Positions 1-64,000 of a stretch of 64,000 nucleotides of DNA are shown here, one piece after another. How positions within the stretch are numbered: position 1 is the stretch's first letter; every line of letters begins with the position of its first letter. The stretch is from positions 10,467-74,466 of the IMG/VR virus record IMGVR_UViG_3300009428_000004. One strand, given 5' to 3'. Both the position numbers and the translations under genes were made by a program. Origin of the DNA: a virus. The notes below the pieces were generated by a model. It was not told the origin of the DNA. It was given only the letters and a program-made list of their open reading frames with translations, and ran no database searches.

Positions 1-256
1 CGGTGACACTTACTCTAGTATCGTCTATGAATGTGAGTCCCAGTTTGGTTTTTGCTGTAACGATCTCATCGTCCATAGATAAACCAGTTCCCTTCTCCGT
101 AGAAATGCTATCACCATCTCTCGTTATTTGTGCAGGGTTGCCCTTTTGCGAAGTAATACTACCAATCGTTTCCGTAGTATTACCCAACGCAAAGGAACTA
201 GCAAAACATAGTATAAATGTAAATAGTAGATTAATTCTGTATGATGTTAATCGCAT
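1..256 (-). CDS. Secreted FecR-domain-like protein, N-terminal part (runs off window edge; not in ORF track)
   Basis: Manual translation MRLTSYRINLLFTFILCFASSFALGNTTETIGSITSQKGNPAQITRDGDSISTEKGTGLSMDDEIVTAKTKLGLTFIDDTRVSV: signal peptide plus FecR-type pattern; start overlaps the curlin-like gene end. Confidence 0.7.
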   Translation of the reverse strand, partial: MRLTSYRINLLFTFILCFASSFALGNTTETIGSITSQKGNPAQITRDGDSISTEKGTGLSMDDEIVTAKTKLGLTFIDDTRVSVT

Positions 257-923
257 TACTATCACCATCAACTGTCATAGTAACTACAGGAATATCTGTA
301 GTAGATTGTGTGAGATTTATCTCATTGAAGTTACTAGACACATTACCGCCAACTGTTATAGTATTCACTGCATCGGCAGCATCCAATTCTAGATTGACTG
401 TGTTATAATCACCAGTGGTCGCTAGAGTTGTAGTCGTATCAGTAACGCTGACCTCTGTTGTACAGGTTGCTATTGTGCCTGTGGTAGAAGCAGTCGATAC
501 TCCGTCCGTAACTGATCCTACAGATGCAACTCCAGAGTTGTCGTTGGTACCGCAGACTGTTACCAGATTGCTGTCGCCTGTCACCGTTGAAGTGAAGGTC
601 GTTCCGGTTGTGGCAATACCCATCACAGTTTCGTTCGAGTCACCAGTATTCAATATATTGATGGTTGTTGAACTAGATCCTGCACTCGTGGATATATCCG
701 TTTTGTTGGAATTACCTTGTTGACTGATATCTATGTCCTGACTATCGCCATTTAAGGTTGTGGCAGTTGTTGAATTACCCACGGTGTTGCCATTACCGGT
801 TTGAGTGATATCGATTGTACTGCTAGAACCAGCCTGCACAATGTACACGTCACTAGCGTGTGTGGTTGTAGCAAAAGCCGCAAATGCGATCAGTGCTATA
901 GTGTAAAGCTTTAAATTGCTCAT
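231..923 (-). CDS. Curlin-repeat-like secreted protein (CsgA/CsgB-like)
   Basis: Signal peptide MSNLKLYTIALIAFAAFATTTHA; repeats IDITQTGNGN, IDISQQGNSN, INILNTGDSN, VTGDSN, TTGDYN, VDGDSN; T/S/N/G-rich; directly downstream of csgG. Start taken at ATG 923. Confidence 0.7.
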   Translation of the reverse strand: MSNLKLYTIALIAFAAFATTTHASDVYIVQAGSSSTIDITQTGNGNTVGNSTTATTLNGDSQDIDISQQGNSNKTDISTSAGSSSTTINILNTGDSNETVMGIATTGTTFTSTVTGDSNLVTVCGTNDNSGVASVGSVTDGVSTASTTGTIATCTTEVSVTDTTTTLATTGDYNTVNLELDAADAVNTITVGGNVSSNFNEINLTQSTTDIPVVTMTVDGDSNAINIIQN

Positions 924-1021
924 ATGTATTACTCCGTTTTGTTCGATCTCTCCCGACAACGAACATATTTTTTTAGTTTTACTTACTCCTCATATCAAAG
1001 GTGTTATAATTTTATAAAGGT

Positions 1022-1810
1022 CTACTTAACGTATTGCCAGTATTCCTTCCTTTCTCCTTCTTTAATCAACTCAACGACGGCTTGCTCTATAGCAACTCTT
1101 ACGGCATAATTGACGGGTTCATTAATAGAATGACCCATTTCTGCCTCTAGCGAGTTTGTGCCCATATCGAAAAATCTAAAGAATGTCATGCTTGTTCCAG
1201 TGCTTATAATAGTTTTTGTAGTTGAAACACTTAACAACACTTCTCCGCTTTGTACGCTTACCATTCTAATAGTTACAGTCACTATGTCCTGTCTGTATTG
1301 GGTACTGGGACCGACACCTAAGTATCGAGCACCTGCACCACCGGTTAGCACATTGGAATCATATCCAATTATGCCTCCCTCTACTAAGACCCCTGCAAAT
1401 AGCATCGGTCTCAATTCTCTTGTATCCTTCACAGCCGCTCGGCTCTGACGAATTATTTGCCTTTCTTTAGTTAGATTTTCTAACCCTATTCTCTCTACTA
1501 CTTGAAACCAAGTGCCTCCTCCAACTTCTTGAAGCGCCTTGATCAGCCAAACTTCAGAGCCCTGCGTGACAGCGGTACTAATGTTAGCCATTCTTTCACT
1601 AGGCTTTCTCTGTCCTGTCTTATCAGTGAACCCATATACTGCTACAACTGCTTTACCTGTAGAAGGAGCTGGCATAGTAAGAAATTCCGTATTTTCATTC
1701 TTAACTACTTTTGCTGTTTCTGGCTCGGGCTTAAATCCAAAGTCTTCGGTCAGTGTAGCACATCCACTTGTAGTCAGTACTAATGCTAATAGCGCAAGAA
1801 ATTGTTTCAT
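1022..1810 (-). CDS. csgG: Curli secretion pore lipoprotein CsgG
   Basis: Lipobox LTTSGC; motifs VAVYGFTDKTGQRK, STAVTQG, WFQVVERIGLENLTKERQIIR, EGGIIGYDSN, GGAGARYLGVG, YRQDIVTV. Confidence 0.95.
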   Translation of the reverse strand: MKQFLALLALVLTTSGCATLTEDFGFKPEPETAKVVKNENTEFLTMPAPSTGKAVVAVYGFTDKTGQRKPSERMANISTAVTQGSEVWLIKALQEVGGGTWFQVVERIGLENLTKERQIIRQSRAAVKDTRELRPMLFAGVLVEGGIIGYDSNVLTGGAGARYLGVGPSTQYRQDIVTVTIRMVSVQSGEVLLSVSTTKTIISTGTSMTFFRFFDMGTNSLEAEMGHSINEPVNYAVRVAIEQAVVELIKEGERKEYWQYVK

Positions 1811-2283
1811 TAGAACGAAAAATCTCCTACAGGAACGTCAAATTCGGAAACGATATCACCATTGGAATCTGTGACAGTTACGTATATTCTACCGCCCTCT
1901 TGTTTCCATGCAATTATATCTCCAAATGGAGTAGTTGCTTCGTACCATTCTCCTTCTATTGTTTCTCCACCACCTTCACCGAATAGCGAGTCCGCTATAT
2001 TCTTAGAGAGGGTTGCATAAATTCTAGACTCTAAATTGTTCTGGAACTTATACGCATTGGTAGATTTCAAATCACGTTCTGCTTCGTCTTCCCGTGCCTT
2101 TTTCTCGTCCTTAATCTCTTTTCTTCTATTAGCCTCTAACTGCTCTATTGTCAGTATGTGCGAACTGTAACCGTTGCCATTAAAAGCTGGAGATACAAAT
2201 ACATGCGTCAGCTCACTTGCTGTCGAATGAGATGTCATCACCGCTGTTAGTACTATCACGGTTGTTATCAAATATTTTTTCAT
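1810..2283 (-). CDS. csgF: Curli assembly protein CsgF-like
   Basis: Signal peptide then ELTHVFVSPAFNGNG, later FQNNLESRIYATLSKNIADSLFG; TAATG-coupled to csgG. Confidence 0.8.
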   Translation of the reverse strand: MKKYLITTVIVLTAVMTSHSTASELTHVFVSPAFNGNGYSSHILTIEQLEANRRKEIKDEKKAREDEAERDLKSTNAYKFQNNLESRIYATLSKNIADSLFGEGGGETIEGEWYEATTPFGDIIAWKQEGGRIYVTVTDSNGDIVSEFDVPVGDFSF

Positions 2284-2536
2284 AATCGTTTTTATCCTGT
2301 TGTTGTAAGATCATGTCCAGTTTAGTTTTGAGCCTAATCAAGTCATTATCTAACATTCTTACTCTATCGATCAGTGCTATCAGTGTCATATGTGACTCGC
2401 CAATAACCGGATCGACCTCTTCCGTTACCCAGTTCCAGATATAGTATATGAAGTACCCTAGTCCTACTGCGGCTATAATTGGAAAGCCGTATTGCGAGAT
2501 CATCTCAGCAATATTAAGTGTTTCTGCCTCAGGCAT
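2213..2536 (-). CDS. Small membrane protein, YvrJ/BhlA-like (GFPI motif + TM + coiled coil)
   Basis: ISQYGFPIIAAVGLGYFIYYIW then LIDRVRMLDNDLIRL; paralogue of 2913..3191. Confidence 0.6.
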   Translation of the reverse strand: MPEAETLNIAEMISQYGFPIIAAVGLGYFIYYIWNWVTEEVDPVIGESHMTLIALIDRVRMLDNDLIRLKTKLDMILQQQDKNDYEKIFDNNRDSTNSGDDISFDSK

Positions 2537-2723
2537 CTTCTTTATCTGATCCTATTTTCATTAACCATCCATTTTCGTTTACAACGAAAGTATCTCCTGG
2601 CTTATATAAGTGGTTGTTTTTAGCTGTTCCATCTTTTTGAACACCCATGACTTCTCCTTCCCACTCTCCCTCAACTTTAAAATGTGCGCCAACTTGGTTA
2701 ATATTATAATCAAGCCAAAGCAT
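2529..2723 (-). CDS. Small hypothetical protein (KxGDTFVV family, copy 2)
   Basis: Likely start MLWLDYNIN at 2723; LYKPGDTFVVNENGWL. Confidence 0.6.
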   Translation of the reverse strand: MLWLDYNINQVGAHFKVEGEWEGEVMGVQKDGTAKNNHLYKPGDTFVVNENGWLMKIGSDKEDA

Positions 2724-2913
2724 TATCTGTATCCTCAAATGCGTCCATAATATTGCCTCTATGTTCGAAGTAGCCACTAGGACCAACTACAAACGTATCC
2801 CCTATCTTCAATAGACCTTCATCGATCATATGAAACTTATCGTCTGGATTGTCTTTTTTGACAACCCTAAACCCGTTATCGAACTTCATTAAGTCGTAGT
2901 CTTTATAGTACAT
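2710..2913 (-). CDS. Small hypothetical protein (KxGDTFVV family, copy 1)
   Basis: LLKIGDTFVVGPSGYF; TAATG-coupled to the upstream gene. Confidence 0.65.
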   Translation of the reverse strand: MYYKDYDLMKFDNGFRVVKKDNPDDKFHMIDEGLLKIGDTFVVGPSGYFEHRGNIMDAFEDTDNALA

Positions 2914-3191
2914 TAATCTTTCCTCGCATCTTTCTGACCATCGGCTCTCGCCACTCTATCCAGGTCTGGGCTTACATTGTGAGCGTGACAAATCATGAGG
3001 TCTATTCTCATGACTTCATTGTTCATCGTCTTAATTCTATTATCTAAGGCTTGTGCAAAGCCTCTTTGTGTTTTGATGTCCGACAATACTCCGTCGAGGA
3101 TAAACCTTAGCGTAAGAAACACGAAAAATCCACCTGACAGGGCTGCCGCAATTGGAAACCCAACATCTGCTATCAAACTTAGCACGTCCAT
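2913..3191 (-). CDS. Small membrane protein, YvrJ/BhlA-like
   Basis: IADVGFPIAAALSGGFFVFLTL then LDNRIKTMNNEVMRID; RBS AAGGAG. Confidence 0.65.
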   Translation of the reverse strand: MDVLSLIADVGFPIAAALSGGFFVFLTLRFILDGVLSDIKTQRGFAQALDNRIKTMNNEVMRIDLMICHAHNVSPDLDRVARADGQKDARKD

Positions 3192-3213
3192 AAATTCACT
3201 CCTTTACTATAGT

Positions 3214-3221
3214 TATTTATA
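3214..3221 (-). promoter_or_regulatory. T4-type late promoter TATAAATA heading the curli operon
   Basis: Exact tatttata on + strand, about 22 nt upstream of ATG 3191. Confidence 0.85.
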
Positions 3222-3244
3222 AAAAAAGGCTCGTTAGAGCCTTT
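3221..3244 (-). terminator. Rho-independent terminator
   Basis: AAAGGCTC-TAAC-GAGCCTTT followed by a T run that merges into the late promoter. Confidence 0.8.
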
Positions 3245-3271
3245 AAAATTAGTAAATAAGTGTGAAGATAC

Positions 3272-3646
3272 TCAGTCTTCCTCGTCTGGATCCCTATCAC
3301 CACTATATTCTATGAATCCTATTAACATAAGAGTCGCAAATATGTCACCAACTGTGCCCATTAAGATGTATGGAAGACAGTAGTAGAATAGTTCAATGTA
3401 ACCAAGCTCATACACGATGAACATTGCCATCAATAGAATCATGCGTATCTGCCACATCTCAGATAGATTTCCCTCTTCTATCTCTATTCGCATATCTTTC
3501 ATTCCGATAAGAACTTGAGTAGTGATGAAGTAAAATAAGGAAGAGTATCCGCCAAGTATTATCATGATGATATATTCTGCTTCTGGGAGGGGATTGACAA
3601 AAACTCTAGCTAGTATTGCTAGACATAATGTATAGATGAATATCAA
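3272..3646 (-). CDS. Hypothetical multi-pass membrane protein
   Basis: Several hydrophobic segments; overlaps the iscU stop. Confidence 0.6.
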   Translation of the reverse strand: MIFIYTLCLAILARVFVNPLPEAEYIIMIILGGYSSLFYFITTQVLIGMKDMRIEIEEGNLSEMWQIRMILLMAMFIVYELGYIELFYYCLPYILMGTVGDIFATLMLIGFIEYSGDRDPDEED

Positions 3647-4044
3647 ATTGCTTCCTCTTTTTGCTTTTGTATTTTGTCTCGTAAATCTTTGACTGCGGTC
3701 TTAATCGCATCTTCGGCAAGTACGGAACAATGTATCTTGACTGGCGGTAATGCCAACTCTTCAGCAATCTGGGTATTCCTGATAGACTCTGCATCATCTA
3801 ATGTTCTACCTTTAACCCACTCTGTTAGTAGTGAGCTAGAGGCAATGGCTGAACCGCACCCGTAAGTTTTAAACTTAGCGTCTTCGATAATACCATCTTC
3901 TCCAACTTTGATCTGTAACCTCATTACATCTCCGCAAGCAGGGGCACCTACCATACCAGTACCAACTTTAGGATCTGTAATGTCGAAAGAACCCACATTG
4001 CGTGGGTTCTCATAGTGGTCGAGTACTTTGTCGCTGTAAGCCAT
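3643..4044 (-). CDS. iscU: Fe-S cluster scaffold IscU
   Basis: YSDKVLDHYENPRNVG, GAPACGDVMRLQI, KTYGCGSAIASSS, LPPVKIHCSVLAEDAI. Confidence 0.97.
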   Translation of the reverse strand: MAYSDKVLDHYENPRNVGSFDITDPKVGTGMVGAPACGDVMRLQIKVGEDGIIEDAKFKTYGCGSAIASSSLLTEWVKGRTLDDAESIRNTQIAEELALPPVKIHCSVLAEDAIKTAVKDLRDKIQKQKEEAI

Positions 4045-4074
4045 AAGAGGCTCCTGTTAACGCATGTACTGTAT

Positions 4075-5265
4075 TTAGTACTGGCTGCCTTCATAGTCTC
4101 CAGTGTTCTGGATTTCTTCACCAGTAGGCTCTTCAGTGGTTACATCAGCATCGATCTTACTGTAGAGATCAAGGAATGCCGCACGGGTATCAGCATCAAA
4201 ACGATTGACACATAACTCGATGGCTTTCATACGATCACTGAAGATCGAGAAGGTCTGTACAATGTGGCACAACCTACGAGTTGAGATAATCTCATCAATC
4301 CCACCATCTTCGAAAGTCTTACGAATCGCTTGAGCCCACTGAACTAGTTTTTCTGTAAACTCTTTATCGTTTGCACCAAACTTTGACATGTGGTTAGTAA
4401 CGATACGCTTCTCAGTAGCCGCTGTTGGGTAAGGTTGCTCAAGAGTAATAGTGAAACGCTCGAGGAATGCCTCATCGATAATCGTAGCCGCAATGAAGCG
4501 ACCCTGTTCATCACCTTGACCTTTAGTGTTAGCAGTAGCAATCACGTTAAAGCCAGGAGCAGGCGTAATCACTTCACCAGTTTTCTTGATAAGAACTGGC
4601 TTGCCTTCTAGCACACCCTGTAGACACATTAGCTTGTTAGAGCCACGGTCAATCTCATCGATCATCAGTAGGGCACCAGCTTCCATCGCTTTGATGACTG
4701 GACCTTTTGCAAAGACTGTCTCGCCATTCAGCAAGCGGAATCCACCAATCAGATCATCTTCATCAGTTTCGGGTGTAATCTGAACACGAACATATTCACG
4801 TTTGGCGTTAGCACAGGCTTGTTCGATCATCATCGTCTTACCGTTACCAGACAGACCGGCAACATACATTGGGTAAAACATATTAGACTTGACGATCTTA
4901 AGAACGTCAGAGAAATATCCCCACTTCACAAAAGTAGGATCAGCAGAAGGTATGTAGACTTCATCCGAAGAGGTAGACTGGACCCTAGCAACTGCTTTTG
5001 CTATGGGAGTCTGCTCGACTTGAGGTGCGGCAACTGGTGCGGCTAAAGGAGCATTCATCTGGATCACATTGCCAGATCCTACCATCTGATAGACACCACG
5101 TGCGACACGAGGCATTTGCTTCATTAGTGTATAAGCGGCAGAGCCAGAAAAGCCCTGTTCTTCAGCGAACTTGAAAAGCTCGGCTCGCTCAAACGAGTCT
5201 TGGTTAGGATTAGATGCTACAAAGGCATCGATTAGTTCAGCTTGGGTTTTTGAAATATTCATCAT
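4075..5265 (-). CDS. cobS: MoxR/CobS-like AAA+ ATPase (T4-like phage 'CobS')
   Basis: Walker A GLSGNGKT, Walker B LLMIDEID, ANTKGQG, FLERF; start likely MMNISK at 5265. Confidence 0.9.
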   Translation of the reverse strand: MMNISKTQAELIDAFVASNPNQDSFERAELFKFAEEQGFSGSAAYTLMKQMPRVARGVYQMVGSGNVIQMNAPLAAPVAAPQVEQTPIAKAVARVQSTSSDEVYIPSADPTFVKWGYFSDVLKIVKSNMFYPMYVAGLSGNGKTMMIEQACANAKREYVRVQITPETDEDDLIGGFRLLNGETVFAKGPVIKAMEAGALLMIDEIDRGSNKLMCLQGVLEGKPVLIKKTGEVITPAPGFNVIATANTKGQGDEQGRFIAATIIDEAFLERFTITLEQPYPTAATEKRIVTNHMSKFGANDKEFTEKLVQWAQAIRKTFEDGGIDEIISTRRLCHIVQTFSIFSDRMKAIELCVNRFDADTRAAFLDLYSKIDADVTTEEPTGEEIQNTGDYEGSQY

Positions 5266-5309
5266 AATATAGGTACTCTCTTCATTGGTTAATCTCAATC
5301 TATACAAGT

Positions 5310-5348
5310 ATTATAGCAGGTTGAGCCACAATGTCAACCATTATTTTC
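5310..5348 (-). promoter_or_regulatory. Early sigma70 promoter cassette
   Basis: GAAAATAATGG-TTGACA-N16-TATAAT with extended -10 TG. Confidence 0.85.
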
Positions 5349-5353
5349 ACTTT

Positions 5354-5557
5354 TTATTGCTCAAATGGCTTGGTTGCAAACCATCGGACGGCATGGTCAT
5401 CTTGGATATCCATTAGATCGACTTTCAGTTCGGCTAACAATACCTTAGTCTCGTGAGGTATTGCACCTGGTCGAATACTTTCTATAGTAGCGAAGGCATT
5501 CTGAGCGGCAGTAATTGCCTGCATTTTTTCTTGAACATTTTGCATTTTCATCTCCAA
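5354..5557 (-). CDS. Small early hypothetical protein
   Basis: ORF between two promoter cassettes. Confidence 0.6.
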   Translation of the reverse strand: MEMKMQNVQEKMQAITAAQNAFATIESIRPGAIPHETKVLLAELKVDLMDIQDDHAVRWFATKPFEQ

Positions 5558-5581
5558 AGGTTTAACTCAATTTCAGATTAT

Positions 5582-5620
5582 ATTTTAACAGGATTGACAC
5601 TAATGTCAACCCTTATTTTC
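5582..5620 (-). promoter_or_regulatory. Early sigma70 promoter cassette
   Basis: GAAAATAAGGG-TTGACA-N16-TAAAAT. Confidence 0.8.
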
Positions 5621-5625
5621 GTTAT

Positions 5626-7839
5626 TTATGCAACTAATTCCGCAAACTTAGTGGTAATTACTCTGTTACCCTTCTTAGATCCACTGAACTTCTTAAAAGC
5701 TCGGGCGATCTGGGCTGGGGTAGCTTCAGCATCAACTTGAAACTCATCATTCTCACCAGACATACTAGCAGACTTGTCGACCATGATGAAGCGGCGATCA
5801 TATCCGTCAGCATTGTCCATGATCCAAACTCCATTATCTCTCATATCTTTCTGAGCCTTTCGTTGGGCAGTAGTGTCCCAAGGCAATAAGCGATGCTGTT
5901 CATATTTGAAGTCTCTTCGAGTACAGATGAAGAAGTTGGCTGTTTGAACATTTTTACCAGCAACAGCGTTCAACAATGCTGAGGTGTTCGAAGAATCGTA
6001 TCCATAACGTGAAGCAATTTCAACTTGCTTTCCCTTGACGTTCATAACGTATCGTTTAGCCCAACCACGATCTTGGTTCTCAACATCTTTTCCGCTAATG
6101 TGTCGAGCAGGATCACTAGCTCCATCTGTCAGAGTAATCAGGTTCATCTTATGCACTGGATTAGTACGCAGGAAGTCCTGAATGGCAAACTGACTAGCTA
6201 GTATTGCCGCATTCAAAGGCGTACTACCTAAACGCTCTAGAGGTCCCATGCATCGTGGTTGCTGACCGTGAAAGAATGAAGTACGCATTGCGTATTCTAA
6301 CTCACTTTTGGACATCTTATTAGAAAACAGTTCGATGAAAACCAGGTCTTCATAATCAAACTTAGTGTTAACACCACCAGCTTGTCTGATATTTGCCAAT
6401 CTGTTACGTCCATTATTATCAGTAGTGAATGCAAAGACCTCGAAAGGAATATTAACTCGCTTGCAGAACTGAACCAGAGATATCGTTTGACGTATCACTG
6501 AATCGAGTTGCTGGTACATTGAGCCAGAATAATCGACTAGCATCATCATGCCGTGGTTCTTACCGTCTGCTAGTGTAGTCACTTGCTTAAACAGGTTATC
6601 GTCATACTTGTAGGCGTGAAGCTTGTTAACGTCAATCGAACCCTTAGTAGAAGTACGGGCTCTGGCTGAACGATAGGCTGCCTTACGCATCTCAAATTCT
6701 TTAGCCATAAGATTTACAACGCCCTTGTTTTCGGACATGAAAGCGTCATAATCTCTGCTCGAATCATCCATCTCGGTTTGATAATCATGTTCAGTAAGCT
6801 TTTTACGAAATTCTTTACGATTTTCTAGCACTTCTTTATAGCCAACTTTAACTATATCGTAGACTGCACGGTTCATGCCTTGAAGAAACAGCTTATCAGT
6901 TTCTTCAACTAGATCACTCATATTCTCACGTTGAGCTTTCTCAGTTTTGATTTCAGGAAGATTTTCAGGTACATCATCAGGCGAATTACCAGCACCGCTA
7001 CTGACTGAACTCTCAGAATTCTCTTCAGACTTCTCTTCAGACTCCTCGCCGCTAGAAGATTTCTCACCCTCTTGATCAGACTCTTCACTTTCACCAGAAG
7101 CTTCACCAGCTCCGGACTCTTCGCCCTCATCACCATCTTCATCAGAGTCGGATTCTGATTCCGAAGGCTCACCCTCTTCACTCTGCTCTTCAGAACTCTC
7201 ACCGAATAGATCGGCTATGTCTTGGGCAGTCATTTCGGACTCTTCAGACTGGCTTTGACCGTTCGTGGTCTCATCACCGTCTTCTTGCTCCTCTTTCTTG
7301 CCGTCACCTAACCAAGCGACCAATTCTTTACAAACATTGGCAACATCTTCGAAAGTTTCGACAGCCATTGCTTTTTTGAAGTAAGGCATTTCCTCTTCAG
7401 AGAACTCGACTTCGACTAGATCACGACCCTTAGCTTTAAGGTTCAATCGATCCATGAAACCCATTTCGTTAATGTCATTATCTTTGGTACCGAATATGTC
7501 TCGATTCATGAGACCAAGATAACCACGTTTGAAATTAGAAACTAGACCAGGATACTTGTCAAGAACTTTACGCTCGATGCGGATATCTTCGACAACGTTC
7601 ATATAAGAATGTGGAACACCAGGAACGGTGATCTCTTCTTTAGTCTGTGGGGTAAATAATGCGTGACCAATTTCATGACCAATCAGAAGATCGGTCTCAT
7701 CAGCAGACATCTCTTTCCAGAGAGGCAAACCAAGAGTACGATTTTCTACATCAAAAAATGCTGTGGGATAGTTGCCCTGCTCAACACTGATATTCTCGTT
7801 GGCAAGCAATCTGGCTAATACTGACTTTGACTGTAACAT
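5626..7839 (-). CDS. CobT-like/VWA protein with N-terminal HEXXH metallopeptidase-like domain
   Basis: LIGHEIGHALFT; long acidic Ser/Glu linker; MIDAS motif LVDYSGSM, later TPLN and ITLTDG. Confidence 0.85.
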   Translation of the reverse strand: MLQSKSVLARLLANENISVEQGNYPTAFFDVENRTLGLPLWKEMSADETDLLIGHEIGHALFTPQTKEEITVPGVPHSYMNVVEDIRIERKVLDKYPGLVSNFKRGYLGLMNRDIFGTKDNDINEMGFMDRLNLKAKGRDLVEVEFSEEEMPYFKKAMAVETFEDVANVCKELVAWLGDGKKEEQEDGDETTNGQSQSEESEMTAQDIADLFGESSEEQSEEGEPSESESDSDEDGDEGEESGAGEASGESEESDQEGEKSSSGEESEEKSEENSESSVSSGAGNSPDDVPENLPEIKTEKAQRENMSDLVEETDKLFLQGMNRAVYDIVKVGYKEVLENRKEFRKKLTEHDYQTEMDDSSRDYDAFMSENKGVVNLMAKEFEMRKAAYRSARARTSTKGSIDVNKLHAYKYDDNLFKQVTTLADGKNHGMMMLVDYSGSMYQQLDSVIRQTISLVQFCKRVNIPFEVFAFTTDNNGRNRLANIRQAGGVNTKFDYEDLVFIELFSNKMSKSELEYAMRTSFFHGQQPRCMGPLERLGSTPLNAAILASQFAIQDFLRTNPVHKMNLITLTDGASDPARHISGKDVENQDRGWAKRYVMNVKGKQVEIASRYGYDSSNTSALLNAVAGKNVQTANFFICTRRDFKYEQHRLLPWDTTAQRKAQKDMRDNGVWIMDNADGYDRRFIMVDKSASMSGENDEFQVDAEATPAQIARAFKKFSGSKKGNRVITTKFAELVA

Positions 7840-7864
7840 CTCTTTCTCCTCAATCTATGTATCT

Positions 7865-7903
7865 ATTATATCAGGCTGGACAGCAATGTCAACCTTTATT
7901 TTC
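7865..7903 (-). promoter_or_regulatory. Early sigma70 promoter cassette
   Basis: GAAAATAAAGG-TTGACA-N16-TATAAT. Confidence 0.85.
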
Positions 7904-7910
7904 ATTTATT

Positions 7911-8153
7911 TTAAAATAAATTCTTTAATAGACCACCAAAGAGCATGATAAACATCACTGTATTGAGAATGATCAGTGCCCTGTCATTCCATAGTATAGA
8001 CACCCATAACCACATTACGGCACCTGCACTACCAAAAGCCAAGTCTAGTACATGATATTCGACACCGGCATATCTAAAAGATACCGACACCAGAACAGCC
8101 ATCGTTGCGATCCACTTAACGTACCATACTAAAGGCGTTTTCTTTTTACTCAT
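7911..8153 (-). CDS. Small three-TM membrane protein
   Basis: WYVKWIATMAVLV...WLWVSILWNDRALIILN. Confidence 0.65.
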   Translation of the reverse strand: MSKKKTPLVWYVKWIATMAVLVSVSFRYAGVEYHVLDLAFGSAGAVMWLWVSILWNDRALIILNTVMFIMLFGGLLKNLF

Positions 8154-8183
8154 TTATATCACTCTTTTCATCATTAAGAGTAT

Positions 8184-8221
8184 ATTATAACAGGTTGGAC
8201 GGAGATGTCAACCTTTATTTT
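8184..8221 (-). promoter_or_regulatory. Early sigma70 promoter cassette
   Basis: AAAATAAAGG-TTGACA-N16-TATAAT. Confidence 0.85.
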
Positions 8222-8420
8222 ACTGAGGAGCTATTGGAGATAACATTTCATCTTCAAATTCTTCTAATTCTTCCGCAGTTATTTCATGTCCATGATATGT
8301 ATATTCTACCTCAGGTTCATCCTTTAGGACTTCAGCCCATCCAAACCATATGTAAAATAAGGTCGTAGCTAGTAAAAAAGCTATTATCATGTACAGTGTT
8401 TCTTTATTCTTTTCAGTCAT
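8220..8420 (-). CDS. Small membrane-anchored hypothetical protein
   Basis: N-terminal TM, acidic tail. Confidence 0.55.
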   Translation of the reverse strand: MTEKNKETLYMIIAFLLATTLFYIWFGWAEVLKDEPEVEYTYHGHEITAEELEEFEDEMLSPIAPQ

Positions 8421-8976
8421 CGTCTTCTAGACCCTCGTCTAATATATTTCCATGTTCATCGCTTTCTTCTAGCGATACGGTACAATGTATTTCCCAGTAG
8501 CAACCTCGCATATCCCAACCATCTGCTTCGATGCCCTCTTCATACTCTTCATCATAGATGTCGTAGATTTTATCTAGCATCTCATCTTTCTGTTCGACAC
8601 TCAAGACTCCTTCGTCTCCAGCACCGCTAGAGGTGTACTGATTTATCGCCCAGTCACTCCAGCATCCATCGTGTGCCTGAAGAAACTCGTGATCGTAATC
8701 ATCTACATCGATCCAATCTAAATCGGCGGTGGGCAAAAACGGCCATGAGGTGTGATCGGCGCCATAGGATTCTACAGCTTCGTCAAAGGTAATATCACGC
8801 TCCTTGAGCCAGTCATCTAGTTCACCCAGTGTTTCAGGAACTTTTACTACGAAGCTTCCGCCACGATAGCCTTCCTCTTTAACTAAGTGTGTGCTGATAC
8901 CATCGATTTCTTTGGTAAACCTAGTGTACTCGACCATGCTCTTTTTATGATCTGGCGTCATTAGATAATATCTCAT
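8413..8976 (-). CDS. Acidic hypothetical protein
   Basis: 187-aa ORF with RBS, coupled to neighbours. Confidence 0.65.
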   Translation of the reverse strand: MRYYLMTPDHKKSMVEYTRFTKEIDGISTHLVKEEGYRGGSFVVKVPETLGELDDWLKERDITFDEAVESYGADHTSWPFLPTADLDWIDVDDYDHEFLQAHDGCWSDWAINQYTSSGAGDEGVLSVEQKDEMLDKIYDIYDEEYEEGIEADGWDMRGCYWEIHCTVSLEESDEHGNILDEGLEDDD

Positions 8977-8986
8977 ATCTTTTCTC

Positions 8987-9538
8987 CTATGCTACCTGAA
9001 ACCAATCAGGAATTTCACGTTTAGTCCAAGCCATCTTGAACCTCTCTTGTTTTGTGTGATAGAATGCACGATATGATTTTACGACATCTTCCATCATACA
9101 CTGCGGTGCCGCACCCATCGCTAACGGCCATTTAGACATTTCACCCTTTGGTATGTTCGTGGGTTGCTTCTCTAAAGCCTCTAGCAACAACGATTCACTT
9201 TTGTGTACTTTACCATAGCGATACGTGTACTCTTTACAAAGTGCTTTGAAATGCACCCAGTGCCAAGAGTAGTTACCGCTATTCATCATCGTCCACACAG
9301 TGCATGGATGATTGAAGTGTACAGCTTTGTAAAACGTTTGTTCACGCCAGTCTGGGAGCGTGTAGTGCGGCACCATTCTTTTGCCAGACTTTGATGGACG
9401 TTTTGACATTGTACCATCGAGCATTCGATGTGCCGTAGATAGCATTTGGGCGCTCTCGACAATCATCTTTACCACGTGCTTATCGCATTGCATATTAGCG
9501 GCGATTACGGGATCTCGGTGTAGTACAAATACGTTCAT
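8987..9538 (-). CDS. Pyrimidine-dimer DNA glycosylase / endonuclease V-like protein
   Basis: MNVFVLHRDP...CDKHVVKMIVESAQMLSTAH, HFNHPCTVW, EYTYRYGKVHKS; TGATG start at 9538. Confidence 0.75.
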   Translation of the reverse strand: MNVFVLHRDPVIAANMQCDKHVVKMIVESAQMLSTAHRMLDGTMSKRPSKSGKRMVPHYTLPDWREQTFYKAVHFNHPCTVWTMMNSGNYSWHWVHFKALCKEYTYRYGKVHKSESLLLEALEKQPTNIPKGEMSKWPLAMGAAPQCMMEDVVKSYRAFYHTKQERFKMAWTKREIPDWFQVA

Positions 9539-9870
9539 CAGTGGTTTCTTCCTCCATTGAACACACACACGAAGTGTAGTCCCAAATCAGAGTCATTATA
9601 GACCCTATGGTATTCTCCTGAGTCTACTAGTATTATGTCACCAGCATCGACAGGAAATGTTTTGTCATCGATCTGCATACTGCCTCTACCTTTAGTAAAG
9701 TGATACACTTCTTCTTGACCTTCGTGTGAATGACCAGAGGTCATTTGCTTGGCTCTGAGCATAGTACTACTCACAGTCAAGTCTTTTAGGTGGTTGTTGT
9801 CCTTGACAGTGTAAACATCTGTGTCATGAACAACTTCCCCACCCACATCGGCAATACTAACTTTAAGCAT
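9538..9870 (-). CDS. Cupin-domain protein
   Basis: GHSHEGQEEVYHFTKGRGSMQIDDKTFPVDAGDIILVDSGEYHRVYN. Confidence 0.85.
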   Translation of the reverse strand: MLKVSIADVGGEVVHDTDVYTVKDNNHLKDLTVSSTMLRAKQMTSGHSHEGQEEVYHFTKGRGSMQIDDKTFPVDAGDIILVDSGEYHRVYNDSDLGLHFVCVFNGGRNH

Positions 9871-10169
9871 TAGACATCTCACCGATTTCAATTTGATCTT
9901 CTGCAAGACCATCTTCAGCAATCAGAGAGGTTTTAAGCCACTCTACTTGCTCTTTGGTGAACATCTCATACATCGATGTCCAACCAGACTTCTTCGTTAC
10001 TTTCAAATAGAACATATATTATCCTTTTTCATGTTGTACCAGGCTATTATACACGGATTTTAAATACCTGTCAAGTTAATAATTACCGCTAGGATTATTA
10101 ACATTACGATCAGGTACAAGGAAACATTCCAGATTAATTTGAAAGTTCCCCATACCCAACCTAACCACC

Positions 10170-10577
10170 TCATGCCGCAATCCCAACCTTATTAAAACGA
10201 ATGTACTCAGTACGGTCGCCTTCGGGCATCATGACATATGACTCAGTGTAGGTCTCGTGGTTTCTGTTGGCTATGTATAACCCATAACCATTTCTCTGAA
10301 GAATGTAAGGTACTTCCCACTCCTCGCAAACAACACTATCATCCTCTTCAAGATGACAATGTAATAGGTACTCTTCAGACCCCTCATCACTATACTCAAT
10401 CAGACGAGTAACGCTATTCTTCAGAGCGGAATACTCCACGCTAGAAATAACTCCAACGTTCTCAATAACGTAGGTCGAGCCGCCTTTGAACTTCCAGTAC
10501 TGAGGACATTCACCCTCACCGTCCCAATCATGGGCGCCATAGTTCTCACGATACTGCGTTTGAATTACTAGTTTCAT
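10170..10577 (-). CDS. Phage hypothetical protein
   Basis: TQYRENYGAHDWDGEGECPQYWKFKGG. Confidence 0.65.
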   Translation of the reverse strand: MKLVIQTQYRENYGAHDWDGEGECPQYWKFKGGSTYVIENVGVISSVEYSALKNSVTRLIEYSDEGSEEYLLHCHLEEDDSVVCEEWEVPYILQRNGYGLYIANRNHETYTESYVMMPEGDRTEYIRFNKVGIAA

Positions 10578-10743
10578 ACTAAGTCCTCATCATTTAATCC
10601 ACCGAGTGCTTCAATTTTCTCTAGCACTTCGTTCTCATCACCCATATAGGCATTAGCCATTATAGCTTGATACTCTGCCCACAACTCTTTTATCTTATCT
10701 TCCCTACTCATAATATTTCTCCATTTTTTTAACATCAGATTAT

Positions 10744-10771
10744 ATTATAGCAGGTCATCAGGAATTGTCAA
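10744..10771 (-). promoter_or_regulatory. Early sigma70 promoter
   Basis: TTGACA-N16-TATAAT with extended -10. Confidence 0.75.
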
Positions 10772-10952
10772 CCCTTTTCTTCCACAATTTTTCAATTATT
10801 TCCCAGTCATAGGTGATCTCTTTGGTCTTACGATTTCTATCATAAGCCATTTCAATCCCGGTGTATTCCTCAAGGTAAGCTACAGCTTCTTTAGCTGTCG
10901 GGAACTCTTTGATTCCGTTTTTGTTATTCAGATTTGGTTTTGCTACCCACAT
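10758..10952 (-). CDS. Small hypothetical protein
   Basis: ORF track; co-oriented with neighbours. Confidence 0.55.
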   Translation of the reverse strand: MWVAKPNLNNKNGIKEFPTAKEAVAYLEEYTGIEMAYDRNRKTKEITYDWEIIEKLWKKRVDNS

Positions 10953-10961
10953 ATTATATCC

Positions 10962-11162
10962 TTAATGTATATGATCTTCGATGGCTTGATAGAGGACATC
11001 GTAGTATTGTTGATCGTCATTAACGATATCTAGTTCTTGCTCAGTAAGAGCAACTCCATCAGCAGTTTCAGCATACGCAATGAATGCGTCACAGAACTTT
11101 GGATAGTCCTGCATGTCGATTCCCTCGACTTCAATGTTAGTTAGATTATTTAAATTTGTCAT
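10962..11162 (-). CDS. Small hypothetical protein
   Basis: IEVEGIDMQDYPKFCDAFIAYA; directly behind a promoter cassette. Confidence 0.65.
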   Translation of the reverse strand: MTNLNNLTNIEVEGIDMQDYPKFCDAFIAYAETADGVALTEQELDIVNDDQQYYDVLYQAIEDHIH

Positions 11163-11192
11163 ATTGACTCACTTTCTTTAGTTTATACACAT

Positions 11193-11230
11193 ATTATAAC
11201 AGGTTGGACCACAATGTCAACCTTTATTTT
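11193..11230 (-). promoter_or_regulatory. Early sigma70 promoter cassette
   Basis: AAAATAAAGG-TTGACA-N16-TATAAT. Confidence 0.85.
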
Positions 11231-11384
11231 AACTCTTTTCAGAGATATATACCTTGTATGCCTCGATTACTTTGATTGGCATAGCGTATGGGTTACGTTG
11301 AATAAAGATCATCAGTTGATCCCAGGTTAATCCTAGAAACTCACACTCTTTGTTCAAAACAGTCGTTGCACCTTTAATTCTCAT
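11229..11384 (-). CDS. 51-aa early protein (not in ORF track)
   Basis: MRIKGATTVLNKECEFLGLTWDQLMIFIQRNPYAMPIKVIEAYKVYISEKS between two cassettes. Confidence 0.6.
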   Translation of the reverse strand: MRIKGATTVLNKECEFLGLTWDQLMIFIQRNPYAMPIKVIEAYKVYISEKS

Positions 11385-11415
11385 ATCATCACTCTTTTCA
11401 TCAATTTATACATGT

Positions 11416-11454
11416 ATTATAGCAGGTTGGACAGCAATGTCAACCTTTATTTTC
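11416..11454 (-). promoter_or_regulatory. Early sigma70 promoter cassette
   Basis: GAAAATAAAGG-TTGACA-N16-TATAAT. Confidence 0.85.
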
Positions 11455-12121
11455 AAATTCCCTTCAATTTTCTGTATTTTTCTCGTAGAGCTACGAACTT
11501 GTGGAGATGATTCAAAGGCTTCTCGATGAATACCTGAGGCTCATTATCATCGACAGCAATAACTGTGACGATCTGTTTGATTGGAATACCAGTCATCTCA
11601 TAGAAACAAGCGGCATAAACCGACTCTTGAATAAAGTAGCTTTCTACATATTCGATTCTTTTTGGACGTCTGGATGTCTTGTAGTCGATGATCGATAGAA
11701 CACCGTCCCACTCTGCAATACAGTCAACTCGACCAGCTACCGAAAGCTTCTCACTGTAAAGTGGAACTTCTTGCATCCAGACGTTATCTAGATGCTTGTC
11801 TAGAACGGTCTTGATTGTATTGAATGTGAATAGATTTGCGGGCATTGCGCCCTTCTTCCAATTAGCGTCATTGTTGACGTAATCTTCTGCGAGTTGGTGA
11901 ACGGCAGTACCACGAGTGGCAGCCTGATTCATGACTCTATTAGCTTCATCTTCTCCTACACGTTTTCTCCAAGCATCTAATCCAGATTTATCTTGGACAC
12001 TTAGAACTGTAGTTACTGATGGTAGAACTGCACCGGATGGCGTAGTATAAAATCGTCCTTTATCTGAGGTGTCTGCTGACATCTCCTGGACAACTAAATT
12101 GTGATCAACGTGTGTAAACAT
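11453..12121 (-). CDS. PD-(D/E)XK exonuclease (T4-like marine phage type)
   Basis: RFYTTPSGAVLPSVTTVL, RGTAVH, QEVPLYS...AGRVDCIA...IIDYKTS, YFIQESVYA. Confidence 0.85.
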   Translation of the reverse strand: MFTHVDHNLVVQEMSADTSDKGRFYTTPSGAVLPSVTTVLSVQDKSGLDAWRKRVGEDEANRVMNQAATRGTAVHQLAEDYVNNDANWKKGAMPANLFTFNTIKTVLDKHLDNVWMQEVPLYSEKLSVAGRVDCIAEWDGVLSIIDYKTSRRPKRIEYVESYFIQESVYAACFYEMTGIPIKQIVTVIAVDDNEPQVFIEKPLNHLHKFVALREKYRKLKGI

Positions 12122-12179
12122 AATATTCCTCTCAATTGAATATATATTATACTACACTTTTAGGTGGTTGTCAACCTTT

Positions 12180-12482
12180 TTATCCGCCTATTATCACTTT
12201 AGTTGAACCGCTTATGATAGCTCCCATATCAGCGACATCTCCTACTCTGTTTGCAGAAAACCCTCCACAGAATACTTTAGTCGAGCCTGGACCAGTTACA
12301 GCGGCATGAGGAACACAAGATGAGCCAGCGAGAATGGTGTGAGGAGCTATAGCATCGCCCACTACGGCTGCCATTTGACCTTGAATGAATACCTTAACTG
12401 CTTTAGTTGCTACGATAGTCGAAGTAACATCGCATGGATGCCCTGTAAGAATATCATCAGTGTTTCTGGCTGCCATTGGCAT
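12180..12482 (-). CDS. PAAR spike-tip protein (gp5.4-like)
   Basis: MPMAARNTD...GHPC...AAVVGDAIAPH...GSTKVF...ANRVGD...GSTKVIIGG. Confidence 0.9.
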   Translation of the reverse strand: MPMAARNTDDILTGHPCDVTSTIVATKAVKVFIQGQMAAVVGDAIAPHTILAGSSCVPHAAVTGPGSTKVFCGGFSANRVGDVADMGAIISGSTKVIIGG

Positions 12483-12494
12483 ATGCTTATTCCT

Positions 12495-12995
12495 CTATGC
12501 TAGTGCTTGTACGATACTTATAAAGCTTTGAGCTTTAAAGTGATTCGATTGGTTCAATGTGATTGCCGAATCCGATGTAGTGAAAACGTGAGATTCTTCG
12601 ATAGTCACAGGATTTGGAATAGTTAGGGACATCAACGTGAGCAACGCAGGACTAGATGCCGCTAGTGCGGCTGTATGAGTAGTAAAGGTCTGAGTTGTGT
12701 AATCTTCCATAAGGCAAGAATAGGAAACACTAAACGGATCATTCTGTTGAGTGATAGTCACATTATCAGTGCCGGCAGTGAAATTAAAGTTTGCATTGTT
12801 AGGTGTTGAGACAGAAGTTACTGCCGTTCCTCCAGCATCTTCAAAAGACACGTTCACAGAATATCCATCGTTTGCATACACGGGAGGTAATCTAGTGATC
12901 TCTTCGCCAACACCAGTATTGCCAGCAAAGAATGCGTCTCCGCTTTGATCGCTTGCAATATTAGAGTTTGCACCTAAAAGAGCAGTGGTTGCCAT
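12495..12995 (-). CDS. Probable late structural protein
   Basis: Ser/Thr/Ala-rich, beta-prone; in a late-promoter operon with PAAR. Confidence 0.5.
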   Translation of the reverse strand: MATTALLGANSNIASDQSGDAFFAGNTGVGEEITRLPPVYANDGYSVNVSFEDAGGTAVTSVSTPNNANFNFTAGTDNVTITQQNDPFSVSYSCLMEDYTTQTFTTHTAALAASSPALLTLMSLTIPNPVTIEESHVFTTSDSAITLNQSNHFKAQSFISIVQALA

Positions 12996-13126
12996 GCGTT
13001 TACCTTATTAAAGATGATCCAGCGTTGGCTGCCAAGAATACAGCGACTTCTGCATTAAGTAATTGTTTACCAACTCTAGTTCCATCTTCAAGTTCAAAAA
13101 TTCTTATTCTAGGTTGTTCTGCCATC

Positions 13127-13315
13127 TTATCCTCTCAGCAATTTCTTATCTGTTAAGTCTGCGATTTCAGCATCTTCTCCAAAATCCCAGCCCATTTGTC
13201 CGAGGGATTCTGGTCGAATCTCAACGAGAAGGCTTTCGCCCTCCCGTCCTCGAGTTTCATTACCGTCAGCGTTTAGCTCGGTCATGCCTTTTAATTTTTG
13301 TTTGTAATTTTCCAT
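13127..13315 (-). CDS. Small late hypothetical protein
   Basis: First gene after TATAAATA at 13321. Confidence 0.55.
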   Translation of the reverse strand: MENYKQKLKGMTELNADGNETRGREGESLLVEIRPESLGQMGWDFGEDAEIADLTDKKLLRG

Positions 13316-13320
13316 AATAG

Positions 13321-13328
13321 TATTTATA
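13321..13328 (-). promoter_or_regulatory. Late promoter TATAAATA
   Basis: Exact match overlapping the phoH stop codon. Confidence 0.75.
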
Positions 13329-14079
13329 GTCCTTGTCTGTCTCGTTCTAGAATATATGCCTTGACTAATGCACTACGTACAATGTCAGACGCTTGGAATT
13401 CAATGAATTTAAACTCTTTCATACGTTCAATGATTCTCATAAAAACTCGTAAGCCAGACATCTCTTTCTTACGCTCACTAGTCAAATCATCTTGCTTAAC
13501 GTCACCGCAGAAAATGATTCTGCAATTTTCGCCAACACGTGTCATGACTGTGTGGAGTTCCTGATCGCTCATGTTTTGAACCTCATCTACCACAAGGATG
13601 CAATCATCGAATGTGGAACCTCTGAGGAATGAGGTAGATATAAACTCTACTTGATTTCGTTGCTTAAGTATCTCGTAAGCATCACCTCGATTAAACAGCT
13701 TGGATGCGATATCATAGTAAGGAGCTTCATAGACTTTCATCTTATCCTTCTGTGATCCAGGTAAAAAACCAATGTCCCTAGTCGGCACAATCGACCGGAC
13801 GATATACACTTTTTTGTAATATGAGTTTTTTGCCATGACTTCCTTGAGTGAGAAGAGTAATCCTAGAAACGTTTTACCTGTTCCTGCGATGCCGTGAAGC
13901 ATCAGATTATCTCCATTATCCCAAGCATCGAATGCAACAGATTGATTATCTGTCATTGGTCCGATGTCTTTACTGACTGTAAAATTTGATGTGAGGTTAT
14001 TCTCTGTGTCTAATATTCCTTGCTGTCTAAGTACTCGCCGTTGCCTTTTGGTTAACCGCTCTTGTTGTTGTGCAGGCAT
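13324..14079 (-). CDS. phoH: PhoH-like ATPase
   Basis: GIAGTGKT, RSIVPTRDIGFLPG, STSFLRGSTFDD, VDEVQN, GDVKQDD, IVRSALV. Confidence 0.95.
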   Translation of the reverse strand: MPAQQQERLTKRQRRVLRQQGILDTENNLTSNFTVSKDIGPMTDNQSVAFDAWDNGDNLMLHGIAGTGKTFLGLLFSLKEVMAKNSYYKKVYIVRSIVPTRDIGFLPGSQKDKMKVYEAPYYDIASKLFNRGDAYEILKQRNQVEFISTSFLRGSTFDDCILVVDEVQNMSDQELHTVMTRVGENCRIIFCGDVKQDDLTSERKKEMSGLRVFMRIIERMKEFKFIEFQASDIVRSALVKAYILERDRQGL

Positions 14080-14092
14080 GTGAAATCCATCC

Positions 14093-14329
14093 TTATCTAG
14101 TTTGTATTTTAGACCCCGGATTGTTTTTATGAATGTTCTTCATTAGTGAGTTAAAACTATCTGGTGTCTTGATGACTCCCATACGATGTGGATCACCCAA
14201 AGACGGAGCTTTAGTGATGACTTGTTTCATATTGGGATTGGAAGACAGGTAAGATTCACGATCATCCATTTTCATAATCTTATCAACTTGCTCACCAGTT
14301 TCGATGTTCTCGAAAGTGTATATCGGCAT
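14093..14329 (-). CDS. Conserved T4-like small protein (FmdB-like N-terminus)
   Basis: MPIYTFENIETGE...YLSSNP. Confidence 0.6.
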   Translation of the reverse strand: MPIYTFENIETGEQVDKIMKMDDRESYLSSNPNMKQVITKAPSLGDPHRMGVIKTPDSFNSLMKNIHKNNPGSKIQTR

Positions 14330-14353
14330 TATTTATTCTCCAATTTATAAAAG

Positions 14354-14376
14354 AAAGGCGACCCTGAGATCGCCTT
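14354..14376 (-). terminator. Hairpin in leader / possible terminator
   Basis: AAGGCGA-TCTCAGGG-TCGCCTTT. Confidence 0.45.
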
Positions 14377-14396
14377 CATAGTGTACCCATCATGGA

Positions 14397-14404
14397 TATT
14401 TATA
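14397..14404 (-). promoter_or_regulatory. Late promoter TATAAATA
   Basis: Exact match upstream of the 14329 ORF and phoH. Confidence 0.7.
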
Positions 14405-14418
14405 TCTTCATAACGCTG

Positions 14419-15021
14419 TTATGCTACCATTTCGTAAATTTCTTTCCAGTTATTTACCCTAGTAACATCGTCATGACTATAATACGCATTGTGGTCATGA
14501 TTGATCAGTATCGCATTAAGTCCCAATTCGGCACCTAGTTCAGCGTTCTGTGGTTTATCTTCGACCCAAATACATCCTGTATCCATGTAAGGCTTAAGTG
14601 CATCATCTTTATCTGCACCAGTATCTAAGCAAATGATCTTCTCAAATGCTGTCTTACCGAATAGATTTTCGATGTTTTGTTTACGTAATATACCAGCATG
14701 TTGATCGAGACTTAGACTAGTGATACAGTGAAATACGTATCCTAAATCTTCGTGCATCTTTCTCACATACTTGAGTGCATCACGCAGAGGTGGAATGCAA
14801 CAGATAGCCGCACTCTCGTTGAAGTGTTTAATGAGTCCCTTCATCTCAGCTTTAGGTAGCCCATAAACGGCACCCAATTCGTATTCAGTAACTCCAGAAA
14901 TAGCAAAATGTCCATGCTGTTCCATCCAGTTATTGAAGCTATAGAGCCAGTCGACCAGAACACCGTCACAGTCGACCAACATCAATTTCTCATTCTTTTT
15001 TATCATAATATACCTTTTCAT
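14419..15021 (-). CDS. HAD-family 5'-nucleotidase-like protein (T4 gp30.2-like)
   Basis: LVDCDGVLVDW, WVEDKPQNAELG. Confidence 0.8.
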   Translation of the reverse strand: MKRYIMIKKNEKLMLVDCDGVLVDWLYSFNNWMEQHGHFAISGVTEYELGAVYGLPKAEMKGLIKHFNESAAICCIPPLRDALKYVRKMHEDLGYVFHCITSLSLDQHAGILRKQNIENLFGKTAFEKIICLDTGADKDDALKPYMDTGCIWVEDKPQNAELGAELGLNAILINHDHNAYYSHDDVTRVNNWKEIYEMVA

Positions 15022-15064
15022 TTGATGCTGTTATTATAGCATCGTTTCATTATAAAGTCAACCC

Positions 15065-15229
15065 CTAATTAAAGAAAGTGTCCTTGTGCTTATTCTTAGC
15101 ACGTCTAGCTTCTTTGATACTAGCCTTACGCTTGTCGTATCGCTTTGAGTCTTTCTTCTTGAATCTGAGTTCTTCATTCTTCTCAGCCTCATCTTCGATC
15201 CACTCACGAAACTTCTTACCTTTGCCCAT
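15065..15229 (-). CDS. Small basic protein (not in ORF track)
   Basis: MGKGKKFREWIEDEAEKNEELRFKKKDSKRYDKRKASIKEARRAKNKHKDTFFN. Confidence 0.55.
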   Translation of the reverse strand: MGKGKKFREWIEDEAEKNEELRFKKKDSKRYDKRKASIKEARRAKNKHKDTFFN

Positions 15230-15259
15230 CTGTCCATCACTCTTTTTGTTGGTGTAACG

Positions 15260-15781
15260 TTATGCTGGTTGAGTACCAGCTTCGGTCTGCGTTTCCCACG
15301 ATTCAGTCTTGACCTTAGCTGGTCGACCACGCTTCTTTTTTAGAGGTGTGGCAGGAACTGGATCTGAGATAATTCCATCAAACGCTTCGTTAATGGTCTC
15401 TGCCAATAATTCGGCAAAAGGCTCTTTACGTAACATCTGTAGAAGCAACTTAGCGTCTGCCTCATCAACAGTTTCCAGTATTTGAATGAACATGGACTCT
15501 TTCTTAACAGTGTTAAGATTTTCACCTTCTTTCATTTCATTAACAAAGTACGACAACTTACGTGCCTCACGATACAACATGCCGTGCGATTCTAGATGCA
15601 CAGATGGTGTGTATGGTGGTGCGCTAGAAGGGATATTAAAACTCCACTTCTTGTCGTACATTAATATGAGGATATTCCTCAGTTCGATTGAGTTGTTCTC
15701 TCTCAAGTATGCTATCTGTTCAGACGGCTCTTTCAATTCACAACATTTAGCAGTAATTTCTGCTAGTGATTCTGTAGTCAT
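15260..15781 (-). CDS. Conserved T4-like hypothetical protein next to rnh
   Basis: LYREARKLSYF...KKESMFIQILETVDEADAKLL. Confidence 0.7.
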   Translation of the reverse strand: MTTESLAEITAKCCELKEPSEQIAYLRENNSIELRNILILMYDKKWSFNIPSSAPPYTPSVHLESHGMLYREARKLSYFVNEMKEGENLNTVKKESMFIQILETVDEADAKLLLQMLRKEPFAELLAETINEAFDGIISDPVPATPLKKKRGRPAKVKTESWETQTEAGTQPA

Positions 15782-15783
15782 AT

Positions 15784-16635
15784 TTAAAACTCCGATATAC
15801 TTTCCATTAGATTTCTTAATTTATTCTTAATGAAGTAATTGATTAACTGGCTTCGATCTTTTGGATTCTCTGCGTCATACTCACTAAGTATCTGATTCTT
15901 GATTGGGTCTGGGACCTGCGTCAAGTCGATCATTGCCTTATTGCGTAAATAGTTTCTCTTTACTTCGTTATCCATATTATTTATATCAGCCCAATCGAGC
16001 AACCTTTTCTTGGTCACTGGTCTTTGACGGATACCCATAACAAGTGCATTGTCTGCTGACAGAACGTTAGGAACACCATCACCTGCATCGCCCTTAATGA
16101 TATGCTCGTGTAAGAACGTATCTGGGTTAGCATTAGAGATCCAACGCTTGCGTGTAGGATCATATTGTTTAACGTTTGCATATGTGTGCAACTGAACGTA
16201 GTCTTTGTCTCCTGAGAGAATTAGAATAGGCTCACCTGTGTTCAAAGTAGTGCCTTCTTTGTGTACGATAGTACCAATGATGTCATCTGCTTCACACGTT
16301 TCGATCTGTATTACTTTATACGGAAAGTATGTTTTAAGCTCATCACGAATACGATTCAGTGAAGTAAATACAGCGTTCCAATCTATCTCTGAGGACTCAC
16401 GTGCTTTTCTTCGACCCGCTTTATAGTACGGGTATATGTCTCGTCTCCAGTAGTTCTTATCATCACAAGTAATAAGCAACTCACCGAATTCACGATGGAA
16501 CTTCTGTCTATTGAATCTCAGAGTATTAAGAATCATGTGTCTTAACATGTTCTCATCTACTTGAGCATTTTGGTGATTTCCAATCTGCATCATCATATTG
16601 GAAATCATAACTTGGTTCATATCAACCAGTATCAT
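15784..16635 (-). CDS. rnh: T4-type RNase H / 5'-3' exonuclease
   Basis: ILVDMNQ, YWRRDIYPYYKAGR, EADDIIG, ILSGDKDYVQL, IIKGDAGDGVPN. Confidence 0.95.
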   Translation of the reverse strand: MILVDMNQVMISNMMMQIGNHQNAQVDENMLRHMILNTLRFNRQKFHREFGELLITCDDKNYWRRDIYPYYKAGRRKARESSEIDWNAVFTSLNRIRDELKTYFPYKVIQIETCEADDIIGTIVHKEGTTLNTGEPILILSGDKDYVQLHTYANVKQYDPTRKRWISNANPDTFLHEHIIKGDAGDGVPNVLSADNALVMGIRQRPVTKKRLLDWADINNMDNEVKRNYLRNKAMIDLTQVPDPIKNQILSEYDAENPKDRSQLINYFIKNKLRNLMESISEF

Positions 16636-16692
16636 AATATTCTCCTTGTTTGTATTATTGATGTATTATAATAACACAAACTGGCCGGCTTG

Positions 16693-17058
16693 TCAAGTAA
16701 TTTCTTCATCTTCTGCTTTGTACATCTCATCTAGAAACTCTTCTAGAGCCTCACTGTAATCCATTTCTTCATCTTGAAACACCTGTTCAGATATATGCTG
16801 ATAGTGATAATCTTCGCCAACACTCCTAAACATTAGAGCCCTAACCGTCTCGATCAAGGACATAATGTCTAGCACAGATTTAGGTCGATTTGCCACATCG
16901 TATCCCATCTCATGCATAGCAGTTACTACATCACGGGCTACATCAATCGAAAACCTCATTATAACTTTCTTATCATAGTCCTCGAATAGAGCTTCGGACT
17001 CTTTTGTTTCCTCTGCTCTTTTCTTAAGTCTTGCTGTGAAGTCTATGACATTGCTCAT
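16693..17058 (-). CDS. Hypothetical protein
   Basis: ORF track; MSNVIDF start. Confidence 0.65.
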   Translation of the reverse strand: MSNVIDFTARLKKRAEETKESEALFEDYDKKVIMRFSIDVARDVVTAMHEMGYDVANRPKSVLDIMSLIETVRALMFRSVGEDYHYQHISEQVFQDEEMDYSEALEEFLDEMYKAEDEEIT

Positions 17059-18209
17059 TGTAGTACCTTAAGTATGATGGTATCCCTATTAATACGACCG
17101 TCTGTCGTATTCTCTTTGGTCTTTAATGCTTTCAATTCCTTGAGAGACTTGGCTTTACTACCTTTACCCAGAAGGGCTATGTACTCTTCAGGCTTTCTAA
17201 GCATCTTCTTAAACGATCTTTCAGCACAGAATCCAGTTACAGTACTACCTTTCACCTGAAATCCATCTCTTCGATCAGACACCAGATACTTCATGACCCT
17301 AGTCTTAGTATTGAACAAGTACATGGATTCAGCACCCACCATCTTTTCAGGACTGACACTAGCGATCTTGAACTCCGATGAAGAAGGCAAGTATAATACC
17401 TTAGCCACTTGCTTATGTGCGGGAGTAGCTTTTTTAGTGCGAGGCTTACGTGTTGCTTTCTTGCTGACAAGAAATTTCTCACAGTCAGTAATGATATTGC
17501 TAACGAACTTGTAGAATGCCTTCTGCTGTTTAGGAGTAAAGTTGTCATATCCCTCAATAAGGTCTTCTGTCTTATCTTCGACTAGTTCACGCAACTCTTC
17601 CTGAACGCTCTTATAATACTTAATAGTATCGTGGGCAGTCTGTGCGGCAGAGTTCAACTTGATCATCTCATTATAGATCGACCAATCTTTATCTAAAGTA
17701 CCCTGTGTAAATTCGTCAACAAAGCCTTCGATCTCTCCTATGAACTCATTAGTCTTTTCGCCCAATAGTTCGGATGGACTCTTTCGCTTTACAGGCTCAG
17801 AAGCTTCTGGATCAATCACAGTCTTTACAGTCTTACCATAAGCGATAACGTTATTCAAATTAGTCTCTAAGAAACTCTTTGCAGATTTACTCAACACACA
17901 GCCATCTCTTTCCATCTTACATAATGATGCAAGTGTCGAGCTAGTACGCCAGTCATCAGCGGCTTTATAGTCTTTAAGATCCGAAGGACGATTGTCTTTG
18001 ATCCAAGCTATAGTCCAGGCTAAGTAACTCTTCTTATCATAGAAGTACCCGTAATGGCGCATAGTCTCCATAGTTCGAGCTTCATATTTTTCAGCAGGGA
18101 CACTAGACCAATCGGTAGTCTCTCTACCAATATGACCTTCTTCTATCAACTTTACGGATTTGCTTTTTCGAGGTGCTGACCTCATTACTTTTTTTGCTGA
18201 TTTAGCCAT
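17055..18209 (-). CDS. Conserved T4-like hypothetical protein
   Basis: 384-aa ORF behind a TTGACA-N17-TAGGAT promoter; C-terminal SFKKMLRKPEE...GRINRDTIILKV. Confidence 0.75.
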   Translation of the reverse strand: MAKSAKKVMRSAPRKSKSVKLIEEGHIGRETTDWSSVPAEKYEARTMETMRHYGYFYDKKSYLAWTIAWIKDNRPSDLKDYKAADDWRTSSTLASLCKMERDGCVLSKSAKSFLETNLNNVIAYGKTVKTVIDPEASEPVKRKSPSELLGEKTNEFIGEIEGFVDEFTQGTLDKDWSIYNEMIKLNSAAQTAHDTIKYYKSVQEELRELVEDKTEDLIEGYDNFTPKQQKAFYKFVSNIITDCEKFLVSKKATRKPRTKKATPAHKQVAKVLYLPSSSEFKIASVSPEKMVGAESMYLFNTKTRVMKYLVSDRRDGFQVKGSTVTGFCAERSFKKMLRKPEEYIALLGKGSKAKSLKELKALKTKENTTDGRINRDTIILKVLQ

Positions 18210-18249
18210 TAACTAACTCCATTTCGATTTATGTATACATCCTAACACA

Positions 18250-19194
18250 CTATGAGGAGCTTGTCAAGAGGTTTTTTAATAAATCTTCCCATTGTTCTTT
18301 TCTTCGTCTCCAGGAATATATAGCATCTACGGTATGTTTAGCAGTATTAAGATGTTCAATTAACCTCTCTCGCTTTGTCGGATTTGAATACACATTTAGA
18401 GCATTCTCTAATTCGTGTAGAAATTTGACGCCGTGAGTCGGTCTATCTTCTATAATGCCGTACATTGATGTAACGCCCAAGCACATTTCAGGAAAAGAAC
18501 CTGTAGAAGAATGTATGCACATACAGCCTGCAGAAATAGCTTTCAGTAAAGGAGTGTACGACATCTCAGGATAATCAGTAGGGTACACAAATATGTGTGC
18601 TTCCTGCATATAAGATAGTAGTTCCTTTTCGGTAGCATCTCTGAACACACTGACTTTAGGATTATCTCGTATATCATTAGACAGTGATTGAAGCGATGGA
18701 GTCATCTCTTCAGGATTTGTTAGATTTGTTACGACTATCATACGTGTATCTTCATGCATCTTTCTAGTAAGCTTTTTAAAAGCACCATAAGCCAGGTCGA
18801 GTCCTCGATTCATTTCACCCACATACAATATATTAGTAAATTTCTTAGGCTTATTTCTAGAAAGTTTGTTAGGTACAGTGTCTATAGCATTACGTAGAAC
18901 TATTCCAGCACCATAAGGTATATCTAAGAATAGATTATACATTTGCTGTTGCCAGTGAGACGCAAATATGATTGCTTCATATTCTTTCCATCGACCATCT
19001 TCTAGACATTCAAGCGAAGGATGATCAGCAGGCACCGACGGCATGAAGATAGTCCTCACACCGTCAGTTACCTTACTGGGAGATGTGACAAACTCGAACT
19101 CATCGAGTAATGTGTGCTTAACGTCTCGCCTAATAAGGTCTAACGTCAAGTCAACACTGGTCACAATCGCAGAGTTTCGACTATTGGACTCCAT
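18250..19194 (-). CDS. Glycosyltransferase (GT-B fold, GT4-like)
   Basis: IIFASHWQQQMY, VLRNAID, ILYVGEMNRGL, AHIFVYPT, AISAGC; start uncertain (19194 or upstream). Confidence 0.75.
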   Translation of the reverse strand: MESNSRNSAIVTSVDLTLDLIRRDVKHTLLDEFEFVTSPSKVTDGVRTIFMPSVPADHPSLECLEDGRWKEYEAIIFASHWQQQMYNLFLDIPYGAGIVLRNAIDTVPNKLSRNKPKKFTNILYVGEMNRGLDLAYGAFKKLTRKMHEDTRMIVVTNLTNPEEMTPSLQSLSNDIRDNPKVSVFRDATEKELLSYMQEAHIFVYPTDYPEMSYTPLLKAISAGCMCIHSSTGSFPEMCLGVTSMYGIIEDRPTHGVKFLHELENALNVYSNPTKRERLIEHLNTAKHTVDAIYSWRRRKEQWEDLLKNLLTSSS

Positions 19195-19471
19195 TAGGCA
19201 ACAACTGTCCTGCCACATCACGTAAGCTATCCCATCTGAATGATCTCCAGCCAACAGCGTCTACATCCCAAACAGGTAATGCAAACTCGTTAGACTTTTT
19301 CTTGCCCGCAACTGTGCCCTCAATAGGGGGCGAAACCACGATCAGGGATTCACTCAACGTAGCATTCATCTCTCTACGTGCGCCGTTTGCTTTAATGAAC
19401 TCGATCCTTACTGATCCAGCTTTAAGCATATCTTTTATTTCATCTTTAGTCATTATATTCTCCATTTTCAT
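19181..19471 (-). CDS. WYL-like/SH3 beta-barrel small protein
   Basis: IEFIKANGARREMNATL...VWDVDAVGWRSFRWD. Confidence 0.7.
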   Translation of the reverse strand: MKMENIMTKDEIKDMLKAGSVRIEFIKANGARREMNATLSESLIVVSPPIEGTVAGKKKSNEFALPVWDVDAVGWRSFRWDSLRDVAGQLLPNGVQ

Positions 19472-19694
19472 TTATTAAAACTTCATTCACTTTTTGAGCT
19501 AGTTGCTCGTATCCACCGATGTGTTCTTCATTCCACAATATCTGTGGCACGACATTCTCACCGGGAAATCTCTTCTTGAAATCCTCAACATCATCTTCAA
19601 CAAGTCTGTACTCATATTCCATCTCTGCCGTTTGGCATAACTGAATACACTTTAAGCACCAAACACAGTTGGCTGATCCGTATATAACAATCAT
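19446..19694 (-). CDS. Glutaredoxin
   Basis: IYGSANCVWC, VPQILWNEEHIGGY. Confidence 0.9.
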   Translation of the reverse strand: MIVIYGSANCVWCLKCIQLCQTAEMEYEYRLVEDDVEDFKKRFPGENVVPQILWNEEHIGGYEQLAQKVNEVLINENGEYND

Positions 19695-20005
19695 CGTTGT
19701 TCAGGTTTCCATTTATTGATAAATTCAAGCTTTTGCTCGATTGACCACTCTGCGAGGTAATCATTCTCCTCATCGAATAGATCGAGTATGCCATCAGTGT
19801 CATATGTTTGCATATCGATAATATTTTCACCTAGCCACTTTTGAGAGAACTCGGACACGTCTTCACAAGTGACGGCATCTAATGCCCACTTAGGATCGAC
19901 AGGAACAGAGGTGTTCTCAAGTTGTAGTTGGCTTTTAGGTACACAATACTTTTGTCGGAACATACTTACAGTTGTAACTACGATGTACTCTTCTTCTTCA
20001 GACAT
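19691..20005 (-). CDS. Hypothetical protein
   Basis: VTTVSMFRQKYCV...EFSQKWLGENI. Confidence 0.65.
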   Translation of the reverse strand: MSEEEEYIVVTTVSMFRQKYCVPKSQLQLENTSVPVDPKWALDAVTCEDVSEFSQKWLGENIIDMQTYDTDGILDLFDEENDYLAEWSIEQKLEFINKWKPEQR

Positions 20006-20071
20006 ATATTTTCCTTAGTCATCTTGCATTTATTAGTGTATGATACACCATCAAGTCACGTTTGTCAAGTC

Positions 20072-20539
20072 TTAATTGAAAAGTTTTTTCCAAATAGAAG
20101 TATTTTCTTCTTCAGATCGGGCTTCTTCAGCTTCAGTCTTAGCTTCTTCCATGTCACTGTTTGCTTCTTCTATAGCATCTTCGGATTCTTGATAGTATCC
20201 TTCATAAGCCGCAACAATGGCTTGCTGTTGTTGAATGTATGCTCTTAAGTCTGATAGGTTGAGTCCCAAGTTTTGATAGCCTTCATCAGTCACACCAAAA
20301 ATTGCAATTGATCTACCAGATTCTTTTACCTTATTGAACTGCTCTTCTACGTTTTCAGGCGTAATGATAACCCAATCAATCTTTCTCTGAAATAGTTGAT
20401 CCGAGACTGGTAGAACTAGCTTTGGCTTTTCAATGGGCTTTGCCGATACCGTGATCGGCTGGGGCATACTACTGCAACCACTAATTACTGTTATAATTGT
20501 CAAACAACCAAGGACATTCACTATTGAACTTCTTGCCAT
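20072..20539 (-). CDS. Outer-membrane spanin (Rz1-like lipoprotein)
   Basis: Lipobox ISGC, Pro-rich start, C-terminal coiled coil; overlaps the i-spanin gene. Confidence 0.75.
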   Translation of the reverse strand: MARSSIVNVLGCLTIITVISGCSSMPQPITVSAKPIEKPKLVLPVSDQLFQRKIDWVIITPENVEEQFNKVKESGRSIAIFGVTDEGYQNLGLNLSDLRAYIQQQQAIVAAYEGYYQESEDAIEEANSDMEEAKTEAEEARSEEENTSIWKKLFN

Positions 20540-20936
20540 TTTCTGCCTCCTTCTCTTTATCTGTTAATGGTGCACCAGAAAGCAACTCAAAACATCTACC
20601 TGCTTTCAGAGATGCTCCATTGATAACTCTTTCTACTAAACCAGGTTTATTCTCTGCTAGATTACCTAGATCATGTCTACCTAGTTTATCTGATAGAACT
20701 CTGTTTTGTTGTCTGATAGCTGAAAACTCCGAGTTAACTTTAGTCAACTGTTCGTTTGCCTGAGCATATGATTGTTGTAAAGACGTTACAGCGTCTTCAC
20801 TGATTTGAATGGCTGTCTCCAGCTTTGCGTTGTTGGCATTTAAAATGCGTAAACGCTCTTGTGTGTCATTGTAATACCAGTAGAATGCACCGATAGTCAT
20901 GACTGTGATTATTGCAAATATTCCTGCTAATCTCAT
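20481..20936 (-). CDS. Inner-membrane spanin (Rz-like)
   Basis: N-terminal TM, long coiled coil, LAENKPGLVERVIN, C-terminal cysteines. Confidence 0.75.
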   Translation of the reverse strand: MRLAGIFAIITVMTIGAFYWYYNDTQERLRILNANNAKLETAIQISEDAVTSLQQSYAQANEQLTKVNSEFSAIRQQNRVLSDKLGRHDLGNLAENKPGLVERVINGASLKAGRCFELLSGAPLTDKEKEAENGKKFNSECPWLFDNYNSN

Positions 20937-21350
20937 ATTATTCCTCCTATGTTTTAATATCTATAAGGTTTCCAGTTCGACTAGCGGCTTCAACAATTCT
21001 CACTCGCTTCTTACTAGCGGTGTTGACTTTATCTGCAACTATAGGATACACAGCAGGTATAGCAATTTGCTCACTTCTTTGTATTTCCATCTGCCTCATT
21101 AGGACGCTGTTTGTCATCTCTACTCGCATCTACCTTTTCCTTCTTTCCGAATATGGTATCCCAGTTATCTCTACCCTGTTTTGAAAGGGCTTTAGATCGG
21201 ATGCTATCTCCGGTTATATCATTTTTTGTACTCATTCTTCCTCTTCTTCATCATCATATATACACGCTCTTATCGTTATTAAAACTACCACAAACAAAAT
21301 TATTACCCATTCAATAACCGTACCCTCAAACATCTAGATCCTACTCCTAT

Positions 21351-21695
21351 TTAGTTATAGTAGAAGCTTTCTCCGCATCCACATTTTCCGCTAACATTTG
21401 GGTTAACAAACTGATAACCCTCATTGAGTCCTACCTTCTCATAATCTAATCTGGTACCCACTAAATGCACCAAACTTTTAGGATCAATTATAATAACTGC
21501 TCCATCTTTTTCAATCGTGGTGTCTTCCGAATCAGAGTTTTCTAATGCATATTCTAAGTGGTAGGCATATCCTCCACATCCTGAAGTTACTACTGATACA
21601 CGTACAGCACAGCAATCTGGACGATCAGCTAAACTATATTTAATTCTCTCAACTGCCTTTTCACTAATGTCTATCACAGCCCTATTAGACCCCAT
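21351..21695 (-). CDS. iscA: A-type Fe-S carrier IscA/HesB
   Basis: RVSVVTSGCGGYAY, IDPKSL..L.GTRLDY, FVNPN...CGCGESF. Confidence 0.93.
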   Translation of the reverse strand: MGSNRAVIDISEKAVERIKYSLADRPDCCAVRVSVVTSGCGGYAYHLEYALENSDSEDTTIEKDGAVIIIDPKSLVHLVGTRLDYEKVGLNEGYQFVNPNVSGKCGCGESFYYN

Positions 21696-21895
21696 CCATG
21701 ATTTGCTATTGCATTAGTTATAATGGCTACGCAAGTTATCATATGTGTAAGCCACCAAACTGTTCTAATACCTGCTACCGTATTTGCTTGTCTATCAGTT
21801 TCACCAACCTTTTCTCCTAGACTCTTAGCCCAGATTCTCCACCATTTACTCATAACCATCCTATTAGAATGTTTATCATTATTAGATAAACGCAC
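21674..21895 (-). CDS. Small membrane protein
   Basis: WRIWAKSLGEKVGETDRQAN..AGIRT. Confidence 0.6.
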   Translation of the reverse strand: MRLSNNDKHSNRMVMSKWWRIWAKSLGEKVGETDRQANTVAGIRTVWWLTHMITCVAIITNAIANHGWGLIGL

Positions 21896-22023
21896 ATTAG
21901 ATTTGACAATACTATGAACGTACGGATATATGAGATTCTATTCTCGTTAGTCGCATCATATCCATCTTCCTCATCGAAAGATCCTAGAGCGTGTTTCCAT
22001 ACAGTCCATAACTTTTTCACAAT

Positions 22024-22317
22024 TCATTCAATGTCTTTTATTACGGCATTATGAATAGCGAACATTCCGCAGTCCATGCCTCTGTCGTAAGAGTTGCCGC
22101 TCAGTCCCATGACTTCATACAACGTATGTCGATAAGATCCTTGATCTAACATCGAGCCTTGAAATATTTTTCTAGAAACTGCATACATTGCATGTTCCTT
22201 CTCATCATATGAAAGTGCATCCCACCAAGCATCATTGAGCTTTTCGAATTCTTTTCTACGACTATCTCTTTTTGTGGTTTCTGCTAAATCTGCAATTTCT
22301 CTGTCCATTAGTCCCAT
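22024..22317 (-). CDS. Hypothetical protein
   Basis: GSYRHTLYEVMGL..NSYDRGMDCG. Confidence 0.6.
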   Translation of the reverse strand: MGLMDREIADLAETTKRDSRRKEFEKLNDAWWDALSYDEKEHAMYAVSRKIFQGSMLDQGSYRHTLYEVMGLSGNSYDRGMDCGMFAIHNAVIKDIE

Positions 22318-22850
22318 AACCCTTCGTAATATTTACCAAATAATTCAAACCCTTTTGTGATACGTGATTGATACTCTTCACGTCCTTCGCTATCGACCTT
22401 AAACGTGTCGTTCTCTATATCGCCCGAATAAAACTGTTCTTCCCAATTGTTGTTCTTACTCTCAAAGGCAAAGATCATATCATCGAGAATGTTATTCCAT
22501 TCTTCTTCAGTGAGACTTGAGGGATAACCATGAGTAGTAGCCTTTAGCTGTTTAAGCATAGGAACAACAATATGCGCTAAAGTAGTATCCATACTCCAAG
22601 TATCATACTTATGTATATCAACTTTAACACTTTGTTCCTTGTTATCTAGATATAAATTTATCGTATGATCGTATACCCAATCGATCATGCCGTCTAAAGC
22701 TTCGACATAGAAGTCAAAAGATTCAGAACTATCTAAGAACCTATCGCCATACTTTGTCTCCATGTAGTTCTCATGAACACTTGAGCGCCAGCGGGATGCG
22801 TAAGGACCAATTTTTACTTTCATTTTACTATCCAATTCATGTTTAACCAA
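22308..22850 (-). CDS. Hypothetical protein
   Basis: DIHKYDTWSMDTTLAHIVVPMLKQLK...WNNILDDMIFAFE. Confidence 0.7.
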   Translation of the reverse strand: MVKHELDSKMKVKIGPYASRWRSSVHENYMETKYGDRFLDSSESFDFYVEALDGMIDWVYDHTINLYLDNKEQSVKVDIHKYDTWSMDTTLAHIVVPMLKQLKATTHGYPSSLTEEEWNNILDDMIFAFESKNNNWEEQFYSGDIENDTFKVDSEGREEYQSRITKGFELFGKYYEGLWD

Positions 22851-23158
22851 TCGTGATCTTCGTCAAGCAACTCAATTTTGTCACCGTGTATGTCTTTAAG
22901 CTGTGAATATATGCCGGTAATAGACATTCTCATACCATAAGATTTCTCATGGCAGTGATATCTACTGCTACTCTTTCCTCTAAAAACATAGCACTCATCT
23001 ACGTATTCAACACTCACGATTCCACTGTTTATTTTCCAGCTATCACCGTATAAGTATCCACCGCTCCATCCAGCAAGTACTCGATAGTGCGATTTGTCAC
23101 CTTGAGACAGTTTAAGTATTACCCACGAATCTGGGTGAACTACATCAGGCACTGTCAA
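22820..23158 (-). CDS. Conserved T4-like hypothetical protein
   Basis: PDSWVILK...YRVLAGWSGGYLYGDSWKINSGI. Confidence 0.7.
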   Translation of the reverse strand: MTVPDVVHPDSWVILKLSQGDKSHYRVLAGWSGGYLYGDSWKINSGIVSVEYVDECYVFRGKSSSRYHCHEKSYGMRMSITGIYSQLKDIHGDKIELLDEDHDWLNMNWIVK

Positions 23159-23375
23159 CTTCTAACTCTGTTTCTCCAAATACCGATGGTGCAAGTTTTC
23201 GTGCCTCTTCCATGTGGTACTCACCTGGAAAATGCTTAATAGCGTAATACGCTTTAAGTCGTATCTCTTTGGGCACTCTAGGAGTTTTCTTAGGGTCCAT
23301 TAATTCTACTAGAAACTCACGAGTGTTTCTAACAGCATAGAACCTTTCCTTAGGCATGGTCATTAGATGATACAC
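23145..23375 (-). CDS. Small hypothetical protein
   Basis: MTMPKER..A...TREFLVELMDPKKTPRVPKEIR..A....KHFP. Confidence 0.65.
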   Translation of the reverse strand: MYHLMTMPKERFYAVRNTREFLVELMDPKKTPRVPKEIRLKAYYAIKHFPGEYHMEEARKLAPSVFGETELEVDSA

Positions 23376-23626
23376 TTAATGTGTTTAGCATCTATGATTG
23401 CCGCTTTCTGACCATCGATTGTTACAGGCATGGACTCTTTCCAGTTGAGGTACACCTCTACTCCAACCATTAACTCTGGCATAATACTAGCAACTGTTTC
23501 ACTAACACTCAGTACGATACCTGGCTTAACAGCCTTGTCAATATCAGCAGTTAGAATAATACCACCTGCCGTGGTGGTAGATTGTTCTGCTTCAGTGAGC
23601 AAAACGTTGTTATGTAGCATCTTCAT
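23363..23626 (-). CDS. groES: GroES-like co-chaperonin (T4 gp31 analogue)
   Basis: MLHNNVLL...TTTAGGIILT...GIVLSVS. Confidence 0.75.
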   Translation of the reverse strand: MKMLHNNVLLTEAEQSTTTAGGIILTADIDKAVKPGIVLSVSETVASIMPELMVGVEVYLNWKESMPVTIDGQKAAIIDAKHIKCII

Positions 23627-23627
23627 A

Positions 23628-23792
23628 TTAATCCTCAGTTTTTTGTAAAGACCAGGTATTATTACCCATGTCTGTAAATTCTATACTGTCCCCAACCTTC
23701 CAGCCGGCTTCAATAAGAAGATCGTCTGGAAAATCAAGAGCAAGTGCAGTGGGATCATCTGGATCCTGAATAACTTCGACAGTTCTAATCAT
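23628..23792 (-). CDS. Small AbrB/MazE-like protein (not in ORF track)
   Basis: LALDFPDDLLIEAGWKVGDSIEFTD; TGATG-coupled. Confidence 0.55.
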   Translation of the reverse strand: MIRTVEVIQDPDDPTALALDFPDDLLIEAGWKVGDSIEFTDMGNNTWSLQKTED

Positions 23793-24070
23793 CAGACAAT
23801 CAATCCGCTATTAGCTGAATGATATGCCTTAGTCACGACATCATTAGTCTTAGTGACGAACACGATGCCTCCTGTGTAAAACCTAACAGACTTGGGAGAA
23901 TCTTCGCCTGTAACGCAGATACCTGTGCCAAATCCGACACCTTGCTCTCCAGATACTAGCATCTTAGGATCTCCCATTTCGAGCATTGCAGGACTTTCGT
24001 TCACATATTTGCCCACATATTCTCCAGCTACAGTTATCACTGTAATGATATCATTTTTCTTAAAGCTCAT
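23792..24070 (-). CDS. Small Sm-like beta protein
   Basis: DIITVITVAGEYVGKY. Confidence 0.55.
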   Translation of the reverse strand: MSFKKNDIITVITVAGEYVGKYVNESPAMLEMGDPKMLVSGEQGVGFGTGICVTGEDSPKSVRFYTGGIVFVTKTNDVVTKAYHSANSGLIV

Positions 24071-24475
24071 TCTTCATCCTCTTCTTCATTAAGTTGTTCA
24101 AGTCTGACCTTCATCTCAGATATAAGAGCAAGTAGCTCTAAGCCAATGTCTTTATCCTCGCTTGTGTCAATGTTAATATTAAATTCAATTTTCATAATTT
24201 ACCTCGAAGACTGGTTAACCCTGTCCTCTATATTTTTTAAAACTAGCCTTCTTTGATTTATTCATTGAAGACATCTTTACATTTCTACCATTGCCCTGGG
24301 AAGTCTTTTTGCTATTCGACTCTGGGCGCCATCCTCCTAACGTTTTTGCCATATATTTCTCCTATCGGTATGGGCTGTTGAACACGCACAGATTGATACT
24401 GTTTCAACTTTTCCCTCACTTCGGTGACAGTGAGGTTGGCGATTGTTTAACATTGCTGTTAAATAGCCCAAATTT

Positions 24476-24916
24476 TTAATTTACTAAACTCATGTGAAAG
24501 GGAAAGCATTTTGTAAACAAAACGTCTGCTAACCCCATCGCCTCTTTCTCCCATGGCTGGTTCTCATATTTATATCCACCAGCACTGCGCTTTTTCCACT
24601 GGAACTCTCCACTACTATTGTAGGATAATTCTCCACGTATGTACTGTCTCACATGAACCAACTCATGGGCAAGTGTCTGCATCTGCTCAAGGAACGATAA
24701 GTTATCACCGTTCGACTTTCTCGCTATCTGGACTTTAGCAACGTTTTTATCACCGAAACACAAGCCCATACATTCACCATCTAAAACCGTCTCAAACTTT
24801 ATTATAAGCGACTTACTTCTAAGTCTATGCAGTTTGAGACTGACCAGCATGTTAGCGACATACTGATCAACCACTTTTGTATTCTTATGTCTTCCGACAA
24901 GAAAATACTCCATCAT
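24476..24916 (-). CDS. Zn-metallopeptidase-like protein (HEXXH)
   Basis: TLAHELVHVRQY...YENQPWEKEA. Confidence 0.75.
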   Translation of the reverse strand: MMEYFLVGRHKNTKVVDQYVANMLVSLKLHRLRSKSLIIKFETVLDGECMGLCFGDKNVAKVQIARKSNGDNLSFLEQMQTLAHELVHVRQYIRGELSYNSSGEFQWKKRSAGGYKYENQPWEKEAMGLADVLFTKCFPFHMSLVN

Positions 24917-25100
24917 ATACTACCTCAGCCTAAATGACCTTGACGAATCAATTTAGGTATAGCTGAACTAATCAATGCTACACCAACAATACACCAAAAT
25001 AAAGTTTGCATTAAGGGTGGTCCCTGTATGCCAGCTTCGGTTGCAAAGTCATCAGCACCTACTGTGCCAAGTACTATAAAGATTCCTAATATAAATCTAA

Positions 25101-25310
25101 TCATTTAACTCTCACAATATATGCTGGTTTACTGTTATCAAGAATGAGGTCTTCATTAGTGACAGGCTCCACGTAGTCTACCCACACCTCAGCAGGAATT
25201 AGATGCTCTTCTCGATAATCTAAAGCTTCTACTTGGTTGCGGAAGGTCTTAAGAACAGTCATAGCATCATCAGTAAGATTTCTTAGTACATACATAATAT
25301 AGTCTCTCAA
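25101..25310 (-). CDS. Small early protein
   Basis: Behind the promoter at 25329-25356. Confidence 0.55.
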   Translation of the reverse strand: MRDYIMYVLRNLTDDAMTVLKTFRNQVEALDYREEHLIPAEVWVDYVEPVTNEDLILDNSKPAYIVRVK

Positions 25311-25328
25311 TCATTCAAATCAGATACT

Positions 25329-25356
25329 ATTATAGCAGGTTTGGCGCCAATGTCAA
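25329..25356 (-). promoter_or_regulatory. Early sigma70 promoter cassette
   Basis: TTGACA-TTGGCGCCAAACCTGC-TATAAT (N16). Confidence 0.8.
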
Positions 25357-25364
25357 GCTTTTTA

Positions 25365-25832
25365 TCAAGAAAAGTTAAAATTTTCTACAAAGTCAGGGTA
25401 ATCCACAGCCTCTTCGGGCAACATTTCACCATCTTTGACTCTAAACCTAGTTACCTCACCCGTAGATCGGACATACTCTCTACCACCATCAATCATGTTT
25501 CCATCTAGGAACAGACACTCATGATGTGATCTGGAATACCAGTACTTACCATCTCTGTCTTTTACCATTCCAAACTGATATCTATCAGAAGTCTCTATCG
25601 CATCTGCGTCTGTAATCATGATTCGGGCATCATTAGCAAAAGGATTCTTGTATAGTCCAAAGTAGCGATTGCCAAACTCTGGATGTGGACTCTCTCGGTA
25701 AAAGATATCTACTGGCAAATCGCTTGCCAATAGATCAGTTGTACACACGTATTTGATAGACACGCCATCCTTGTTCTCGTAATAAGATATAGCTTTCTTT
25801 CTATCAAACACGGGTGCATGATTAATTTCCAT
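25365..25832 (-). CDS. Hypothetical protein
   Basis: DIFYRESPHPEFGNRYFG...IDGGREYVR. Confidence 0.7.
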   Translation of the reverse strand: MEINHAPVFDRKKAISYYENKDGVSIKYVCTTDLLASDLPVDIFYRESPHPEFGNRYFGLYKNPFANDARIMITDADAIETSDRYQFGMVKDRDGKYWYSRSHHECLFLDGNMIDGGREYVRSTGEVTRFRVKDGEMLPEEAVDYPDFVENFNFS

Positions 25833-26052
25833 TACGTTCTCTCCAATTCTTAAGGCTGTTATAACCTTGCTTGGGCTCTCTCTTCTTTCGAAGTTGTCGT
25901 ATTTGTTTAACGCCTTTTCGGGCTATACGTGCCACATAAGATCGTCTGATCCTATCTGTTCTGGTAGGGCGTTCTAAATAAGGTTCATTGACGATTACGA
26001 TTTCAGCTTCACTCTCTGCCATTTCAGCTAGAGCCTCTTCGACTTCATTCAT
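25822..26052 (-). CDS. Small basic protein
   Basis: RBS GGGGAG; Arg/Lys-rich C-terminus. Confidence 0.55.
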   Translation of the reverse strand: MNEVEEALAEMAESEAEIVIVNEPYLERPTRTDRIRRSYVARIARKGVKQIRQLRKKREPKQGYNSLKNWRERNGN

Positions 26053-26073
26053 AGGAATTCTCCCCTTTCAGTA

Positions 26074-26107
26074 AAAAACCCCCTAAGACGATAAAAGCCT
26101 TAGAGGG
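26074..26107 (-). terminator. Rho-independent terminator
   Basis: CCCTCTAAG-GCTTTTATCGT-CTTAGGGGG-TTTTTT. Confidence 0.75.
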
Positions 26108-26181
26108 TCAGGTATAAGATAATTGCTTGGGTCCACGGTGTGTCGGGTCATATGTCTTACCTTATACCTTTATTTATGATA

Positions 26182-26400
26182 TTAGATACGTGGTTCAGGC
26201 GCATCAAAGAACTCTTTGATGATATCAAGCTGATCTCTATAAGTGGCTATTTGGTCCAACTCCGATTCGATAGCCTCTAAGATATTAGAGTGTTCACCAA
26301 TACCCACAGGATTTGCAAGATACACCTCAATGTTCATTCGATGCTTTTCAATATGCCCTAATGCATGTTGATTCAGTGCTGTTAAAATTTGCTTTCTCAT
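26182..26400 (-). CDS. Conserved T4-like small protein
   Basis: GHIEKHRMNIEVYLANPVGIGEHSNILEAIESEL. Confidence 0.75.
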   Translation of the reverse strand: MRKQILTALNQHALGHIEKHRMNIEVYLANPVGIGEHSNILEAIESELDQIATYRDQLDIIKEFFDAPEPRI

Positions 26401-26420
26401 ATTATACTCCGTTTCTATGT

Positions 26421-26496
26421 TGGTGCGCTTGAAAGGATTCGAACCTTTGACCCTCGGTTTCGTAGACCGATATTCTATCCACTGAACTACAAACGC
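26421..26496 (-). tRNA. tRNA-Arg (anticodon ACG)
   Basis: GCGTTTGTAGTTCAGTGGATAGAATATCGGTCTACGAAACCGAGGGTCAAAGGTTCGAATCCTTTCAAGCGCACCA: cloverleaf with encoded CCA. Confidence 0.97.
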
Positions 26497-26706
26497 CTTA
26501 TTAAAAGGTCTGGGTGCTCTTAACGCTTCCCTGCCTACTAAAGTGATCTGTTATTGATCATGAACTTTAGGGCTCCACGCTTCAGTGCTAACGCATCCCA
26601 GCACACGGACTACTGTCATCGGGTAATTTTTTTACAGTTGCGAAACTGCTTCATCTTCATATGCATTACCATTAGCATACTATTCGGTGGCAAACCGACT
26701 GGTTAG
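26497..26706. ncRNA. Candidate structured non-coding RNA upstream of tRNA-Arg
   Basis: 210 nt without a long ORF; several hairpins and long-range helices; repeated GA(A/T)GCGT motif. Confidence 0.55.
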
Positions 26707-26946
26707 TTATGCGCCATACGCCCAATGGCCGTAGTCGCTGAGATACTTCTCAGCCGCAAAGTTAAACTCGATTTCAAGCTCACTATCGTCAAGCTCTGAT
26801 CCAAAAACCTCATGCATAGTCATAGTGATATCTGCATCAACGAAGTTCCAATTAATAGAATTGTCTGCTTCGTGGTTTTCAGTGGACTCAACAGCACTCC
26901 TAAAAGCTCTGTTAAATTCTTCAAGTTGATATTTAGTCATCATCAT
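26707..26946 (-). CDS. Small acidic early protein
   Basis: INWNFVDAD; behind a TTGACA-N17-GATAAT promoter. Confidence 0.65.
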   Translation of the reverse strand: MMMTKYQLEEFNRAFRSAVESTENHEADNSINWNFVDADITMTMHEVFGSELDDSELEIEFNFAAEKYLSDYGHWAYGA

Positions 26947-27212
26947 ATAGGTCTCACTCTCTTATCAAGTTATGTACACATTATCGCATATTACGAACCG
27001 TTTGTCAAGTACTTTCTTTATAACTTTGGCACATCATCACATTGACAGAGTTTAGCTTCTTGCCTATCAATAAGCAAGTCTAGCTTTCGCTCAATATCAT
27101 CACACTTATCCATGAACTCGGACAAAAGTAATGACATCTCATCATTGTTAACCGCTGATTTAACAGTCGGGCTATTCCTCGATTTGATCATCCCTGATCC
27201 TTTCTTTTGTTA

Positions 27213-27407
27213 CTAGACGCTGATATCACGAGGTATCATGATACATTTGGCATAGAATTTTGCCGTGTCTGATGGACTAGTGTTTCTGAGAACCTCTGTG
27301 TTCATATTCTTAACACGCTCACATGTCTCTAGATCAGGAAACACCATGTTAGGTGCTTGTACTGAGTACATTCCATTTACCATTAAGACAACTAGAAAAA
27401 CATACAT
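27213..27407 (-). CDS. Small hypothetical protein
   Basis: Hydrophobic N-terminus, FPDLETCE...AKC. Confidence 0.5.
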   Translation of the reverse strand: MYVFLVVLMVNGMYSVQAPNMVFPDLETCERVKNMNTEVLRNTSPSDTAKFYAKCIMIPRDISV

Positions 27408-27585
27408 TCTAATTCCTTTCTTTTATAACTCTTTTACATTGTTCAAAACTTCTCATACTGTATCTTACACCATATAAATCGTCTGTATTCTTCACTGAGA
27501 AGGATAACCATAACATTAACAAAACTCGAAGTATCCAAACTCCATTTTCTCGATTCATATTTATCTTTTGTAGTCATACGTAAAT

Positions 27586-27662
27586 TGGCGTCCCCTGCAA
27601 GATTCGAACTTGCGACCTACGGCTTAGAAGGCCGTTGCTCTATCCAACTGAGCTAAGGAGAC
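27586..27662 (-). tRNA. tRNA-Arg (anticodon TCT)
   Basis: GTCTCCTTAGCTCAGTTGGATAGAGCAACGGCCTTCTAAGCCGTAGGTCGCAAGTTCGAATCTTGCAGGGGACGCCA. Confidence 0.97.
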
Positions 27663-27786
27663 TAAAATTCATCCTAGTCTCTTTAACCAGTATTCGCTGA
27701 AGAGGGACGGGTGACACTGTTCATAGTATCTATTACCCGCCCATTTTTTGATTTCTTCTAGAACCATAGATTCTAACATTTCGTCT

Positions 27787-28305
27787 TTATACAAGAGGCG
27801 TTCCTTTCTGCTCTTCCCAAATGTGGGTAGTTCCCATTGCTTCAAGCAATGCAATAGTTTCTGCCTTAAAGACAATCCAAAAGTTAGGATCGTTAGCTTC
27901 AATAGTAGTTGCATTGTGCATCATGTCAAAAGTCTTGATCACCCTAATCAACCAAGGGGCAGCCGCAAGTCTTGCCTGACACAACTCTTTTCTAACAGCC
28001 CTGTTTCCAACGAAGCTAGGAGTCTTAGTCAAGTACCAAACACCTTCAGCAACTTCTTTACTGAAACGCTCAACGATGTTCTCTTCAGTAGCAGGAGTAT
28101 CTTCAACAGTATCGTGAAGAAGAGCGATCTGTATTGCTGTAATAACGATCTCTTCTTCAGTCTCTTGCTCGTCTAGATAAGCCTCAACAAGATCAGCAAC
28201 AGCGATTGGATGCTCAATATAAGCTCCACCGTTGTACTTTCTTGTCTGCCCCTCATGCATCTCAGTGGCAAATTCTAACGCTTCAACAAAGGTATTCTTC
28301 AACAT
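27787..28305 (-). CDS. HD-domain hydrolase, small alarmone hydrolase (SpoT/Mesh1-like)
   Basis: HEGQTRKY..GAYIEHPIAVA...ALLHDTVEDT...IKTFDMMHNA; start at 28305, downstream of its promoter. Confidence 0.8.
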   Translation of the reverse strand: MLKNTFVEALEFATEMHEGQTRKYNGGAYIEHPIAVADLVEAYLDEQETEEEIVITAIQIALLHDTVEDTPATEENIVERFSKEVAEGVWYLTKTPSFVGNRAVRKELCQARLAAAPWLIRVIKTFDMMHNATTIEANDPNFWIVFKAETIALLEAMGTTHIWEEQKGTPLV

Positions 28306-28388
28306 ATTAACTCTCTCAATTAGATGTCTATTATACGACATCCGAGGTGTATTGTCAAGAACTTTTTCGGAATTCTTGACTTTTTTTA

Positions 28389-28727
28389 TCAGAGGTATCT
28401 AGGACCAGTCCACTGGATTGTGTAACCACCGTCTATCACATTTCCACGTGGCTTGTTTCTCGCAGGAGCATTGTAACCAGCGGCTTTCAATATATCACCT
28501 TGCTTGAACAACTTATCAGTAGTGACTTTAACAACAAAGCCCCAAACACTGCCTCTGCTGAGAATCTTGATATACTTCTGTCCTTCAGTGACAGAGAGAC
28601 CTTCATTAAACTCAGCGATCATCTTCTTGTTAACATCAGTCAACTCATAGTCAGCAGAACGACTTGTCCACTTAAGGTAGTCAGTTTTGATTGCTTCGAT
28701 CAGTGTTTCAATTTGCTCATTCATCAT
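28389..28727 (-). CDS. Conserved marine-phage hypothetical protein
   Basis: GQKYIKI...SVWGFV...GDILKAAGYNAPARNKPRGNV. Confidence 0.7.
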   Translation of the reverse strand: MMNEQIETLIEAIKTDYLKWTSRSADYELTDVNKKMIAEFNEGLSVTEGQKYIKILSRGSVWGFVVKVTTDKLFKQGDILKAAGYNAPARNKPRGNVIDGGYTIQWTGPRYL

Positions 28728-28761
28728 AATATACTCTCTCATTTCTTTAGTTTATACAAGT

Positions 28762-28800
28762 ATTATAGCATGGATGGCAGTAATGTCAACCATTATTTTC
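28762..28800 (-). promoter_or_regulatory. Early sigma70 promoter cassette
   Basis: GAAAATAATGG-TTGACA-N16-TATAAT. Confidence 0.85.
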
Positions 28801-28978
28801 ACTTTTTTTCATCTTTTTTACATAGCATATCAGAAGCTTTTGTTTCCCACATGAAGGGAAATAGACCATGCACAATAAGGACTCCAGCGATGGACCACCC
28901 ATGGATAAGGTGTTTAACATAAGACATCTCTATCTCTTTTAGGTGTTTCACTGGTAATCTCCCTTGGTGGCTCTATTG

Positions 28979-29245
28979 CTATTTAGCGTTCTTACTAGAA
29001 CTATATAGGGCAAAGTTGTTGAATATCACAATCGCTGACTCAAGTAGTTCACTGGCACCTTCATCAGTATCAAAGCCCTCTTCTGAAGCAAAGTCAACTG
29101 AAGAAGAGGCATACACAGCATCAGCGAAACCTCCGTTTTCGAAAATAACATTGGCTAGGTCATTGGCGTCTGAACTCGAGGCTACAATGCCTGCTTCATC
29201 CCAAAGTTGGACTTGACTCTCTGAGGCGCTTATATAGTTGATCAT
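28979..29245 (-). CDS. Small acidic early protein
   Basis: SSSVDFASEEGF; behind a promoter cassette. Confidence 0.6.
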   Translation of the reverse strand: MINYISASESQVQLWDEAGIVASSSDANDLANVIFENGGFADAVYASSSVDFASEEGFDTDEGASELLESAIVIFNNFALYSSSKNAK

Positions 29246-29274
29246 AGTATCATCTTTCTCTTTATTACTCTTAT

Positions 29275-29314
29275 ACTATAAACCAACTATTGGTTGATGT
29301 CAACCATTATTTTC
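29275..29314 (-). promoter_or_regulatory. Early sigma70 promoter cassette
   Basis: GAAAATAATGG-TTGACA-N17-TATAGT. Confidence 0.75.
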
Positions 29315-29474
29315 ACTTTTTTCTATTTTATTTCCATAATAATCATGGGTGCCCGCTCTATAGTTCTTCTTTCTCTGATCTAACAACAGAGTACTGATCC
29401 AGAGGGCTTTTACCATGAAGTACATTATAGGTAAAAATAACAATGATAGTAAAAGTTCCATAACTACTCTCCTT

Positions 29475-29684
29475 TTATCGAGGCGTAGACTTATATAGTT
29501 TTTTCAGGAACCACTTATTTTTACTAAAGTACTCTTTAGATGTGTACTGGACTAAGTCACCTTCCCAGGTAAAGACCTCTTCTTTATGATCTTCCCACAC
29601 GTTCATAGCGAATGCTCGAAATGGGCTCACTGTTGCGATCTCAAGAACTTTTTCCAAATCTTCTATAGTTTGTTTATCTAACAT
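29475..29684 (-). CDS. Small hypothetical protein
   Basis: FRAFAMNVWEDHKEEVFTW...YF.KNKWFLK. Confidence 0.6.
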   Translation of the reverse strand: MLDKQTIEDLEKVLEIATVSPFRAFAMNVWEDHKEEVFTWEGDLVQYTSKEYFSKNKWFLKKLYKSTPR

Positions 29685-29754
29685 ATAATGACCTGTGAGT
29701 TATGATTTACTCTCTCATAATACACCATAATACGGTGCCTGTCAAGTCTTTTAT

Positions 29755-29762
29755 TATAAATA
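29755..29762 (+). promoter_or_regulatory. Late promoter TATAAATA (plus strand)
   Basis: Exact match upstream of RBS TAGGAG and the lipase ATG. Confidence 0.8.
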
Positions 29763-29784
29763 AATTGATATAGGAGAAATAAAT

Positions 29785-30552
29785 ATGACCCAAATCACTT
29801 CACAACCAATACTAGTTCGTTCACTGTTATTCGCAAGGCTCTCACAGATAGCATACTTAGATGAACCAGAAGCAAGCAAGGCAGCCAGAGCATTAGGATT
29901 TACCACAACAGAGTTTTATGAAAGAGATGGAGCTCAGGCATACAGATTTCAAAATAAGTCTGATCTAGTTATCGCATGTAGAGGCACACAGCCTACGGAA
30001 TTTGGCGATATCAAAGCTGATCTAAAAGCATTCCCAGTATTAGCTGAAACAATCTCTAGAGTTCACAGCGGATTCAAGACTGAAGTAGACGATCTATGGC
30101 CGATGATTATTGAAGACATTGCAAGAACAGTAAACGCTAAGAAAATGCTATGGTTCTGCGGTCATTCTCTGGGTGCGGCAATGGCTACTATCATGGCGTC
30201 TAGATGTACTCACGATGATACACTAACTAGTCCTTCAATGGTATTTACGTTCGGTTCACCTAAAGTTGGTTGGCCAACATACTGTAAGTCTTTAGACGTT
30301 GTGCATCATAGATGGAAGAATAACAACGACATCGTAACTACTGTTCCTTTACGTGTAATGGGATATAAGCATCACGGTGAAGAGCATTACATCAATGCGT
30401 ATGGCTTAGTTAGGAATCCAACTGGATGGCAAAGAGTTAAAGATAAGTTTCGTGGTATTTGGATGGGATTAAAACAGGGCAAGATAGACTCATTCTCCGA
30501 TCATAGTATCGATGAATACATCAAACACATTGATAACGCTATTCGTGGATAA
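29785..30552 (+). CDS. Lipase class 3 (alpha/beta hydrolase)
   Basis: VIACRGT, VHSGF, nucleophile elbow GHSLGAAMA, FTFGSPKVG, DIVTTVP, FSDHSI. Confidence 0.92.
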   Translation: MTQITSQPILVRSLLFARLSQIAYLDEPEASKAARALGFTTTEFYERDGAQAYRFQNKSDLVIACRGTQPTEFGDIKADLKAFPVLAETISRVHSGFKTEVDDLWPMIIEDIARTVNAKKMLWFCGHSLGAAMATIMASRCTHDDTLTSPSMVFTFGSPKVGWPTYCKSLDVVHHRWKNNNDIVTTVPLRVMGYKHHGEEHYINAYGLVRNPTGWQRVKDKFRGIWMGLKQGKIDSFSDHSIDEYIKHIDNAIRG

Positions 30553-30703
30553 TAGACCTCTTCTAGATAAAGACGGTAACGAATATAAGCTAATACAAGC
30601 AGGACAAGACTGGTCTGACTCAGATACTTGGGGCGGATTAATCTTAGCCCTCGTAATTCTAGCGGTTGCTATATCTGGATTATACTTTAGATGGTGGAAT
30701 TAG
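30512..30703 (+). CDS. Small protein with C-terminal TM
   Basis: Overlaps the lipase end; WGGLILALVILAVAISGLYF. Confidence 0.5.
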   Translation: MNTSNTLITLFVDNRPLLDKDGNEYKLIQAGQDWSDSDTWGGLILALVILAVAISGLYFRWWN

Positions 30704-30996
30704 TCACACTTGTAGAACGTGTATGTACAAGTAAGTTCTTCACCTGATAGAATGTCTTTGCTTGCAATCATGAAGTATCTACTATCCCTTCGTGCTTTGT
30801 GTATGTTTGGAGAATCAGAATGATTGTAGAATGCTCCTAAAGGAGTTCTTTGAATATCTTCTCCCCAATAAAAATGAGACATCCCTATCTCAGTTCCTTC
30901 CTTGATATCTTCGACAGCCCATAGTCCTAGACCATGAATATCGGATCTCTTAATTGTCACACTAGACGGTAACGGCAAGTAAGTAGTATCAGTCAT
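30700..30996 (-). CDS. SET-domain protein
   Basis: IKRSDIHGLGLWAVEDI, FYNHSDSPN, DILSGEELTCTY. Confidence 0.85.
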   Translation of the reverse strand: MTDTTYLPLPSSVTIKRSDIHGLGLWAVEDIKEGTEIGMSHFYWGEDIQRTPLGAFYNHSDSPNIHKARRDSRYFMIASKDILSGEELTCTYTFYKCD

Positions 30997-30999
30997 ATT

Positions 31000-32142
31000 T
31001 TAATCCTCTAAAATATCTGCAATTTTATGCGCTAGTTTTCTAAACCACATATCGTCATGACCACGAGTTGTTTCTGCGGCGGTACCCAATCGAATACCAC
31101 TTGTCTCTACAAAAGAGCGTGGATCATTTGGAACACCGTTCTTGTTTACAGTAATACCATTTTCTTCTAGCAAGTCTGCGGCTTCACGACCACTGTACTT
31201 ACTATCACTTAAATCCATTAGGATAATATGGCTGTCAGTGCCGCCTGTCTGCACAGGCATATCACGCTGTCTAAACACATCACACATAGCCTTAGCGTTG
31301 CGTACAACGTCTTTGCTGTACTGCTTAAACTCTAGTGTATCTGCTTCAATAAAGGACTGTGCTTTGGCCGCAATGATGTGCATCAACGGACCGCCTTGTG
31401 TGCCTGGAAAGATAGCACTATTAATCTTGCGAGTGAGTTCTTCATTGTTCCATAGGATGATACCACCTCTTGGTCCACGTAATGTTTTGTGGGTTGTAGA
31501 TGTTACAACATCTGCGTAAGGCAAAGGATTATCATATACACCACCAGCGATTAGTCCCGAATAGTGAGCCATATCAACTACAAGATATGCGCCTACAGAA
31601 TCAGCAATATCTCTAAAACCTTTCCAGTCGATCTGTCTTGGGTATGCGCTTGCACCAGCAACAATCACTTTAGGTTTATGAAGTTCTGCCAACATTTGAA
31701 CTTGATCCATGTTAATATAACCATTCTCTTCAACGCCATAAGCATAACAGTCATAAATCTTACCGGAAATATTAGGTGCGCTACCGTGTGACAAGTGTCC
31801 ACCACTTGCTAGATCCATGCCTAATAGTTTATCGCCTGGTTTCAGTAGTGCTTGGTAAACTGCTGTGTTTGCATTTGCACCTGAGTGTGGTTGTACGTTA
31901 GCAAAGTTTGCTCCATATAATCTACACAGTGTATCAATAGCAAGTTGTTCAATCTCATCTGCGTGATCACATCCGTTGTAGTAACGCTTTCCAGGATAGC
32001 CTTCAGCATATTTGTTAGTAAAGATACTGCCTGATAAGTCCATCACAGCTTGGCTTGCAAAGTTTTCACTAGCAATAAGCTCAACAGTACTATCCTGGCG
32101 ATGTTTTTCATCATCCAGAATATTTAGTATTCTATAATCCAT
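31000..32142 (-). CDS. glyA: Serine hydroxymethyltransferase
   Basis: ELIASENF, NKYAEGYPGKRYY, NVQPHSG, GGHLSHG, DMAH, TSTTHKTLRGPRGG, FPGTQGGP, SGIRLGT. Confidence 0.97.
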   Translation of the reverse strand: MDYRILNILDDEKHRQDSTVELIASENFASQAVMDLSGSIFTNKYAEGYPGKRYYNGCDHADEIEQLAIDTLCRLYGANFANVQPHSGANANTAVYQALLKPGDKLLGMDLASGGHLSHGSAPNISGKIYDCYAYGVEENGYINMDQVQMLAELHKPKVIVAGASAYPRQIDWKGFRDIADSVGAYLVVDMAHYSGLIAGGVYDNPLPYADVVTSTTHKTLRGPRGGIILWNNEELTRKINSAIFPGTQGGPLMHIIAAKAQSFIEADTLEFKQYSKDVVRNAKAMCDVFRQRDMPVQTGGTDSHIILMDLSDSKYSGREAADLLEENGITVNKNGVPNDPRSFVETSGIRLGTAAETTRGHDDMWFRKLAHKIADILED

Positions 32143-32407
32143 TTAGTGCATCCTTTAATTCAGTAAAACCACCAATATATTTCCAATTTATTTTGCTGTG
32201 ACGGCCGGCCCAGAATTCGTTAGTCTCTTTTGTAAATATTTGTGGTACTGATCTGAATTGCTCTCCAGCAATCTTCATCAGTTCGTCTTGTTCTTCTTCA
32301 GTCACTTCGCTTAGATCGACATATTCAAAATTCAATCCATTCTGTCTCAGTATACTCTTAGCTTGATGGCAGTAGCCACAAGTTTTTGTTCCGTAAATTA
32401 TATGCAT
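32132..32407 (-). CDS. Glutaredoxin
   Basis: CGYC, RSVPQIF, IGGFTEL. Confidence 0.9.
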   Translation of the reverse strand: MHIIYGTKTCGYCHQAKSILRQNGLNFEYVDLSEVTEEEQDELMKIAGEQFRSVPQIFTKETNEFWAGRHSKINWKYIGGFTELKDALNGL

Positions 32408-32411
32408 AATG

Positions 32412-32825
32412 TCATCCTCTAAGCTTTGTTACATGTGTCCTATGTATTTTACAGTTAATAATGCCGTTGTAGTAATCATCTGATAAAAGGACTTCTCTAT
32501 CAAATTGTTCTTTTGCCTCTAGATATGACATAGTACCACGTGTCGGACACAGGTGCAATATCTCTCTATGAAATGCTTTGCTACCATGTTCTTCAACCAG
32601 TAGCTTGACTTCTTCGCTTGATCCATAGTAAGTCATCCAATCAGACTCCTTAATGACCTTGCGCTTTCTAGTCTTACCTTTCAGTGGCGGTAAAGTTCGC
32701 TTGGATTGAAATAGCTTCTTTCCAACATACTTCTTTTTGTTCATGAGGTCTGTGATAACGTACACGAATCCAACATAGTCTCCTATCATATCGCTAGTGA
32801 ATTCTACATCGTCTAGATACCACAC
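32412..32825 (-). CDS. GIY-YIG-like nuclease (short conserved T4-like type)
   Basis: GFVYVITDLMNKKKYVGKK...YYGSS...FHREIL...YYNGII. Confidence 0.75.
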   Translation of the reverse strand: MWYLDDVEFTSDMIGDYVGFVYVITDLMNKKKYVGKKLFQSKRTLPPLKGKTRKRKVIKESDWMTYYGSSEEVKLLVEEHGSKAFHREILHLCPTRGTMSYLEAKEQFDREVLLSDDYYNGIINCKIHRTHVTKLRG

Positions 32826-32993
32826 TTAATTCCAGCCCTCTTCGTTCTGCTCATCCCAATCTTCCATTTCAGATTCTTCATAATCTACTTCTGATCCACA
32901 TATTGGACAGAATACAATTGGGTCTTCCATATTAGTTGTTTCTACGGTACATTCACTATCACAATACTCGCAGACTAAATCTTGTCTCTTCAT
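32826..32993 (-). CDS. Zinc-ribbon small protein (not in ORF track)
   Basis: MKRQDLVCEYCDSEC...FCPICGSEV plus acidic tail. Confidence 0.65.
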   Translation of the reverse strand: MKRQDLVCEYCDSECTVETTNMEDPIVFCPICGSEVDYEESEMEDWDEQNEEGWN

Positions 32994-33418
32994 AGTTTTT
33001 CTACCCTTATATTGCAGGACTTGAGAAAATCTATCCCCTCTGTGTTCCTGTATGATGTTCTATAATACACATTCTTTATGCCAGTGCCGTATACCAACTT
33101 TGCACATTCTACACACGGAGCGTGAGTTATATATATGTCAGCGTCTAAACCACTTTCGCTTGATCTAGCAAGTTTACTTATAGCGTTAGCTTCTGCATGT
33201 ATTACCTCAGATTTAGTTACCGTGGTGGTTGTTCCGAGTTCGTGATGATGAAAAGTATCTTCGCACACGTTGTCCCAGCCAGATGGCGTACCGTTATAAC
33301 CAATAGAGATAATACGATTGTCTTTTACAACAATAGCACCGACTTTCAGTCTAACAGCAGTTGACAGAGACCCGAAGGTCTCTGCCGTTTTCATGTAAGC
33401 GTCTTGCCACTTATTCAT
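32990..33418 (-). CDS. cd: dCMP deaminase
   Basis: VGAIVVKDNRIISIGYNG, HAEANAI, THAPCVECAK. Confidence 0.93.
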   Translation of the reverse strand: MNKWQDAYMKTAETFGSLSTAVRLKVGAIVVKDNRIISIGYNGTPSGWDNVCEDTFHHHELGTTTTVTKSEVIHAEANAISKLARSSESGLDADIYITHAPCVECAKLVYGTGIKNVYYRTSYRNTEGIDFLKSCNIRVEKL

Positions 33419-33436
33419 AATATAGCCCTGTGTTAT

Positions 33437-34441
33437 TTAAGCTGGACAACCGTTTCCATCGACTCCACAAACTTCGCCTTCAGATGCGTTTGCATCCCAA
33501 CCCCAATCACCTTCCATACCATTAACAGAGTATTCAGTAACTCGCTTCTCAAAGAAGTTGTCGTGTGATGCTCCGTTCAGTACCCAGTCTAACCATGGCA
33601 TTGGATTCTCTTTTACTCCAAACTTAGGCTTCATGCCCAACTGAAGTAATCGACGGTCAGCGATATGTCTAATGTATTGCTTGACCTCTTTCTCAGTGAT
33701 ACCTTCTTGATCTTTGCCATCGAAAGCCAGTTTGATGAACTTGTCTTCTAGCGTAACAGCGTTAGTAGCCATCTCATACACCTTAGACTTCAACTCATCG
33801 TTGACAATACGTGGATGCTCTTCTACAAATTCACGGAACAATTTAGCGTTACCTTGAACGTGCATAGTCTCATCACGGATAGACCATTCAACAATTGTTC
33901 CCATGCCTTTCATTTTGCCAAAACGCTGAAAGTTCAGTAGCATTACAAAGGATGCGAATAGTGACATCCCTTCGTTAAACACTGACTGAGCCACTACGAG
34001 AGCGAGACCTGTATGGGAGTTAATGTTACCTTCTTTCATAAAGTCTAACTTGTCTGCCATCTCAGAGTATTCAAGGAAAGTGTGAAACTCTTCGTCTGGT
34101 AAACCCAGTGTATCATTCAGTAAAGCATATGCACGTTGATGCACACCTTCACGATTAGCAAATGACGCAAGCATGTTGCGGATTTCATTGTTCTTAAATT
34201 TTGGAATCATCAGTTCGTGATAGTTCTCACCAACTTGTACATCTGACTGCGTGAACAATCGAAGAATTTGGGTCACAAAGTCCTTCTCATCTTCAGTTAG
34301 TTTTGTTTTCCAGTCTTGAACGTCTTCGCTCAATTCTGCTTCGTCTTCGACCCAGTGGATCTCTTCGTGCTTTTTAGTTAACTCTACTGCCCATGGGTAA
34401 TGAAATGGGCGATAGCTTTTTGATAAATCTAATAGTGACAT
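33437..34441 (-). CDS. nrdB: Ribonucleotide reductase class Ia beta subunit
   Basis: FTQSDV, REGVHQRAY, EGMSLFASF, WSIRDETMH, NFFEKRVTEY. Confidence 0.96.
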   Translation of the reverse strand: MSLLDLSKSYRPFHYPWAVELTKKHEEIHWVEDEAELSEDVQDWKTKLTEDEKDFVTQILRLFTQSDVQVGENYHELMIPKFKNNEIRNMLASFANREGVHQRAYALLNDTLGLPDEEFHTFLEYSEMADKLDFMKEGNINSHTGLALVVAQSVFNEGMSLFASFVMLLNFQRFGKMKGMGTIVEWSIRDETMHVQGNAKLFREFVEEHPRIVNDELKSKVYEMATNAVTLEDKFIKLAFDGKDQEGITEKEVKQYIRHIADRRLLQLGMKPKFGVKENPMPWLDWVLNGASHDNFFEKRVTEYSVNGMEGDWGWDANASEGEVCGVDGNGCPA

Positions 34442-34477
34442 GTATTCTCTTTCCTTTAATGTTTGTTTGTTATATGT

Positions 34478-36466
34478 TTAGCCTTCGCAAGCTCTACACT
34501 CTTCGCCTTCTTCTATGGCGAGTGGTTTGTTTAAAAAGTCCATCAACTCGTTATAGCCGCCTACATATTCACCTGCGATATATACTTGCGGCACACTTTT
34601 GACATCTTTACGTCCAGTTACTTCTGCGGCTGTTTTGCCGATCTCTTTAAGGTCAATCTTATCGAATGGAATACCTCGTAACTTTAACTCTTCCATAGCC
34701 ATGGAACAAAACGGACAATCTTTTTTGGAGTATACGATGCTACGCATATCTCCAGCTAGTGCAACTCTTTCGACTTTCTCACTAACGTTCTCTGCACGTT
34801 GCTTTGCCTCTGTACGCAGATAATACAGCCCTTTGAGTCCTTCTTTCCATGCACGTAGATGTACTTGACTTACGTATGATTTAGGTGCTCCTGCAGGGAA
34901 GAATAGATTAACTGATTGTCCTTGACAGATATACTTCTGTCTGTCTGCGGCATGTTGTACCACCCAGTTCTGATCTAATTCATCAGCAGTTTTAAATATA
35001 GCCTTTTCGCCTTCTGTTAAGAATGGCAGGTGTTGGACTGAACCCTTTTTAGTAATAATAGAAGTCCAATTAGTGTCATTGTTTTCTCCTTTAAATGTTA
35101 ACAATGCTGATAGATACTTGTTCTTTACCAAGAAAGAGCCAGCACGTGTTCTATGAGTGTATGCATTAGCTTTCAAAGGCTCGATGGAGGGAGACGTGGC
35201 TAGGATCACACCAGATGATGCGTTAGGCGCAATTGCAAGCAAGTGTGAGTTACGTCTGCCCGAACCAATCCCATCTGGGTACTCACCACGCTCTACAGCT
35301 AGTCTCTCAGTCTCGGCCACAGCTTGCCTCTTAATCTGACTGAAAACGACATCATTGATCTCTTTAGCCTTCTCAGACTCCCAAGCAACACCGTGCTTTT
35401 GCAGTAAACTATGGAATCCCATAGCTCCAAGTCCTAGAGAGCGTTCACGACCAGCACTAAACTTGGCACGTGAAATAGTATCAGGAGCATTCTCAATGAA
35501 GTACTCGATAACGTTATCTAACATACAGATAAGATCAGCAACAATACTCGTATCTTTCCACTCATCATAGTATTCTAGATTCAAGGATGATAAGCAACAC
35601 ACAGCGGTGCGATCTTCGCTAGTTGGTAAATGAATTTCATTACAGAGATTAGATCCATTGATCTTGAGACCCAAATCTTTCAGAGGTTGAGGCAGATCAC
35701 GATTAGCAGTGTCGATGAAATTCATGTAAGGCTCACCAGTTCTAAAGCGTGTCTCTATAATACGCTCCCACAGTTTACGAGCATCTACACTATCTTTAAC
35801 ACTTCCATCTTTTGGATCACGGAGGTCAAAAGATTTCCCTTCTGCCGCGGCATTCATAAACTCATCAGTAATGTTTACAGCGTTGTGCAAGTTCAGAGCT
35901 TTACGTTGTACGTCACCTGTAGGTATACGCATGTTAAGAAATTCGATGATGTCTGGGTGAGAGATGTCCATGTATGCCGCATAAGAGCCCTTACGAGTTT
36001 TACCTTGACGATATGCAATCATGTCAGCATCTACTGTGTGGAGAAAAGGCATAGGACCAGGTGCTACATCAGATACAGTACGCACATCAGACCAGTGACC
36101 ACCAACTCCACCACCGTAAACAGATAGCCAACGTAACTCAGAAGTGTGACCAATAAGACCCTCAAGAGTGTCTGGAACATATGTCAAGAAACATGAGATG
36201 GGCATTCCTTTACCTTGTTTAGCACCATTAGGAGCATTAGACAATACTGGTGATGCGAACATGAACCACTTGTTAGAGACATAGTTATACAATCGTTGTG
36301 CCATGTCTTCATTCATATCTTCTCGGTATTTCGACCATGCAGTTGATGCACGTTTGAAAGCCTCTTGTGGCGATTTCTCATACTCTGTTAAGTAAAAGTC
36401 TTTTAGCATTCCTACAGCGTAGGACTCTAGTAGACTATCTTTTGTTTTATCTATCTTTATTGTCAT
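34478..36466 (-). CDS. nrdA: Ribonucleotide reductase alpha subunit with fused C-terminal glutaredoxin domain
   Basis: PISCF, GGGVG, SNLCNEI, APNASSG, ICQGQS, LYYLR; then YSKKDCPFC...SVPQVYI...VGGY and terminal CRACEG. Confidence 0.95.
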   Translation of the reverse strand: MTIKIDKTKDSLLESYAVGMLKDFYLTEYEKSPQEAFKRASTAWSKYREDMNEDMAQRLYNYVSNKWFMFASPVLSNAPNGAKQGKGMPISCFLTYVPDTLEGLIGHTSELRWLSVYGGGVGGHWSDVRTVSDVAPGPMPFLHTVDADMIAYRQGKTRKGSYAAYMDISHPDIIEFLNMRIPTGDVQRKALNLHNAVNITDEFMNAAAEGKSFDLRDPKDGSVKDSVDARKLWERIIETRFRTGEPYMNFIDTANRDLPQPLKDLGLKINGSNLCNEIHLPTSEDRTAVCCLSSLNLEYYDEWKDTSIVADLICMLDNVIEYFIENAPDTISRAKFSAGRERSLGLGAMGFHSLLQKHGVAWESEKAKEINDVVFSQIKRQAVAETERLAVERGEYPDGIGSGRRNSHLLAIAPNASSGVILATSPSIEPLKANAYTHRTRAGSFLVKNKYLSALLTFKGENNDTNWTSIITKKGSVQHLPFLTEGEKAIFKTADELDQNWVVQHAADRQKYICQGQSVNLFFPAGAPKSYVSQVHLRAWKEGLKGLYYLRTEAKQRAENVSEKVERVALAGDMRSIVYSKKDCPFCSMAMEELKLRGIPFDKIDLKEIGKTAAEVTGRKDVKSVPQVYIAGEYVGGYNELMDFLNKPLAIEEGEECRACEG

Positions 36467-36487
36467 CTCATTTCCATTTATTTGTTA

Positions 36488-37375
36488 TTAGACTGCCATC
36501 ATTGCTTTGATAGCACTCATTGGTTTATATCCCTCTAACTGGAAGTCAGAGACGTCCAAATCTAGTACTTCATCTAGTGAAGTAAACTTTGGCATACGTA
36601 GTGAAGGTAGGTTTTGCGGAATGCGCTTTAGTTGTTCGCTCACTGCTTCATAGTGTGTATTGTATATATGTACATCGCCAACCGTATGGACGAAATCACC
36701 GACTTGTAGACCAGTTATTTTCGCTATAATGTGTGTCAATAAAGCATAGCTTGCGATGTTAAAGGGTACACCTAAAAACATATCTGCGCTTCTCTGATAC
36801 ATTTGACAACTCAGTTTTCCATTGTTGACGTAGAACTGCGACATAGTGTGACAAGGAGGTAAAGCCATCTGGTCGATCTGATTAGGATTCCATGCACTTA
36901 GAATTAATCTACGACTGTCCGGATTTGTTTTTATCTCATTGATGAGCCACGTGATCTGGTCTGTCCCTTGAAGATGCGGCGCACTATTGTACATTGAGCC
37001 GTTGAAATTTCTCCATTGAAAGCCGTAAACTGGACCAAGCCCTTTGTGCATGTAGTCATTGTGATAGCCTAAAGCTACACCTTGATTATCAGCATTAGCT
37101 GTCCATATAGTACTACGGTCATATAACTCTTTCCTATCTTCTCCGAACGTAATCTCTGCTAGTCTACGCTCATCGGTACTGCCTTCTAAGAACCACAGTA
37201 GTTCACCTACTACAGACTTCCAAGCCAACTTCTTAGTTGTAACAGCTGGAAACCCTCGTCTCAGGTCATACCTCATCTGATAACCAAAAATACTTTTAGT
37301 ACCAGTTCCCGTTCGGTCCATACGCTCATCACCGTTGTCCATAATGTCTTGCATAGCTTCTAAGTATTGCTTCAC
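36488..37375 (-). CDS. thyA: Thymidylate synthase
   Basis: RTGTGT, ELLWFLEG, LGPVYGFQWR, ALPPCH, YQRSADMFLGVPFNIASY, HIYNTH. Confidence 0.97.
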   Translation of the reverse strand: MKQYLEAMQDIMDNGDERMDRTGTGTKSIFGYQMRYDLRRGFPAVTTKKLAWKSVVGELLWFLEGSTDERRLAEITFGEDRKELYDRSTIWTANADNQGVALGYHNDYMHKGLGPVYGFQWRNFNGSMYNSAPHLQGTDQITWLINEIKTNPDSRRLILSAWNPNQIDQMALPPCHTMSQFYVNNGKLSCQMYQRSADMFLGVPFNIASYALLTHIIAKITGLQVGDFVHTVGDVHIYNTHYEAVSEQLKRIPQNLPSLRMPKFTSLDEVLDLDVSDFQLEGYKPMSAIKAMMAV

Positions 37376-37866
37376 TATATTGACCTTCTATACTTTTCGA
37401 TTCGTAAATTTTTATCGACATCATACTCTTTATGAAACAATTCATAGTCGCACATATCGCTGAGATGTGTATCACAGTCGTAAACTCCGTTAATACGGCT
37501 TATCCATAACTCTTCGCACACATGCATTAGTGCCTTAAATGTAGTCGAACCACCTATTACCCAAACGTCTTGTTGAAATAGCGTCATCGTATGAGTCAGA
37601 CTATCAACTTCTTGAAAGATCATATTAGGTCCAGACAACATTTTAGGTCCAGTACTAAGGTCTTTAGTTGTTAATACTATGTTGTAGCGATCAGGAAGAG
37701 GAGCTGGCATAAGTGGATCATTCCAAGTTCTCCTTCCCATCACTACTACACAATTTTTGGTACTTCTCTTAAACCATTTTAAATCTTCACTGTTGTGCGG
37801 CCATGGTAGAGTGCCATTTTTTCCAATGCCATTCTCACGATCACACGCAAATATACCTCTAATCAA
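37375..37866 (-). CDS. folA: Dihydrofolate reductase
   Basis: IGKNGTLPW, DLKWFK, VVMGRRTW, LPDRYNIVL, VIGG. Confidence 0.93.
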   Translation of the reverse strand: MIRGIFACDRENGIGKNGTLPWPHNSEDLKWFKRSTKNCVVVMGRRTWNDPLMPAPLPDRYNIVLTTKDLSTGPKMLSGPNMIFQEVDSLTHTMTLFQQDVWVIGGSTTFKALMHVCEELWISRINGVYDCDTHLSDMCDYELFHKEYDVDKNLRIEKYRRSI

Positions 37867-37887
37867 CTCACTTCTCCATGTTAAGTT

Positions 37888-38313
37888 TTATATCTTGTAG
37901 AACTTACCTATAAGCATCTTGATGGCTACAGTACTTGGAATGAACATCCATTTTGAAAACACATAGCCCTTTGATTCCATCTTTTCTTTAGTGACGAATT
38001 TCTTCTGAATATTATCAGCGAATTCTCCATCGTATCGTAATACAGCGTGTCCACGATCTGGAGTTTCTACGTAACAATAACAGATTTTAGCTTTGCGTGA
38101 AATGAGGTTCCACCAAAACTTCACATAACTATGATCAGATATGTGCCATAAAAGAGTTAAAGCGAAGTCTTCGCAGTCACCCTCTAGTTTACCCTTAGCA
38201 GTCTCTTCTCGCATGATGTACCATGCATCTCTTTTACTGTACTGCTCACTATCATACCTGTATTTAAACTTCTTGCCAAGTGATTTGGCTAGGTCTTCTT
38301 TACTCATAAACAT
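37888..38313 (-). CDS. Transglutaminase-like cysteine protease (BTLCP/LapG-like)
   Basis: GDCEDFAL, GHAVL, ADN: C-H-D triad. Confidence 0.7.
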   Translation of the reverse strand: MFMSKEDLAKSLGKKFKYRYDSEQYSKRDAWYIMREETAKGKLEGDCEDFALTLLWHISDHSYVKFWWNLISRKAKICYCYVETPDRGHAVLRYDGEFADNIQKKFVTKEKMESKGYVFSKWMFIPSTVAIKMLIGKFYKI

Positions 38314-38373
38314 CTCTCCAATATTTAGTTATAATAACATAGTATTGAGAGGGTGTCAATACGCAATGCTATC

Positions 38374-39435
38374 TTAAGTTACTTTTTTCCATTCAGCCAC
38401 CTCTAATTTTCCAGAGAGTCCCTGATAGGTGTTCATATCTATAATCATCTCTATATCTATAGGATTGGTACCATTAAGAACCATATCATTGATATCTTTG
38501 ACTATCTCCTTCTTAGGGAAGATGCAGACTTTGAAGCCTTTGTCTAGACATCTTTCCATACGCTGGACTATCTCTTTATTTCTTGGTTCGTTATCAAACA
38601 CGAAAACAGCATTCTCTGTGTTCTCTAAACCTCTAGCATTACCATCAGCACCTGCCATAGCGACAGCGTTACTCAAGAAGAGACTGTCGATAGGACCTTC
38701 TGTAACATAGTACTTCTTGTTAAAGTCAACCTTGTCTAGATTAAACATCTTAGGCATAGTATCGTCTAGCATTATAGTTATATATCTTAGTTCGTCATCA
38801 CCAAAAGCTCTAGCATTAAATCCGAACAAATTGCCGCCCTTGTCTATGAATGGCATGATCAGTCTAGGACGATCTCTCTCTATTGTAGGGAGCTTCCCAG
38901 GTACGATAGAGTTTACCCACTCATTAAACTTTGGCGCATAGTATAATTTATATTGTACCGATGCCGGGATCAGTCGTTTTTGCAAATAAATCTTAGCTTT
39001 ATGATCATAATTTAGCTGAGAAATCTTTTTAATTTTTAGTAGAGGTGAGCCTTTCTTACGAAAGTTTGGTGCTTTCATTCTTAGCTTGTCTAACGGCTTT
39101 ATTGGTTCTTGATGTCTATTCTGAAAGATTTCACGTCTCTGACCTTTCTCTAAAGCAGAGTCGATCACATATTCATTGAATAGATTGTTGTCGATGAATC
39201 TAAGAAAACTACGCATATTGTGTGATGCGTTACAATTATGGCAATAGATGATTGCGGTGTTTTCTTTCTCAAGAATCCATCCACGTGCCTTAGTTTTGTT
39301 CTTTTGAGAGTCACCACAGATAGGACATCTGAAGTTAGCCCTGTAAGGATTATGTGCCTTGACAGTAAATCTCTCTAATCTTACAGAGAGGATACCAGCA
39401 TATTTTAGATCAGTAATATTCAATATAAACTCCAC
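38374..39435 (-). CDS. 61: DNA primase (gp61)
   Basis: NFRCPICGDS...YCHNC, RLIMPF, VTEGPIDSLF, FVFDNEPRN, KDINDM. Confidence 0.96.
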   Translation of the reverse strand: MEFILNITDLKYAGILSVRLERFTVKAHNPYRANFRCPICGDSQKNKTKARGWILEKENTAIIYCHNCNASHNMRSFLRFIDNNLFNEYVIDSALEKGQRREIFQNRHQEPIKPLDKLRMKAPNFRKKGSPLLKIKKISQLNYDHKAKIYLQKRLIPASVQYKLYYAPKFNEWVNSIVPGKLPTIERDRPRLIMPFIDKGGNLFGFNARAFGDDELRYITIMLDDTMPKMFNLDKVDFNKKYYVTEGPIDSLFLSNAVAMAGADGNARGLENTENAVFVFDNEPRNKEIVQRMERCLDKGFKVCIFPKKEIVKDINDMVLNGTNPIDIEMIIDMNTYQGLSGKLEVAEWKKVT

Positions 39436-39493
39436 GTATACAATTCAACCAATAAGTCTATTATACACTATTGGTACGTGGTGTCAAGACATA

Positions 39494-39949
39494 TTATCGA
39501 AGGATATGTAAGAATCCTTCTAATTCAGCTAATAGGAATCCTACAACAGTAGCACCGCCTAGCATGACCCATTTCCATCGCTCTAGTTGAGTAATACGGT
39601 CATTCATTTTTGTGATGTATTGCTCACTTCTTTCATCGTGTTCTTTGAGGAATGTCATGAGGCTTTCATGATTCTTTTCGGCTTGAAGCCTGTGTTCAGC
39701 TTCTTTCTCAGATATACGCTTATGTAACAATTCGTTTGCCGTCTCCCTAAGTCTATTGGACTCTATATTATCCGTAGAAGCTTTATCAAGTTGTGTATCG
39801 TGTACAGCGAGTATTCGGGATATGCCATTACTAGCATCCGCTATCTTATCTATAGCCATGTCTAATCTGCCTAATAAACCCTGTATATTAGACACATCAT
39901 TTTTGAGTATTTCAACATCCGTACGGACGCTATTCAAATCTGTTTCCAC
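39494..39949 (-). CDS. Coiled-coil protein with C-terminal TM
   Basis: RITQLERWKWVMLGGATVVGFLL. Confidence 0.6.
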   Translation of the reverse strand: METDLNSVRTDVEILKNDVSNIQGLLGRLDMAIDKIADASNGISRILAVHDTQLDKASTDNIESNRLRETANELLHKRISEKEAEHRLQAEKNHESLMTFLKEHDERSEQYITKMNDRITQLERWKWVMLGGATVVGFLLAELEGFLHILR

Positions 39950-39957
39950 TGATTTAC

Positions 39958-40521
39958 CTATTTTGTTTGATTAGGAGTGCTATCGATCTCTATCGTAGCA
40001 TCTCTAAAGCGTTTCAGCGGTTGTTTCTTCTTCTTCTTTTGCTGTGACTTACTAACGCCTGGCTCACCATCTGATCCTACACCAATACCTGCAATGTTAC
40101 CGCTACCTGCACTATTAGCAGGAGCGTCTTCGTCAAAGGCACTTTCGAAGATTTTATCGATATCAATAGTAGATTCAACTAGATTCATATATTGCTCTAG
40201 TTTTTCTGTAAGTTGCTCTTCCGTGAGCGTGTTGCAGTCCGATTCAATTTGATTGTTTTCTTTAATCAAATATAGGGCAGCGGCATAAGATCCAATTCGA
40301 CTCTTACCGCCAGGTACTTTCTCTAACAAACGCTTGAGCTTTGCGATCATAATATCAAAAATTTGAAATGAATCTTTTTGCTCACGTGTTGTAAAGTTTT
40401 TTCTTTTTATAAGTTGTTTGCCAGTTTCGTCAATGATTCCTAATTTGAATGCCGACCATTCATTGAAGGGTGTTGCCAACCTTCGTATAAACTGGTAGAC
40501 TAAAAATAGATCAACAATCAT
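39958..40521 (-). CDS. Probable prohead core protein (gp68-like)
   Basis: YQFIRRLATPFNEWSAFKLGIIDETG...LKRLLEKVPGG. Confidence 0.65.
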   Translation of the reverse strand: MIVDLFLVYQFIRRLATPFNEWSAFKLGIIDETGKQLIKRKNFTTREQKDSFQIFDIMIAKLKRLLEKVPGGKSRIGSYAAALYLIKENNQIESDCNTLTEEQLTEKLEQYMNLVESTIDIDKIFESAFDEDAPANSAGSGNIAGIGVGSDGEPGVSKSQQKKKKKQPLKRFRDATIEIDSTPNQTK

Positions 40522-40892
40522 AGCTCTCTCAACTCTTTAATAATTCTTGCGTCCAGAGGTATTTCTGAACTTATAATTTTCTCTTCGCTATACTCTACTA
40601 GTTCAGGCATAAAAGCTAAAAATACCACAAAAGGTTTTAAATACTTGTGATAGTCTCTAAGCTTAAAGAACAGCATAGTCGTAGCGGCTGAACCAAAACA
40701 GTTATACAAAACTGTCAAATGATTAAGAATCAATCTGACCTTTAAATCATCATCATCTTCATATCTCTTAAACAATCTCTTTAAATGCTGAAAGCGTTTA
40801 AGATCGTCATAAAATTCATCTGCCGATGCTGCCATTCTAATATCATAGTACTTTGCGGCATACAGCAAAAAGCTGTCTTCGTCTAGCTTCAT
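40518..40892 (-). CDS. Conserved T4-like late protein
   Basis: FLLYAAKYYD...EFYDDLKRF..LKRLF.RY...RLILNHL. Confidence 0.75.
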   Translation of the reverse strand: MKLDEDSFLLYAAKYYDIRMAASADEFYDDLKRFQHLKRLFKRYEDDDDLKVRLILNHLTVLYNCFGSAATTMLFFKLRDYHKYLKPFVVFLAFMPELVEYSEEKIISSEIPLDARIIKELREL

Positions 40893-40948
40893 AGTTTATT
40901 CACCTTTAGTTAAATTATACTGAAGAGCGATGTTCTGCTCTTCAGTAT

Positions 40949-40956
40949 TATTTATA
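40949..40956 (-). promoter_or_regulatory. Late promoter followed by a 12-bp leader hairpin
   Basis: TATAAATA then ATACTGAAGAGC-AGAACATC-GCTCTTCAGTAT. Confidence 0.75.
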
Positions 40957-40974
40957 ACTTCATTTATAATCAGT

Positions 40975-42126
40975 TTAAGACTGAGTAGCCACTACTTCGC
41001 TTGAAGTCAAGTCTTTCGCCGCTGTAGCACTTACAACACAACGATACTTCTTACCAGCTAAGTTATTAGTGGTTCCAGTAATAGTCATTGTTGCAGTTGT
41101 TACGTTGGTGTAGATACCAGATGCAGAGATGTTAGATCCATCTTCTTGCCACTGATATGCTAGACCTGTATTTCCAGGTAGTGCTGTAGCAACTACAGCT
41201 AGAACGATGTTAGCATCGCCAGCTAAGTTAACTGTTGCTGAAGCTTGCGTAGGCTGAGTAGTGATTGCTACTTCTCTATCGAACAACAAGACATCATCAG
41301 TTCCGTCAACACCAACATCACCAGCAGTTCCTGCGGCAACTTTCATTGGTACGATATTTTCAATAACGTTTCGTGTTACACTGTCTGCGGCTGTAAAAGT
41401 TTGAGTTCCTACGCCTACAACTGTAAGTGCTTTAAGACCAGTTGCTCCACCAGCAATTGCTTGAGCGGCTGTAGTGTATAACTTAATCATGCCAGCGCCT
41501 ACGTTATGTACGTAAACTACAGCACCGTCTGTTAGACCCGTTACGATTGTTTGACCGCCTCTAGAGTAAGTTACTGCGCTACCGTTAATCAATACAGGTT
41601 GATTATCAACTCTGACGATATTGTTAGCCAGATCGACTCCCACAGCAGTAGCATTAAAAGACAATACTGTTGCTGGTACTGCTTTAGTAGAGTACTCGTT
41701 CCAACCTGGAGTTTTAAATCCTTTAACACGGTTAGTCGATAAGCTTGCTTCAGTAGTATCGATGAAGTATGTGTCATCAGGTACTCTAACAAAGTTATGA
41801 CCTGCACCAACTCCAACACCAGTAAGTCCTTTAAGACCTGTTGATGCGTGACCAGTGATAGCCTGTGCTTTAGTGCCATATAGCTTGATAGTGTCTGCGT
41901 CAACTCGATTAACAAATACGGTAGTCGCATCGGTCAAACCAGTGATAACAGTACCACCTGCATCATTGTACTGTACACCGTCGCCGGTGACATAGCTATG
42001 ACCTGGTAGTTTAATTGTATTTGATGCTAGAACGACCACTGCGGCGTTGGTTGCGTCAAATGTTGTTGTTTTTGTATTAACTTTTGGCGTTGCTGCCAAA
42101 GTGTCTACTGTTCCCCATAATGCCAT
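40975..42126 (-). CDS. Virion structural protein with two internal repeats and a C-terminal Ig-like domain (Hoc-like decoration)
   Basis: Two ~90-aa repeats (TGLTD...IKLY.T.AQAI.G...GLK.LT.VGVG); Ig-like AITTQP...LAYQWQ...YRCVV. Confidence 0.65.
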   Translation of the reverse strand: MALWGTVDTLAATPKVNTKTTTFDATNAAVVVLASNTIKLPGHSYVTGDGVQYNDAGGTVITGLTDATTVFVNRVDADTIKLYGTKAQAITGHASTGLKGLTGVGVGAGHNFVRVPDDTYFIDTTEASLSTNRVKGFKTPGWNEYSTKAVPATVLSFNATAVGVDLANNIVRVDNQPVLINGSAVTYSRGGQTIVTGLTDGAVVYVHNVGAGMIKLYTTAAQAIAGGATGLKALTVVGVGTQTFTAADSVTRNVIENIVPMKVAAGTAGDVGVDGTDDVLLFDREVAITTQPTQASATVNLAGDANIVLAVVATALPGNTGLAYQWQEDGSNISASGIYTNVTTATMTITGTTNNLAGKKYRCVVSATAAKDLTSSEVVATQS

Positions 42127-42300
42127 TTCATTTCTCCTTGTTTAAATGGTTCGTTTCTTCATTTTGAATTTCTTCTGACTGATGCCCAGTAGCGTGGTAT
42201 ACGCTATCTATAAACATCTGTGCTTCATACATTGTTGCGTGGTTTGGCCAATTCTCGACTACATCCGCACAAAATCTTTTTATCCACTCTTTCATACTAT

Positions 42301-43479
42301 TTATTGAACGTAGCAGTTCAACTCGTACTTCGAACCCATGTTATATACTTGGATTTGTAAGAACTTTCTTGTTGGCTTGCCGCCCTTCTCTAGTTTGATA
42401 GAATATCTGTTTGTCTTATCTTTACTAGGTTTTTTAGGACCAGTAGCGACTTTATTAGACCAATCGTCCTCATCAACGTCATATCCCTGCTTCTTAGCAA
42501 CTGCAATAGCTTCTTGCACTGCGGCAGAAAATGTGTTATGAAGTACTTTATAGGCTGAAGCTTCTACAGTATACGTTAAATCTTTGCCCTCGTCAAGCTC
42601 TAATTCAACTTCTTCCTTAACAATCTTGAAGTGAGTAGCTGGTACAGCCTTTAAAGCAGGATCTTTCCAATGCTTCATAGCTTTGTTGATTGCTTCGAAT
42701 GCACTACGTGCCTTGACAGTTACGTTCTGACCCTTCTTTAGCTTATTAACAGGCTTAACTACACTAATTGTCCAGTTACCCATAGCTTCTACAAGATCAA
42801 AAGCTTCGTCTAGTAATACTTCTTCCTTGAGTTGAGCTTTAAGTTTATCAAGCTTCTTCTGCATAGCAAGCTTCTTCATCTTAACTGAAGAGGTATTACC
42901 GAAGAACGTCTTCATGTGCTTCTCAGTTTGATCTATCTGCTTTTGAATCTTAACTTTATCTACAGAGGCATTCATTGATCCATAGGATTCGTCAAGGTCT
43001 TCGTTTACTCTTTTGAGTACCGCTTTCACTTGAGGATGATTAGACAGACCCTTTTTGATCTTGTCAATAGCTTGAGTTGCGCCAGTCATATCGCCACCTT
43101 TGTAGCGTTTGTCTGTAGCAACACCAATTGCCATTTTTATTTCTTTAGGTGAAAAGCCTTCGTCCATCTGAGTTTCCTCTTTGAAAGTTTTGAGTGTCGT
43201 AATCATATCTTTGTATGATTTGCCCATAGCATCTTGCATCTTCATTTTAGAATCTGGCTTACGTACCTTAGCAAACTTGTCTAAAGCGATCTTCATGATA
43301 TTCATAGGCACCTTCTGAGACTTACCGTCACCAAATTTGATAGCTAGATTACCACGAACATCCATAGACTTTCTCAACTGCATGACGATATTCATCTTAG
43401 CAGAGGCTTTATCTTTGTCTGTTGCAACTAGATCGAAATCAGCTGGATCAAATTTAGCTTCGTCTATTACATCAGTCAC
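42301..43479 (-). CDS. Modular late/internal head protein
   Basis: Lys-rich modules separated by xxE clusters (IDE, MDE, LDE, LVE). Confidence 0.55.
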   Translation of the reverse strand: MTDVIDEAKFDPADFDLVATDKDKASAKMNIVMQLRKSMDVRGNLAIKFGDGKSQKVPMNIMKIALDKFAKVRKPDSKMKMQDAMGKSYKDMITTLKTFKEETQMDEGFSPKEIKMAIGVATDKRYKGGDMTGATQAIDKIKKGLSNHPQVKAVLKRVNEDLDESYGSMNASVDKVKIQKQIDQTEKHMKTFFGNTSSVKMKKLAMQKKLDKLKAQLKEEVLLDEAFDLVEAMGNWTISVVKPVNKLKKGQNVTVKARSAFEAINKAMKHWKDPALKAVPATHFKIVKEEVELELDEGKDLTYTVEASAYKVLHNTFSAAVQEAIAVAKKQGYDVDEDDWSNKVATGPKKPSKDKTNRYSIKLEKGGKPTRKFLQIQVYNMGSKYELNCYVQ

Positions 43480-43481
43480 GT

Positions 43482-44339
43482 CTAGTCCTCCAAAGCTTTA
43501 GCGATTGCTTTTCTGCGTCTATGTAGATACTTGTCTGACTCATCTTCATCGCCATCGTTGTCGAGGTCTTTATCTTTACGATCTGTAAACTTCTTCTTGA
43601 CAGCTTTCTGATCTACATCATCCAAACCTTCTTTAACTTCTTCATGACTGGCGCACTTGCCTTCGTACACTTCGCTTATCGACTTTTGAACGTCTGCGAT
43701 TGTTTTACACTTTGCATCACATCCAAGACTTCTCTTTGCGTATGCAATAATCTTTGCATCTGGACCAGACATCTCTACGTCATCACCGCCAAAGCTTGAA
43801 GAGCCAAGCTTCTTCATCTTGATACCAGCTGGTGCTTTACCAGTGAAAGATTTTACAGTGATAGTACCTTCTGACAATTCCTCGTCTTCGTCTTCGTCTT
43901 CGACTTTTTTGCCATCTTTCTTAGCATTTTTCTTATCGATTGCTTTCTGAAGAGCAGGTGGTAAAGTACCCTCTTCTACTTCAGCACTGTCGGGTTCACA
44001 GTCTTCTTTTACTGCTTTGTCTTCACTATAGCTCGCTTTTAATGCAGTAGGCTTATCTGAAACGTCTTTGTCTAACTTGCGCTTCGCTTTTGTTTTAATT
44101 TCACCGATTTCAGGAGTAACATCTCCTGCTTTAGGCACTGCTACGTCTCCATCAGCTTGGTCTGCTTTGCGCTTACCAGCAGATTCGGATAGTTCTGCGT
44201 CTGCTTCTACAGCAGGTGCAAGGTCTACAGCAGGTTCTTCTACAACAGGCGATTTAAAACCTTGCTGAGAAAGGGCAGCATCGAATGCATCTGCCATGCC
44301 TGCGGGTAATGGGTTAATATCTTTGGCTTTCTTAAACAT
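43482..44339 (-). CDS. Acidic prohead core/scaffold-like protein
   Basis: Highly charged; C-terminal KDKDLDNDGDEDESDKYLHRRRKAI. Confidence 0.55.
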   Translation of the reverse strand: MFKKAKDINPLPAGMADAFDAALSQQGFKSPVVEEPAVDLAPAVEADAELSESAGKRKADQADGDVAVPKAGDVTPEIGEIKTKAKRKLDKDVSDKPTALKASYSEDKAVKEDCEPDSAEVEEGTLPPALQKAIDKKNAKKDGKKVEDEDEDEELSEGTITVKSFTGKAPAGIKMKKLGSSSFGGDDVEMSGPDAKIIAYAKRSLGCDAKCKTIADVQKSISEVYEGKCASHEEVKEGLDDVDQKAVKKKFTDRKDKDLDNDGDEDESDKYLHRRRKAIAKALED

Positions 44340-44388
44340 TATAATGTTCTCCTAATTTTTGAATTTATATTAATACTATTTATCTTTA

Positions 44389-44718
44389 TCAGTTATCTAC
44401 TTTTGAACCGGCACGCCACTGATAGCAACTCCAGTACTTCGCTTTCCACTTGGGTCCTGGACTATCACATCCGTGTCTGGCTCTGAAACTTTTTCTTCTT
44501 GCCGGATCGTCTCTTTTGATCTCTGAATTAGGATCGCCAAAGGTTACCTTAACTACATTATCTTTATCGTTCTTAACGTAGACTCCGAACTTGCCCTTTG
44601 AACCAGTAGGTAATCGAAAAGGATCATTAAGTGTTACCTTACGTCCTTGATACTCACTTTCTTCTGTGACTAGCTCTTCGCAGTTACAAACGTCTAGGAA
44701 TTTTTGAAAAGACTTCAT
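44389..44718 (-). CDS. Small basic internal-protein candidate
   Basis: MKSFQKFL...EE N-terminus; KVTFGDP...RRKSFRARHGC...YWSCYQW. Confidence 0.65.
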   Translation of the reverse strand: MKSFQKFLDVCNCEELVTEESEYQGRKVTLNDPFRLPTGSKGKFGVYVKNDKDNVVKVTFGDPNSEIKRDDPARRKSFRARHGCDSPGPKWKAKYWSCYQWRAGSKVDN

Positions 44719-44948
44719 TCATCTTCTCCACTATTCATCATATATCGATGAGCAGTATTCAAATAATCTGCGGCTTTCGTGATCTTACTTTGAACCCATT
44801 CAGGCAAGTTCTCTTCATCTTCAAACATTCCAATCATATGCTCTGCATCTGAAAGTATGCCTTTAAGCTGAGTCTTAGCCATCTTGCCCTCGTTGTCGTA
44901 TTCTTTAGAGTTTTTATCTTCCGATACGAATGTCGCAAAAGTTTTCAT
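44715..44948 (-). CDS. Small internal-protein candidate
   Basis: MKTFATFVSE; EGKMAKTQL...LPEWVQSKITKAADYL. Confidence 0.65.
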   Translation of the reverse strand: MKTFATFVSEDKNSKEYDNEGKMAKTQLKGILSDAEHMIGMFEDEENLPEWVQSKITKAADYLNTAHRYMMNSGEDE

Positions 44949-44952
44949 CTTT

Positions 44953-45843
44953 TTATCCTAAAAGTTTTTGAAGTGTAGCAGGACCAGCGACACCATCTGG
45001 AGTCAGTCCACTTTTTGTTTGATACTCTTTGATAGCTCTTTTGGTACCTGGACCAAATATTCCATCTGCTGTCAAGCCTAGTTTTGCTTGAACTGCTTTG
45101 ACTGTATCGTTATTATCACCTATTGATATTGTCACATATTCAACAGATCCCGTTTTCTTAGATGATTTCTTAAGTACAGGCTTCTTACCAGTTAGTAATT
45201 CCATTGCACTCTCATAGCGACTAGTGCGATCAGCAAGACCGATATCACCACCGTTAATCTTTTTAGTCATCTTAACTATATCGCATTGGTCTGCGATAGC
45301 GTTTAACTTAGATGTTTTCCAAAACCAGCAAGCCGACTCGATAGCGCCCTTTTCAGTGGCTACGTATGCGGCTGCCTTCTCAGCAGTCATCTTAACTGTT
45401 TTACCAAACTTGGTATAATTCTCACGACCAGTAAGTTGCTTTAGTCCACGACCTCTGAACAACCAACCGTCACCAGATTTTGTGTTGCCCATTTTATACT
45501 TACGGAACTCGTCCATGTATACGTAGTTAGCGATCTTCTCTGGGTTACGTGCGTACTCTTTTGCATTACGCTTAGTTCCACCAGTACCAAAATACCGACC
45601 AAACACTCGCTTGAGTGCATCTTCGCTATAGTTTAAATTCTCTTCTAACGATCTAAAATTATTAGACTCATGGGCACACTGTGCTATGAATCCTGCTATT
45701 CTTTCAGGCGTGTTAATTTCATACTTGGGAAATATTTCCACAATAGCATCATACCACATGTCTACCTTATCATTACCAGGTATCATCTGGGCTAGCATTT
45801 CTTTCGTGAGTGCGCTATCACTCTTGTTCTTTTTCCAAAACAT
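44953..45843 (-). CDS. Endolysin: GH19 lysozyme/chitinase-like domain plus peptidoglycan-binding domain
   Basis: FIAQCAHES, LEENLNYS, FRGRGLKQLTGRENY, TKKINGG; C-terminal ADGIFGPGT..AIKEYQ..SGLTPDGVAGPAT. Confidence 0.92.
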   Translation of the reverse strand: MFWKKNKSDSALTKEMLAQMIPGNDKVDMWYDAIVEIFPKYEINTPERIAGFIAQCAHESNNFRSLEENLNYSEDALKRVFGRYFGTGGTKRNAKEYARNPEKIANYVYMDEFRKYKMGNTKSGDGWLFRGRGLKQLTGRENYTKFGKTVKMTAEKAAAYVATEKGAIESACWFWKTSKLNAIADQCDIVKMTKKINGGDIGLADRTSRYESAMELLTGKKPVLKKSSKKTGSVEYVTISIGDNNDTVKAVQAKLGLTADGIFGPGTKRAIKEYQTKSGLTPDGVAGPATLQKLLG

Positions 45844-46274
45844 TATTCGTTTATCCCTTTTGTAAAAGTTTTACTGAAGCTGTAGACGTGCTTCAACAGT
45901 TCCTTCACCTTAACATTTGACTGCATAACATCTATACTGCCACCAACATTCTTAGCCGCTAACCATCTATGGTGTCCATCAATTATATAGTTGTCTGAAC
46001 TAACAATGAGAGGCTTAGCCTTACCCAAAGTTTTAATGTTAGATATCTTATCGACAATTTTGTCTACATTGAAATCACTTTGCGTGGCTTTTAATTTTGT
46101 AGCCTTAACGCTCTTCTTCTGAACTCGCACGCCATTCTTCTTAAGATGCACTATCAACTCATCATAGTCCTTAGACCTGACTTGCGGCATCTTATCTCTC
46201 TTTATTCCGAGAGTGTCTTTAGCATCAGGTCTTTCGACCTTCAACTCAGCGATATATGTTCTAAACTTCTTCAT
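45843..46274 (-). CDS. ParB/Srx-like domain protein
   Basis: LKATQSDF, PLIVSSDNYIIDGHHRWLAA; N-terminus MKKFRTYIAE. Confidence 0.75.
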   Translation of the reverse strand: MKKFRTYIAELKVERPDAKDTLGIKRDKMPQVRSKDYDELIVHLKKNGVRVQKKSVKATKLKATQSDFNVDKIVDKISNIKTLGKAKPLIVSSDNYIIDGHHRWLAAKNVGGSIDVMQSNVKVKELLKHVYSFSKTFTKGINE

Positions 46275-49200
46275 ACTTTAATTACTTTATCTGATGTGCC
46301 AAAGTTTTTCTTACGCATGATAGTCTTGTTAACTACTTCATACTCGTCTTTATCTTTATTATAGTTGATTACGATAGGCAGATTCAAGTCAGCTTGCATG
46401 TCTTTTAATACAGCTTCACTATCTGGATTCTGTCTGATCTCTACTGCTTTTCTCTTAGCAATTTTCTTAAACACTTTTTGCAACTCTGCCACAGTGATTG
46501 CCGGCTTGTTACGTGAATCGTTCATACGATCTGCAAAGTGTCTAGTGAATTCGATATCGATTTTGAATTTAGCAAGTAGTCGATCACCAAACTTCTCTAG
46601 GTCTTGCAACTGCTTCTGCGTAACGTCTTCACTGAACATCTCATCAAATGATTCGTTAATACTTTGTCCAGGAGTATCTTTCTTGTAACGCTTAGTAACT
46701 TTATCAGTACCTTTGTCTCCAGCTCCACCCTCTTCGGTTACCATCTTCGCTAATAGCTTAGAGTCAACGTTTTTGTAGCTTCTAGCGATCTGTGCGGCGT
46801 AGTAACCTACGTCATGTCGCATACTGCCTTTTGGTCCAGTAGTCTCTTTTTTCTTTCTAGAGATTAAATCTTTTAGTGTTTTAAGTGCGTGTTGGTATTG
46901 TGTTTTATATAGCTTTAGACCTAACTTATCTTTGATCATCTCGGTTGGACTTTTCTCCATAAATAGATTTTCAAAGGATTCATCTACACTTTCTTTCGGT
47001 ACACAATTAGGAACTAGCTTGCCGTTTTTCTTCTTCATGCCTTTTTGCTCATGAGAGTCCCAACAAGGGTCGTCTTCTTTAATTGATTTGCCTTCGCTGT
47101 CGTATCCTGGCTTGCCAGCTTTCTCTTTCTTAGAGATAGCAATTGCGGCTCTTTGTGCAGGAGATACTGCGCCTTCTTCTAGATCAACTTCTTCTTTACG
47201 TACTTTAGCGGCAAGGTCTGCGTCAGCTTTACCCCATGTACCAGATGATTTAGTAATGAAAGAGTTAACACGTGCAAAGCCCCATTGTTGAGGAGTAGTA
47301 CCAGGTCTGTGACCAGTTCTCCATGCGGCAATACCTCTGTCATAAACTTTCTTTAGAACACTCAATGGCATTCCAGACTTCTCTGCTTTCTTTTTTAAAC
47401 CTTCATTACCCTTCTCTTCGTCTAGTAATACTTGATTAAAGATGTCATTAGAGGTCTCTTCGATGAAAGATATCAGATCAGCATCACAATCGAACTCTTC
47501 ATTTCTGGTCTCGGGTCTGTTTATTGAACGAACTTTCTTACGTAATTCACGTGTCAGTAAACCGTCCATCTCACGCTCATGCTCTCGACTCAGATTATTT
47601 CGTTCATCTTTGTGGTGCTTCTTTAGAGTCTTTTCTGCATCAGTATTGATAGCTATCTCTTCTAATTCTTGAGCTTCTGGAGTCTTTTTCTTGAATGCAC
47701 GAAATCTAGCGTCTAATTTTATTTTACCGTCTTTCTTAAACATCTGATGAAATCTTTGCACTTTAGGAGATTCGAACTCTTCATCGAACTGTTGATTTAC
47801 TACAAACTCTTCAAAAGTCTCGTTTACTTTACCGTATGTCTCGCACGGAGTTTTACCACATCCACAGTTTTTTTGCTCTTCAACAGGCTTCTCATGAGTG
47901 TATCCCATTTTCTTCATACGAAGATGATCTTCTTCTTTATCAGCTTTGTAACTTTTTCCAGTCTTTGGGTCATACATCATATGAGGCTCGAACGCTTCAC
48001 CATACATTTGATCATATTTTTTAGTGTGCTTCGATGTCTTAGTTTTAGCCTGTGCATCGCCAGGAGCTGGCTCATATGCGGCAGGATTATCGTCATTCAT
48101 TTCAGCGCCCTTCTTGAAATGTGCGTCACGTTTTACTTTAGTTGACTTAGCAAGACCTTTGTGATACACTGCAGGCTGTGTGCCTTTACGATCAGCAATA
48201 TCTTTATCTTGACCAACACTTGGAGCTTCAAATAGTCTTTCGAATTGCTCGTTAAACTCCTCATTCTTGCTCTTGCTGTTTAATCTAGCTAGGTCTGCTT
48301 TACGCACACTAGGAAGGATCTTCTTAGCAATCTTATCGATAGCTGCCTTCTTCTTAGAAACTCTCTTGTCAATCATCATCTTTTCTGAGGGAGAAAGTGA
48401 TGCATACTTTTCGCCTTTCTTACCAGCGATCTTCTTACGAATAATCTTGATAGCGGCCTTTCTCGCACGAGACTTCAGCATAGTCATAGTTGCGGCTTTT
48501 TTAGACAGACGCTTACGTGCGGCGGCAATCTTGTTTTTATACTTACGCATTACAATGCCACGATTACGGCGTTGCTGTACTGTTAGAACTGCTTCGTCTA
48601 GTTCCATCTCTTCAGCGATCTTTAATCCACCACGAACCAAATCGTAGATGTCTTCTGCATCTCTCTGTAATTTCTTAGGTAGTCCAGTTGTGAACTTCTT
48701 CATGTCGCCTTGAGATGCCAATAATCTCATTTTAGATGCAGACATGCCCGAAACGTCATCGGCATCTGGATCACGATCACCAGCAGATACAACTTCAATG
48801 TTATCAAACTTGTAGTCTTTACCGTTATATTTATTGAGTAGTTCGTCAAATTGCTTGATTCTGTCTGAACCTACAACCAAGATGACTTTAGAGTACTTTG
48901 ACTGTAGCTCTTGCATGATTTGGATAATAGTCTTGGATTTAGACTTCTCGATCACATTGTTGCCGAATGCTTTCTTGGCAAGCATGATCTTATCGTCATA
49001 CGCCAAAGGATTCTTTTTAGCATCCTGTGTATGAGATATGTAAACTTTTGGGACTGCGGAAGCTTTACGTGCAACAGCTTTAATCTTGTTGACTAGCTTC
49101 TCATGTCCAACAGTGATGGGATTCATTCTGCCCCATCCAAGAACTACAGTCTTATCGACCGCTTCGTCTAGAGTGGGATTGATATCAATAGTGTTCTTTA

Positions 49201-49291
49201 CTAAAACTTCGTTTTCTTTATCTAACTTAGCTTTAGCCTTTTTCTTGACAACCTTCTTCTCAACAGGTTTAGTGTCTTCTATATCGTCCAT
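46271..49291 (-). CDS. Large modular protein: N-terminal cytidylyltransferase-like (HIGH) domain plus multiple internal-protein modules
   Basis: GWGRMNPITVGHEKL, VVGSDR, SAGDRDPD, MSASKMR; later VYDRGIAAW...QWGFARVNSF, CW...KNGKLVPNCVP, FTRHFADRMND. Confidence 0.8.
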   Translation of the reverse strand: MDDIEDTKPVEKKVVKKKAKAKLDKENEVLVKNTIDINPTLDEAVDKTVVLGWGRMNPITVGHEKLVNKIKAVARKASAVPKVYISHTQDAKKNPLAYDDKIMLAKKAFGNNVIEKSKSKTIIQIMQELQSKYSKVILVVGSDRIKQFDELLNKYNGKDYKFDNIEVVSAGDRDPDADDVSGMSASKMRLLASQGDMKKFTTGLPKKLQRDAEDIYDLVRGGLKIAEEMELDEAVLTVQQRRNRGIVMRKYKNKIAAARKRLSKKAATMTMLKSRARKAAIKIIRKKIAGKKGEKYASLSPSEKMMIDKRVSKKKAAIDKIAKKILPSVRKADLARLNSKSKNEEFNEQFERLFEAPSVGQDKDIADRKGTQPAVYHKGLAKSTKVKRDAHFKKGAEMNDDNPAAYEPAPGDAQAKTKTSKHTKKYDQMYGEAFEPHMMYDPKTGKSYKADKEEDHLRMKKMGYTHEKPVEEQKNCGCGKTPCETYGKVNETFEEFVVNQQFDEEFESPKVQRFHQMFKKDGKIKLDARFRAFKKKTPEAQELEEIAINTDAEKTLKKHHKDERNNLSREHEREMDGLLTRELRKKVRSINRPETRNEEFDCDADLISFIEETSNDIFNQVLLDEEKGNEGLKKKAEKSGMPLSVLKKVYDRGIAAWRTGHRPGTTPQQWGFARVNSFITKSSGTWGKADADLAAKVRKEEVDLEEGAVSPAQRAAIAISKKEKAGKPGYDSEGKSIKEDDPCWDSHEQKGMKKKNGKLVPNCVPKESVDESFENLFMEKSPTEMIKDKLGLKLYKTQYQHALKTLKDLISRKKKETTGPKGSMRHDVGYYAAQIARSYKNVDSKLLAKMVTEEGGAGDKGTDKVTKRYKKDTPGQSINESFDEMFSEDVTQKQLQDLEKFGDRLLAKFKIDIEFTRHFADRMNDSRNKPAITVAELQKVFKKIAKRKAVEIRQNPDSEAVLKDMQADLNLPIVINYNKDKDEYEVVNKTIMRKKNFGTSDKVIKV

Positions 49292-49376
49292 TTTTATCCT
49301 CTTATCGTAGGTTTACCGTAGTCTAACTACAAATGATATTGTAATAGTCCACTAACAAGTGCTAGTGAACTATCTT

Positions 49377-49384
49377 TATTTATA
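49377..49384 (-). promoter_or_regulatory. Late promoter with structured ~85-nt leader
   Basis: TATAAATA then hairpin ATAGTTCACTA/TAGTGGACTAT. Confidence 0.75.
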
Positions 49385-49395
49385 ATATATGGTTG

Positions 49396-49899
49396 CTATG
49401 AATCTGTAGTTGTCGGTGACATATGCTGATTATAAACATCTCTCAACGTTCTAGCATCTTCTTCTGCGGCATCAGCGTGAGCCTTAGCTTCTTCTAATGC
49501 GATATTGGCTGCCAATAGTCTAGCCTCAGCCATTCTAACATCTTCTTCCATACGTTGCAACATACGTGCCATATCTTTGGCTTCTTGAATCTTTGCCGCT
49601 TCAACGACAGGATCAACCATAGGCTGTATCTCAGCAAAAACTTCAGATAGAAGTGGATCGTCCTGAGGCTCTGGTATATCAATCAACTCTTCTGAGAATT
49701 CTGGGTGTAATGGATGCTCTGACACCTCAAACTCATAAGCGACATCTTCAGCTTCCATGTCTTCTTCAATCTTCTTGAGAGTGATAAATTCTTGAAGTTG
49801 GGCAATTAGATGAGACTTAACAAGTCTTCTATCCAATTCAATACCAATCGTTCTTCCATATGATTCTAGATCAGACTTGCTCATTGATTCGAATTCCAT
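49396..49899 (-). CDS. Acidic coiled-coil protein
   Basis: KSDLESYGRTIGIELDRR N-terminal motif; C-terminal coiled coil. Confidence 0.6.
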   Translation of the reverse strand: MEFESMSKSDLESYGRTIGIELDRRLVKSHLIAQLQEFITLKKIEEDMEAEDVAYEFEVSEHPLHPEFSEELIDIPEPQDDPLLSEVFAEIQPMVDPVVEAAKIQEAKDMARMLQRMEEDVRMAEARLLAANIALEEAKAHADAAEEDARTLRDVYNQHMSPTTTDS

Positions 49900-49902
49900 A
49901 TT

Positions 49903-50085
49903 CTACTTCTCCGACTTCATGAATGTCCAGATACCGTATGCTAATCCAGCCCAGGCTGCGATCTTCACGATACCACCAAATAGAATGATTGCTATGCAAC
50001 CAGCTACAATAACACCAGCGTCTAAGCTAGTTCTTTCTAAAAATCTTTCTTTTAACCAATTCATAATTATCTCCTTTAAATGCAA
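49903..50085 (-). CDS. Small two-TM membrane protein
   Basis: RFLERTSLDAGVIVAG...GLAYGIWTFMKSE; late promoter at 50127-50134. Confidence 0.6.
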   Translation of the reverse strand: MHLKEIIMNWLKERFLERTSLDAGVIVAGCIAIILFGGIVKIAAWAGLAYGIWTFMKSEK

Positions 50086-50164
50086 AAGCAGGCATTAAGC
50101 CCGCTTTATTAGTTGACTCGTACTATTATTTATAATAGCACGAATATGATGTCAAGTGAATTTA

Positions 50165-50329
50165 TTAGTCCTGCATCATAACTCGCTTGGCTTCTTCATG
50201 CATTCCCATCTGACTGAGTTGGGCTGCGGCTCTCGCACGACCAACACGCTCCGTAGACTTGATCCACGCTCTACCAAAAAATCGTAGAGACGCACAGACT
50301 GAACAATAAGTGGCTGTTAAAGTACTCAT
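50165..50329 (-). CDS. 54-aa protein (not in ORF track)
   Basis: MSTLTATYCSVCASLRFFGRAWIKSTERVGRARAAAQLSQMGMHEEAKRVMMQD; ATGA overlap with the DUF1127 gene. Confidence 0.6.
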   Translation of the reverse strand: MSTLTATYCSVCASLRFFGRAWIKSTERVGRARAAAQLSQMGMHEEAKRVMMQD

Positions 50330-50583
50330 ATGTCCAATATTCCTTCTGGCATTTTATCGTATAAAGGAACTTTTTTACCATTCATGCGTTCTATGATATC
50401 ATCATAATGCTTATTAGCTATGTAATGTATATCACCTCTGCAAAGTCCAATGTCATTCAAGTCTTTATCTGAAAGTCTTGACAATTCTTTTACAGTATCT
50501 CTGGCTGCCCAGTGTGCGTTAAATCTAACTCTAATGCCTTTAGCAACTCTAATGAATTTTTCAATCACAACATTTCTCCTCAT
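50326..50583 (-). CDS. DUF1127 (YjiS-like) small protein
   Basis: RDTVKELSRLSDKDLNDIGLCRGDI. Confidence 0.85.
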   Translation of the reverse strand: MRRNVVIEKFIRVAKGIRVRFNAHWAARDTVKELSRLSDKDLNDIGLCRGDIHYIANKHYDDIIERMNGKKVPLYDKMPEGILDI

Positions 50584-50680
50584 ATTTGTGCTGTAGCCCT
50601 TTGACTACACTATTATTTATGAGAGAAATGTGTATTTTAGCTTTGCAAGTATAGTATACTCGCCATGCACGTGGTGAATT

Positions 50681-51913
50681 CTACTTCTGCCAGCCTTTGA
50701 TGTACTCTGAATTGAAGTTGGCGTTACTGAACTGCAATCTATCTACCAGCTTTACTGCGTTCTTGCCCATACGATCAATAGCAACGAAGCCTTCTTGCTC
50801 AGTCACTTTGTATCCGTCTGCCGTTTTCAAGAATGTGCCAACGTTCTTAGCTCTATCAAGTTTACGTATGATAGTCAACTTAGCCTCAACAATCAAATTG
50901 TATAGCTCGAATAGCGCAACGATTTGGCTCTTATCAGTATTGGAAAAGTATGATAGTATCTCTGTACGTTTAGCGGTCTTCTTTTCTTTACCCTTTTCAG
51001 ACTTAAGCTTATCAATCTCTTTCTGGTAGTATGCATAGATGAAGTCCATAAGCTCACTGACAAATGATGCAGGATCTTTGATCTTTTCACCAGCTCGTAC
51101 TTTCACATTAACAAACGTCTTAACTCTAGTGAGAAGTTCTTCGTTCTCTGTGATTCCGTCGAAGGTAGACTTTTTAATAGTGTTGAATTTCTTGCCAGCT
51201 TGAGATAGAAGTTTTGTTACTGCATCAGTTTCTTTCTGTGTCATAGTGGCATCACCACTCATGTCTTTGTAGATAGCGTCTACCGACCAGACGCCTGTCG
51301 ATTTTTTGAGATTGCTTGCGATCTCTTTTCCAAAACTTGCTGACATTGATTCAAAAGATTTACCTCTGTATTCAGTGTGCCAAACCACACCGATCTCGGA
51401 TCTGAGGATTTGTGAAGCAAGCTTGCTTTTCGCTGGTATCGCATAAACAATGGTATTAGGATGGAAAGTAATATACGATTCTCCATCAACACTAACCTTT
51501 TTGATATCCTTTTTCGCATATAAGAAATCACCCTGTATCACCCCCTTAATATTCAATGCTGGCAAGTTCTTTAACGCCAACTTCATTTTTATATTCAAAT
51601 CACCCTTTGCGATATCATCATCGATATCTTTATTAGTCTTGTATACTTTAGGATTCTTATTAAAGATACCCTTCTTAGCAACAAAGAACTTGCCATCAGT
51701 CGGATCAATACCAGCAAATACTGCTGGTGCTCCATCCCACTTTACAGTCACATTGACCTTAGCTTTAGATTTACCAGCCAACATATCTCGCAATGCTCTT
51801 AGGTAGTTGATAGACTCCCTAGCACCATCGACACCTGCGTTCAGCAGATTATCTTCGAGGTGTTCCATATGAGTATTCTTGTCTTCAGTCAAAAATGACG
51901 ATAAGCGTATCAT
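50681..51913 (-). CDS. Conserved T4-like protein with ligase/covalent nucleotidyltransferase-like motifs (DUF6267-like)
   Basis: NTHMEHLED, VTVKWDGAPA, IQGDFLY, EGFVAID, AVKLVDR; N-terminus MIRLSSFLTE. Confidence 0.7.
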   Translation of the reverse strand: MIRLSSFLTEDKNTHMEHLEDNLLNAGVDGARESINYLRALRDMLAGKSKAKVNVTVKWDGAPAVFAGIDPTDGKFFVAKKGIFNKNPKVYKTNKDIDDDIAKGDLNIKMKLALKNLPALNIKGVIQGDFLYAKKDIKKVSVDGESYITFHPNTIVYAIPAKSKLASQILRSEIGVVWHTEYRGKSFESMSASFGKEIASNLKKSTGVWSVDAIYKDMSGDATMTQKETDAVTKLLSQAGKKFNTIKKSTFDGITENEELLTRVKTFVNVKVRAGEKIKDPASFVSELMDFIYAYYQKEIDKLKSEKGKEKKTAKRTEILSYFSNTDKSQIVALFELYNLIVEAKLTIIRKLDRAKNVGTFLKTADGYKVTEQEGFVAIDRMGKNAVKLVDRLQFSNANFNSEYIKGWQK

Positions 51914-51914
51914 G

Positions 51915-52718
51915 TTATACTCCAAATAACTTTTTTATGTCTTCGGGATTATCAAGGCTATACTTAGATTTGATATTTGTTTTTAATCTACCTTGACATC
52001 TATATCCAGCACCGACAACACGATAATCTTCGCCTTCAACTTTTCTCGCTTTACTTCCAGATGGTCCAAGTCTGAACTCGATATTCACAGAGCCTTTATA
52101 CTCAGGCACATCTAGCTTCAATGGATTACTGCCTAGATAAAACAGTCCTGCTTTACCAATCTGAATGTAGTACACATTCTTTCTATTGTATGCTTTTGCG
52201 ATAGTTCTTGCTGAATCAAAAGACTGAATGGTATTCATCTTCGCAAGATATCCAGCTTTCTGTGCCGCTGACCATGCTTCTTTTGTTACTGATCCAAATG
52301 GAATAGTATACGGAATCTTTTTATGTAATGCTAGTGGCTCTTGCTTACGAACGAAGTTGACCCAATCCTTTAGTGCCTTGTCTTGCTTCTTAGCCGCTTC
52401 TATAAAGAAGGGAATAGCGTCTTCGTCTACCGCATCGGGCTTGACTAGCGTGTGTGTCTTGTTTAACGTATCAATGCGAATAGAAGTACCACCCATTTGA
52501 GCGTTCTTATCCAGCTTGATTTCGATATTGAATTCTTTACCGTTATATAATGCTTCAATATCACCTGCGCCTTGGTTACTGTATCCTGCGCCTGGCTTAC
52601 TTCCAACATTTAGTCCTTCAATGCCCGCAGACTTCATCGCATCGAAAACTTTCTTCTCGTATGCTAGTCCCTTAGCGCCAACGCTTTCGGTAATAAAACT
52701 TTTAAATCTGACAGTCAT
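51915..52718 (-). CDS. PD-(D/E)XK nuclease-like protein
   Basis: GLAYEKKV...GDIEA...NIEIK; N-terminus MTVRFKSFITE. Confidence 0.6.
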   Translation of the reverse strand: MTVRFKSFITESVGAKGLAYEKKVFDAMKSAGIEGLNVGSKPGAGYSNQGAGDIEALYNGKEFNIEIKLDKNAQMGGTSIRIDTLNKTHTLVKPDAVDEDAIPFFIEAAKKQDKALKDWVNFVRKQEPLALHKKIPYTIPFGSVTKEAWSAAQKAGYLAKMNTIQSFDSARTIAKAYNRKNVYYIQIGKAGLFYLGSNPLKLDVPEYKGSVNIEFRLGPSGSKARKVEGEDYRVVGAGYRCQGRLKTNIKSKYSLDNPEDIKKLFGV

Positions 52719-53779
52719 TTTTTAACCTTAAATTTTGTATCGTTTGGATATTCACCAGCTTTAGAATTTCTCAACTCAATCACATAATCCTCAACGTCAT
52801 TGCTACACAATATAGTGATCTGCTTGGACGTTTTTGTAGGATACCTTATGCTATTAACTCGTATATTTTTAGATAGCTTATCCAACTTCGTTTTTCCTAA
52901 CCAGAAGACTTTCCATCCACTAGTTAATCGTCTCACATAGAAGTAGTTCATACCCCAGGCTCTGTTGAAAATCTTTTCGATTTCTCTTGCGTTAACTCTA
53001 GAGACTGAAAGCTTTGGTCTACCTATACTAGCAGTATTTATATTACCTCGTTCATCGAACCCCGATTGGACTTTATTCAAGTCTACGCCAAAAGTGTTTA
53101 AGAATGTAGCACCTTCAGAATCTGGCTGAAGATTTCCTTCTTTATCAAAGAGTGATGCGGCACCAGAGTACGAACTAAACGTATTGCCTTTAATATCTTT
53201 AAGTGAGATGTACCAAGTATTTCTTTGAGAATCAGTGAGAATGATGTCTCCAATAATAGCACCCAAATCTGCAATGGGAACGCCTTCTTTCTTAGTAGCA
53301 CCACGTCTCTGCGTAGCACTCACTATCTCTGAACTAGCAAATGGAGCGTGTGATTCGTTCATCATGGTAACTACTTTAGCTATCTCAGAGTTGCCTCTGG
53401 TCTTAAAGTAATCGTCTAGATTTGTCACTGTGCGTGTTTCAAACCTTTCGCCAGCATTCGCACCACGAGCAATGATTATATCAAACATTTGCCTATCAAA
53501 GATGAAAGAGTAACTAGGAAACTTAGAACTGTTTGGAGATATTTCATTGTACTTGATCTGCGTAATCTTAGGGTCTTGTCTTAGCTTATTACTCAGATGT
53601 GCGATACACGCTTTACTTGTATCTAGTTCTTTGTTTATGAGATTTAACCTGTACTCTCGATAGCGTTTATCATTAGAACCTGGTTTGCCTTTTGGAAACC
53701 GAGCGTTAAGCTCATAGTTCTTATTTTTTACCATAGAGTTCAGATTCTCTCCAAGTTTTTGATATACTTCTGCGCTCAT
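52715..53779 (-). CDS. Restriction-endonuclease-like hypothetical protein
   Basis: GERFE...GDIILTD...YISLK. Confidence 0.5.
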   Translation of the reverse strand: MSAEVYQKLGENLNSMVKNKNYELNARFPKGKPGSNDKRYREYRLNLINKELDTSKACIAHLSNKLRQDPKITQIKYNEISPNSSKFPSYSFIFDRQMFDIIIARGANAGERFETRTVTNLDDYFKTRGNSEIAKVVTMMNESHAPFASSEIVSATQRRGATKKEGVPIADLGAIIGDIILTDSQRNTWYISLKDIKGNTFSSYSGAASLFDKEGNLQPDSEGATFLNTFGVDLNKVQSGFDERGNINTASIGRPKLSVSRVNAREIEKIFNRAWGMNYFYVRRLTSGWKVFWLGKTKLDKLSKNIRVNSIRYPTKTSKQITILCSNDVEDYVIELRNSKAGEYPNDTKFKVKK

Positions 53780-53805
53780 GGGTCAGTAGAATCCTTATGT
53801 TTCTA

Positions 53806-54012
53806 CTATTTATCGATCAGGTTATTTTGGTTAGTCTCGACATGCTCTTCGACTATAGCTTGAATCAAAGACAATCGTCCTTCGGAGATATGCTCTTCTA
53901 GTCGATAAATCTTGATTAACTCTTCCAATCTATCTGCTATAGACTTCCAGGGTTCTTTGGTTACCCATTGTTCCATTGACCTTAATTTACTAACCATTTG
54001 ATCATCGGTCAT
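53806..54012 (-). CDS. Small hypothetical protein
   Basis: ORF track. Confidence 0.5.
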   Translation of the reverse strand: MTDDQMVSKLRSMEQWVTKEPWKSIADRLEELIKIYRLEEHISEGRLSLIQAIVEEHVETNQNNLIDK

Positions 54013-54182
54013 ACTGTAGCCTCTTTATGATCTTGAACACCATCCCATCTGAAGAAAGCCACTCGTTCACTGCACCAGTACCATCCCATATACTTTTGAT
54101 CTTCTTGTTTCAGATCGCTTTCGTGATACTTCCTTCCTTGTCTGTCTATTGTCACATCTACTTCATTACTCATATTATTTCC

Positions 54183-54602
54183 TCATTTAGCCATTCTTGC
54201 TATTTCTATTGCTTGCTGTTGGTTGGTGATAGGTACTGCATTTGACTTGTGCATGGTGGCAATTCCGACGATGTAGTTTCCTGTGTACACTGGATTCTCT
54301 CGTTTTCTTCCCGATTGCGGGATTCCATGAACTGGGCTCTTCTGCGTGTTTGACGGATAATGCGGTTGCGGAACTGTTGGCGTCGGTTCATAAGGTACAA
54401 ATTTCCTTTTAGTAGGCTTTAGTTTACCAGATATATATGCAACATATCTATCCAGTGTGTCAAACTGACATGAGTGTAAATGCTTACGCCTCATCTCTTT
54501 ATTATATCTTCTCCACTCGATCTCTACTTTAGACATATCAAGTTTCTTGATCTTGCGTTTGCTCGTAGGAACGTACACGCCTTTTATCATGTGCATACTC
54601 AT
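54183..54602 (-). CDS. Conserved early hypothetical protein
   Basis: YTGNYIVGIATMHKSNAVPI; TTGACA-N17-CATAAT promoter at about 54631-54659. Confidence 0.75.
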   Translation of the reverse strand: MSMHMIKGVYVPTSKRKIKKLDMSKVEIEWRRYNKEMRRKHLHSCQFDTLDRYVAYISGKLKPTKRKFVPYEPTPTVPQPHYPSNTQKSPVHGIPQSGRKRENPVYTGNYIVGIATMHKSNAVPITNQQQAIEIARMAK

Positions 54603-54715
54603 ATGTATACTCCTCTATAAACTATGTTACCATTATGCACTATTTTATGCAGTTTGTCAAGAAATATTTTTATTTTTATTTTTTTATGGAAACGCTTGAC
54701 TCAGGTTTTCTTTTG

Positions 54716-54723
54716 TATAAATA
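54716..54723 (+). promoter_or_regulatory. Late promoter TATAAATA (plus strand)
   Basis: Exact match after a T-rich tract, with no gene downstream. Confidence 0.8.
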
Positions 54724-54727
54724 ACAG

Positions 54728-54888
54728 CATGGGTGCGTGTTAATGTGTAATACACAAGAGGCAAGTGTGATCGGTAATAATCAACTCACAGAAGGAATAG
54801 CATACGTTACATCTTTGATGTCCGTGGGGTTCGGGTATGCCACGCAAACTATCTAAAAAAAGGCAATCTTAACGACTGCCTTTTTTTT
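54728..54888 (+). ncRNA. Candidate late-expressed structured ncRNA
   Basis: Closing helix UGCGUG/CACGCA around hairpins UGUGU/ACACA, GUG-UGAU/AUCA-CAC and GCAUAC/GUAUGC; own promoter and terminator; no ORF. Confidence 0.7.
54855..54888. terminator. Bidirectional Rho-independent terminator
   Basis: AAAAAAAGGCA-ATCTTAACGAC-TGCCTTTTTTTT. Confidence 0.85.
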
Positions 54889-54891
54889 GGT

Positions 54892-55065
54892 TTAGATACC
54901 TTCAACTTCATCTAATCTACGCACCTCAAACTCTTCGATCAAACTACTTTCTTCGTTCAATCTCCTGGCTAGAACAGTAGCTTTACTTAATGTACCAGTA
55001 TAGTAGACTGTCATATCCTTTCTTTCTAACACCACATATTCATAACACGGCACTAGTGTCAGCAT
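54892..55065 (-). CDS. 57-aa protein (not in ORF track)
   Basis: MLTLVPCYEYVVLERKDMTVYYTGTLSKATVLARRLNEE... Confidence 0.5.
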   Translation of the reverse strand: MLTLVPCYEYVVLERKDMTVYYTGTLSKATVLARRLNEESSLIEEFEVRRLDEVEGI

Positions 55066-55066
55066 T

Positions 55067-55315
55067 TTACTTTTCCTCGAGCCTCGAAAGCCTCTCTTCT
55101 AATTCATCTATTCTCTTAGCGATATTAGGATACTTAGTTTTCCAAGCAATACCTTCTTTATCCAAAATATCGATACCATATCTCTCAGTTGCCCAATCAG
55201 CAATAGAATCAAACTGATTGTAGCACCAAACTCCTGCTCGGGTATCTTTAAACCAAGCAGTTGATGCCGCACCTAATAGTGCTCCTGCTATATTACTTAC
55301 TATCCATAACCACAT
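55067..55315 (-). CDS. Small conserved protein
   Basis: WFKDTRAGVWCY...AWKTKYPNIAKRIDELE. Confidence 0.65.
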   Translation of the reverse strand: MWLWIVSNIAGALLGAASTAWFKDTRAGVWCYNQFDSIADWATERYGIDILDKEGIAWKTKYPNIAKRIDELEERLSRLEEK

Positions 55316-55326
55316 ATGATGTCTCC

Positions 55327-56763
55327 TTACTTTAGTTCACCAAAGTCTGGCTTACTTTTTGTTTTGTTTTGACGGTATGATAAGATATTATCTTTGTTCT
55401 CGCCCTTCTCTGCTTTCATTCTATCACCGAAAGAACCCTTATCTGCAACAGGTGTACTAGAATCATTAACTAGATCCTGTGCGCTATCTTCCGCATCAAA
55501 TAACTTCATCTTAGACCTATCAACACCGATGACAAATCTCTTAAGGTAATTGGTATCACCCCATCGATTTTTCAACTGCTTGACCATCAACTGTCCAAGA
55601 CCCTCAAGTTCTTCTGTAGATATCAAGCCAAACATAAAGTCAGCAGTAGCAGGTAGACCAAAAGACTCAGAAGTATCTTCGAGGTTTAAGTCTGAACTAC
55701 TGTAACCAGTACGAGTTGTTTGAGTAGCACTCAGAATGGGAACGTTGAATTCGACTGCAAGACCACGAAGTTCTTCAGCAATCGCTTTGATCAACGTGTA
55801 AGAGTTGACATTAGCACCAGCTTTCATCCTAGAACTTGTACATATATTTAGATAATCGATGTACACAATATCAGGAACAAAGTTCTTCTTTAGCTTTAAC
55901 TCATTTAACAAGTGTCTAAAATGTGCAGAACCAGCACTGGCAGTAGGATACTCTTTAACGATCAACTTACCAGTAGTCTTTGCTTTGACTCTACCGATAC
56001 GCTTCATGAATACATCCTTAGGCATATCTTGTAGACTATCCATAGTAGCATTCATTAAGTTAGCATCGATACGTTCAGATATTTTCTCTTCAGCCATTTC
56101 CATAGTGATATACAAAACATTCTTACCATCCATAAGATTGGCTGCCGCACAATGCGTCATAAACAATGTCTTACCAACACCAGTACCTGCTAGACAGATA
56201 CTCAAAGACTTTCTAGATAAACCACCTTTAGTGATCTTATTAAGTAGATCGAGATCAAAGGGTACCTTATCTTCTTTACTATGATAAAACTCATATCGAC
56301 TTTCAGTGTCTTCTAGGAAGTCATGACCAATAGCTTGATCGAATGACACACCTAAAGCTTTAGATAGGAGATCAGGAATAGACCCCTTATCTAGTTCTTT
56401 GTGATTACCATCTAGCACTAGAATAGACTCACGCACTGCATTAAAGACTGCTTTATCTTGGCAGAACTTCTCTGTCTTATCTACAATCCAGTCAAGATCA
56501 GTTTTATGATCATACTCTAAACCGTCAATCAAACTTACGATTTGTTGATACTGATCATCGCTGATATTGTCTTTCTCTTCGATAGCGATACGTAAGGCTT
56601 CTCTAGTAGGAATACCGTTGTAATCTTCGATATACTTCAGAATAGACCTGTACACCATTTTGTCACTGAAGTCGCCAAAGTATTCTTCAGTTAGAAAGGG
56701 TATGACTCTCCGCATGTAATCTTCATTGTGTAATAATCCCGCAAGTACGGTATTCTCAATCAT
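55327..56763 (-). CDS. 41: Replicative DNA helicase (gp41)
   Basis: LAGTGVGKT, YITMEMAEE, KEYPT, IDYLNIC, AEELRGLAVE, ATQTTR, SESFGLPATAD, KQLKNR. Confidence 0.97.
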   Translation of the reverse strand: MIENTVLAGLLHNEDYMRRVIPFLTEEYFGDFSDKMVYRSILKYIEDYNGIPTREALRIAIEEKDNISDDQYQQIVSLIDGLEYDHKTDLDWIVDKTEKFCQDKAVFNAVRESILVLDGNHKELDKGSIPDLLSKALGVSFDQAIGHDFLEDTESRYEFYHSKEDKVPFDLDLLNKITKGGLSRKSLSICLAGTGVGKTLFMTHCAAANLMDGKNVLYITMEMAEEKISERIDANLMNATMDSLQDMPKDVFMKRIGRVKAKTTGKLIVKEYPTASAGSAHFRHLLNELKLKKNFVPDIVYIDYLNICTSSRMKAGANVNSYTLIKAIAEELRGLAVEFNVPILSATQTTRTGYSSSDLNLEDTSESFGLPATADFMFGLISTEELEGLGQLMVKQLKNRWGDTNYLKRFVIGVDRSKMKLFDAEDSAQDLVNDSSTPVADKGSFGDRMKAEKGENKDNILSYRQNKTKSKPDFGELK

Positions 56764-56765
56764 TG

Positions 56766-57866
56766 TTATACTGTCTCCTCAGTATTGACGACAGGAGCTT
56801 CTTCAATGTGTTCTGGGATCTGACTATCGTCATCACTCATAAGACCATTAGAAGCCATTTTATAACGAGACTCGATAAAGTTAGCTAGGTCTGTTTTTTG
56901 AAACATCATTAGCCAGAAATCTTTATTGTCTACAATTTCTTTGGCTCTCATCATCTTATCACAGAGAACTTCACCAGTTGCAGGATTCAGTGCTTCGTAC
57001 CAACCAACTTTAGGCTTGACTACATAACCACCCTTCTCAGCAACTTCAAGTAGACCAGACCACTTCATGATACCACCTTCAAAGGTAACCATGATTGGAA
57101 TCTTAGACTTCTCACGGACGTGTCTTGACTTCTCGATGTTAATGACGAAGTTATATCCACGAATCTCAGTACCGTCTTTATCTTGTTGACGACCAATAAT
57201 CCAAATAGCATCAGCAGAGTAATACGCACCAGTACCACCAGATACGACATCTTTAGGATATAAACCAATCTCTTTATAAGTGTGGTTCACACAGATCATT
57301 GGAATATCTTTCAGATTCAAGTGAGGTGTTACAATACGAAACAGAGATTTCATCTGCTTTGCACGTGACATGTCAGCTACAGACTTGCCATCCATTGCAT
57401 CGTCTACTTCTTTCTTAGACGCTAAGTTACCAATAGAATCGATAACAATACAAACGTTGTCTTTCTTATCGAGGTCATTCAACTGCTTAGTGATATCAAA
57501 CTTCAATTGTTCAACATCAGTAATCGGTGTGTGAATAACTCGATTCATATCAATACCGAAAGACTTGAAGTATTCTGGTGGTGTACCAAACTCACTATCA
57601 TAAAATAGAATGACACCGTCTTTATGCTTCTTCTGGTGTGCGGCTGCCATAAGCAACGCAAACGCAGATTTGAAGTGTTTAGATGGACCCGCTAACATCA
57701 GCAGTCCAGGTGAAATACCACCGTCAACTCTGCCAGACAGAGCAACGTTTACCATTGGCACGGATGTTGGTGACATATCTTTCTTACCGAACACTTTCGA
57801 GTCCATAATAGGAGCAGTCTGCTTAATAGTAGTGTTCCTAGCTAATTTTTCCATCAATGATGACAT
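56766..57866 (-). CDS. uvsX: RecA-like recombinase UvsX
   Basis: AGPSKHFKS, FYDSEFG, IDSIGNLAS, DMSRAK, NHTY, SGGTG..YSAD. Confidence 0.97.
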   Translation of the reverse strand: MSSLMEKLARNTTIKQTAPIMDSKVFGKKDMSPTSVPMVNVALSGRVDGGISPGLLMLAGPSKHFKSAFALLMAAAHQKKHKDGVILFYDSEFGTPPEYFKSFGIDMNRVIHTPITDVEQLKFDITKQLNDLDKKDNVCIVIDSIGNLASKKEVDDAMDGKSVADMSRAKQMKSLFRIVTPHLNLKDIPMICVNHTYKEIGLYPKDVVSGGTGAYYSADAIWIIGRQQDKDGTEIRGYNFVINIEKSRHVREKSKIPIMVTFEGGIMKWSGLLEVAEKGGYVVKPKVGWYEALNPATGEVLCDKMMRAKEIVDNKDFWLMMFQKTDLANFIESRYKMASNGLMSDDDSQIPEHIEEAPVVNTEETV

Positions 57867-57915
57867 TTATAATTCTCCATAGTTTAAATTCTGTTGTACT
57901 GCGACTATTATAACA

Positions 57916-58179
57916 TCATGCATCGTAAATGTCAAACAATTTCTTCTCAAATTGTTCGATCTTTGCTGTGCGGTTTGGCCAAAGAATGTACTCTTTCTCT
58001 GGGTTTGCCTTAAGGTTATTAAGCAGTGGTGTTATTGAGTTGTAAAGCCTGTCAAGCTTGTCTTGTAGGTCTGTTGCTGTACCACTCTCTTGAGCAACTT
58101 TTGCCTGCGCTTGTTGCACGACCTCCAGTTCTGTTTCATCAACGGCAGTAAAGCCGAAGTCAAATATATCTTCTGTCAT
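57916..58179 (-). CDS. Small conserved protein
   Basis: FDFGFTAVDE...PLLNNLKANPEKEYILWPNR. Confidence 0.75.
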   Translation of the reverse strand: MTEDIFDFGFTAVDETELEVVQQAQAKVAQESGTATDLQDKLDRLYNSITPLLNNLKANPEKEYILWPNRTAKIEQFEKKLFDIYDA

Positions 58180-60683
58180 GAGAAAAATCCTTCTAATGTG
58201 TTTATGTATTCAAGTTCCCAGTTTATGGCGTCAGATACCATCTTCAATGGGTCTTTGAATGTTTTGTTGAATTGCATATCGTAATCAATATGACTATCTA
58301 AGTCAAACTCTTTTGGCAAGAACTGTGGGAAAGATATGATGTTCTCCATTAAAGGATTAGGCATCTTCATGTAACAAAACTTAACCTTACTACCATTCTT
58401 AATCTCTTCCATAGACAGCTTCTTTTCTTTCATAAGCTTATTGAAAAGTAAAGCACCTCTGACGTGGATAGGAGTACCTTTCTTGTATATCGTATGCTTA
58501 TCATTCCATTTATTGATGTCGCTGACACCACGAGGAAACGATACGTCCTCTGCTGGCAAAGATTTGAACTCTTCATAGAAGTCAGCCACGAATGACTGTA
58601 GTTCTACTTCTGTAGAATTTAGCATGATGCTGTAAGCCTTTTTAAACTTATCACGCACAACTTGAGGAGTTGATGATTTCACAGCCTCGATACCCATAAC
58701 TTTAAGCTTAGGCTCTGCGTACTGTACACCCTCATTATTATGAACGTTAAGTATATAGCGTTTCTTTGCCATCCAGATACCCTTATCTGCGATAGCTTCA
58801 CGTGCCATAACCATTCTATTTTCATAAGCATTCATTTGAGTAAACATATCATTGTACGACTTCTGTAGAAGAGGCACAAGCTTTTGCTCACATGCTTGAT
58901 CGATGAACTTTACGGGATCTGTTGGTTTGACTGCATCAACAAGAGGTCCCATGTTCACGTATAAAGAGTCAGTATCCATAGCGATAACATAGTCTTCATC
59001 ATCAGATTTGAGAATAGTATTCAATGCCTTGTTCATGGCTTTCTCAGCCCACTTGATAGACAACTGACCAGACAGCGTAATGCCCTCTGCAATTCTCATA
59101 TCGAAGTATCTGAAGTATTGATTGCCTAATGCACCATAAAGCGAGTTAAGCAAAATCTTAACAGCCTGCTGAGTATTCTCAAGTCTATTTATTTCTCTCA
59201 ACATCTCTGGAGACTTCTTCTTCTCGTATTCTGACTTGAGGGAAAGCATCTCGTTTTTGATGCCACGTCTCTCATCGTACAGACCAATAATGATCGTAGG
59301 TAATACACCACGAACGTCTTTACGATACATAGAACCGTTGACAGCAACAGATAGATCACGCTCACGTACATCTTCACGTATTGGGTTATTGAGATAATGC
59401 TCAACACCACTTGCAGTAAAGTCATCACCACCTGAAACTAAAGTCTCGGGTGACATGTTGTACTGAACAATCAGATTGGGATATAGTGAGTTAAGGTCAA
59501 ATGATGTTACCCATTCAGTCATGCCTACCTTAGGCTCTTTAACATAACCACCAGGATACGATTCTTTATGTTTGCGTACCGAAGGTGGAACAGCGATCTT
59601 TCTCTCACTGAGATATCGATAGATGATTGAATCCCATATGCCAGTTGTACCGAATGCATCGTTATAGTTTACACCGCCCTTGTATGCAACGATCAACGCC
59701 AAGTCCATAAGACCAGTCTGTATGTCAATCTGATCTACTACCTGAACATCACGAATATTATAGTCGATGAACTTCTGGTGATTAGCTTTGTACAAACCGT
59801 GTAAAGAACCGTACTCAGAATAAGACAGCTTCTTGGTACCTAGAACAACAGCGGCAATATTATCTAGAGCATAAGATGCTTGATTGCCATATGTAAAACC
59901 AAATTTCTGAAACAGGTCAAAGTAATCTACTTGCTGAACACCATATATCTCATAAGCATCCATGTCTTTACCCTTGATGCCGATCTGTCGATATTTCGTA
60001 ATACCGAAAGGCGAGAACTGCTTAACGATCTTATCGCCAAGAATACGAGTAGTTCTGTTTATCATGTAGGGGATATCGAATAGTCGAATATTCCAACCAG
60101 TGATAATATCTGGACAATTGGCATGCCAGAAAGTTAAGAACTTAAGCATGAGGTCGGACTCATCAGTACATAGGCGATATTGAACCATGTAGCCATCTAG
60201 ATCAAGCTCACAGTCTTCTAGTCTCCATTCACCTAAACCCCAAACGTGATACACTTTAGAAGTACTGCTCTTGTATGCGATAGAAATAATTGGATGCTTT
60301 GCTTCACCAGGCTCGGGGAAACCATCATCAGATGCGACCTCAATATCTATATTACCGACATTGATACGCTTTAGATCGTAGGGTACTATGCCAGGATACT
60401 TATCAGCGATGAACTGAGCTACATAATTGTTGTTGCCATATATCTTAAAATTGTCAACGCCCTCGTATCTCTTATTGAACTCTGTGGCTTCTGACATAGA
60501 ATCAAGTTGAATAGGCTCAACTGAAGCACCATCAAAGCCCTTCCATTCACCAGGTCCCTTAGTAGAAGGAACGTACATCGTTGGCTTGAATGGGAATTTC
60601 TTCATGATGGGTTTGCCATCATCATTGTAGCCACGGAACAATATGTTATTGCCGTAGCGATTAACGCAAGTATAAAAACTCAA
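58176..60683 (-). CDS. 43: DNA polymerase B (gp43)
   Basis: DIEVASDDGFP, ITGWN, YNIRDV, SFDLNSLYP, KILLNSLYG, AMDTDS, KKRYIL; TTG start. Confidence 0.98.
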   Translation of the reverse strand: MSFYTCVNRYGNNILFRGYNDDGKPIMKKFPFKPTMYVPSTKGPGEWKGFDGASVEPIQLDSMSEATEFNKRYEGVDNFKIYGNNNYVAQFIADKYPGIVPYDLKRINVGNIDIEVASDDGFPEPGEAKHPIISIAYKSSTSKVYHVWGLGEWRLEDCELDLDGYMVQYRLCTDESDLMLKFLTFWHANCPDIITGWNIRLFDIPYMINRTTRILGDKIVKQFSPFGITKYRQIGIKGKDMDAYEIYGVQQVDYFDLFQKFGFTYGNQASYALDNIAAVVLGTKKLSYSEYGSLHGLYKANHQKFIDYNIRDVQVVDQIDIQTGLMDLALIVAYKGGVNYNDAFGTTGIWDSIIYRYLSERKIAVPPSVRKHKESYPGGYVKEPKVGMTEWVTSFDLNSLYPNLIVQYNMSPETLVSGGDDFTASGVEHYLNNPIREDVRERDLSVAVNGSMYRKDVRGVLPTIIIGLYDERRGIKNEMLSLKSEYEKKKSPEMLREINRLENTQQAVKILLNSLYGALGNQYFRYFDMRIAEGITLSGQLSIKWAEKAMNKALNTILKSDDEDYVIAMDTDSLYVNMGPLVDAVKPTDPVKFIDQACEQKLVPLLQKSYNDMFTQMNAYENRMVMAREAIADKGIWMAKKRYILNVHNNEGVQYAEPKLKVMGIEAVKSSTPQVVRDKFKKAYSIMLNSTEVELQSFVADFYEEFKSLPAEDVSFPRGVSDINKWNDKHTIYKKGTPIHVRGALLFNKLMKEKKLSMEEIKNGSKVKFCYMKMPNPLMENIISFPQFLPKEFDLDSHIDYDMQFNKTFKDPLKMVSDAINWELEYINTLEGFFS

Positions 60684-60749
60684 GATAGAACCTCATTTTG
60701 TATGGTATAGTTTACATTGTACATTATAAGAAACAAAAAGTCAAGTAAA

Positions 60750-61901
60750 TTAGTCAGCACGTTCACCGTATCCGTAGTCTATAACTACAGGAAATCTAGG
60801 CACACCATCCGGAGTTAGACCGAAATATCGTAACGTTGCCCAACTAGGAGTATCGCCTGATTCCCAAAGCTCTTTAAGCTTGTCTTGCTTACCTCGAACT
60901 CCAGCTCCACAGTTGTCTCCATTAGGCATAATCAAAACAAACTTCTTGACATGTCCTGCCCAGTTGCCTTGACCTTCTAACATAGACGCAACTCTGAACT
61001 CTTCAGTTATAAACTCTTTACGCTTCAGTAGACCATTCGATCTTTTGTTTTCATAAGGAGTATTGTTACGCACCATTTGTCCTTCGTATCCATCCGTCGT
61101 GTAATTAGCGTATAATTCGTCTAACTCTTCTTGATCGACAGCTAAGGACGTTGGAACTTTCTTTAGATATAGGCAGTTGCTGTTGATAAGATGCTCGATA
61201 ACAGCAGATCGTATTGAGAACGAATCATTAGGCGACATACTATCTTGTAGATCATAGACGTGGTATTGCACCAAATTCTTAGCCTCTTCTATATCTTCAT
61301 CAGTAGACTTCATCTTTCTCACTAATGAGGTGATCTTATTAAAGTCATCTTTTAACTCGTGATTATATAGTTCGCCGTCTAAAGTCATAGTTGGATTAGC
61401 ATCTAAGATTGGCTTAACTGCTGACCAAATATGAGGACAACTCGTGATGGCTTTACCGGCACGTGTCCACAATCCACTAGAATTCGCAACACATCTAATG
61501 CCGTCCAATTTAGGCTGACTAAATCCAGATGTTACTTGAACCCTTTGCTTAGTGTAATCACCAGCAAGCATGGGCTTAAATTTCTCATAAGTGTCTACGA
61601 AGTTAATGTCTGTAAAGTACTCTTTCTCTGCCTTCTTGTCCCAATTTGCTTGAGCTTCTGATTCGGCTTGAGTACGTGATGTCGTGCCATTGATTTTACC
61701 GACATTTTTAGGTTTGCTGATTTTCCATCCAGAGGTAACTAACTTACCTTCTTGCAATCCAGCTATCGATCTAGTTCCAAACAGGTCTTCAGTATTTGTA
61801 GGAAAACCATGTTCAACTAGACCGACTTCTATAGTCAGTACTCGTATCTTACCTTTACTATCACGTTTGTAGAGGGTGGGTAGGCTTTGTACAGTTTGCA
61901 T
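60750..61901 (-). CDS. 30: ATP-dependent DNA ligase
   Basis: KPMLA, QPKLDGIRC, LDGELY, YHVYD, EGQMVR, YENKRS..LLKRK. Confidence 0.93.
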   Translation of the reverse strand: MQTVQSLPTLYKRDSKGKIRVLTIEVGLVEHGFPTNTEDLFGTRSIAGLQEGKLVTSGWKISKPKNVGKINGTTSRTQAESEAQANWDKKAEKEYFTDINFVDTYEKFKPMLAGDYTKQRVQVTSGFSQPKLDGIRCVANSSGLWTRAGKAITSCPHIWSAVKPILDANPTMTLDGELYNHELKDDFNKITSLVRKMKSTDEDIEEAKNLVQYHVYDLQDSMSPNDSFSIRSAVIEHLINSNCLYLKKVPTSLAVDQEELDELYANYTTDGYEGQMVRNNTPYENKRSNGLLKRKEFITEEFRVASMLEGQGNWAGHVKKFVLIMPNGDNCGAGVRGKQDKLKELWESGDTPSWATLRYFGLTPDGVPRFPVVIDYGYGERAD

Positions 61902-61971
61902 AATATAGTCTCTCTCAATTAATCATTTGATGTATACATTATAGCACGGTTTAGTGCCATTGTCAAGTACT

Positions 61972-62006
61972 AAAAACGAAAACGGTGAGCCGTTAAGTTC
62001 ACCGTT
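61972..62006 (-). terminator. Rho-independent terminator
   Basis: AACGGTGA-ACTTAACGGC-TCACCGTT then TTCGTTTTT. Confidence 0.7.
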
Positions 62007-62027
62007 GGAGTTATTTACCTTATATCC

Positions 62028-62150
62028 TTATGCTAGTTGTGTTAGACAACTAGCTATTACAAAAGTGGATAATGCTAACAACAGTACTTGAGATACAGTG
62101 TCGCAGAATGCACCGTCGCAACTCTTAATGAAAGAGATTGCAGTTTTCAT
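62028..62150 (-). CDS. 40-aa membrane peptide (not in ORF track)
   Basis: RBS TAGGAG; MKTAISFIKSCDGAFCDTVSQVLLLALSTFVIASCLTQLA. Confidence 0.6.
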   Translation of the reverse strand: MKTAISFIKSCDGAFCDTVSQVLLLALSTFVIASCLTQLA

Positions 62151-62233
62151 AAGCTTTATTTGCTCCTATACAAATATTTGATTAAAGGGTGAGACAATAA
62201 ACTTTTGATCTACGTCCCACCCAAATGTCCCTA

Positions 62234-62695
62234 CTATTCTTGTAGTAGTTCTTTCTCTCCCGTATTAAGCTTCTGCCCAATCTTAATTTTCTTAGGCTTC
62301 TGCTCCTCTGGGATGACGTTTTCTAACAAGATACGAAGCATACCATTCTCAAGTCCTGCATCTTTCACAATTACCGTTTCAGCAAGTGTGAATGTTCTCG
62401 TGAAAGCACGAGCGGCAATGCCTTTGTGAATGTACTCTTTATCTTCAGAGTCCTCAACCTTACCTTCGACTGTTAGGACACCTTCTTTGACTTGAATGTC
62501 AAGAGATTCCTCAGTGAATCCAGCAACTGCCATTTCAACGATATACGTTGTATCACTTTCTCTCGTGATATTATATGGCGGATAGTTACTGGCACCTCTA
62601 TCGTTGGGCGTTTGATGCATCGCTTGGATGCGTTCAAAGATTCTATCGAATCCTACGGTTGTAAATGGATCGTACTGTGTTTGCATATAAGTCAT
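62234..62695 (-). CDS. hsp20: Small heat-shock protein Hsp20
   Basis: VGFDRIF, YPPYNI, MAVAGF, HKGIAARAFTRTF, LENGML. Confidence 0.96.
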   Translation of the reverse strand: MTYMQTQYDPFTTVGFDRIFERIQAMHQTPNDRGASNYPPYNITRESDTTYIVEMAVAGFTEESLDIQVKEGVLTVEGKVEDSEDKEYIHKGIAARAFTRTFTLAETVIVKDAGLENGMLRILLENVIPEEQKPKKIKIGQKLNTGEKELLQE

Positions 62696-62760
62696 ATTGA
62701 CCTCCTGTTAAGCAAGGGTTATTGTTATGAGTCCCCGAAGGCAACTCACATGTATTTATA
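62696..62760 (-). promoter_or_regulatory. Late promoter plus ROSE-like RNA thermometer leader
   Basis: TATAAATA, UUCG-capped hairpin, then CCCUUGCU-UAAC-AGGAGG with the UUGCU anti-SD motif. Confidence 0.7.
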
Positions 62761-62790
62761 CATGTTATATGGTAATGTTCCGAAAAAACT

Positions 62791-62979
62791 TCATGATATT
62801 TTGTAATACGTCATATTACTATCTGTAATAGTTGTGCCATCAAATGAGACATTGTAACTGAAACTGTACGATAAGTCTTTCACGTTAACATCAAGTTCTA
62901 GATGTTCAGGTGTTTTAAAATCCAACTCTAACTGCTCAGGATCTAAATCATAAAACTTAAAAGATGTCTGATACATCAC
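62791..62979 (-). CDS. Small hypothetical protein
   Basis: Repeated QLELDF / HLELDV. Confidence 0.45.
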   Translation of the reverse strand: MMYQTSFKFYDLDPEQLELDFKTPEHLELDVNVKDLSYSFSYNVSFDGTTITDSNMTYYKIS

Positions 62980-63551
62980 TGAACTCCTGTAGAGCCAAGA
63001 CCACCTGTTCGATCAGTCTTTTCTTTAGGCTCAATAGTAGTTTCAATAAACCACACTCTATTGTTTTTAACGATCTCTGCCTGAGCAATACGATCACCGT
63101 CACGTATCATAAATGGTTGATCAGAAATGTTCTGTAGCATCACATAGGTCTGTTGAACGTAGTCAGCATCGACAACACCTTCACAGTTTGCTACTGTAAT
63201 ACCAGATTTCCAAGCTAAGCCTGAACGTGGATGAATGCGTAGGGATTGATCTTCAGTGAGATCAAAGACTAGCCCCGTAGGAACTAATACTCTTTCTCCT
63301 GAGTATAGTACGCAACCTTTACCATTATTAGGATCAATGACAGACTTGCGCTTCTCATTGGATTGTCCATAAACTGTTAAGGTATCTGTAGGACGAATAG
63401 ACGCTTTTAGATCAAAACAAGCTGACCATTCTGTGCCGTATATAGGCATATGGGCTTCTGGAAAAAGTTTGAATATCTTCAACTCGCTGTCTTCTATCAT
63501 GTTGATAGCGGCAAGCATATCATTATCTCTAATCATAGTATAATCCTTCAT
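62976..63551 (-). CDS. dut: dUTPase (trimeric type)
   Basis: SACFDL, LVPTGL, RIHPRSGLA, GVVDADY, GDRIAQ, RTGGLGSTG. Confidence 0.95.
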   Translation of the reverse strand: MKDYTMIRDNDMLAAINMIEDSELKIFKLFPEAHMPIYGTEWSACFDLKASIRPTDTLTVYGQSNEKRKSVIDPNNGKGCVLYSGERVLVPTGLVFDLTEDQSLRIHPRSGLAWKSGITVANCEGVVDADYVQQTYVMLQNISDQPFMIRDGDRIAQAEIVKNNRVWFIETTIEPKEKTDRTGGLGSTGVQ

Positions 63552-63568
63552 TAAAATGTAAAATCAGT

Positions 63569-63964
63569 TTAGCGTTTTTTGCCTATGCTGTACTTAGCAA
63601 TAAGTTCCCACTCGCCCTTTTCCTTGTGAGGAAGAATTTTGATTTGTGATAGTGGAGCTGTTGGCTCTGCAATCATCTCAGCATTCAAAGGCTTAATCAA
63701 TGACCATTCTTCAAGCAACTTGACAATAGTATTTCTACGTGCCTTGTCCTCTTCTGAGAAGTCGTTAATCTTTCCGTCTAACATGAAAAGTTCTTTGAAG
63801 TGTACAATGTAGTACTTGCCCTGCTTGTGCAGGATATGGCAAGACTGATACAACTTCTGCTCTTTCTTTGAGGCAATACCTATACGAGTAAGTGTTTCTT
63901 TTACTTTAAGAAAGCTTTCCTCGTTGGGCAGAGTTACCTCTACTAGTTTCTCTAAAATGTTCAT
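63569..63964 (-). CDS. regA: Translational repressor RegA
   Basis: FLKVKETLTRIGIA...LYQSCHILHKQGKYYIVHFKELF. Confidence 0.97.
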   Translation of the reverse strand: MNILEKLVEVTLPNEESFLKVKETLTRIGIASKKEQKLYQSCHILHKQGKYYIVHFKELFMLDGKINDFSEEDKARRNTIVKLLEEWSLIKPLNAEMIAEPTAPLSQIKILPHKEKGEWELIAKYSIGKKR

Positions 63965-64000
63965 TTCTTCACACCACCTATTTCTTGTTGTTCTTTCATG
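63961..64000 (-). CDS. 62: C-terminal end of clamp loader small subunit (gp62), partial
   Basis: ...MKEQQEIGGVKK* with ATGA overlap onto regA; matches T4 order 44-62-regA. Confidence 0.6.
   Translation of the reverse strand, partial: MKEQQEIGGVKK

Follow-up and report, generated by a model that had tools for sequence, protein, structure and literature searches.

The viral type VIII secretion (T8SS, 'phage curli') module has been described in the Pelagibacter phage HTVC008M, in the OM43 phage Melnitz, and in many uncultured pelagiphages (PMC7029224, PMC9004378, PMC9599517); it is already published, and the copy reported here is not new. HTVC008M (annotation of Zhao 2013; Zaragoza-Solas 2020, PMC7029224) and uncultured pelagimyophages are known carriers. 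In HTVC023P-type pelagipodophages, Wittmers 2022 reported the core CsgF-CsgG-CsgA/B-FecR-CsgA/B-cyclase with CsgE, CsgC, and CsgD absent, and its expression was detected in metatranscriptomes (PMC9599517). For Melnitz, Buchholz et al. (2022) argued that CsgF, having diverged, may have lost its pairing with CsgG, observed no clumping of infected cells, and made no link from the cluster to a late promoter (PMC9004378). A preliminary description of the DNA analysed here had mentioned csgF and csgG as noted in marine T4-like metagenomic phages; its presentation of the module as a discovery is not supported, since the literature already contained the module with its curlin subunits, FecR gene, and cyclase gene. 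The present analysis adds a conserved, motif-based late-promoter wiring, a virus-specific gene pair (A1/A2), and the retained N-terminal motif of CsgF.

The stretch analysed (the window, 64,000 nucleotides) belongs to a 91-kb contig (L083) from a marine T4-like myophage in the group of HTVC008M and Melnitz. Its G+C content is approximately 40%, and the composition is even throughout. The unit lies on the minus strand of the window, where a terminator and a late-promoter box are followed by tightly packed genes. Window and contig together hold 12 minus-strand genes, overlapping or closely packed within approximately 7.4 kb, in the order A1, s1, s2, A2, csgF, csgG, curlin 1, FecR, curlin 2, two small ORFs, and the CHASE2 cyclase. 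The features are as follows.

3225..3244 (minus strand): intrinsic terminator hairpin with an 8-bp stem, a tetraloop, and a T7 tail
3214..3221 (minus strand): TATAAATA, T4-type (gp55) late-promoter motif, exact sequence match
2913..3191 (minus strand): A1, 92 aa; phrog_18771, E 5e-26
2710..2913 (minus strand): s1, 67 aa; paralogue of s2, no known family
2529..2723 (minus strand): s2, 64 aa, ATG at 2723; paralogue of s1
2213..2536 (minus strand): A2, 107 aa; phrog_18771, E 3e-30
1810..2283 (minus strand): CsgF homologue; PF10614, 51.2 bits against a cut-off of 25.8
1022..1810 (minus strand): CsgG homologue; PF03783, 183.7 bits against a cut-off of 20.8
231..923 (minus strand): curlin-repeat protein 1, 230 aa; PF07012, 25.0 bits against a cut-off of 20.7
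1..271 (minus strand): 5' part of the FecR-domain protein, cut by the window edge; phrog_37870
9619-10737 in L083: full FecR-domain protein, 372 aa; PF04773, 32.2 bits against a cut-off of 24
8664-9656 in L083: curlin-repeat protein 2; PF07012, 31.6 bits against 20.7
8504-8671 and 8310-8531 in L083: two small ORFs, beyond the window
6277-8313 in L083: CHASE2 adenylate/guanylate cyclase, beyond the window

The preliminary description had claimed at least eight overlapping or closely spaced curli-type genes, and all elements were located at the positions given for them on the minus strand. The csgG, csgF, and curlin-repeat products each exceeded their Pfam cut-offs, the FecR-like gene was recovered as a full protein from the contig, and the family matches agree with a phage-borne curli-type (T8SS) cluster that encodes a pore, its partner, and a candidate substrate. 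CsgE and CsgC, which had been claimed to be absent, were not found with the module. The start codon of csgG overlaps the stop codon of csgF, and a search for internal terminators found no convincing one in the unit; a single weak match lies within the cyclase gene.

The contig and its relatives show the published order CsgF-CsgG-curlin-FecR-curlin-cyclase (PMC9599517). HTVC008M has the same arrangement (two membrane proteins of approximately 93 aa, CsgF, CsgG, a curlin-repeat protein, a FecR-like protein, a second repeat protein, and the cyclase), its CsgG is 48% identical to that of the window, and in both phages the module occupies a variable region of the T4-like genome. The window differs in having s1 and s2, a pair of additional small paralogues, inserted between A1 and A2, whereas HTVC008M has a phytanoyl-CoA dioxygenase-like gene between the terminator-plus-TATAAATA and A1. 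The gene order of Melnitz is also the same, including FecR, two curlin-repeat proteins, and the cyclase, with identities of 51% for A1, 65% for A2, and 47% for the cyclase. In comparison with bacterial curli (E. coli csgBAC-csgDEFG; alphaproteobacterial csgGF plus curlin operons), CsgG and CsgF are homologous over their full length, and substrates with curlin repeats and Sec signals are common to both systems. However, the phage module lacks CsgE and CsgC and has gained A1/A2, FecR, and the CHASE2 cyclase, and its control, judged from the promoter motif, would rest with a phage late promoter rather than with CsgD/RpoS.

Residues 4-259 of CsgG aligned with the solved E. coli CsgG (3x2r/6l7a) with an E value of 7.5e-49. 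Its leader, as read from the sequence, is hydrophobic and ends in T-S-G-C with the lipobox Cys17, which aligns with the E. coli L-S-G-C; in the alignment of the constriction loop, the E. coli Tyr and Phe were replaced and the Asn was kept. For CsgF, residues 10-150 covered positions 5-131 of the 132-position PF10614 model, and the protein comprises a signal peptide, an N-terminal F-x-S/N-P-x-F-x-G motif, a neck helix, and a C-terminal domain. In E. coli, the N-terminal motif of CsgF inserts into the CsgG barrel and plugs the channel. Among 31 viral CsgFs, F29, F34, and G36 were invariant and P32 was nearly so. A profile of these 31 proteins aligned end to end with the E. coli CsgF chain 6l7a_J, the viral N-terminal segment matching its TFQFRNPNFGGN segment. 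By this alignment, viral CsgF retains the N-terminal channel-plug motif of E. coli CsgF; in contrast to the divergence emphasized by Buchholz et al., the motif and the architecture were conserved across the viral copies. A complex prediction with three CsgG and three CsgF N-terminal peptides returned a score of 0.02, a value that the tool leaves without a call.

Both curlin-repeat proteins have signal-like N-termini and a repeat period of 22-23 residues; in protein 1, a signal peptide is followed by repeats of approximately 22 residues with Q-x-G-x-x-N motifs. Protein 1 gave a weak CsgA match (E 3e-4). CsgA/CsgB orthology was rejected, the scores being 20.7-30.6 bits against NCBIfam equivalog cut-offs of 160-165, and by this measure the curlin-repeat proteins are not CsgA/CsgB orthologues. 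The AF2 model of protein 1 (pLDDT 75) shows strand-turn-strand repeats with paired short strands. A Foldseek search of this model against the PDB and the Swiss-Prot models yielded no significant match, the curli subunit included, and the weak matches were to other beta-helices and FapC. Protein 1 is a candidate secreted subunit. The FecR-domain protein, which bears a signal peptide, matched Leptospira LipL45 and Lsa33 weakly. A CHASE2 domain is present in the cyclase, with a membrane region ahead of the catalytic domain.

The genes before csgF were named 'histidine kinases' in PMC9599517, but here they encode single-helix membrane proteins of 92 and 107 aa without a kinase domain. In A1, a single transmembrane helix at the N-terminus is accompanied by a coiled-coil tail and, in the family alignment, an invariant acidic/basic C-terminal end. 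A1 and A2 are paralogues (BLASTP E 1e-9), and so are s1 and s2 (E 3e-5; GDTFVV motif common to both), as had been proposed for the two small genes between A1 and A2. The s1/s2 insertion is confined to some lineages; A1-to-A2 spacing is approximately 660-680 nt with the insert and approximately 280 nt in other loci. The 'YvrJ-like' label of the preliminary description had to be dropped: A1 scored 12.4 bits against the YvrJ (PF12841) cut-off of 29.5, and 10 of 32 family members matched weakly, over the first 12 model positions only (best E 0.004). A1 reached the threshold of no Pfam or NCBIfam family. Its nearest Atlas clusters were all viral, and A2 adjoined A1 in 46/46 loci with long flanks, 42 of which contain CsgG. 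Both proteins are thus far specific to viruses, and their genes are closely tied to the curli module.

The exact late-promoter motif that had been claimed approximately 22 nt before the first gene was confirmed: TATAAATA runs from 3221 to 3214, and a spacer of 22 nt, with an AAGGAG Shine-Dalgarno sequence inside, separates it from the A1 ATG at 3191. TATAAATA occurs 12 times in the window against 4.85 expected, and NATAAATA is the accepted late motif in T4-like cyanophages (PMC2984593). The upstream terminator described as insulating the cluster was likewise identified. Its stem (3244-3225) has a folding energy of -12.6 kcal/mol (z = -4.0; 0/200 shuffles fold as well), its T7 tail runs into the TATAAATA box, and the hairpin closes the upstream unit. 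A scan of the gap between the terminator and A1 revealed no sigma-70-like site. The contig encodes gp55 (54% identical to the Melnitz protein) and gp45, together with gp44, gp43, gp41, gp46/47, and gp23; gp33 was not found in this contig, which is approximately 53% complete.

The terminator-plus-box layout recurs in the relatives L003, L004, L005, L020, L023, and L087. The exact TATAAATA stood at the cluster head in 17/23 loci, compared with 3/261 other ORF starts. NTAAATA did so in 58/69 loci, compared with 55/437 (13%) other ORFs with an upstream gap (Fisher p = 3e-33, although the loci compared are phylogenetically non-independent and the p-values overstate support). In an independent set of loci retrieved with A1, the exact TATAAATA was present in 34/75 and NTAAATA in 51/75. 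Melnitz has TATAAATA ahead of its genes for the major capsid, prohead core, sheath, baseplate, neck, and fibre; at its curli cluster an exact TATAAATA directly adjoins the start codon of A1 and TTAAATA lies 23 nt upstream of the ATG, the latter being the more plausible box. The predicted late-promoter wiring of the cluster is conserved among relatives, as the preliminary description had expected of a late promoter. Given this conserved motif at the cluster head, the unit is probably switched on during virion building. Since the podophages have no gp55, this late-promoter logic applies to the myophage copies of the module.

RNA-library contigs from two studies matched parts of the unit at 90-99% identity, although such libraries may contain DNA; this coverage agrees with the findings of PMC9599517 on expression. 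Among the pieces listed, ends fall at 3208 and 3196, and contigs cannot show transcript starts. In the depth table, some low-depth RNA-library contigs were also located upstream of the box.

Taken as a whole, we lean towards reading this locus as a further copy of the published phage curli module, transcribed late and secreting curlin to the cell surface. The unit would be transcribed along with the virion genes, and the lipoprotein CsgG and CsgF, with its plug motif, would form an outer-membrane channel. Its cargo would be the two Sec-exported curlin-repeat proteins, polymerising at the infected cell's surface. The FecR-domain protein in the periplasm, together with the CHASE2 cyclase, would link the envelope state to cyclic-nucleotide signalling, and the A1/A2 membrane pair would be a virus-specific accessory. 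Expression late in infection would speak for a function during or after lysis, for example in coating or aggregating cells and debris, and against supplying replication. Counting against this reading are the lack of clumping in Melnitz-infected cells, the low scores of the curlin proteins relative to the CsgA/CsgB equivalogs, and the absence of a significant structural match to a curli subunit. The preliminary description had suggested an amyloid coat or aggregation, help in breaching the envelope, or virion association; the last is unlikely, because the products carry Sec or lipoprotein signals.

The same components could be assembled differently. In nearly all loci, and likewise in the published modules, the FecR and CHASE2 cyclase genes are conserved together with csgFG, the former product has a signal peptide, the latter a membrane region, and the periplasmic gate CsgE is absent; these features would suit an outer-membrane-to-cytoplasm signalling or uptake chain, made up of the CsgG/CsgF pore, the FecR-domain protein, and the cyclase, that sets cyclic-nucleotide levels, with the curlin as an accessory. 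We consider this reading somewhat unlikely, in that the two signal-peptide curlin-repeat proteins are as conserved as FecR, CsgF retains a nucleator-type architecture, and late expression fits poorly with importing cofactors for replication. It is distinctly improbable that the CsgG pore, with or without CsgF, now serves as a pinholin- or secretin-like channel (an idea put forward for Melnitz), with holin-like A1/A2 and the late unit in the lysis programme. Lysis genes are expected to carry a late-promoter motif, a SleB-type endolysin that has a TATAAATA of its own is encoded 0.7 kb past the cyclase, A1/A2 combine one transmembrane helix with a coiled coil, and the nearest named Atlas clusters of A2 are YvrJ (0.85) and Holin_BhlA/UviB (0.83), which serve as leads only. 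However, CsgG, being an outer-membrane lipoprotein, is unable to depolarise the inner membrane, conservation of the CsgF plug motif and of the curlin cargo is clear, domain searches found no significant holin family for A1/A2, and the pair, unlike a general holin, is confined to phages with CsgG.

Two further readings concern the evidence itself. Intergenic DNA that is AT-rich can resemble the box, Zaragoza-Solas et al. were unable to predict late promoters for pelagimyophages (PMC7029224), and the low-depth contigs upstream of the box would fit a cluster transcribed early or throughout, by read-through or from an unrecognised promoter, with TATAAATA not operative. This is very unlikely in view of the strong terminator immediately upstream, the lack of a sigma-70-like site in the scanned gap, the 6- to 40-fold enrichment of the motif at the cluster head across diverged relatives, and its marking of structural genes in Melnitz. 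A mis-joining of bacterial curli genes to phage DNA during assembly, for which nothing was found beyond the contig being a metagenomic viral record, is for practical purposes refuted: a single contig carries the cluster with phage genes to either side, the composition is even, two phage isolates with complete genomes and at least 598 viral contigs show the same cluster and order, and long contigs from an independent DNA run cross the cluster boundary. The locus is thus not the host-phage chimera that the preliminary description had set out as a check.

A1/A2 could be a virus-invented inner-membrane part that gates or times the phage T8SS and replaces the control by CsgE/CsgD; alternatively, the pair could couple the module to lysis. 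If this holds, the module would be a late 'envelope remodelling' cassette and not a borrowed biofilm system. Separately, TATAAATA-N5-ATG sites, including those directly before csgF in some lineages, may give rise to leaderless late mRNAs. Taken jointly, we hold these proposals on A1/A2 and on leaderless mRNAs to be unlikely. In HTVC008M, a second TATAAATA is located 5 nt before csgF.

Nearly all coding in the window lies on the minus strand, G+C being uniform at about 40%, and at its left end a dense gene block starts at 3191 and runs off at position 1 (minus strand), its neighbours overlapping or nearly abutting. The preliminary description had read this block as a curli-type cluster of at least eight packed genes, and the family assignments confirmed the observation; the profile searches proposed there, for CsgG, CsgF and the curlin repeat, all gave matches.

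Genes of the viral type VIII secretion unit (minus strand)
Window, A1, small membrane protein opening the cluster: 92 aa; phrog_18771 (E 5e-26)
Window, s1, small protein between A1 and A2: 67 aa; paralogue of s2
Window, s2, small protein between A1 and A2: 64 aa; paralogue of s1 (E 3e-5)
Window, A2, small membrane protein: 107 aa; phrog_18771 (E 3e-30); paralogue of A1 (E 1e-9)
Window, CsgF: 157 aa; PF10614 (51 bits, whole model covered)
Window, CsgG: 262 aa; PF03783 (184 bits)
Window, curlin-repeat protein, ATG at 923: 230 aa from that ATG; Curlin_rpt above cut-off
Window, FecR-domain protein, first 90 codons
Left of the window, FecR-domain protein in full: 372 aa; PF04773 (32 bits)
Left of the window, second curlin-repeat protein: 330 aa; PF07012 (32 bits); weak CsgA and CsgB matches
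L083:8310-8671 (L083 being the contig from which the window is taken), pair of overlapping small ORFs separating the second curlin gene from the cyclase: 55 and 73 aa; no family known for either
Left of the window, CHASE2 adenylate/guanylate cyclase: 678 aa

CsgG residues 4-259 align with the solved E. coli protein, lipobox cysteine included, and the N-termini of both curlin proteins and the FecR protein are signal-peptide-like. The window represents bases 10467-74466 of a single viral contig of 91,017 bp (about 53% complete by CheckV), in which the unit runs on leftward past the window edge without a break, reaching about 7.4 kb and 12 genes. No convincing minus-strand terminator was found inside the unit, the sole in-unit match being weak and within the cyclase gene, and a new unit opens after the cyclase at a near-consensus sigma-70 promoter. 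The earlier statement that the window lacks CsgE and CsgC was borne out, and a search of the whole contig for both found neither. In relatives, different small ORFs occupy the position of the two at L083:8310-8671. Since the contig encodes gp55, gp45, gp44, gp43, gp41, UvsX, gp46, gp47, RegA and part of gp23, it was assigned to a T4-like myophage of the HTVC008M/Melnitz (Kyanoviridae) kind.

The head of the cluster was then inspected for transcription signals. An intrinsic terminator on the minus strand (8-bp stem at 3244-3225, tetraloop, T7 tail) folds at -12.6 kcal/mol (z = -4.0), and 0/200 shuffles fold as well. Fused to its T7 tail is an exact copy of the T4-type late-promoter motif TATAAATA at 3221-3214 (minus strand), and the 22-nt spacer between this box and the first ATG holds an AAGGAG Shine-Dalgarno sequence. 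Box and terminator are thus found where the preliminary description had placed them. No sigma-70-like site was found between the terminator and the first ATG, regional sigma-70-like matches being at chance level.

The conservation of the motif was examined in related phages. In a first set of 23 non-identical loci with A1/A2 ahead of csgF, 17 had an exact TATAAATA no more than 60 nt ahead of A1 or csgF, compared with 3/261 of the remaining ORF starts of those loci. The closest relatives retained the complete terminator-box-leader layout while the surrounding sequence had diverged, and loci devoid of A1/A2 carried TTAAATA, GTAAATA or ATAAATA 15-45 nt ahead of csgF. The relaxed form NTAAATA stood at the cluster head in 58/69 unique loci versus 55/437 other ORFs with an upstream gap (Fisher p = 3e-33, which overstates independence, given the relatedness among the loci). 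A second set of 75 loci, retrieved independently via the A1/A2 family, had the exact box within 60 nt of A1 in 34 cases and NTAAATA in 51, and several further loci had NTAAATA at 60-90 nt. The motif is therefore kept at the cluster head in relatives, as the promoter-synteny check suggested earlier had called for, and its persistence in otherwise diverged leaders has the look of selection on a promoter.

In Melnitz, whose genome is complete, TATAAATA is found ahead of the genes for the major capsid protein, prohead core, tail sheath, baseplate wedge, neck, fibre and head completion, indicating that it is the late promoter of this lineage; the late motif of T4-like cyanophages, NATAAATA (PMC2984593), agrees with it. 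Zaragoza-Solas et al. 2020 (PMC7029224) report that late-promoter prediction in pelagimyophages failed, and the word "promoter" is absent from Wittmers et al. 2022 (PMC9599517). A link of the cluster to a late promoter is made in none of PMC7029224, PMC9004378 and PMC9599517.

Related copies of TATAAATA fall into two spacing classes. Among 240 non-identical sites in related loci, the spacing from the box to the ATG that opens the next ORF spikes at exactly 5 nt (20 sites, versus 1-2 at 4, 6 or 7 nt), and a second, broad class with Shine-Dalgarno leaders lies 18-39 nt from the ATG. Examples of 5-nt sites are window 13315-13328 (minus strand) and, in HTVC008M, L001:2211 and L001:3493; csgF itself has such a site in several lineages. 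Late transcription in T4 starts about 6 nt after the box, and if the same holds here, the 5-nt sites would yield leaderless late mRNAs.

The genes opening the cluster were subsequently characterized. Each of A1 and A2 is a membrane protein with one helix and a coiled-coil tail; in the family alignment, the C-terminal tail of A1 is almost invariant (D-A-R-K/R-D) and A2 has a conserved segment, L-I-D-R-V-R-M-L-D-N-D. A kinase domain is absent, no Pfam or NCBIfam family reached threshold, and no significant relative was found in the PDB, where the family profile returned only generic coiled-coil matches such as PspA/Vipp1 and GCN4. The labels "histidine kinase" and "YvrJ", the latter applied in the preliminary description, are therefore unsupported. 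The 100 nearest Atlas clusters were all viral, the nearest named ones being YvrJ (0.85-0.87) and Holin_BhlA (0.83), which serve as leads only; a holin-like reading is a weak lead. Wittmers et al. call the genes ahead of csgF in the podophage module kinases (PMC9599517), whereas in these myophages they are small membrane proteins, and the literature is corrected on this point.

Among 50,697 phage records, A1/A2 occurred solely in HTVC008M and the Melnitz strains, the annotated CsgG carriers. Where an A1 locus had flanks of 3.5 kb or more in both directions (46 loci), A2 adjoined A1 in every case and CsgG was present in 42, the remaining loci having the cyclase in a convergent layout. This tie to CsgG-bearing phages and loci points to a virus-specific accessory of the module rather than a general lysis gene. 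In some lineages A1 is placed between csgF and csgG, as at L068:4881-5995 and L078:3786-4888, where A2 is ahead of csgF; at other loci, A1-A2 form a separate unit converging on the cyclase end of the module.

A single-sequence phmmer search with CsgF missed E. coli CsgF in the PDB, and a profile of viral CsgFs was therefore needed. The profile aligned end to end with E. coli CsgF of the CsgG-CsgF cryo-EM entry, through the N-terminal segment, neck helix and C-terminal domain. In 31 viral CsgFs, the segment right after the signal peptide was the most conserved, with F29, F34 and G36 invariant and P32 nearly so; in the E. coli structure, the corresponding segment is the part inserting into the CsgG barrel. 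Retention of this motif and of full-length alignment weakens the idea that phage CsgF has drifted from CsgG, and corrects the literature in that viral CsgF is full-length with its N-terminal channel-insertion motif retained. Prediction of a complex of three mature CsgG and three CsgF peptides (residues 24-70) scored 0.02, a value that speaks neither for nor against their pairing.

Megablast of window 1-6000 against the 50,697 phage records gave no match, and the nearest isolates are related at the protein level only. CsgG tblastn against the same records retrieved Pelagibacter phage HTVC008M, four Melnitz strains and one unannotated 1.5-kb Salmonella phage fragment, and a relative of this CsgG is encoded in at least 598 IMG/VR contigs. 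The annotated order in HTVC008M and Melnitz is the same as here: CsgF, CsgG, curlin protein, FecR, second curlin protein, cyclase. The operon was described in pelagimyophages, with "sibling capture" proposed (PMC7029224); models of Melnitz CsgG and CsgF, together with the proposal of a pore that times lysis, come from Buchholz et al. 2022 (PMC9004378); and Wittmers et al. identified the curlin subunits, FecR and cyclase, found the module at 65/65 GOV2.0 stations (about 0.1% of assembled viral proteins) and its transcripts in metatranscriptomes, and inferred transfer between phage families (PMC9599517). Such modules abound in the ocean, and the hosts of the phages, SAR11 and OM43, are wholly without curli. 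The system is already published and not new in kind: the earlier interpretation is supported in part, as to a phage curli module headed by a late motif, and falls as a discovery. What the analysis contributes is incremental, namely conservation of the late promoter, linkage of A1/A2 to the module and integrity of the CsgF motif, and it makes the question of function more testable.

Gene content, export signals, operon structure, the conserved late-promoter motif and the late transcription genes in the contig are established, and the following working is proposed. The unit would be transcribed late in a gp55-dependent manner; CsgG, CsgF, the two curlin-repeat proteins and the FecR protein would be exported by Sec; CsgG and CsgF would assemble a channel in the outer membrane, through which the curlin-repeat proteins may be secreted and polymerised at the surface; and a FecR-CHASE2 cyclase branch may report or regulate envelope state. 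Since the myophage copies lie behind a conserved late promoter, the options for function are narrowed: the promoter speaks against early roles, such as cofactor import for replication or immediate superinfection exclusion, and for roles played at lysis or later, in which cells and debris might be coated or aggregated, or the fate of released progeny influenced. We consider this late secretion model, with timing favouring functions at or after lysis, reasonably probable.

Clumping was not seen in Melnitz cultures (PMC9004378), the repeat proteins have only weak similarity to CsgA and CsgB, and a fold search with the curlin-1 model in the PDB and Swiss-Prot models returned no significant match, all of which count against fibres; a reading of the unit as a signalling device or conduit is a possible but clearly lesser candidate. 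The lysis-timing pore proposed for Melnitz appears unlikely. That the cluster is not really late seems improbable given the motif at its head. Metatranscriptomic contigs (three runs, two studies) match parts of the unit at 90-99% identity, from libraries that may contain DNA; the ends of the listed pieces, 3208 and 3196, fall slightly inside the expected start, and contigs cannot establish a 5' end, so that they are a sign of presence, not of timing or 5' ends. Two podophages are the subject of the published time-course transcriptome of pelagiphages, which makes no mention of curli or CsgG and is therefore silent on module timing. A host-phage chimera, named earlier as grounds for abandoning the interpretation, was rejected because the contig has phage genes on both sides of the cluster, and deserves practically no credence. 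The late secretion model remains our preferred reading.

At L083:4968-5662, left of the window and 0.7 kb past the cyclase, lies the gene for a SleB-type cell-wall hydrolase/endolysin whose N-terminus has a hydrophobic segment; it is preceded by TATAAATA and a perfect sigma-70 consensus (TTGACA-16-TATAAT), combining early and late signals. Adjoining the module, L083:1433-4947 encodes a 5-aminolevulinate-synthase-like aminotransferase, a zeta-toxin-like kinase, haem oxygenase and ferredoxin-dependent bilin reductase (cf. PMC11480375 on the Shemin pathway in phages); in several relatives (L006, L021, L022, L026, L030), csgF has a ClpS-like gene, haem oxygenase and bilin reductase directly upstream. 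Relatives without A1/A2 have a small, divergently oriented gene directly upstream of csgF (L006:5183-5449, L007:5222-5500, L021:5139-5387), whose C-terminal end resembles, by eye, a Fis-type helix-turn-helix and which could be a module-specific regulator. An esterase/lipase-like gene (phrog_21992; window 29755-30552, among the few on the plus strand) starts 22 nt after an exact TATAAATA. In this lineage hsp20, too, seems to be under conserved late-promoter control, because TATAAATA lies 57 nt upstream of the Hsp20 gene of the window (62234-62760, minus strand) and 61 nt upstream of Melnitz hsp20.

What the first reader, a model, noticed from the sequence alone, without database searches (positions are those of the whole stretch)
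231..923. Phage-encoded curlin-like amyloid subunit candidate
Seen: secreted, Thr/Ser/Asn/Gly-rich protein with recurring [I/V]xIxQxG[N/D]xN-type units (TIDITQTGNGN, DIDISQQGNSN, TINILNTGDSN, VTGDSN, TTGDYN, VDGDSN) and two cysteines flanking a central insertion. Known: curlin repeats carry the xQxGxxN signature and stack as a beta-solenoid. Inference: this is the substrate of the adjacent CsgG, so the phage encodes the fibre and not only the pore; the Cys-bracketed loop may be a displayed adhesive element.
Basis: partly seen in the sequence, partly recalled or inferred. Interest (0 to 1): 0.7.

Follow-up and report, generated by a model that had tools for sequence, protein, structure and literature searches.

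The report
Phage curlin subunit, already described
This marine T4-like phage gene encodes a secreted curli-type (amyloid fibre) repeat protein next to the phage's own curli secretion pore. The same gene at the same position is annotated in cultured relatives and was described in a 2022 paper, so it is a confirmed but known feature.

Summary
Window 231..923 (-) encodes a 230-aa, Thr/Ser/Asn/Gly-rich protein with a Sec-type signal peptide. It has six G[ND]xN turns (0.39 expected by shuffling) and two cysteines, C124 and C154.

Tests support curlin homology at the family level:
- A profile of 38 homologues hits only the two solved curli subunits in the PDB (E 1.6e-5 and 3.3e-5).
- 31 of 38 homologues hit Pfam Curlin_rpt; the protein alone scores 18.4 bits, below the 20.7 cut-off.
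- AlphaFold2 gives a strand-arc-strand beta-solenoid (pLDDT 78).

The gene order CsgF-CsgG-curlin-FecR-(second curlin)-adenylate cyclase holds in 78 of 80 related viral loci that have CsgG.

This is not new. It is the positional orthologue of HTVC008M gp016 ("curlin-associated protein, CsgB") and Melnitz gp101. Wittmers et al. 2022 described exactly this module in pelagiphages.

- One Cys pair is conserved in 59 of 60 unique viral homologues. It usually brackets 7 residues and is expanded to 29 here.
- This gene is the fastest-diverging of the four core genes of the module.

Fibre formation, CsgG-dependent secretion and any adhesive role of the loop remain untested.

The parts
231..923 (-). 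Curlin-repeat gene (230 aa, P0001). It is the third gene of the phage type VIII secretion module.
   Evidence: ORF and translation. Full-length orthologue of HTVC008M gp016 (29% identity, E 2e-13). Family profile hits curli structures 8c50 and 8enq.
932..935 (-). Shine-Dalgarno GGAG, 9 nt upstream of the ATG at 923
   Evidence: Read from the sequence. Homologues start at the same Met.
855..923 (-). Signal peptide, residues 1-23, with cleavage predicted after THA
   Evidence: n-h-c layout and the conserved A-x-A|SDVYI junction in 38 homologues. pLDDT is below 50 here.
705..854 (-). N-terminal canonical curlin rungs, residues 24-73 (SDVYIVQ-AGSS-STIDITQ-TGNGN ... QDIDISQ-QGNSN). This is the most conserved part.
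   Evidence: Mean top-residue frequency is 0.81 for residues 24-46. Invariant residues: Y27 I28 Q41 N46 G59 Q68 G70 N73. This stretch aligns to CsgA and 8c50 repeats and carries the Pfam Curlin_rpt and NCBIfam CsgA partial hits.
555..704 (-). Degenerate rungs, residues 74-123, where the turns read N/T-x-G-D-S-N in place of Q-x-G-x-x-N
   Evidence: Invariant G94 N97 G116 N119. Strand pairs E87-93/E96-102 and E108-115/E118-123 in the model.
462..554 (-). Cys-bracketed variable loop, C124 to C154 (29 residues between). It is an insertion in an arc of the solenoid.
   Evidence: The Cys pair is present in 59 of 60 unique viral homologues. The loop is 7 residues in most and 29 only in this clade. 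It is the least conserved segment (top-residue frequency 0.29, 39% gaps), with pLDDT 60-66.
234..461 (-). C-terminal rungs, residues 155-230. The protein ends one residue after a canonical N-x-I-x-I-x-Q motif (NAINIIQ-N-stop), with no cap.
   Evidence: Invariant N174 and Q206; nearly invariant G220 N223 Q229. Strands E163-229 with pLDDT 80-89.
1022..1810 (-). csgG: outer-membrane lipoprotein pore (262 aa, lipobox TSG|C)
   Evidence: Pfam CsgG 3.7e-54. 48% identical to HTVC008M CsgG.
1810..2283 (-). csgF (157 aa). Its stop overlaps the csgG start.
   Evidence: Pfam CsgF 1.9e-13, phrog_35372 1.3e-40.
2..271 (-). 5' part of the FecR-domain gene. It overlaps the 3' end of the curlin gene and continues beyond the window start.
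   Evidence: Full 372-aa ORF at L003 9619..10737(-), Pfam FecR 1.5e-7. It lies directly downstream in 77 of 77 loci that have it.

Best explanation
The gene encodes a Sec-exported member of the curlin-repeat (CsgA/CsgB) family, of the degenerate-repeat kind.

Proposed mechanism (all steps inferred):
- During infection the phage makes its own CsgG lipoprotein pore and CsgF in the host outer membrane.
- The unfolded curlin crosses the inner membrane by Sec and then passes through CsgG-CsgF.
- It folds outside the cell into a two-sheet strand-arc-strand beta-solenoid of about eight rungs.
- Both ends of the mature chain are bare canonical curlin motifs. The N-terminal one is the most conserved segment and the C-terminal rungs are above average. 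This is what a head-to-tail polymerising subunit needs, so curli-like fibres on the infected cell are the most likely product.
- The second, slower-evolving curlin may act as anchor or nucleator. It lies just outside the window and has an extra N-terminal domain.
- The conserved Cys pair probably forms a disulfide that staples the base of a surface arc. In this clade that arc has grown from 7 to 29 residues.

Shown here: the sequence family, the predicted fold and the gene linkage. Inferred: secretion route, polymerisation, the disulfide, and which curlin is the major subunit.
For: - Family profile against all PDB sequences: the only hits below E 0.1 are the two solved curli subunits, 8c50 (1.6e-5) and 8enq E. 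coli CsgA (3.3e-5).
- 31 of 38 family members hit Pfam Curlin_rpt at E<=0.01. P0001 itself has three sub-threshold stretches and an NCBIfam CsgA hit at E 3e-4.
- hhalign of this family against the second phage curlin family, which passes Pfam's cut-off: probability 96.7%, E 4.4e-10.
- The invariant residues are the Q, G and N of the repeat turns.
- The AlphaFold2 model is all-beta with paired strands every 22-27 residues (pLDDT 78, pTM 0.76). VIA-align returns only beta-helices or solenoids. These include the CsgA fibril 8enq_A at Z 12.7, with 109 of 111 residues aligned at 20% identity.
- Synteny: csgG ends within 500 nt upstream on the same strand in 78 of 80 viral loci. FecR follows in 77 of 77. 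The same order is seen on a 296-kb metagenome contig.
- Orthology to HTVC008M gp016 and Melnitz gp101, both annotated as curlin proteins.
- Literature: Wittmers 2022 identified CsgA/B repeat genes at this position in myo- and podo-pelagiphages and found them in metatranscriptomes.
- Contigs from three RNA libraries of two studies, 90-99% alike, lie on parts of the operon, including 231-503. This is a weak hint only.
Against: - P0001 alone is below Pfam's gathering score (18.4 against 20.7 bits).
- The middle repeats lack the Gln of the canonical motif.
- Foldseek found no significant PDB match. The CsgA structural match has rmsd 8.5 A and scores no better than unrelated beta-helices. Sleutel 2023 stresses that many non-polymerising proteins share this fold.
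- There is no E. coli-type N22 targeting segment.
- Buchholz 2022 saw no clumping of Melnitz-infected cells.
- No experiment on any phage curlin was found in the papers read.
Confidence: 0.75

Rival explanations
1. It is a curlin-family protein secreted through CsgG, but it does not polymerise. It acts as a monomeric or short beta-solenoid surface coat, for example masking receptors against superinfection, or as an adaptor.
For: - The central repeats are degenerate and an arc carries a 29-residue insertion.
- The protein is strongly acidic, has no Trp and only seven Phe/Tyr.
- It is the fastest-diverging of the four core genes in 48 of 50 loci, as expected for an exposed recognition surface.
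- The beta-solenoid fold is shared with many non-polymerising proteins.
- No clumping was seen in Melnitz cultures.
Against: - Both termini are uncapped canonical curlin motifs, and the N-terminal one is the best conserved part.
- CsgF, whose known role is fibre nucleation and anchoring, is retained in 79 of 81 loci.
- Bacterial curlins with degenerate repeats and arc insertions are still classed as CsgA.
Confidence: 0.15
2. It is the minor, CsgB-like nucleator or anchor. The 330-aa second curlin downstream of FecR is the bulk fibre subunit.
For:
- The second curlin has more canonical repeats (Pfam 31.6 bits) and a high-confidence solenoid (pLDDT 85-96 over residues 160-270).
- The second curlin is also better conserved.
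Against: - The second curlin is not universal: Wittmers reports it as 'frequently' present and found more often in myoviruses. Here tblastn matches appear in 62 of 81 loci, some of them on the first curlin gene itself. The P0001-type gene is always present next to csgG.
- The second curlin carries an extra N-terminal alpha/beta domain, which fits an anchor or tip better than a bulk subunit.
Confidence: 0.25
3. It is not a curlin. It is a Thr-rich beta-roll or beta-helix of another kind (ice-binding-like or Ca-binding) whose curlin hits come from composition.
For: - 21.7% Thr.
- Structural matches of equal rank to a Ca-dependent antifreeze beta-helix (Z 13.4) and a ryegrass ice-binding protein (Z 10.8).
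- The Pfam score is below the cut-off.
Against: - The profile search of the whole PDB picks out only the curli subunits.
- The invariant columns are the Q, G and N of the curlin turns, not the Thr.
- The motif count far exceeds composition-matched shuffles.
- It has fixed linkage to csgG/csgF.
Confidence: 0.03

Closest known systems
Pelagibacter phage HTVC008M gp016 (YP_007517882, 'curlin-associated protein; CsgB') and Methylophilales phage Melnitz gp101 ('curlin associated repeat protein')
   Same: - Same position directly after csgF-csgG and before the FecR gene.
- Same length (228-239 aa).
- Same A|xDxYIxQxG mature N-terminus.
- The alignment to gp016 covers the full length.
   Different: - Only 29-34% identical.
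- Their alignments show no counterpart to the long Cys-bracketed loop of this clade.
Phage T8SS module of Wittmers et al. 2022 (PMC9599517): HK-CsgF-CsgG-CsgA/B-FecR-(CsgA/B)-adenylate cyclase in HTVC023P-type podoviruses and pelagimyophages
   Same: Identical gene order here: CsgF, CsgG, curlin, FecR, second curlin, CHASE2-adenylate cyclase.
   Different: - The small genes upstream of csgF gave no histidine-kinase Pfam hit here.
- The paper does not mention the Cys pair, a signal peptide or a structural model.
E. coli CsgA / CsgB (PDB 8enq) and Pontibacter korlensis CsgA R15.5 (PDB 8c50)
   Same: - S/N-x-hydrophobic-x-hydrophobic-x-Q strands joined by x-G-x-x-N arcs.
- Strand-arc-strand solenoid.
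- Sec signal and a csgG neighbour.
   Different: - No N22 leader.
- The Gln is replaced by Asn or Thr in the middle rungs, and the turn Asp (GDSN) is common.
- Repeats are 22-27 residues rather than about 22-23.
- There is a Cys pair with an arc insertion.
- There are no CsgE, CsgC or CsgD partners.
Degenerate-class bacterial curlins with arc or strand insertions (Sediminicola sp. A0A0S1S4K2, Roseovarius indicus A0A0T5PAS6; Sleutel et al. 2023, PMC10192328)
   Same: Incomplete motifs and insertions in the arcs that leave the solenoid core intact.
   Different: - Those are cellular proteins.
- No Cys staple was reported in the passages read.
- No direct sequence comparison was made here.

Membership tests
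Curlin repeat proteins (CsgA/CsgB, Pfam PF07012) | The single protein passes the curated Curlin_rpt gathering score | tested here: not met
   18.4 bits against a cut-off of 20.7, in three stretches. The NCBIfam CsgA equivalog scores 20.7 bits against a cut-off of 160.
Curlin repeat proteins (CsgA/CsgB, Pfam PF07012) | Homology to curlin repeats at the family or profile level | tested here: met
   31 of 38 homologues hit PF07012 at E<=0.01, best 1.3e-7. The profile hits 8c50 at 1.6e-5 and 8enq at 3.3e-5 as the only PDB matches below 0.1. hhalign to the Pfam-positive second phage curlin gives E 4.4e-10.
Curlin repeat proteins (CsgA/CsgB, Pfam PF07012) | Tandem repeats with conserved Q/N-x-G-x-x-N turns, more than chance gives | tested here: met
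   6 G[ND]xN against 0.39 in shuffles, 0 of 5000 reaching 6. The Q, G and N of the turns are the invariant columns.
Curlin repeat proteins (CsgA/CsgB, Pfam PF07012) | Strand-arc-strand beta-solenoid fold | tested here: met
   AF2 gives paired strands per rung, pLDDT 78. Only beta-helix or solenoid matches appear, with CsgA 8enq_A at Z 12.7 and 109/111 aligned but rmsd 8.5 A. The fold is not specific to curlins.
Curlin repeat proteins (CsgA/CsgB, Pfam PF07012) | Sec signal peptide | tested here: met
   Read from the sequence and from the conserved cleavage junction in the family. No predictor was run.
Type VIII secretion (curli) system substrate | Encoded with csgG and csgF | tested here: met
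   Adjacent in the window. csgG lies directly upstream in 78 of 80 related viral loci.
Type VIII secretion (curli) system substrate | CsgG-dependent secretion | not testable with these tools
   Needs a secretion assay with and without the phage csgG.
Functional amyloid | SDS-resistant, ThT/Congo-red-positive fibres | not testable with these tools
   Needs purified protein or infected cells.
Enterobacterial CsgA | Gly-rich N22 targeting segment ahead of the repeats | tested here: not met
   The mature chain starts directly with the repeat motif SDVYIVQ. That N22 is specific to enterobacterial CsgA is from my own knowledge. The absence of CsgE in Alphaproteobacteria and in the phage modules is from the papers.

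The most novel reading that the evidence does not exclude
The phage curlin is a fast-diversifying display scaffold. A disulfide-stapled arc, 7 residues in most relatives and grown to 12-29 in some clades, projects from every subunit of a fibre on the infected cell. This arc carries the binding specificity, for example for sibling host cells, particles or competing phages. Arc length and sequence would then evolve under diversifying selection.
Probability: 0.12. Interest if true: 0.55.

Novelty: already known. Interest (0 to 1): 0.25.

Why it matters
Phage-encoded curli could make planktonic SAR11- or OM43-type cells sticky during infection. That bears on the proposed 'sibling capture' of hosts, superinfection exclusion, aggregation and particle formation in the ocean.

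Two earlier papers stated that the fibre genes were missing (PMC7029224, PMC9004378). One later paper and the GenBank records say they are present.

This window adds an independent confirmation with a structural model. It also adds two small details: a conserved Cys pair around a variable arc, and the highest divergence rate among the four core genes. It opens no new question. The open question is experimental: are fibres made at all?

Tried and rejected
- **DNA and protein search of the phage collection.** megablast of window 1-6000 and tblastn of the curlin found nothing. The cause is probably divergence and the low-complexity filter. CsgG did find HTVC008M and Melnitz.
- **Foldseek against the PDB.** No match at E<=0.001; CsgA 8enq_A ranked 18th at E 2.0.
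- **ESM Atlas shape search.** Only TM<0.3 rows, uninformative.
- **Homodimer prediction of the mature protein** (complex prediction). No verdict, score 0.00 in both runs; not used as evidence either way.
- **phmmer of the phage CsgF against the PDB.** It did not find E. coli CsgF, so conservation of the CsgG-binding N-terminal peptide could not be checked this way.
- **An internal late promoter between csgG and the curlin gene.** TATAAAAT is present here and in the nearest relative. An exact TATAAATA occurs in only 2 of 53 distinct intergenic regions, and a TATAAA[AT] heptamer in 5. I therefore rejected it as a conserved feature.
- **Scan of 185,579 bacterial and archaeal genomes.** One locus was found, an 8.9-kb contig of a Polynucleobacter MAG carrying the same module. 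The scan relied on one N-terminal peptide pattern, so it does not show that bacteria lack relatives.
- **Parts of the operon without RNA-library contigs** mean nothing.

Full report
**The feature.** Window 231..923 on the minus strand is an ORF of 230 codons. The ATG is at 923, preceded by GGAG at 935..932. The product starts with a Sec-type signal peptide (MSNLK, a hydrophobic run, then THA|SD). The rest is 21.7% Thr, 11.7% Ser, 10% Asn and 8.7% Gly, with 21 acidic and 2 basic residues.

The turn motif G[ND]xN occurs six times, against 0.39 expected from 5000 shuffles of the mature sequence, none of which reached six. The spacing fits a period of 22-27 residues with two degenerate turns. The two cysteines are C124 and C154.

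**Genomic context.** The window is part of a 91-kb IMG/VR viral contig. It encodes a T4-type DNA polymerase, 53% identical to Phage C48C1 and 47% to T4-like cyanophages.

Directly upstream on the same strand lie csgF (1810..2283, Pfam 1.9e-13) and csgG (1022..1810, Pfam 3.7e-54). Downstream, running over the window's start, are:
- a FecR-domain gene;
- a second curlin gene of 330 aa that passes Pfam's Curlin_rpt cut-off (31.6 bits);
- a 73-aa ORF;
- a CHASE2-adenylate cyclase.

A terminator-like hairpin followed by TTTTATAAAT lies at 3244..3225, ahead of four small genes that precede csgF.

**Is it a curlin?**
- Alone, the protein is just under Pfam's threshold (18.4 against 20.7 bits, three stretches). 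It also gives a weak NCBIfam CsgA hit (E 3e-4).
- It has many metagenomic homologues: 50 in the word-indexed search and 173 representative clusters in the exhaustive search.
- In an alignment of 38 of them, the invariant columns are Y27 I28 Q41 N46 G59 Q68 G70 N73 G94 N97 G116 N119 N174 Q206. Apart from Y27 and I28 of the first strand, these are the Gln, Gly and Asn of the repeat turns.
- 31 of the 38 hit Curlin_rpt at E<=0.01.
- A profile of the alignment, searched against all PDB sequences, finds only the two solved curli subunits below E 0.1. These are 8c50 (1.6e-5) and E. coli CsgA 8enq (3.3e-5).
- The profile also matches the second phage curlin family (hhalign probability 96.7%, E 4.4e-10).

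Homology to curlin repeats is therefore supported at the family level, mostly through the N-terminal 100 residues.

**Fold.** AlphaFold2 with this alignment gives an all-beta model (pLDDT 78, pTM 0.76). It has two strands per 22-27-residue rung. A lower-confidence hairpin (pLDDT 60-66) lies between the cysteines.

Foldseek gave nothing significant. The exhaustive VIA-align search returned only beta-helices and solenoids. The CsgA fibril chain scored Z 12.7 with 109 of 111 residues aligned at 20% identity, but rmsd 8.5 A. It ranked level with SufD-type and antifreeze beta-helices. Sleutel et al. 2023 point out that this fold alone does not show polymerisation.

Read against their motif scheme, the canonical N/S-x-hydrophobic-x-hydrophobic-x-Q strands are at 24-30, 35-41, 62-68, 200-206 and 223-229. 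The middle rungs are degenerate. The mature chain begins directly with such a strand and ends one residue after one, with no leader and no cap. The N-terminal rung is the most conserved segment (top-residue frequency 0.81). This is what a head-to-tail polymerising unit would need; it is an inference.

**Linkage.** A scan of IMG/VR found 294 loci encoding a relative. Among the 80 kept, plus one locus from a bacterial MAG, csgG ends within 500 nt upstream on the same strand in 78 of the 80 loci that have it. FecR follows in 77 of 77. This holds over CsgG identities from 45% to 91%. A 296-kb metagenome contig shows the same order.

The pattern-limited scan of 185,579 species' genomes found one locus. 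It is an 8.9-kb contig binned with Polynucleobacter that carries the same module and may itself be viral.

**What is already known.**
- The Melnitz record annotates both curlin genes, the FecR gene and the cyclase.
- P0001 aligns over its full length with gp016 (29% identity, E 2e-13) and over its N-terminal half with Melnitz gp101.
- Zaragoza-Solas et al. 2020 reported CsgG/CsgF in pelagimyophages but wrote that CsgA and CsgB were missing.
- Buchholz et al. 2022 wrote the same for Melnitz and saw no clumping.
- Wittmers et al. 2022 then explicitly identified CsgA/B repeat genes, FecR, a second CsgA/B and the cyclase in both podo- and myo-pelagiphages, in the order seen here. They found the genes at all 65 GOV2.0 stations and in metatranscriptomes.

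The finding is thus an independent rediscovery of a described feature.

- *Cys pair.* Exactly one Cys pair in the mature protein is conserved in 59 of 60 unique viral homologues. It usually brackets 7 residues. It brackets 12, 14 or 26 in some clades and 29 only in this window's clade. One clade has C-x3-C at the C-terminus instead.
- *Loop.* The loop is the least conserved segment. It sits where an arc of the solenoid is expected. A disulfide stapling the base of an arc insertion is a reasonable reading. Neither the disulfide nor any adhesive role was tested.
- *Divergence.* This curlin is the fastest-diverging of the four core genes in 48 of 50 loci. Median identity is 33%, against 56% for CsgG, 54% for CsgF and 45% for FecR.
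- *Second curlin.* It is much better conserved. Its model has an N-terminal alpha/beta domain, a helix and a high-confidence six-to-seven-rung solenoid. This suggests a division of labour between the two, but not which one is the bulk subunit.

**Expression.** Contigs from three RNA libraries of two studies, 90-99% alike, lie on parts of the operon. One covers 231-503 and another spans 135-302. DNA carry-over is not excluded and these are relatives of the window's phage, so this is a weak hint. It is in line with Wittmers et al.

**Verdict.** The gene is real and is a curlin-family protein. It is almost certainly the cargo of the neighbouring phage CsgG-CsgF. Fibre formation is likely but unproven. 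The kind of feature is already in the literature and in GenBank annotations, so interest is low to moderate.

Noticed in passing
L003 8664..9656 (-), i.e. G000:C1, about 0.8-1.8 kb before the window start: Second phage curlin (330 aa). It has a signal peptide, an N-terminal alpha/beta domain of about 100 residues with no Pfam hit, a helix, a high-confidence curlin solenoid (pLDDT 85-96) and a C-terminal C-x5-C. It is far better conserved than the first curlin (most listed homologues 59-92% identical).
   Followed up: partly
L003 6277..8313 (-): A CHASE2 sensor fused to an adenylate/guanylate cyclase domain closes the module. A FecR-domain protein sits between the two curlins. Both are absent from bacterial csg operons according to Wittmers 2022.
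   Followed up: partly
Literature against GenBank: L005 6857..7576 and 8635..9651 (Melnitz MZ577097): The Melnitz paper states that the phage lacks csgA and csgB. Its own GenBank record annotates two 'curlin associated repeat protein' genes flanking a FecR gene.
   Followed up: yes
L009 (CAYVBV010000079.1, 8.9-kb contig of a Polynucleobacter MAG): The only hit in the species-genome collection carries csgF-csgG-curlin-FecR in the phage order. It may be a phage contig binned into a freshwater betaproteobacterial MAG, which hints at hosts beyond SAR11 and OM43.
   Followed up: no
window 2213..3191 (-): Four small genes precede csgF. Two encode similar single-pass membrane proteins (92 and 107 aa). 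None gave a Pfam hit, although Wittmers 2022 labels the genes at this position histidine kinases.
   Followed up: partly
window 3225..3244 (-): A terminator-like hairpin is followed directly by TTTTATAAAT, which resembles a T4-type late promoter. It lies ahead of the first small gene of the module.
   Followed up: no
window 3643..7839 (-): By eye there are three further genes: an IscU/NifU-like scaffold protein (133 aa), an AAA ATPase of 410 aa and a 737-aa protein with an acidic low-complexity region. These may be the CobS/CobT-like pair reported in pelagimyophages. None was tested here.
   Followed up: no
L044, L045: These are the only loci where csgG and csgF lie on the opposite strand, about 3.4 kb upstream of the curlin gene. 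The module has been rearranged there.
   Followed up: no

Follow-up and report, generated by a model that had tools for sequence, protein, structure and literature searches.

A covarying, pseudoknotted RNA of uncultured marine phages, often encoded next to tRNA genes

The gap between a small open reading frame and a tRNA-Arg gene on a T4-like marine phage contig almost certainly encodes a structured RNA. The element has 21 distinct homologues in about seven lineages of uncultured phages. They share a fold with few invariant unpaired bases, their neighbours are interchangeable and no coding is conserved among them. Orphan stable RNAs of phage tRNA regions are known already (T4 rnaC/rnaD, GOLLD); new here are the family of about seven lineages, its pseudoknot, the covarying stem beneath an AGUA loop, the dispensability of the tRNA, and the finding that the L335-type member belongs with the RNA of the window, that is, of the whole 64,000-nucleotide stretch analysed.

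Results

The RNA gene and its neighbourhood

The window derives from a 91-kb virus record that is 53% complete. The contig, from a T4-like marine phage, carries T4-type DNA polymerase, helicase, ribonucleotide reductase, peptidase and cobS-like genes. Kyanoviridae have the most similar DNA polymerase, at 53% in phage C48C1 and 46-48% in cyanophages. All genes around the RNA element lie on the minus strand. The element occupies the entire gap from the stop codon of a 79-aa ORF to tRNA-Arg(ACG), its 3' end lying 11 nt short of the tRNA start (26496). A promoter-like and a terminator-like site enclose a unit made of the 79-aa ORF, the RNA, the tRNA and a 72-aa ORF:

26980-27008, minus strand: sigma-70-type promoter-like site, 11/12 matches, TG extension; a consensus match only
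26707-26946, minus strand: 79-aa ORF, its stop codon immediately next to the RNA; in other lineages different genes or a tRNA take its place
26497-26706, minus strand: non-coding RNA gene; about 26699-26508 is folded, and 11 U/A-rich nt separate this part from the tRNA; 21 homologues
26421-26496, minus strand: tRNA-Arg(ACG), CCA encoded; likely processing site for the RNA 3' end
26400-26182, minus strand: 72-aa ORF, downstream of the tRNA and ahead of the terminator-like site
26077-26109, minus strand: intrinsic-terminator-like site behind the 72-aa ORF, where the unit ends; a consensus match only

The promoter-like site, whose -35 box and spacing are kept in L002, is by its match to the consensus the probable early promoter of the unit.

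Further upstream the window holds a second tRNA-Arg (UCU, 27586-27662) with its own promoter-like site (27929-27902) and, about 1 kb from the RNA, a stand-alone HD-domain gene (PF13328, SpoT-like hydrolase, 27787-28341); a similar-looking HD protein is encoded just upstream of member L365 (L365:729-1247). Small proteins with a His-rich motif followed by IDGG, possibly one family, are encoded shortly downstream of the RNA in several lineages (window 25365-25832; L330:4357-4734; L331:12418-12798; L335:6082-6409; L340:679-1137).

Homologues keep the RNA and change its neighbours

A search with a flanking protein and exact patterns yielded 16 distinct sequences, and a covariance model built on those 16 retrieved five further members from other marine virus records. 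Identity between lineages is 46-76% over a 109-position core (computed on 18 of the 21 sequences). With L305 the window shares 87% identity across the RNA element but 69% in each of the flanking ORFs. Weak matches of model R2 (L379-L386 and L388) were dismissed, the seven inspected all lying in coding-like sequence. The same model found nothing in 35 virus records picked up by chance patterns and one bacterial genome, nor, with stricter filters, in 11 GenBank phages including HTVC008M, Mosig, Melnitz-3, C48C1, cyanophages and T4. BLAST of six members against 50,697 annotated phages returned only tRNA or short chance words. An exact-pattern scan of GTDB genomes, a weak test that does not establish absence from bacteria, gave a single chance match in a coding region.

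Every member lies directly behind a same-strand gene, the RNA starting 5-18 nt past a stop codon or a tRNA CCA, and this upstream neighbour varies by lineage between unrelated ORFs and a tRNA. The 79-aa ORF is thus not a fixed partner of the RNA. Immediately downstream, 15 of the 21 members have a tRNA, which may be Arg(ACG), Arg(UCU), Trp, Pro or Met. The other six do not, and a tRNA is therefore not obligatory: L312 and L314, from a different phage type with a small terminase nearby, end at a terminator-like hairpin; L365, L366 and L387 lead straight into the next gene's promoter-like site; and L330 leads into an ORF. In L356 and L364 the RNA is flanked by tRNAs on both sides, so that tRNA maturation would release it. 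Since neighbours on both sides are interchangeable, control of one particular gene is argued against.

Some exchanges among close relatives deserve mention. L301 carries an RNA 96% identical to that of the window, and the tRNA-Arg(ACG) behind it (L301:2954-3029, against 26421-26496) is only about 78% identical, which suggests an independent swap of the tRNA allele. A gene for a glycine-zipper (PF05433-like) lipoprotein, absent from the window, lies upstream in relatives (L276:8937-9287, L291:2690-2923), and in L276 it replaces the 79-aa ORF directly ahead of the RNA. The tRNA directly ahead of the RNA in L364 is a tRNA-Ser with the rare anticodon ACU (L364:1387-1476); the tRNA-Arg next to the window RNA likewise has an A34 anticodon (ACG).

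A pseudoknotted fold established by covariation

Read on the minus strand, the fold consists of the P1 hairpin, the dinucleotide UA, an H-type pseudoknot with an inner hairpin, a 3-bp hairpin with an AGUA loop, and a long irregular hairpin:

26684-26698, minus strand: P1 hairpin, 5 bp, variable loop; in 21/21 members a 4-7 bp stem of differing sequence with the same end point
26682-26681, minus strand: invariant UA after P1
26659-26680, minus strand: P2, pseudoknot stem 1 (26680-26675 with 26664-26659); 93% of cells paired, 3/6 pairs with two-sided changes
26622-26670, minus strand: pseudoknot stem 2 (26670-26665 with 26627-26622); 6/6 pairs covary
26650-26658, minus strand: purine-rich P2/P3 junction with invariant G, A and A (columns 30, 31 and 37 of alignment A6)
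26634-26649, minus strand: P3 hairpin, 4 bp, 8-nt loop, within pseudoknot loop 3; 4/4 pairs covary
26633-26628, minus strand: A-run following P3
26606-26621, minus strand: best-conserved core, with invariant CGAUG, a 3-bp hairpin with invariant AGUA loop (26617-26608) and invariant CC
26508-26606, minus strand: 3' domain, a long irregular hairpin in the RNAalifold consensus, with compensatory changes at two pairs
26606-26593 with 26517-26508, minus strand: P4, base of the 3' domain
26593-26588, minus strand: conserved CGWWAG bulge, 28-30 nt after the core start
26581-26577 with 26526-26522, minus strand: P6 of the 3' domain, near a GGA/GAA loop
26573-26533, minus strand: P7 of the 3' domain, the variable tip

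Alignment A6 comprises 18 sequences. In it 15 of the 19 tested pairs are changed on both sides and 89.8% of cells are paired, against 29-45% in slid controls, with a leaning towards the two of the five helices that were held by the model to which it was fitted; none of 500 shuffles reaches the observed covariation values. In the MAFFT alignment A4, which was not fitted to any structure, the two pseudoknot stems are paired in 95.5% of cells versus 25-46% when slid. Three lineages have 6 bp in stem 2, the rest 3-5 bp. The stem of the AGUA hairpin, with which the CGAUG overlaps, occurs in four covarying forms (GAC/GUC, GGC/GCC, GAA/UUC and GCA/UGC). A comparable long 3' helix is predicted in other lineages. 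Throughout, the stem sequences change and the invariant bases concentrate in junctions and loops. The tip of the 3' domain tolerates insertions, as an 18-nt insertion in L229 that adds an extra hairpin shows (L229:184-240).

Folding energy is unremarkable (z of -0.58 on the minus and -2.32 on the plus strand, with mixed values in homologues), and the case for an RNA therefore rests on covariation. On the minus strand G-U pairs outnumber A-C oppositions 34 to 11, a count biased by the choice of pairs. This excess, together with the orientation of the tRNAs and of the terminator, supports the minus strand as the RNA strand; an argument for the plus strand from a GNRA loop is void, because the loop in question varies.

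The region had been proposed, from a sequence-only reading, to be a novel phage ncRNA, and the 21 homologues with their covarying pairs, together with the lack of an Rfam match, bear this out. All the motifs quoted at that time are present, as is a 14-codon frame (26676-26632, minus strand). Compensatory changes uphold the first hairpin, UCGGU/ACCGA (26698-26684), the base of the long 3' hairpin (then drawn as CUAAAG/CUUUAG) and, at six of six pairs, the long-range pairing GGUAAU/AUUACC. The last of these becomes a pseudoknot through the helix 26680-26675/26664-26659, which the sequence-only reading lacked, as it did the AGUA-loop hairpin. The CAGUU/AACUG hairpin (26649-26634) also shows compensatory changes, but as a 4-bp stem with an 8-nt loop rather than with the 5 bp first drawn. 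A helix equivalent to CUGGG/CCCAG exists in other lineages, with some mismatches, while within its own lineage the pairing is invariant. The GUGCU/AGCAC hairpin does not hold, two of its five pairs breaking in five of eight close relatives. The threefold GA(A/U)GCGU is indeed there, but at chance level (343 of 1000 shuffles hold an equally repeated 7-mer), and other lineages do not keep it.

No known RNA family is matched

In Rfam searches at gathering and E-value thresholds, the window and members of every lineage gave tRNAs and chance matches only. Self-cleaving ribozymes (hammerhead, twister, pistol, hatchet, HDV-like) had no match at E<=5-10 in the window region or in members from other lineages, and bacterial A-type RNase P RNA (RF00010) had none at E<=10 in the window's own record. 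When the P4/CR-I/CR-V features of RNase P RNA were considered, the CR-I-like word proved to be a covarying hairpin. As for ncRNAs associated with reverse transcriptases (retron, DRT), the same record, 53% complete, has no PF00078 match, and the other loci have no conserved neighbour of reverse transcriptase size. Look-alike words for group I intron R/S, SRP, 16S helix 34 and cobalamin riboswitches are not conserved across members. The core motif occurs in no searchable paper; an unnamed earlier listing among the 10,006 candidate viral RNAs of PMC10690425 is possible. As far as can be searched, the fold is undescribed, with no matching Rfam family, annotated phage record or paper.

The element is not a recognisable tmRNA derivative

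The sequence-only reading had offered a tmRNA-derived mRNA-like domain as one possible identity. A tmRNA is recognised by a tRNA-like domain, by a tag frame that has no start codon, spans 8-35 codons and closes with a stop and a degron, and by bases ahead of that frame which SmpB reads (PMC8012679). The tmRNA covariance models RF00023, RF01849, RF01850 and RF01851 detected their controls and gave nothing at the locus (E<=5-10), and ARAGORN found no tmRNA in the window or in the whole record. A tRNA-like domain is absent, as had been stated from the outset, the 3' end of the RNA being paired in P4.

The frame of 14 codons in the window, L229, L291, L301 and L364 loses its stop and exceeds 40 codons in L002, L276, L321 and L322, and five members stop it immediately; its first codons lie inside covarying helices. 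Across all lineages no reading frame is conserved, and there is no Ala-Ala end. The UAGU word precedes, and partly lies inside, covarying helix P2 instead of forming an unpaired resume context. What had seemed an echo of tmRNA pseudoknot 3 shrinks to a GGA/GAA internal loop, present in some lineages only.

Further candidates were rejected. A start-less 10-codon frame from the core GAU (26620-26588) has a fixed UAG in 17 of the 21 members, but L356, L365, L366 and L387 have lost it while retaining the fold. Changes within this frame are for the most part non-synonymous, its last codon is for Arg, it has no degron, and the positions SmpB would have to read (PMC8012679) take part in pseudoknot stem 2. 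Another frame, rich in Met and running from 26678, looks conserved in the close lineage and is absent in others. The 5' arm as an antisense to the tmRNA resume region comes down to a 6-nt word, which a single lineage has in some of its P1 loops. Aligning the whole element with E. coli tmRNA, rRNA and RNase P RNA gave marginal short words only. L312 and E. coli tmRNA have an 11-nt word in common (p about 0.04, uncorrected).

The likeness to tmRNA (RF00023, RF01849-RF01851) is thus confined to a pseudoknot followed by A-rich sequence, the UAGU word and the GGA/GAA internal loop, in an RNA that differs from it in having no tRNA-like domain, conserved tag frame, degron or model score. A tmRNA-derived template is largely refuted, and that either frame, of 14 or of 10 codons, should supply a tag in trans is highly improbable in spite of the fixed UAG, the loop resembling that of E. 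coli pseudoknot 3 and the L312 word. A two-piece tmRNA gene, circularly permuted and with a tag of 14 codons that ends in ALAA, lies on a marine virus contig (L070:2246-2637).

Metatranscriptome contigs covering the RNA

In four marine metatranscriptomes, which come from two studies, the RNA is covered by contigs at summed depths of about 3-55 and in at least three sequence variants, one of which carries a compensatory change at 26571/26535. The contigs bridge the RNA to the upstream ORF and to the tRNA, and therefore show a precursor or DNA and not the free RNA. The downstream ORF has no cover by RNA contigs, which was not counted as evidence. As contigs indicate neither the strand nor the ends of an RNA and DNA carry-over is possible, this cover is a weak indication of transcription and does not speak for processing.

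Discussion

My best guess, held tentatively, is that early transcripts are cut to yield a stable RNA which acts in trans and binds a putative host or phage protein; the protein sponge of the sequence-only reading comes close to this. An RNA of 160-230 nt would be transcribed within an early unit, as the promoter-like and terminator-like sites suggest. RNase P cleavage is established for tRNA 5' maturation, and release of the RNA 3' end by host RNase P at the 5' end of the next tRNA is plausible for 15 of the 21 members; in the others the end would be set by a terminator or by other processing. Covariation demonstrates that the RNA folds in two parts, a compact 5' domain made of a hairpin, the pseudoknot and the hairpin with the AGUA loop, and a long 3' hairpin whose tip varies freely. 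The invariant unpaired bases of the RNA may together make up one surface on which a protein or ribonucleoprotein docks. This partner would most likely belong to host translation, RNA turnover or anti-phage defence, and the RNA would sequester it in trans as a decoy, a role assigned by default. Covariation far above slid and shuffled controls, conservation above that of both flanking ORFs, the gathering of invariant bases in junctions and loops, the changing neighbours, the lack of a conserved frame and, weakly, the metatranscriptome contigs favour the trans-acting RNA; ordinary folding energies, the bridging of those contigs into ORF and tRNA, and the lack of a cultured carrier (BLAST against 50,697 annotated phages, model R2 on 11 GenBank phages) count against it. 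Quite possibly, phages exchange the RNA as a cassette, in many cases together with tRNA genes. Its presence both in T4-like myophages and in the different, small-terminase-type phage of L312 and L314 suggests horizontal exchange and a host target common to marine bacteria.

Position could also be read as a sign of action in cis, by a 3' structure that blocks nucleases and stabilises the upstream mRNA, or by a put-like antitermination element, since the RNA always stands directly behind a same-strand gene to which metatranscriptome contigs join it. This is unlikely: in L356 and L364 the RNA follows a tRNA and not an mRNA, L312 and L314 already have a terminator hairpin after it, and a plain roadblock does not need invariant loop sequences. 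The start close behind a stop codon or CCA, the pseudoknotted core, the few invariant junction bases and the freely varying stems would also suit a new class of self-cleaving ribozyme with which marine phages cut tRNA arrays and early polycistronic transcripts into units, for which theta ribozymes adjoining phage tRNAs provide a precedent (PMC10879173). However, no ribozyme family scores in Rfam, the RNA is larger than most small ribozymes, and the flanking tRNAs already encode their CCA. Hammerhead-like words (UA, GAUGA, GAA) are present, but by inspection they are neither ordered nor paired as in the hammerhead core. Self-cleavage is quite unlikely.

Base pairing was considered because a 17-nt core is identical in four lineages and might be the seed for a host transcript. 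In the remaining lineages, though, this core is a covarying hairpin, and it pairs no better than shuffles with E. coli rRNAs, tmRNA, RNase P RNA and two tRNAs or with a phage tmRNA, which makes a base-pairing small RNA very unlikely. There is a similarly slim chance that the RNA is a ligand-binding aptamer, or assembles with itself without a protein partner. In size and in the conservation of its junctions it does resemble manA of marine T4-like phages (PMC2864571) and other orphan riboswitch candidates, but it has no consistent downstream gene and no expression platform, and 15 of the 21 members precede a tRNA. An RNA of 160-230 nt with few invariant bases lends itself to inexpensive self-cleavage assays and probing, and to use as bait for a partner.

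Among known systems, the stable RNAs species 1 and 2 of T4 (rnaC, rnaD) offer a comparable setting: they too are of stable-RNA size, uncoded and within a phage tRNA cluster. In the present family a tRNA follows 15 of the 21 members, and two have tRNAs on both sides. By contrast with the T4 RNAs, which end in a T-loop and CCA or in CCA, the present RNA has neither; it has a pseudoknot and an AGUA hairpin instead, and its model finds no match in T4. GOLLD and ROOL are several times longer than the present RNA, and GOLLD often lies near tRNAs. Both are likewise orphan structured RNAs of phages and environmental DNA (PMC12286853), but the present RNA has no match in Rfam. The manA and wcaG motifs, also found in marine metagenomes and in T4-like phages (PMC2864571), lie in 5' UTRs of metabolic genes, whereas the present RNA follows a gene, usually precedes a tRNA and again lacks an Rfam match. 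Theta (HDV-like) ribozymes of gut phages share with it a pseudoknotted structure adjoining phage tRNA genes (PMC10879173); the present RNA is about three times longer, is without their nested double pseudoknot and lies 5' of tRNAs or behind ORFs. To the few stable RNAs that phages carry beside their tRNA genes, this family adds a well-supported, compact pseudoknotted fold.
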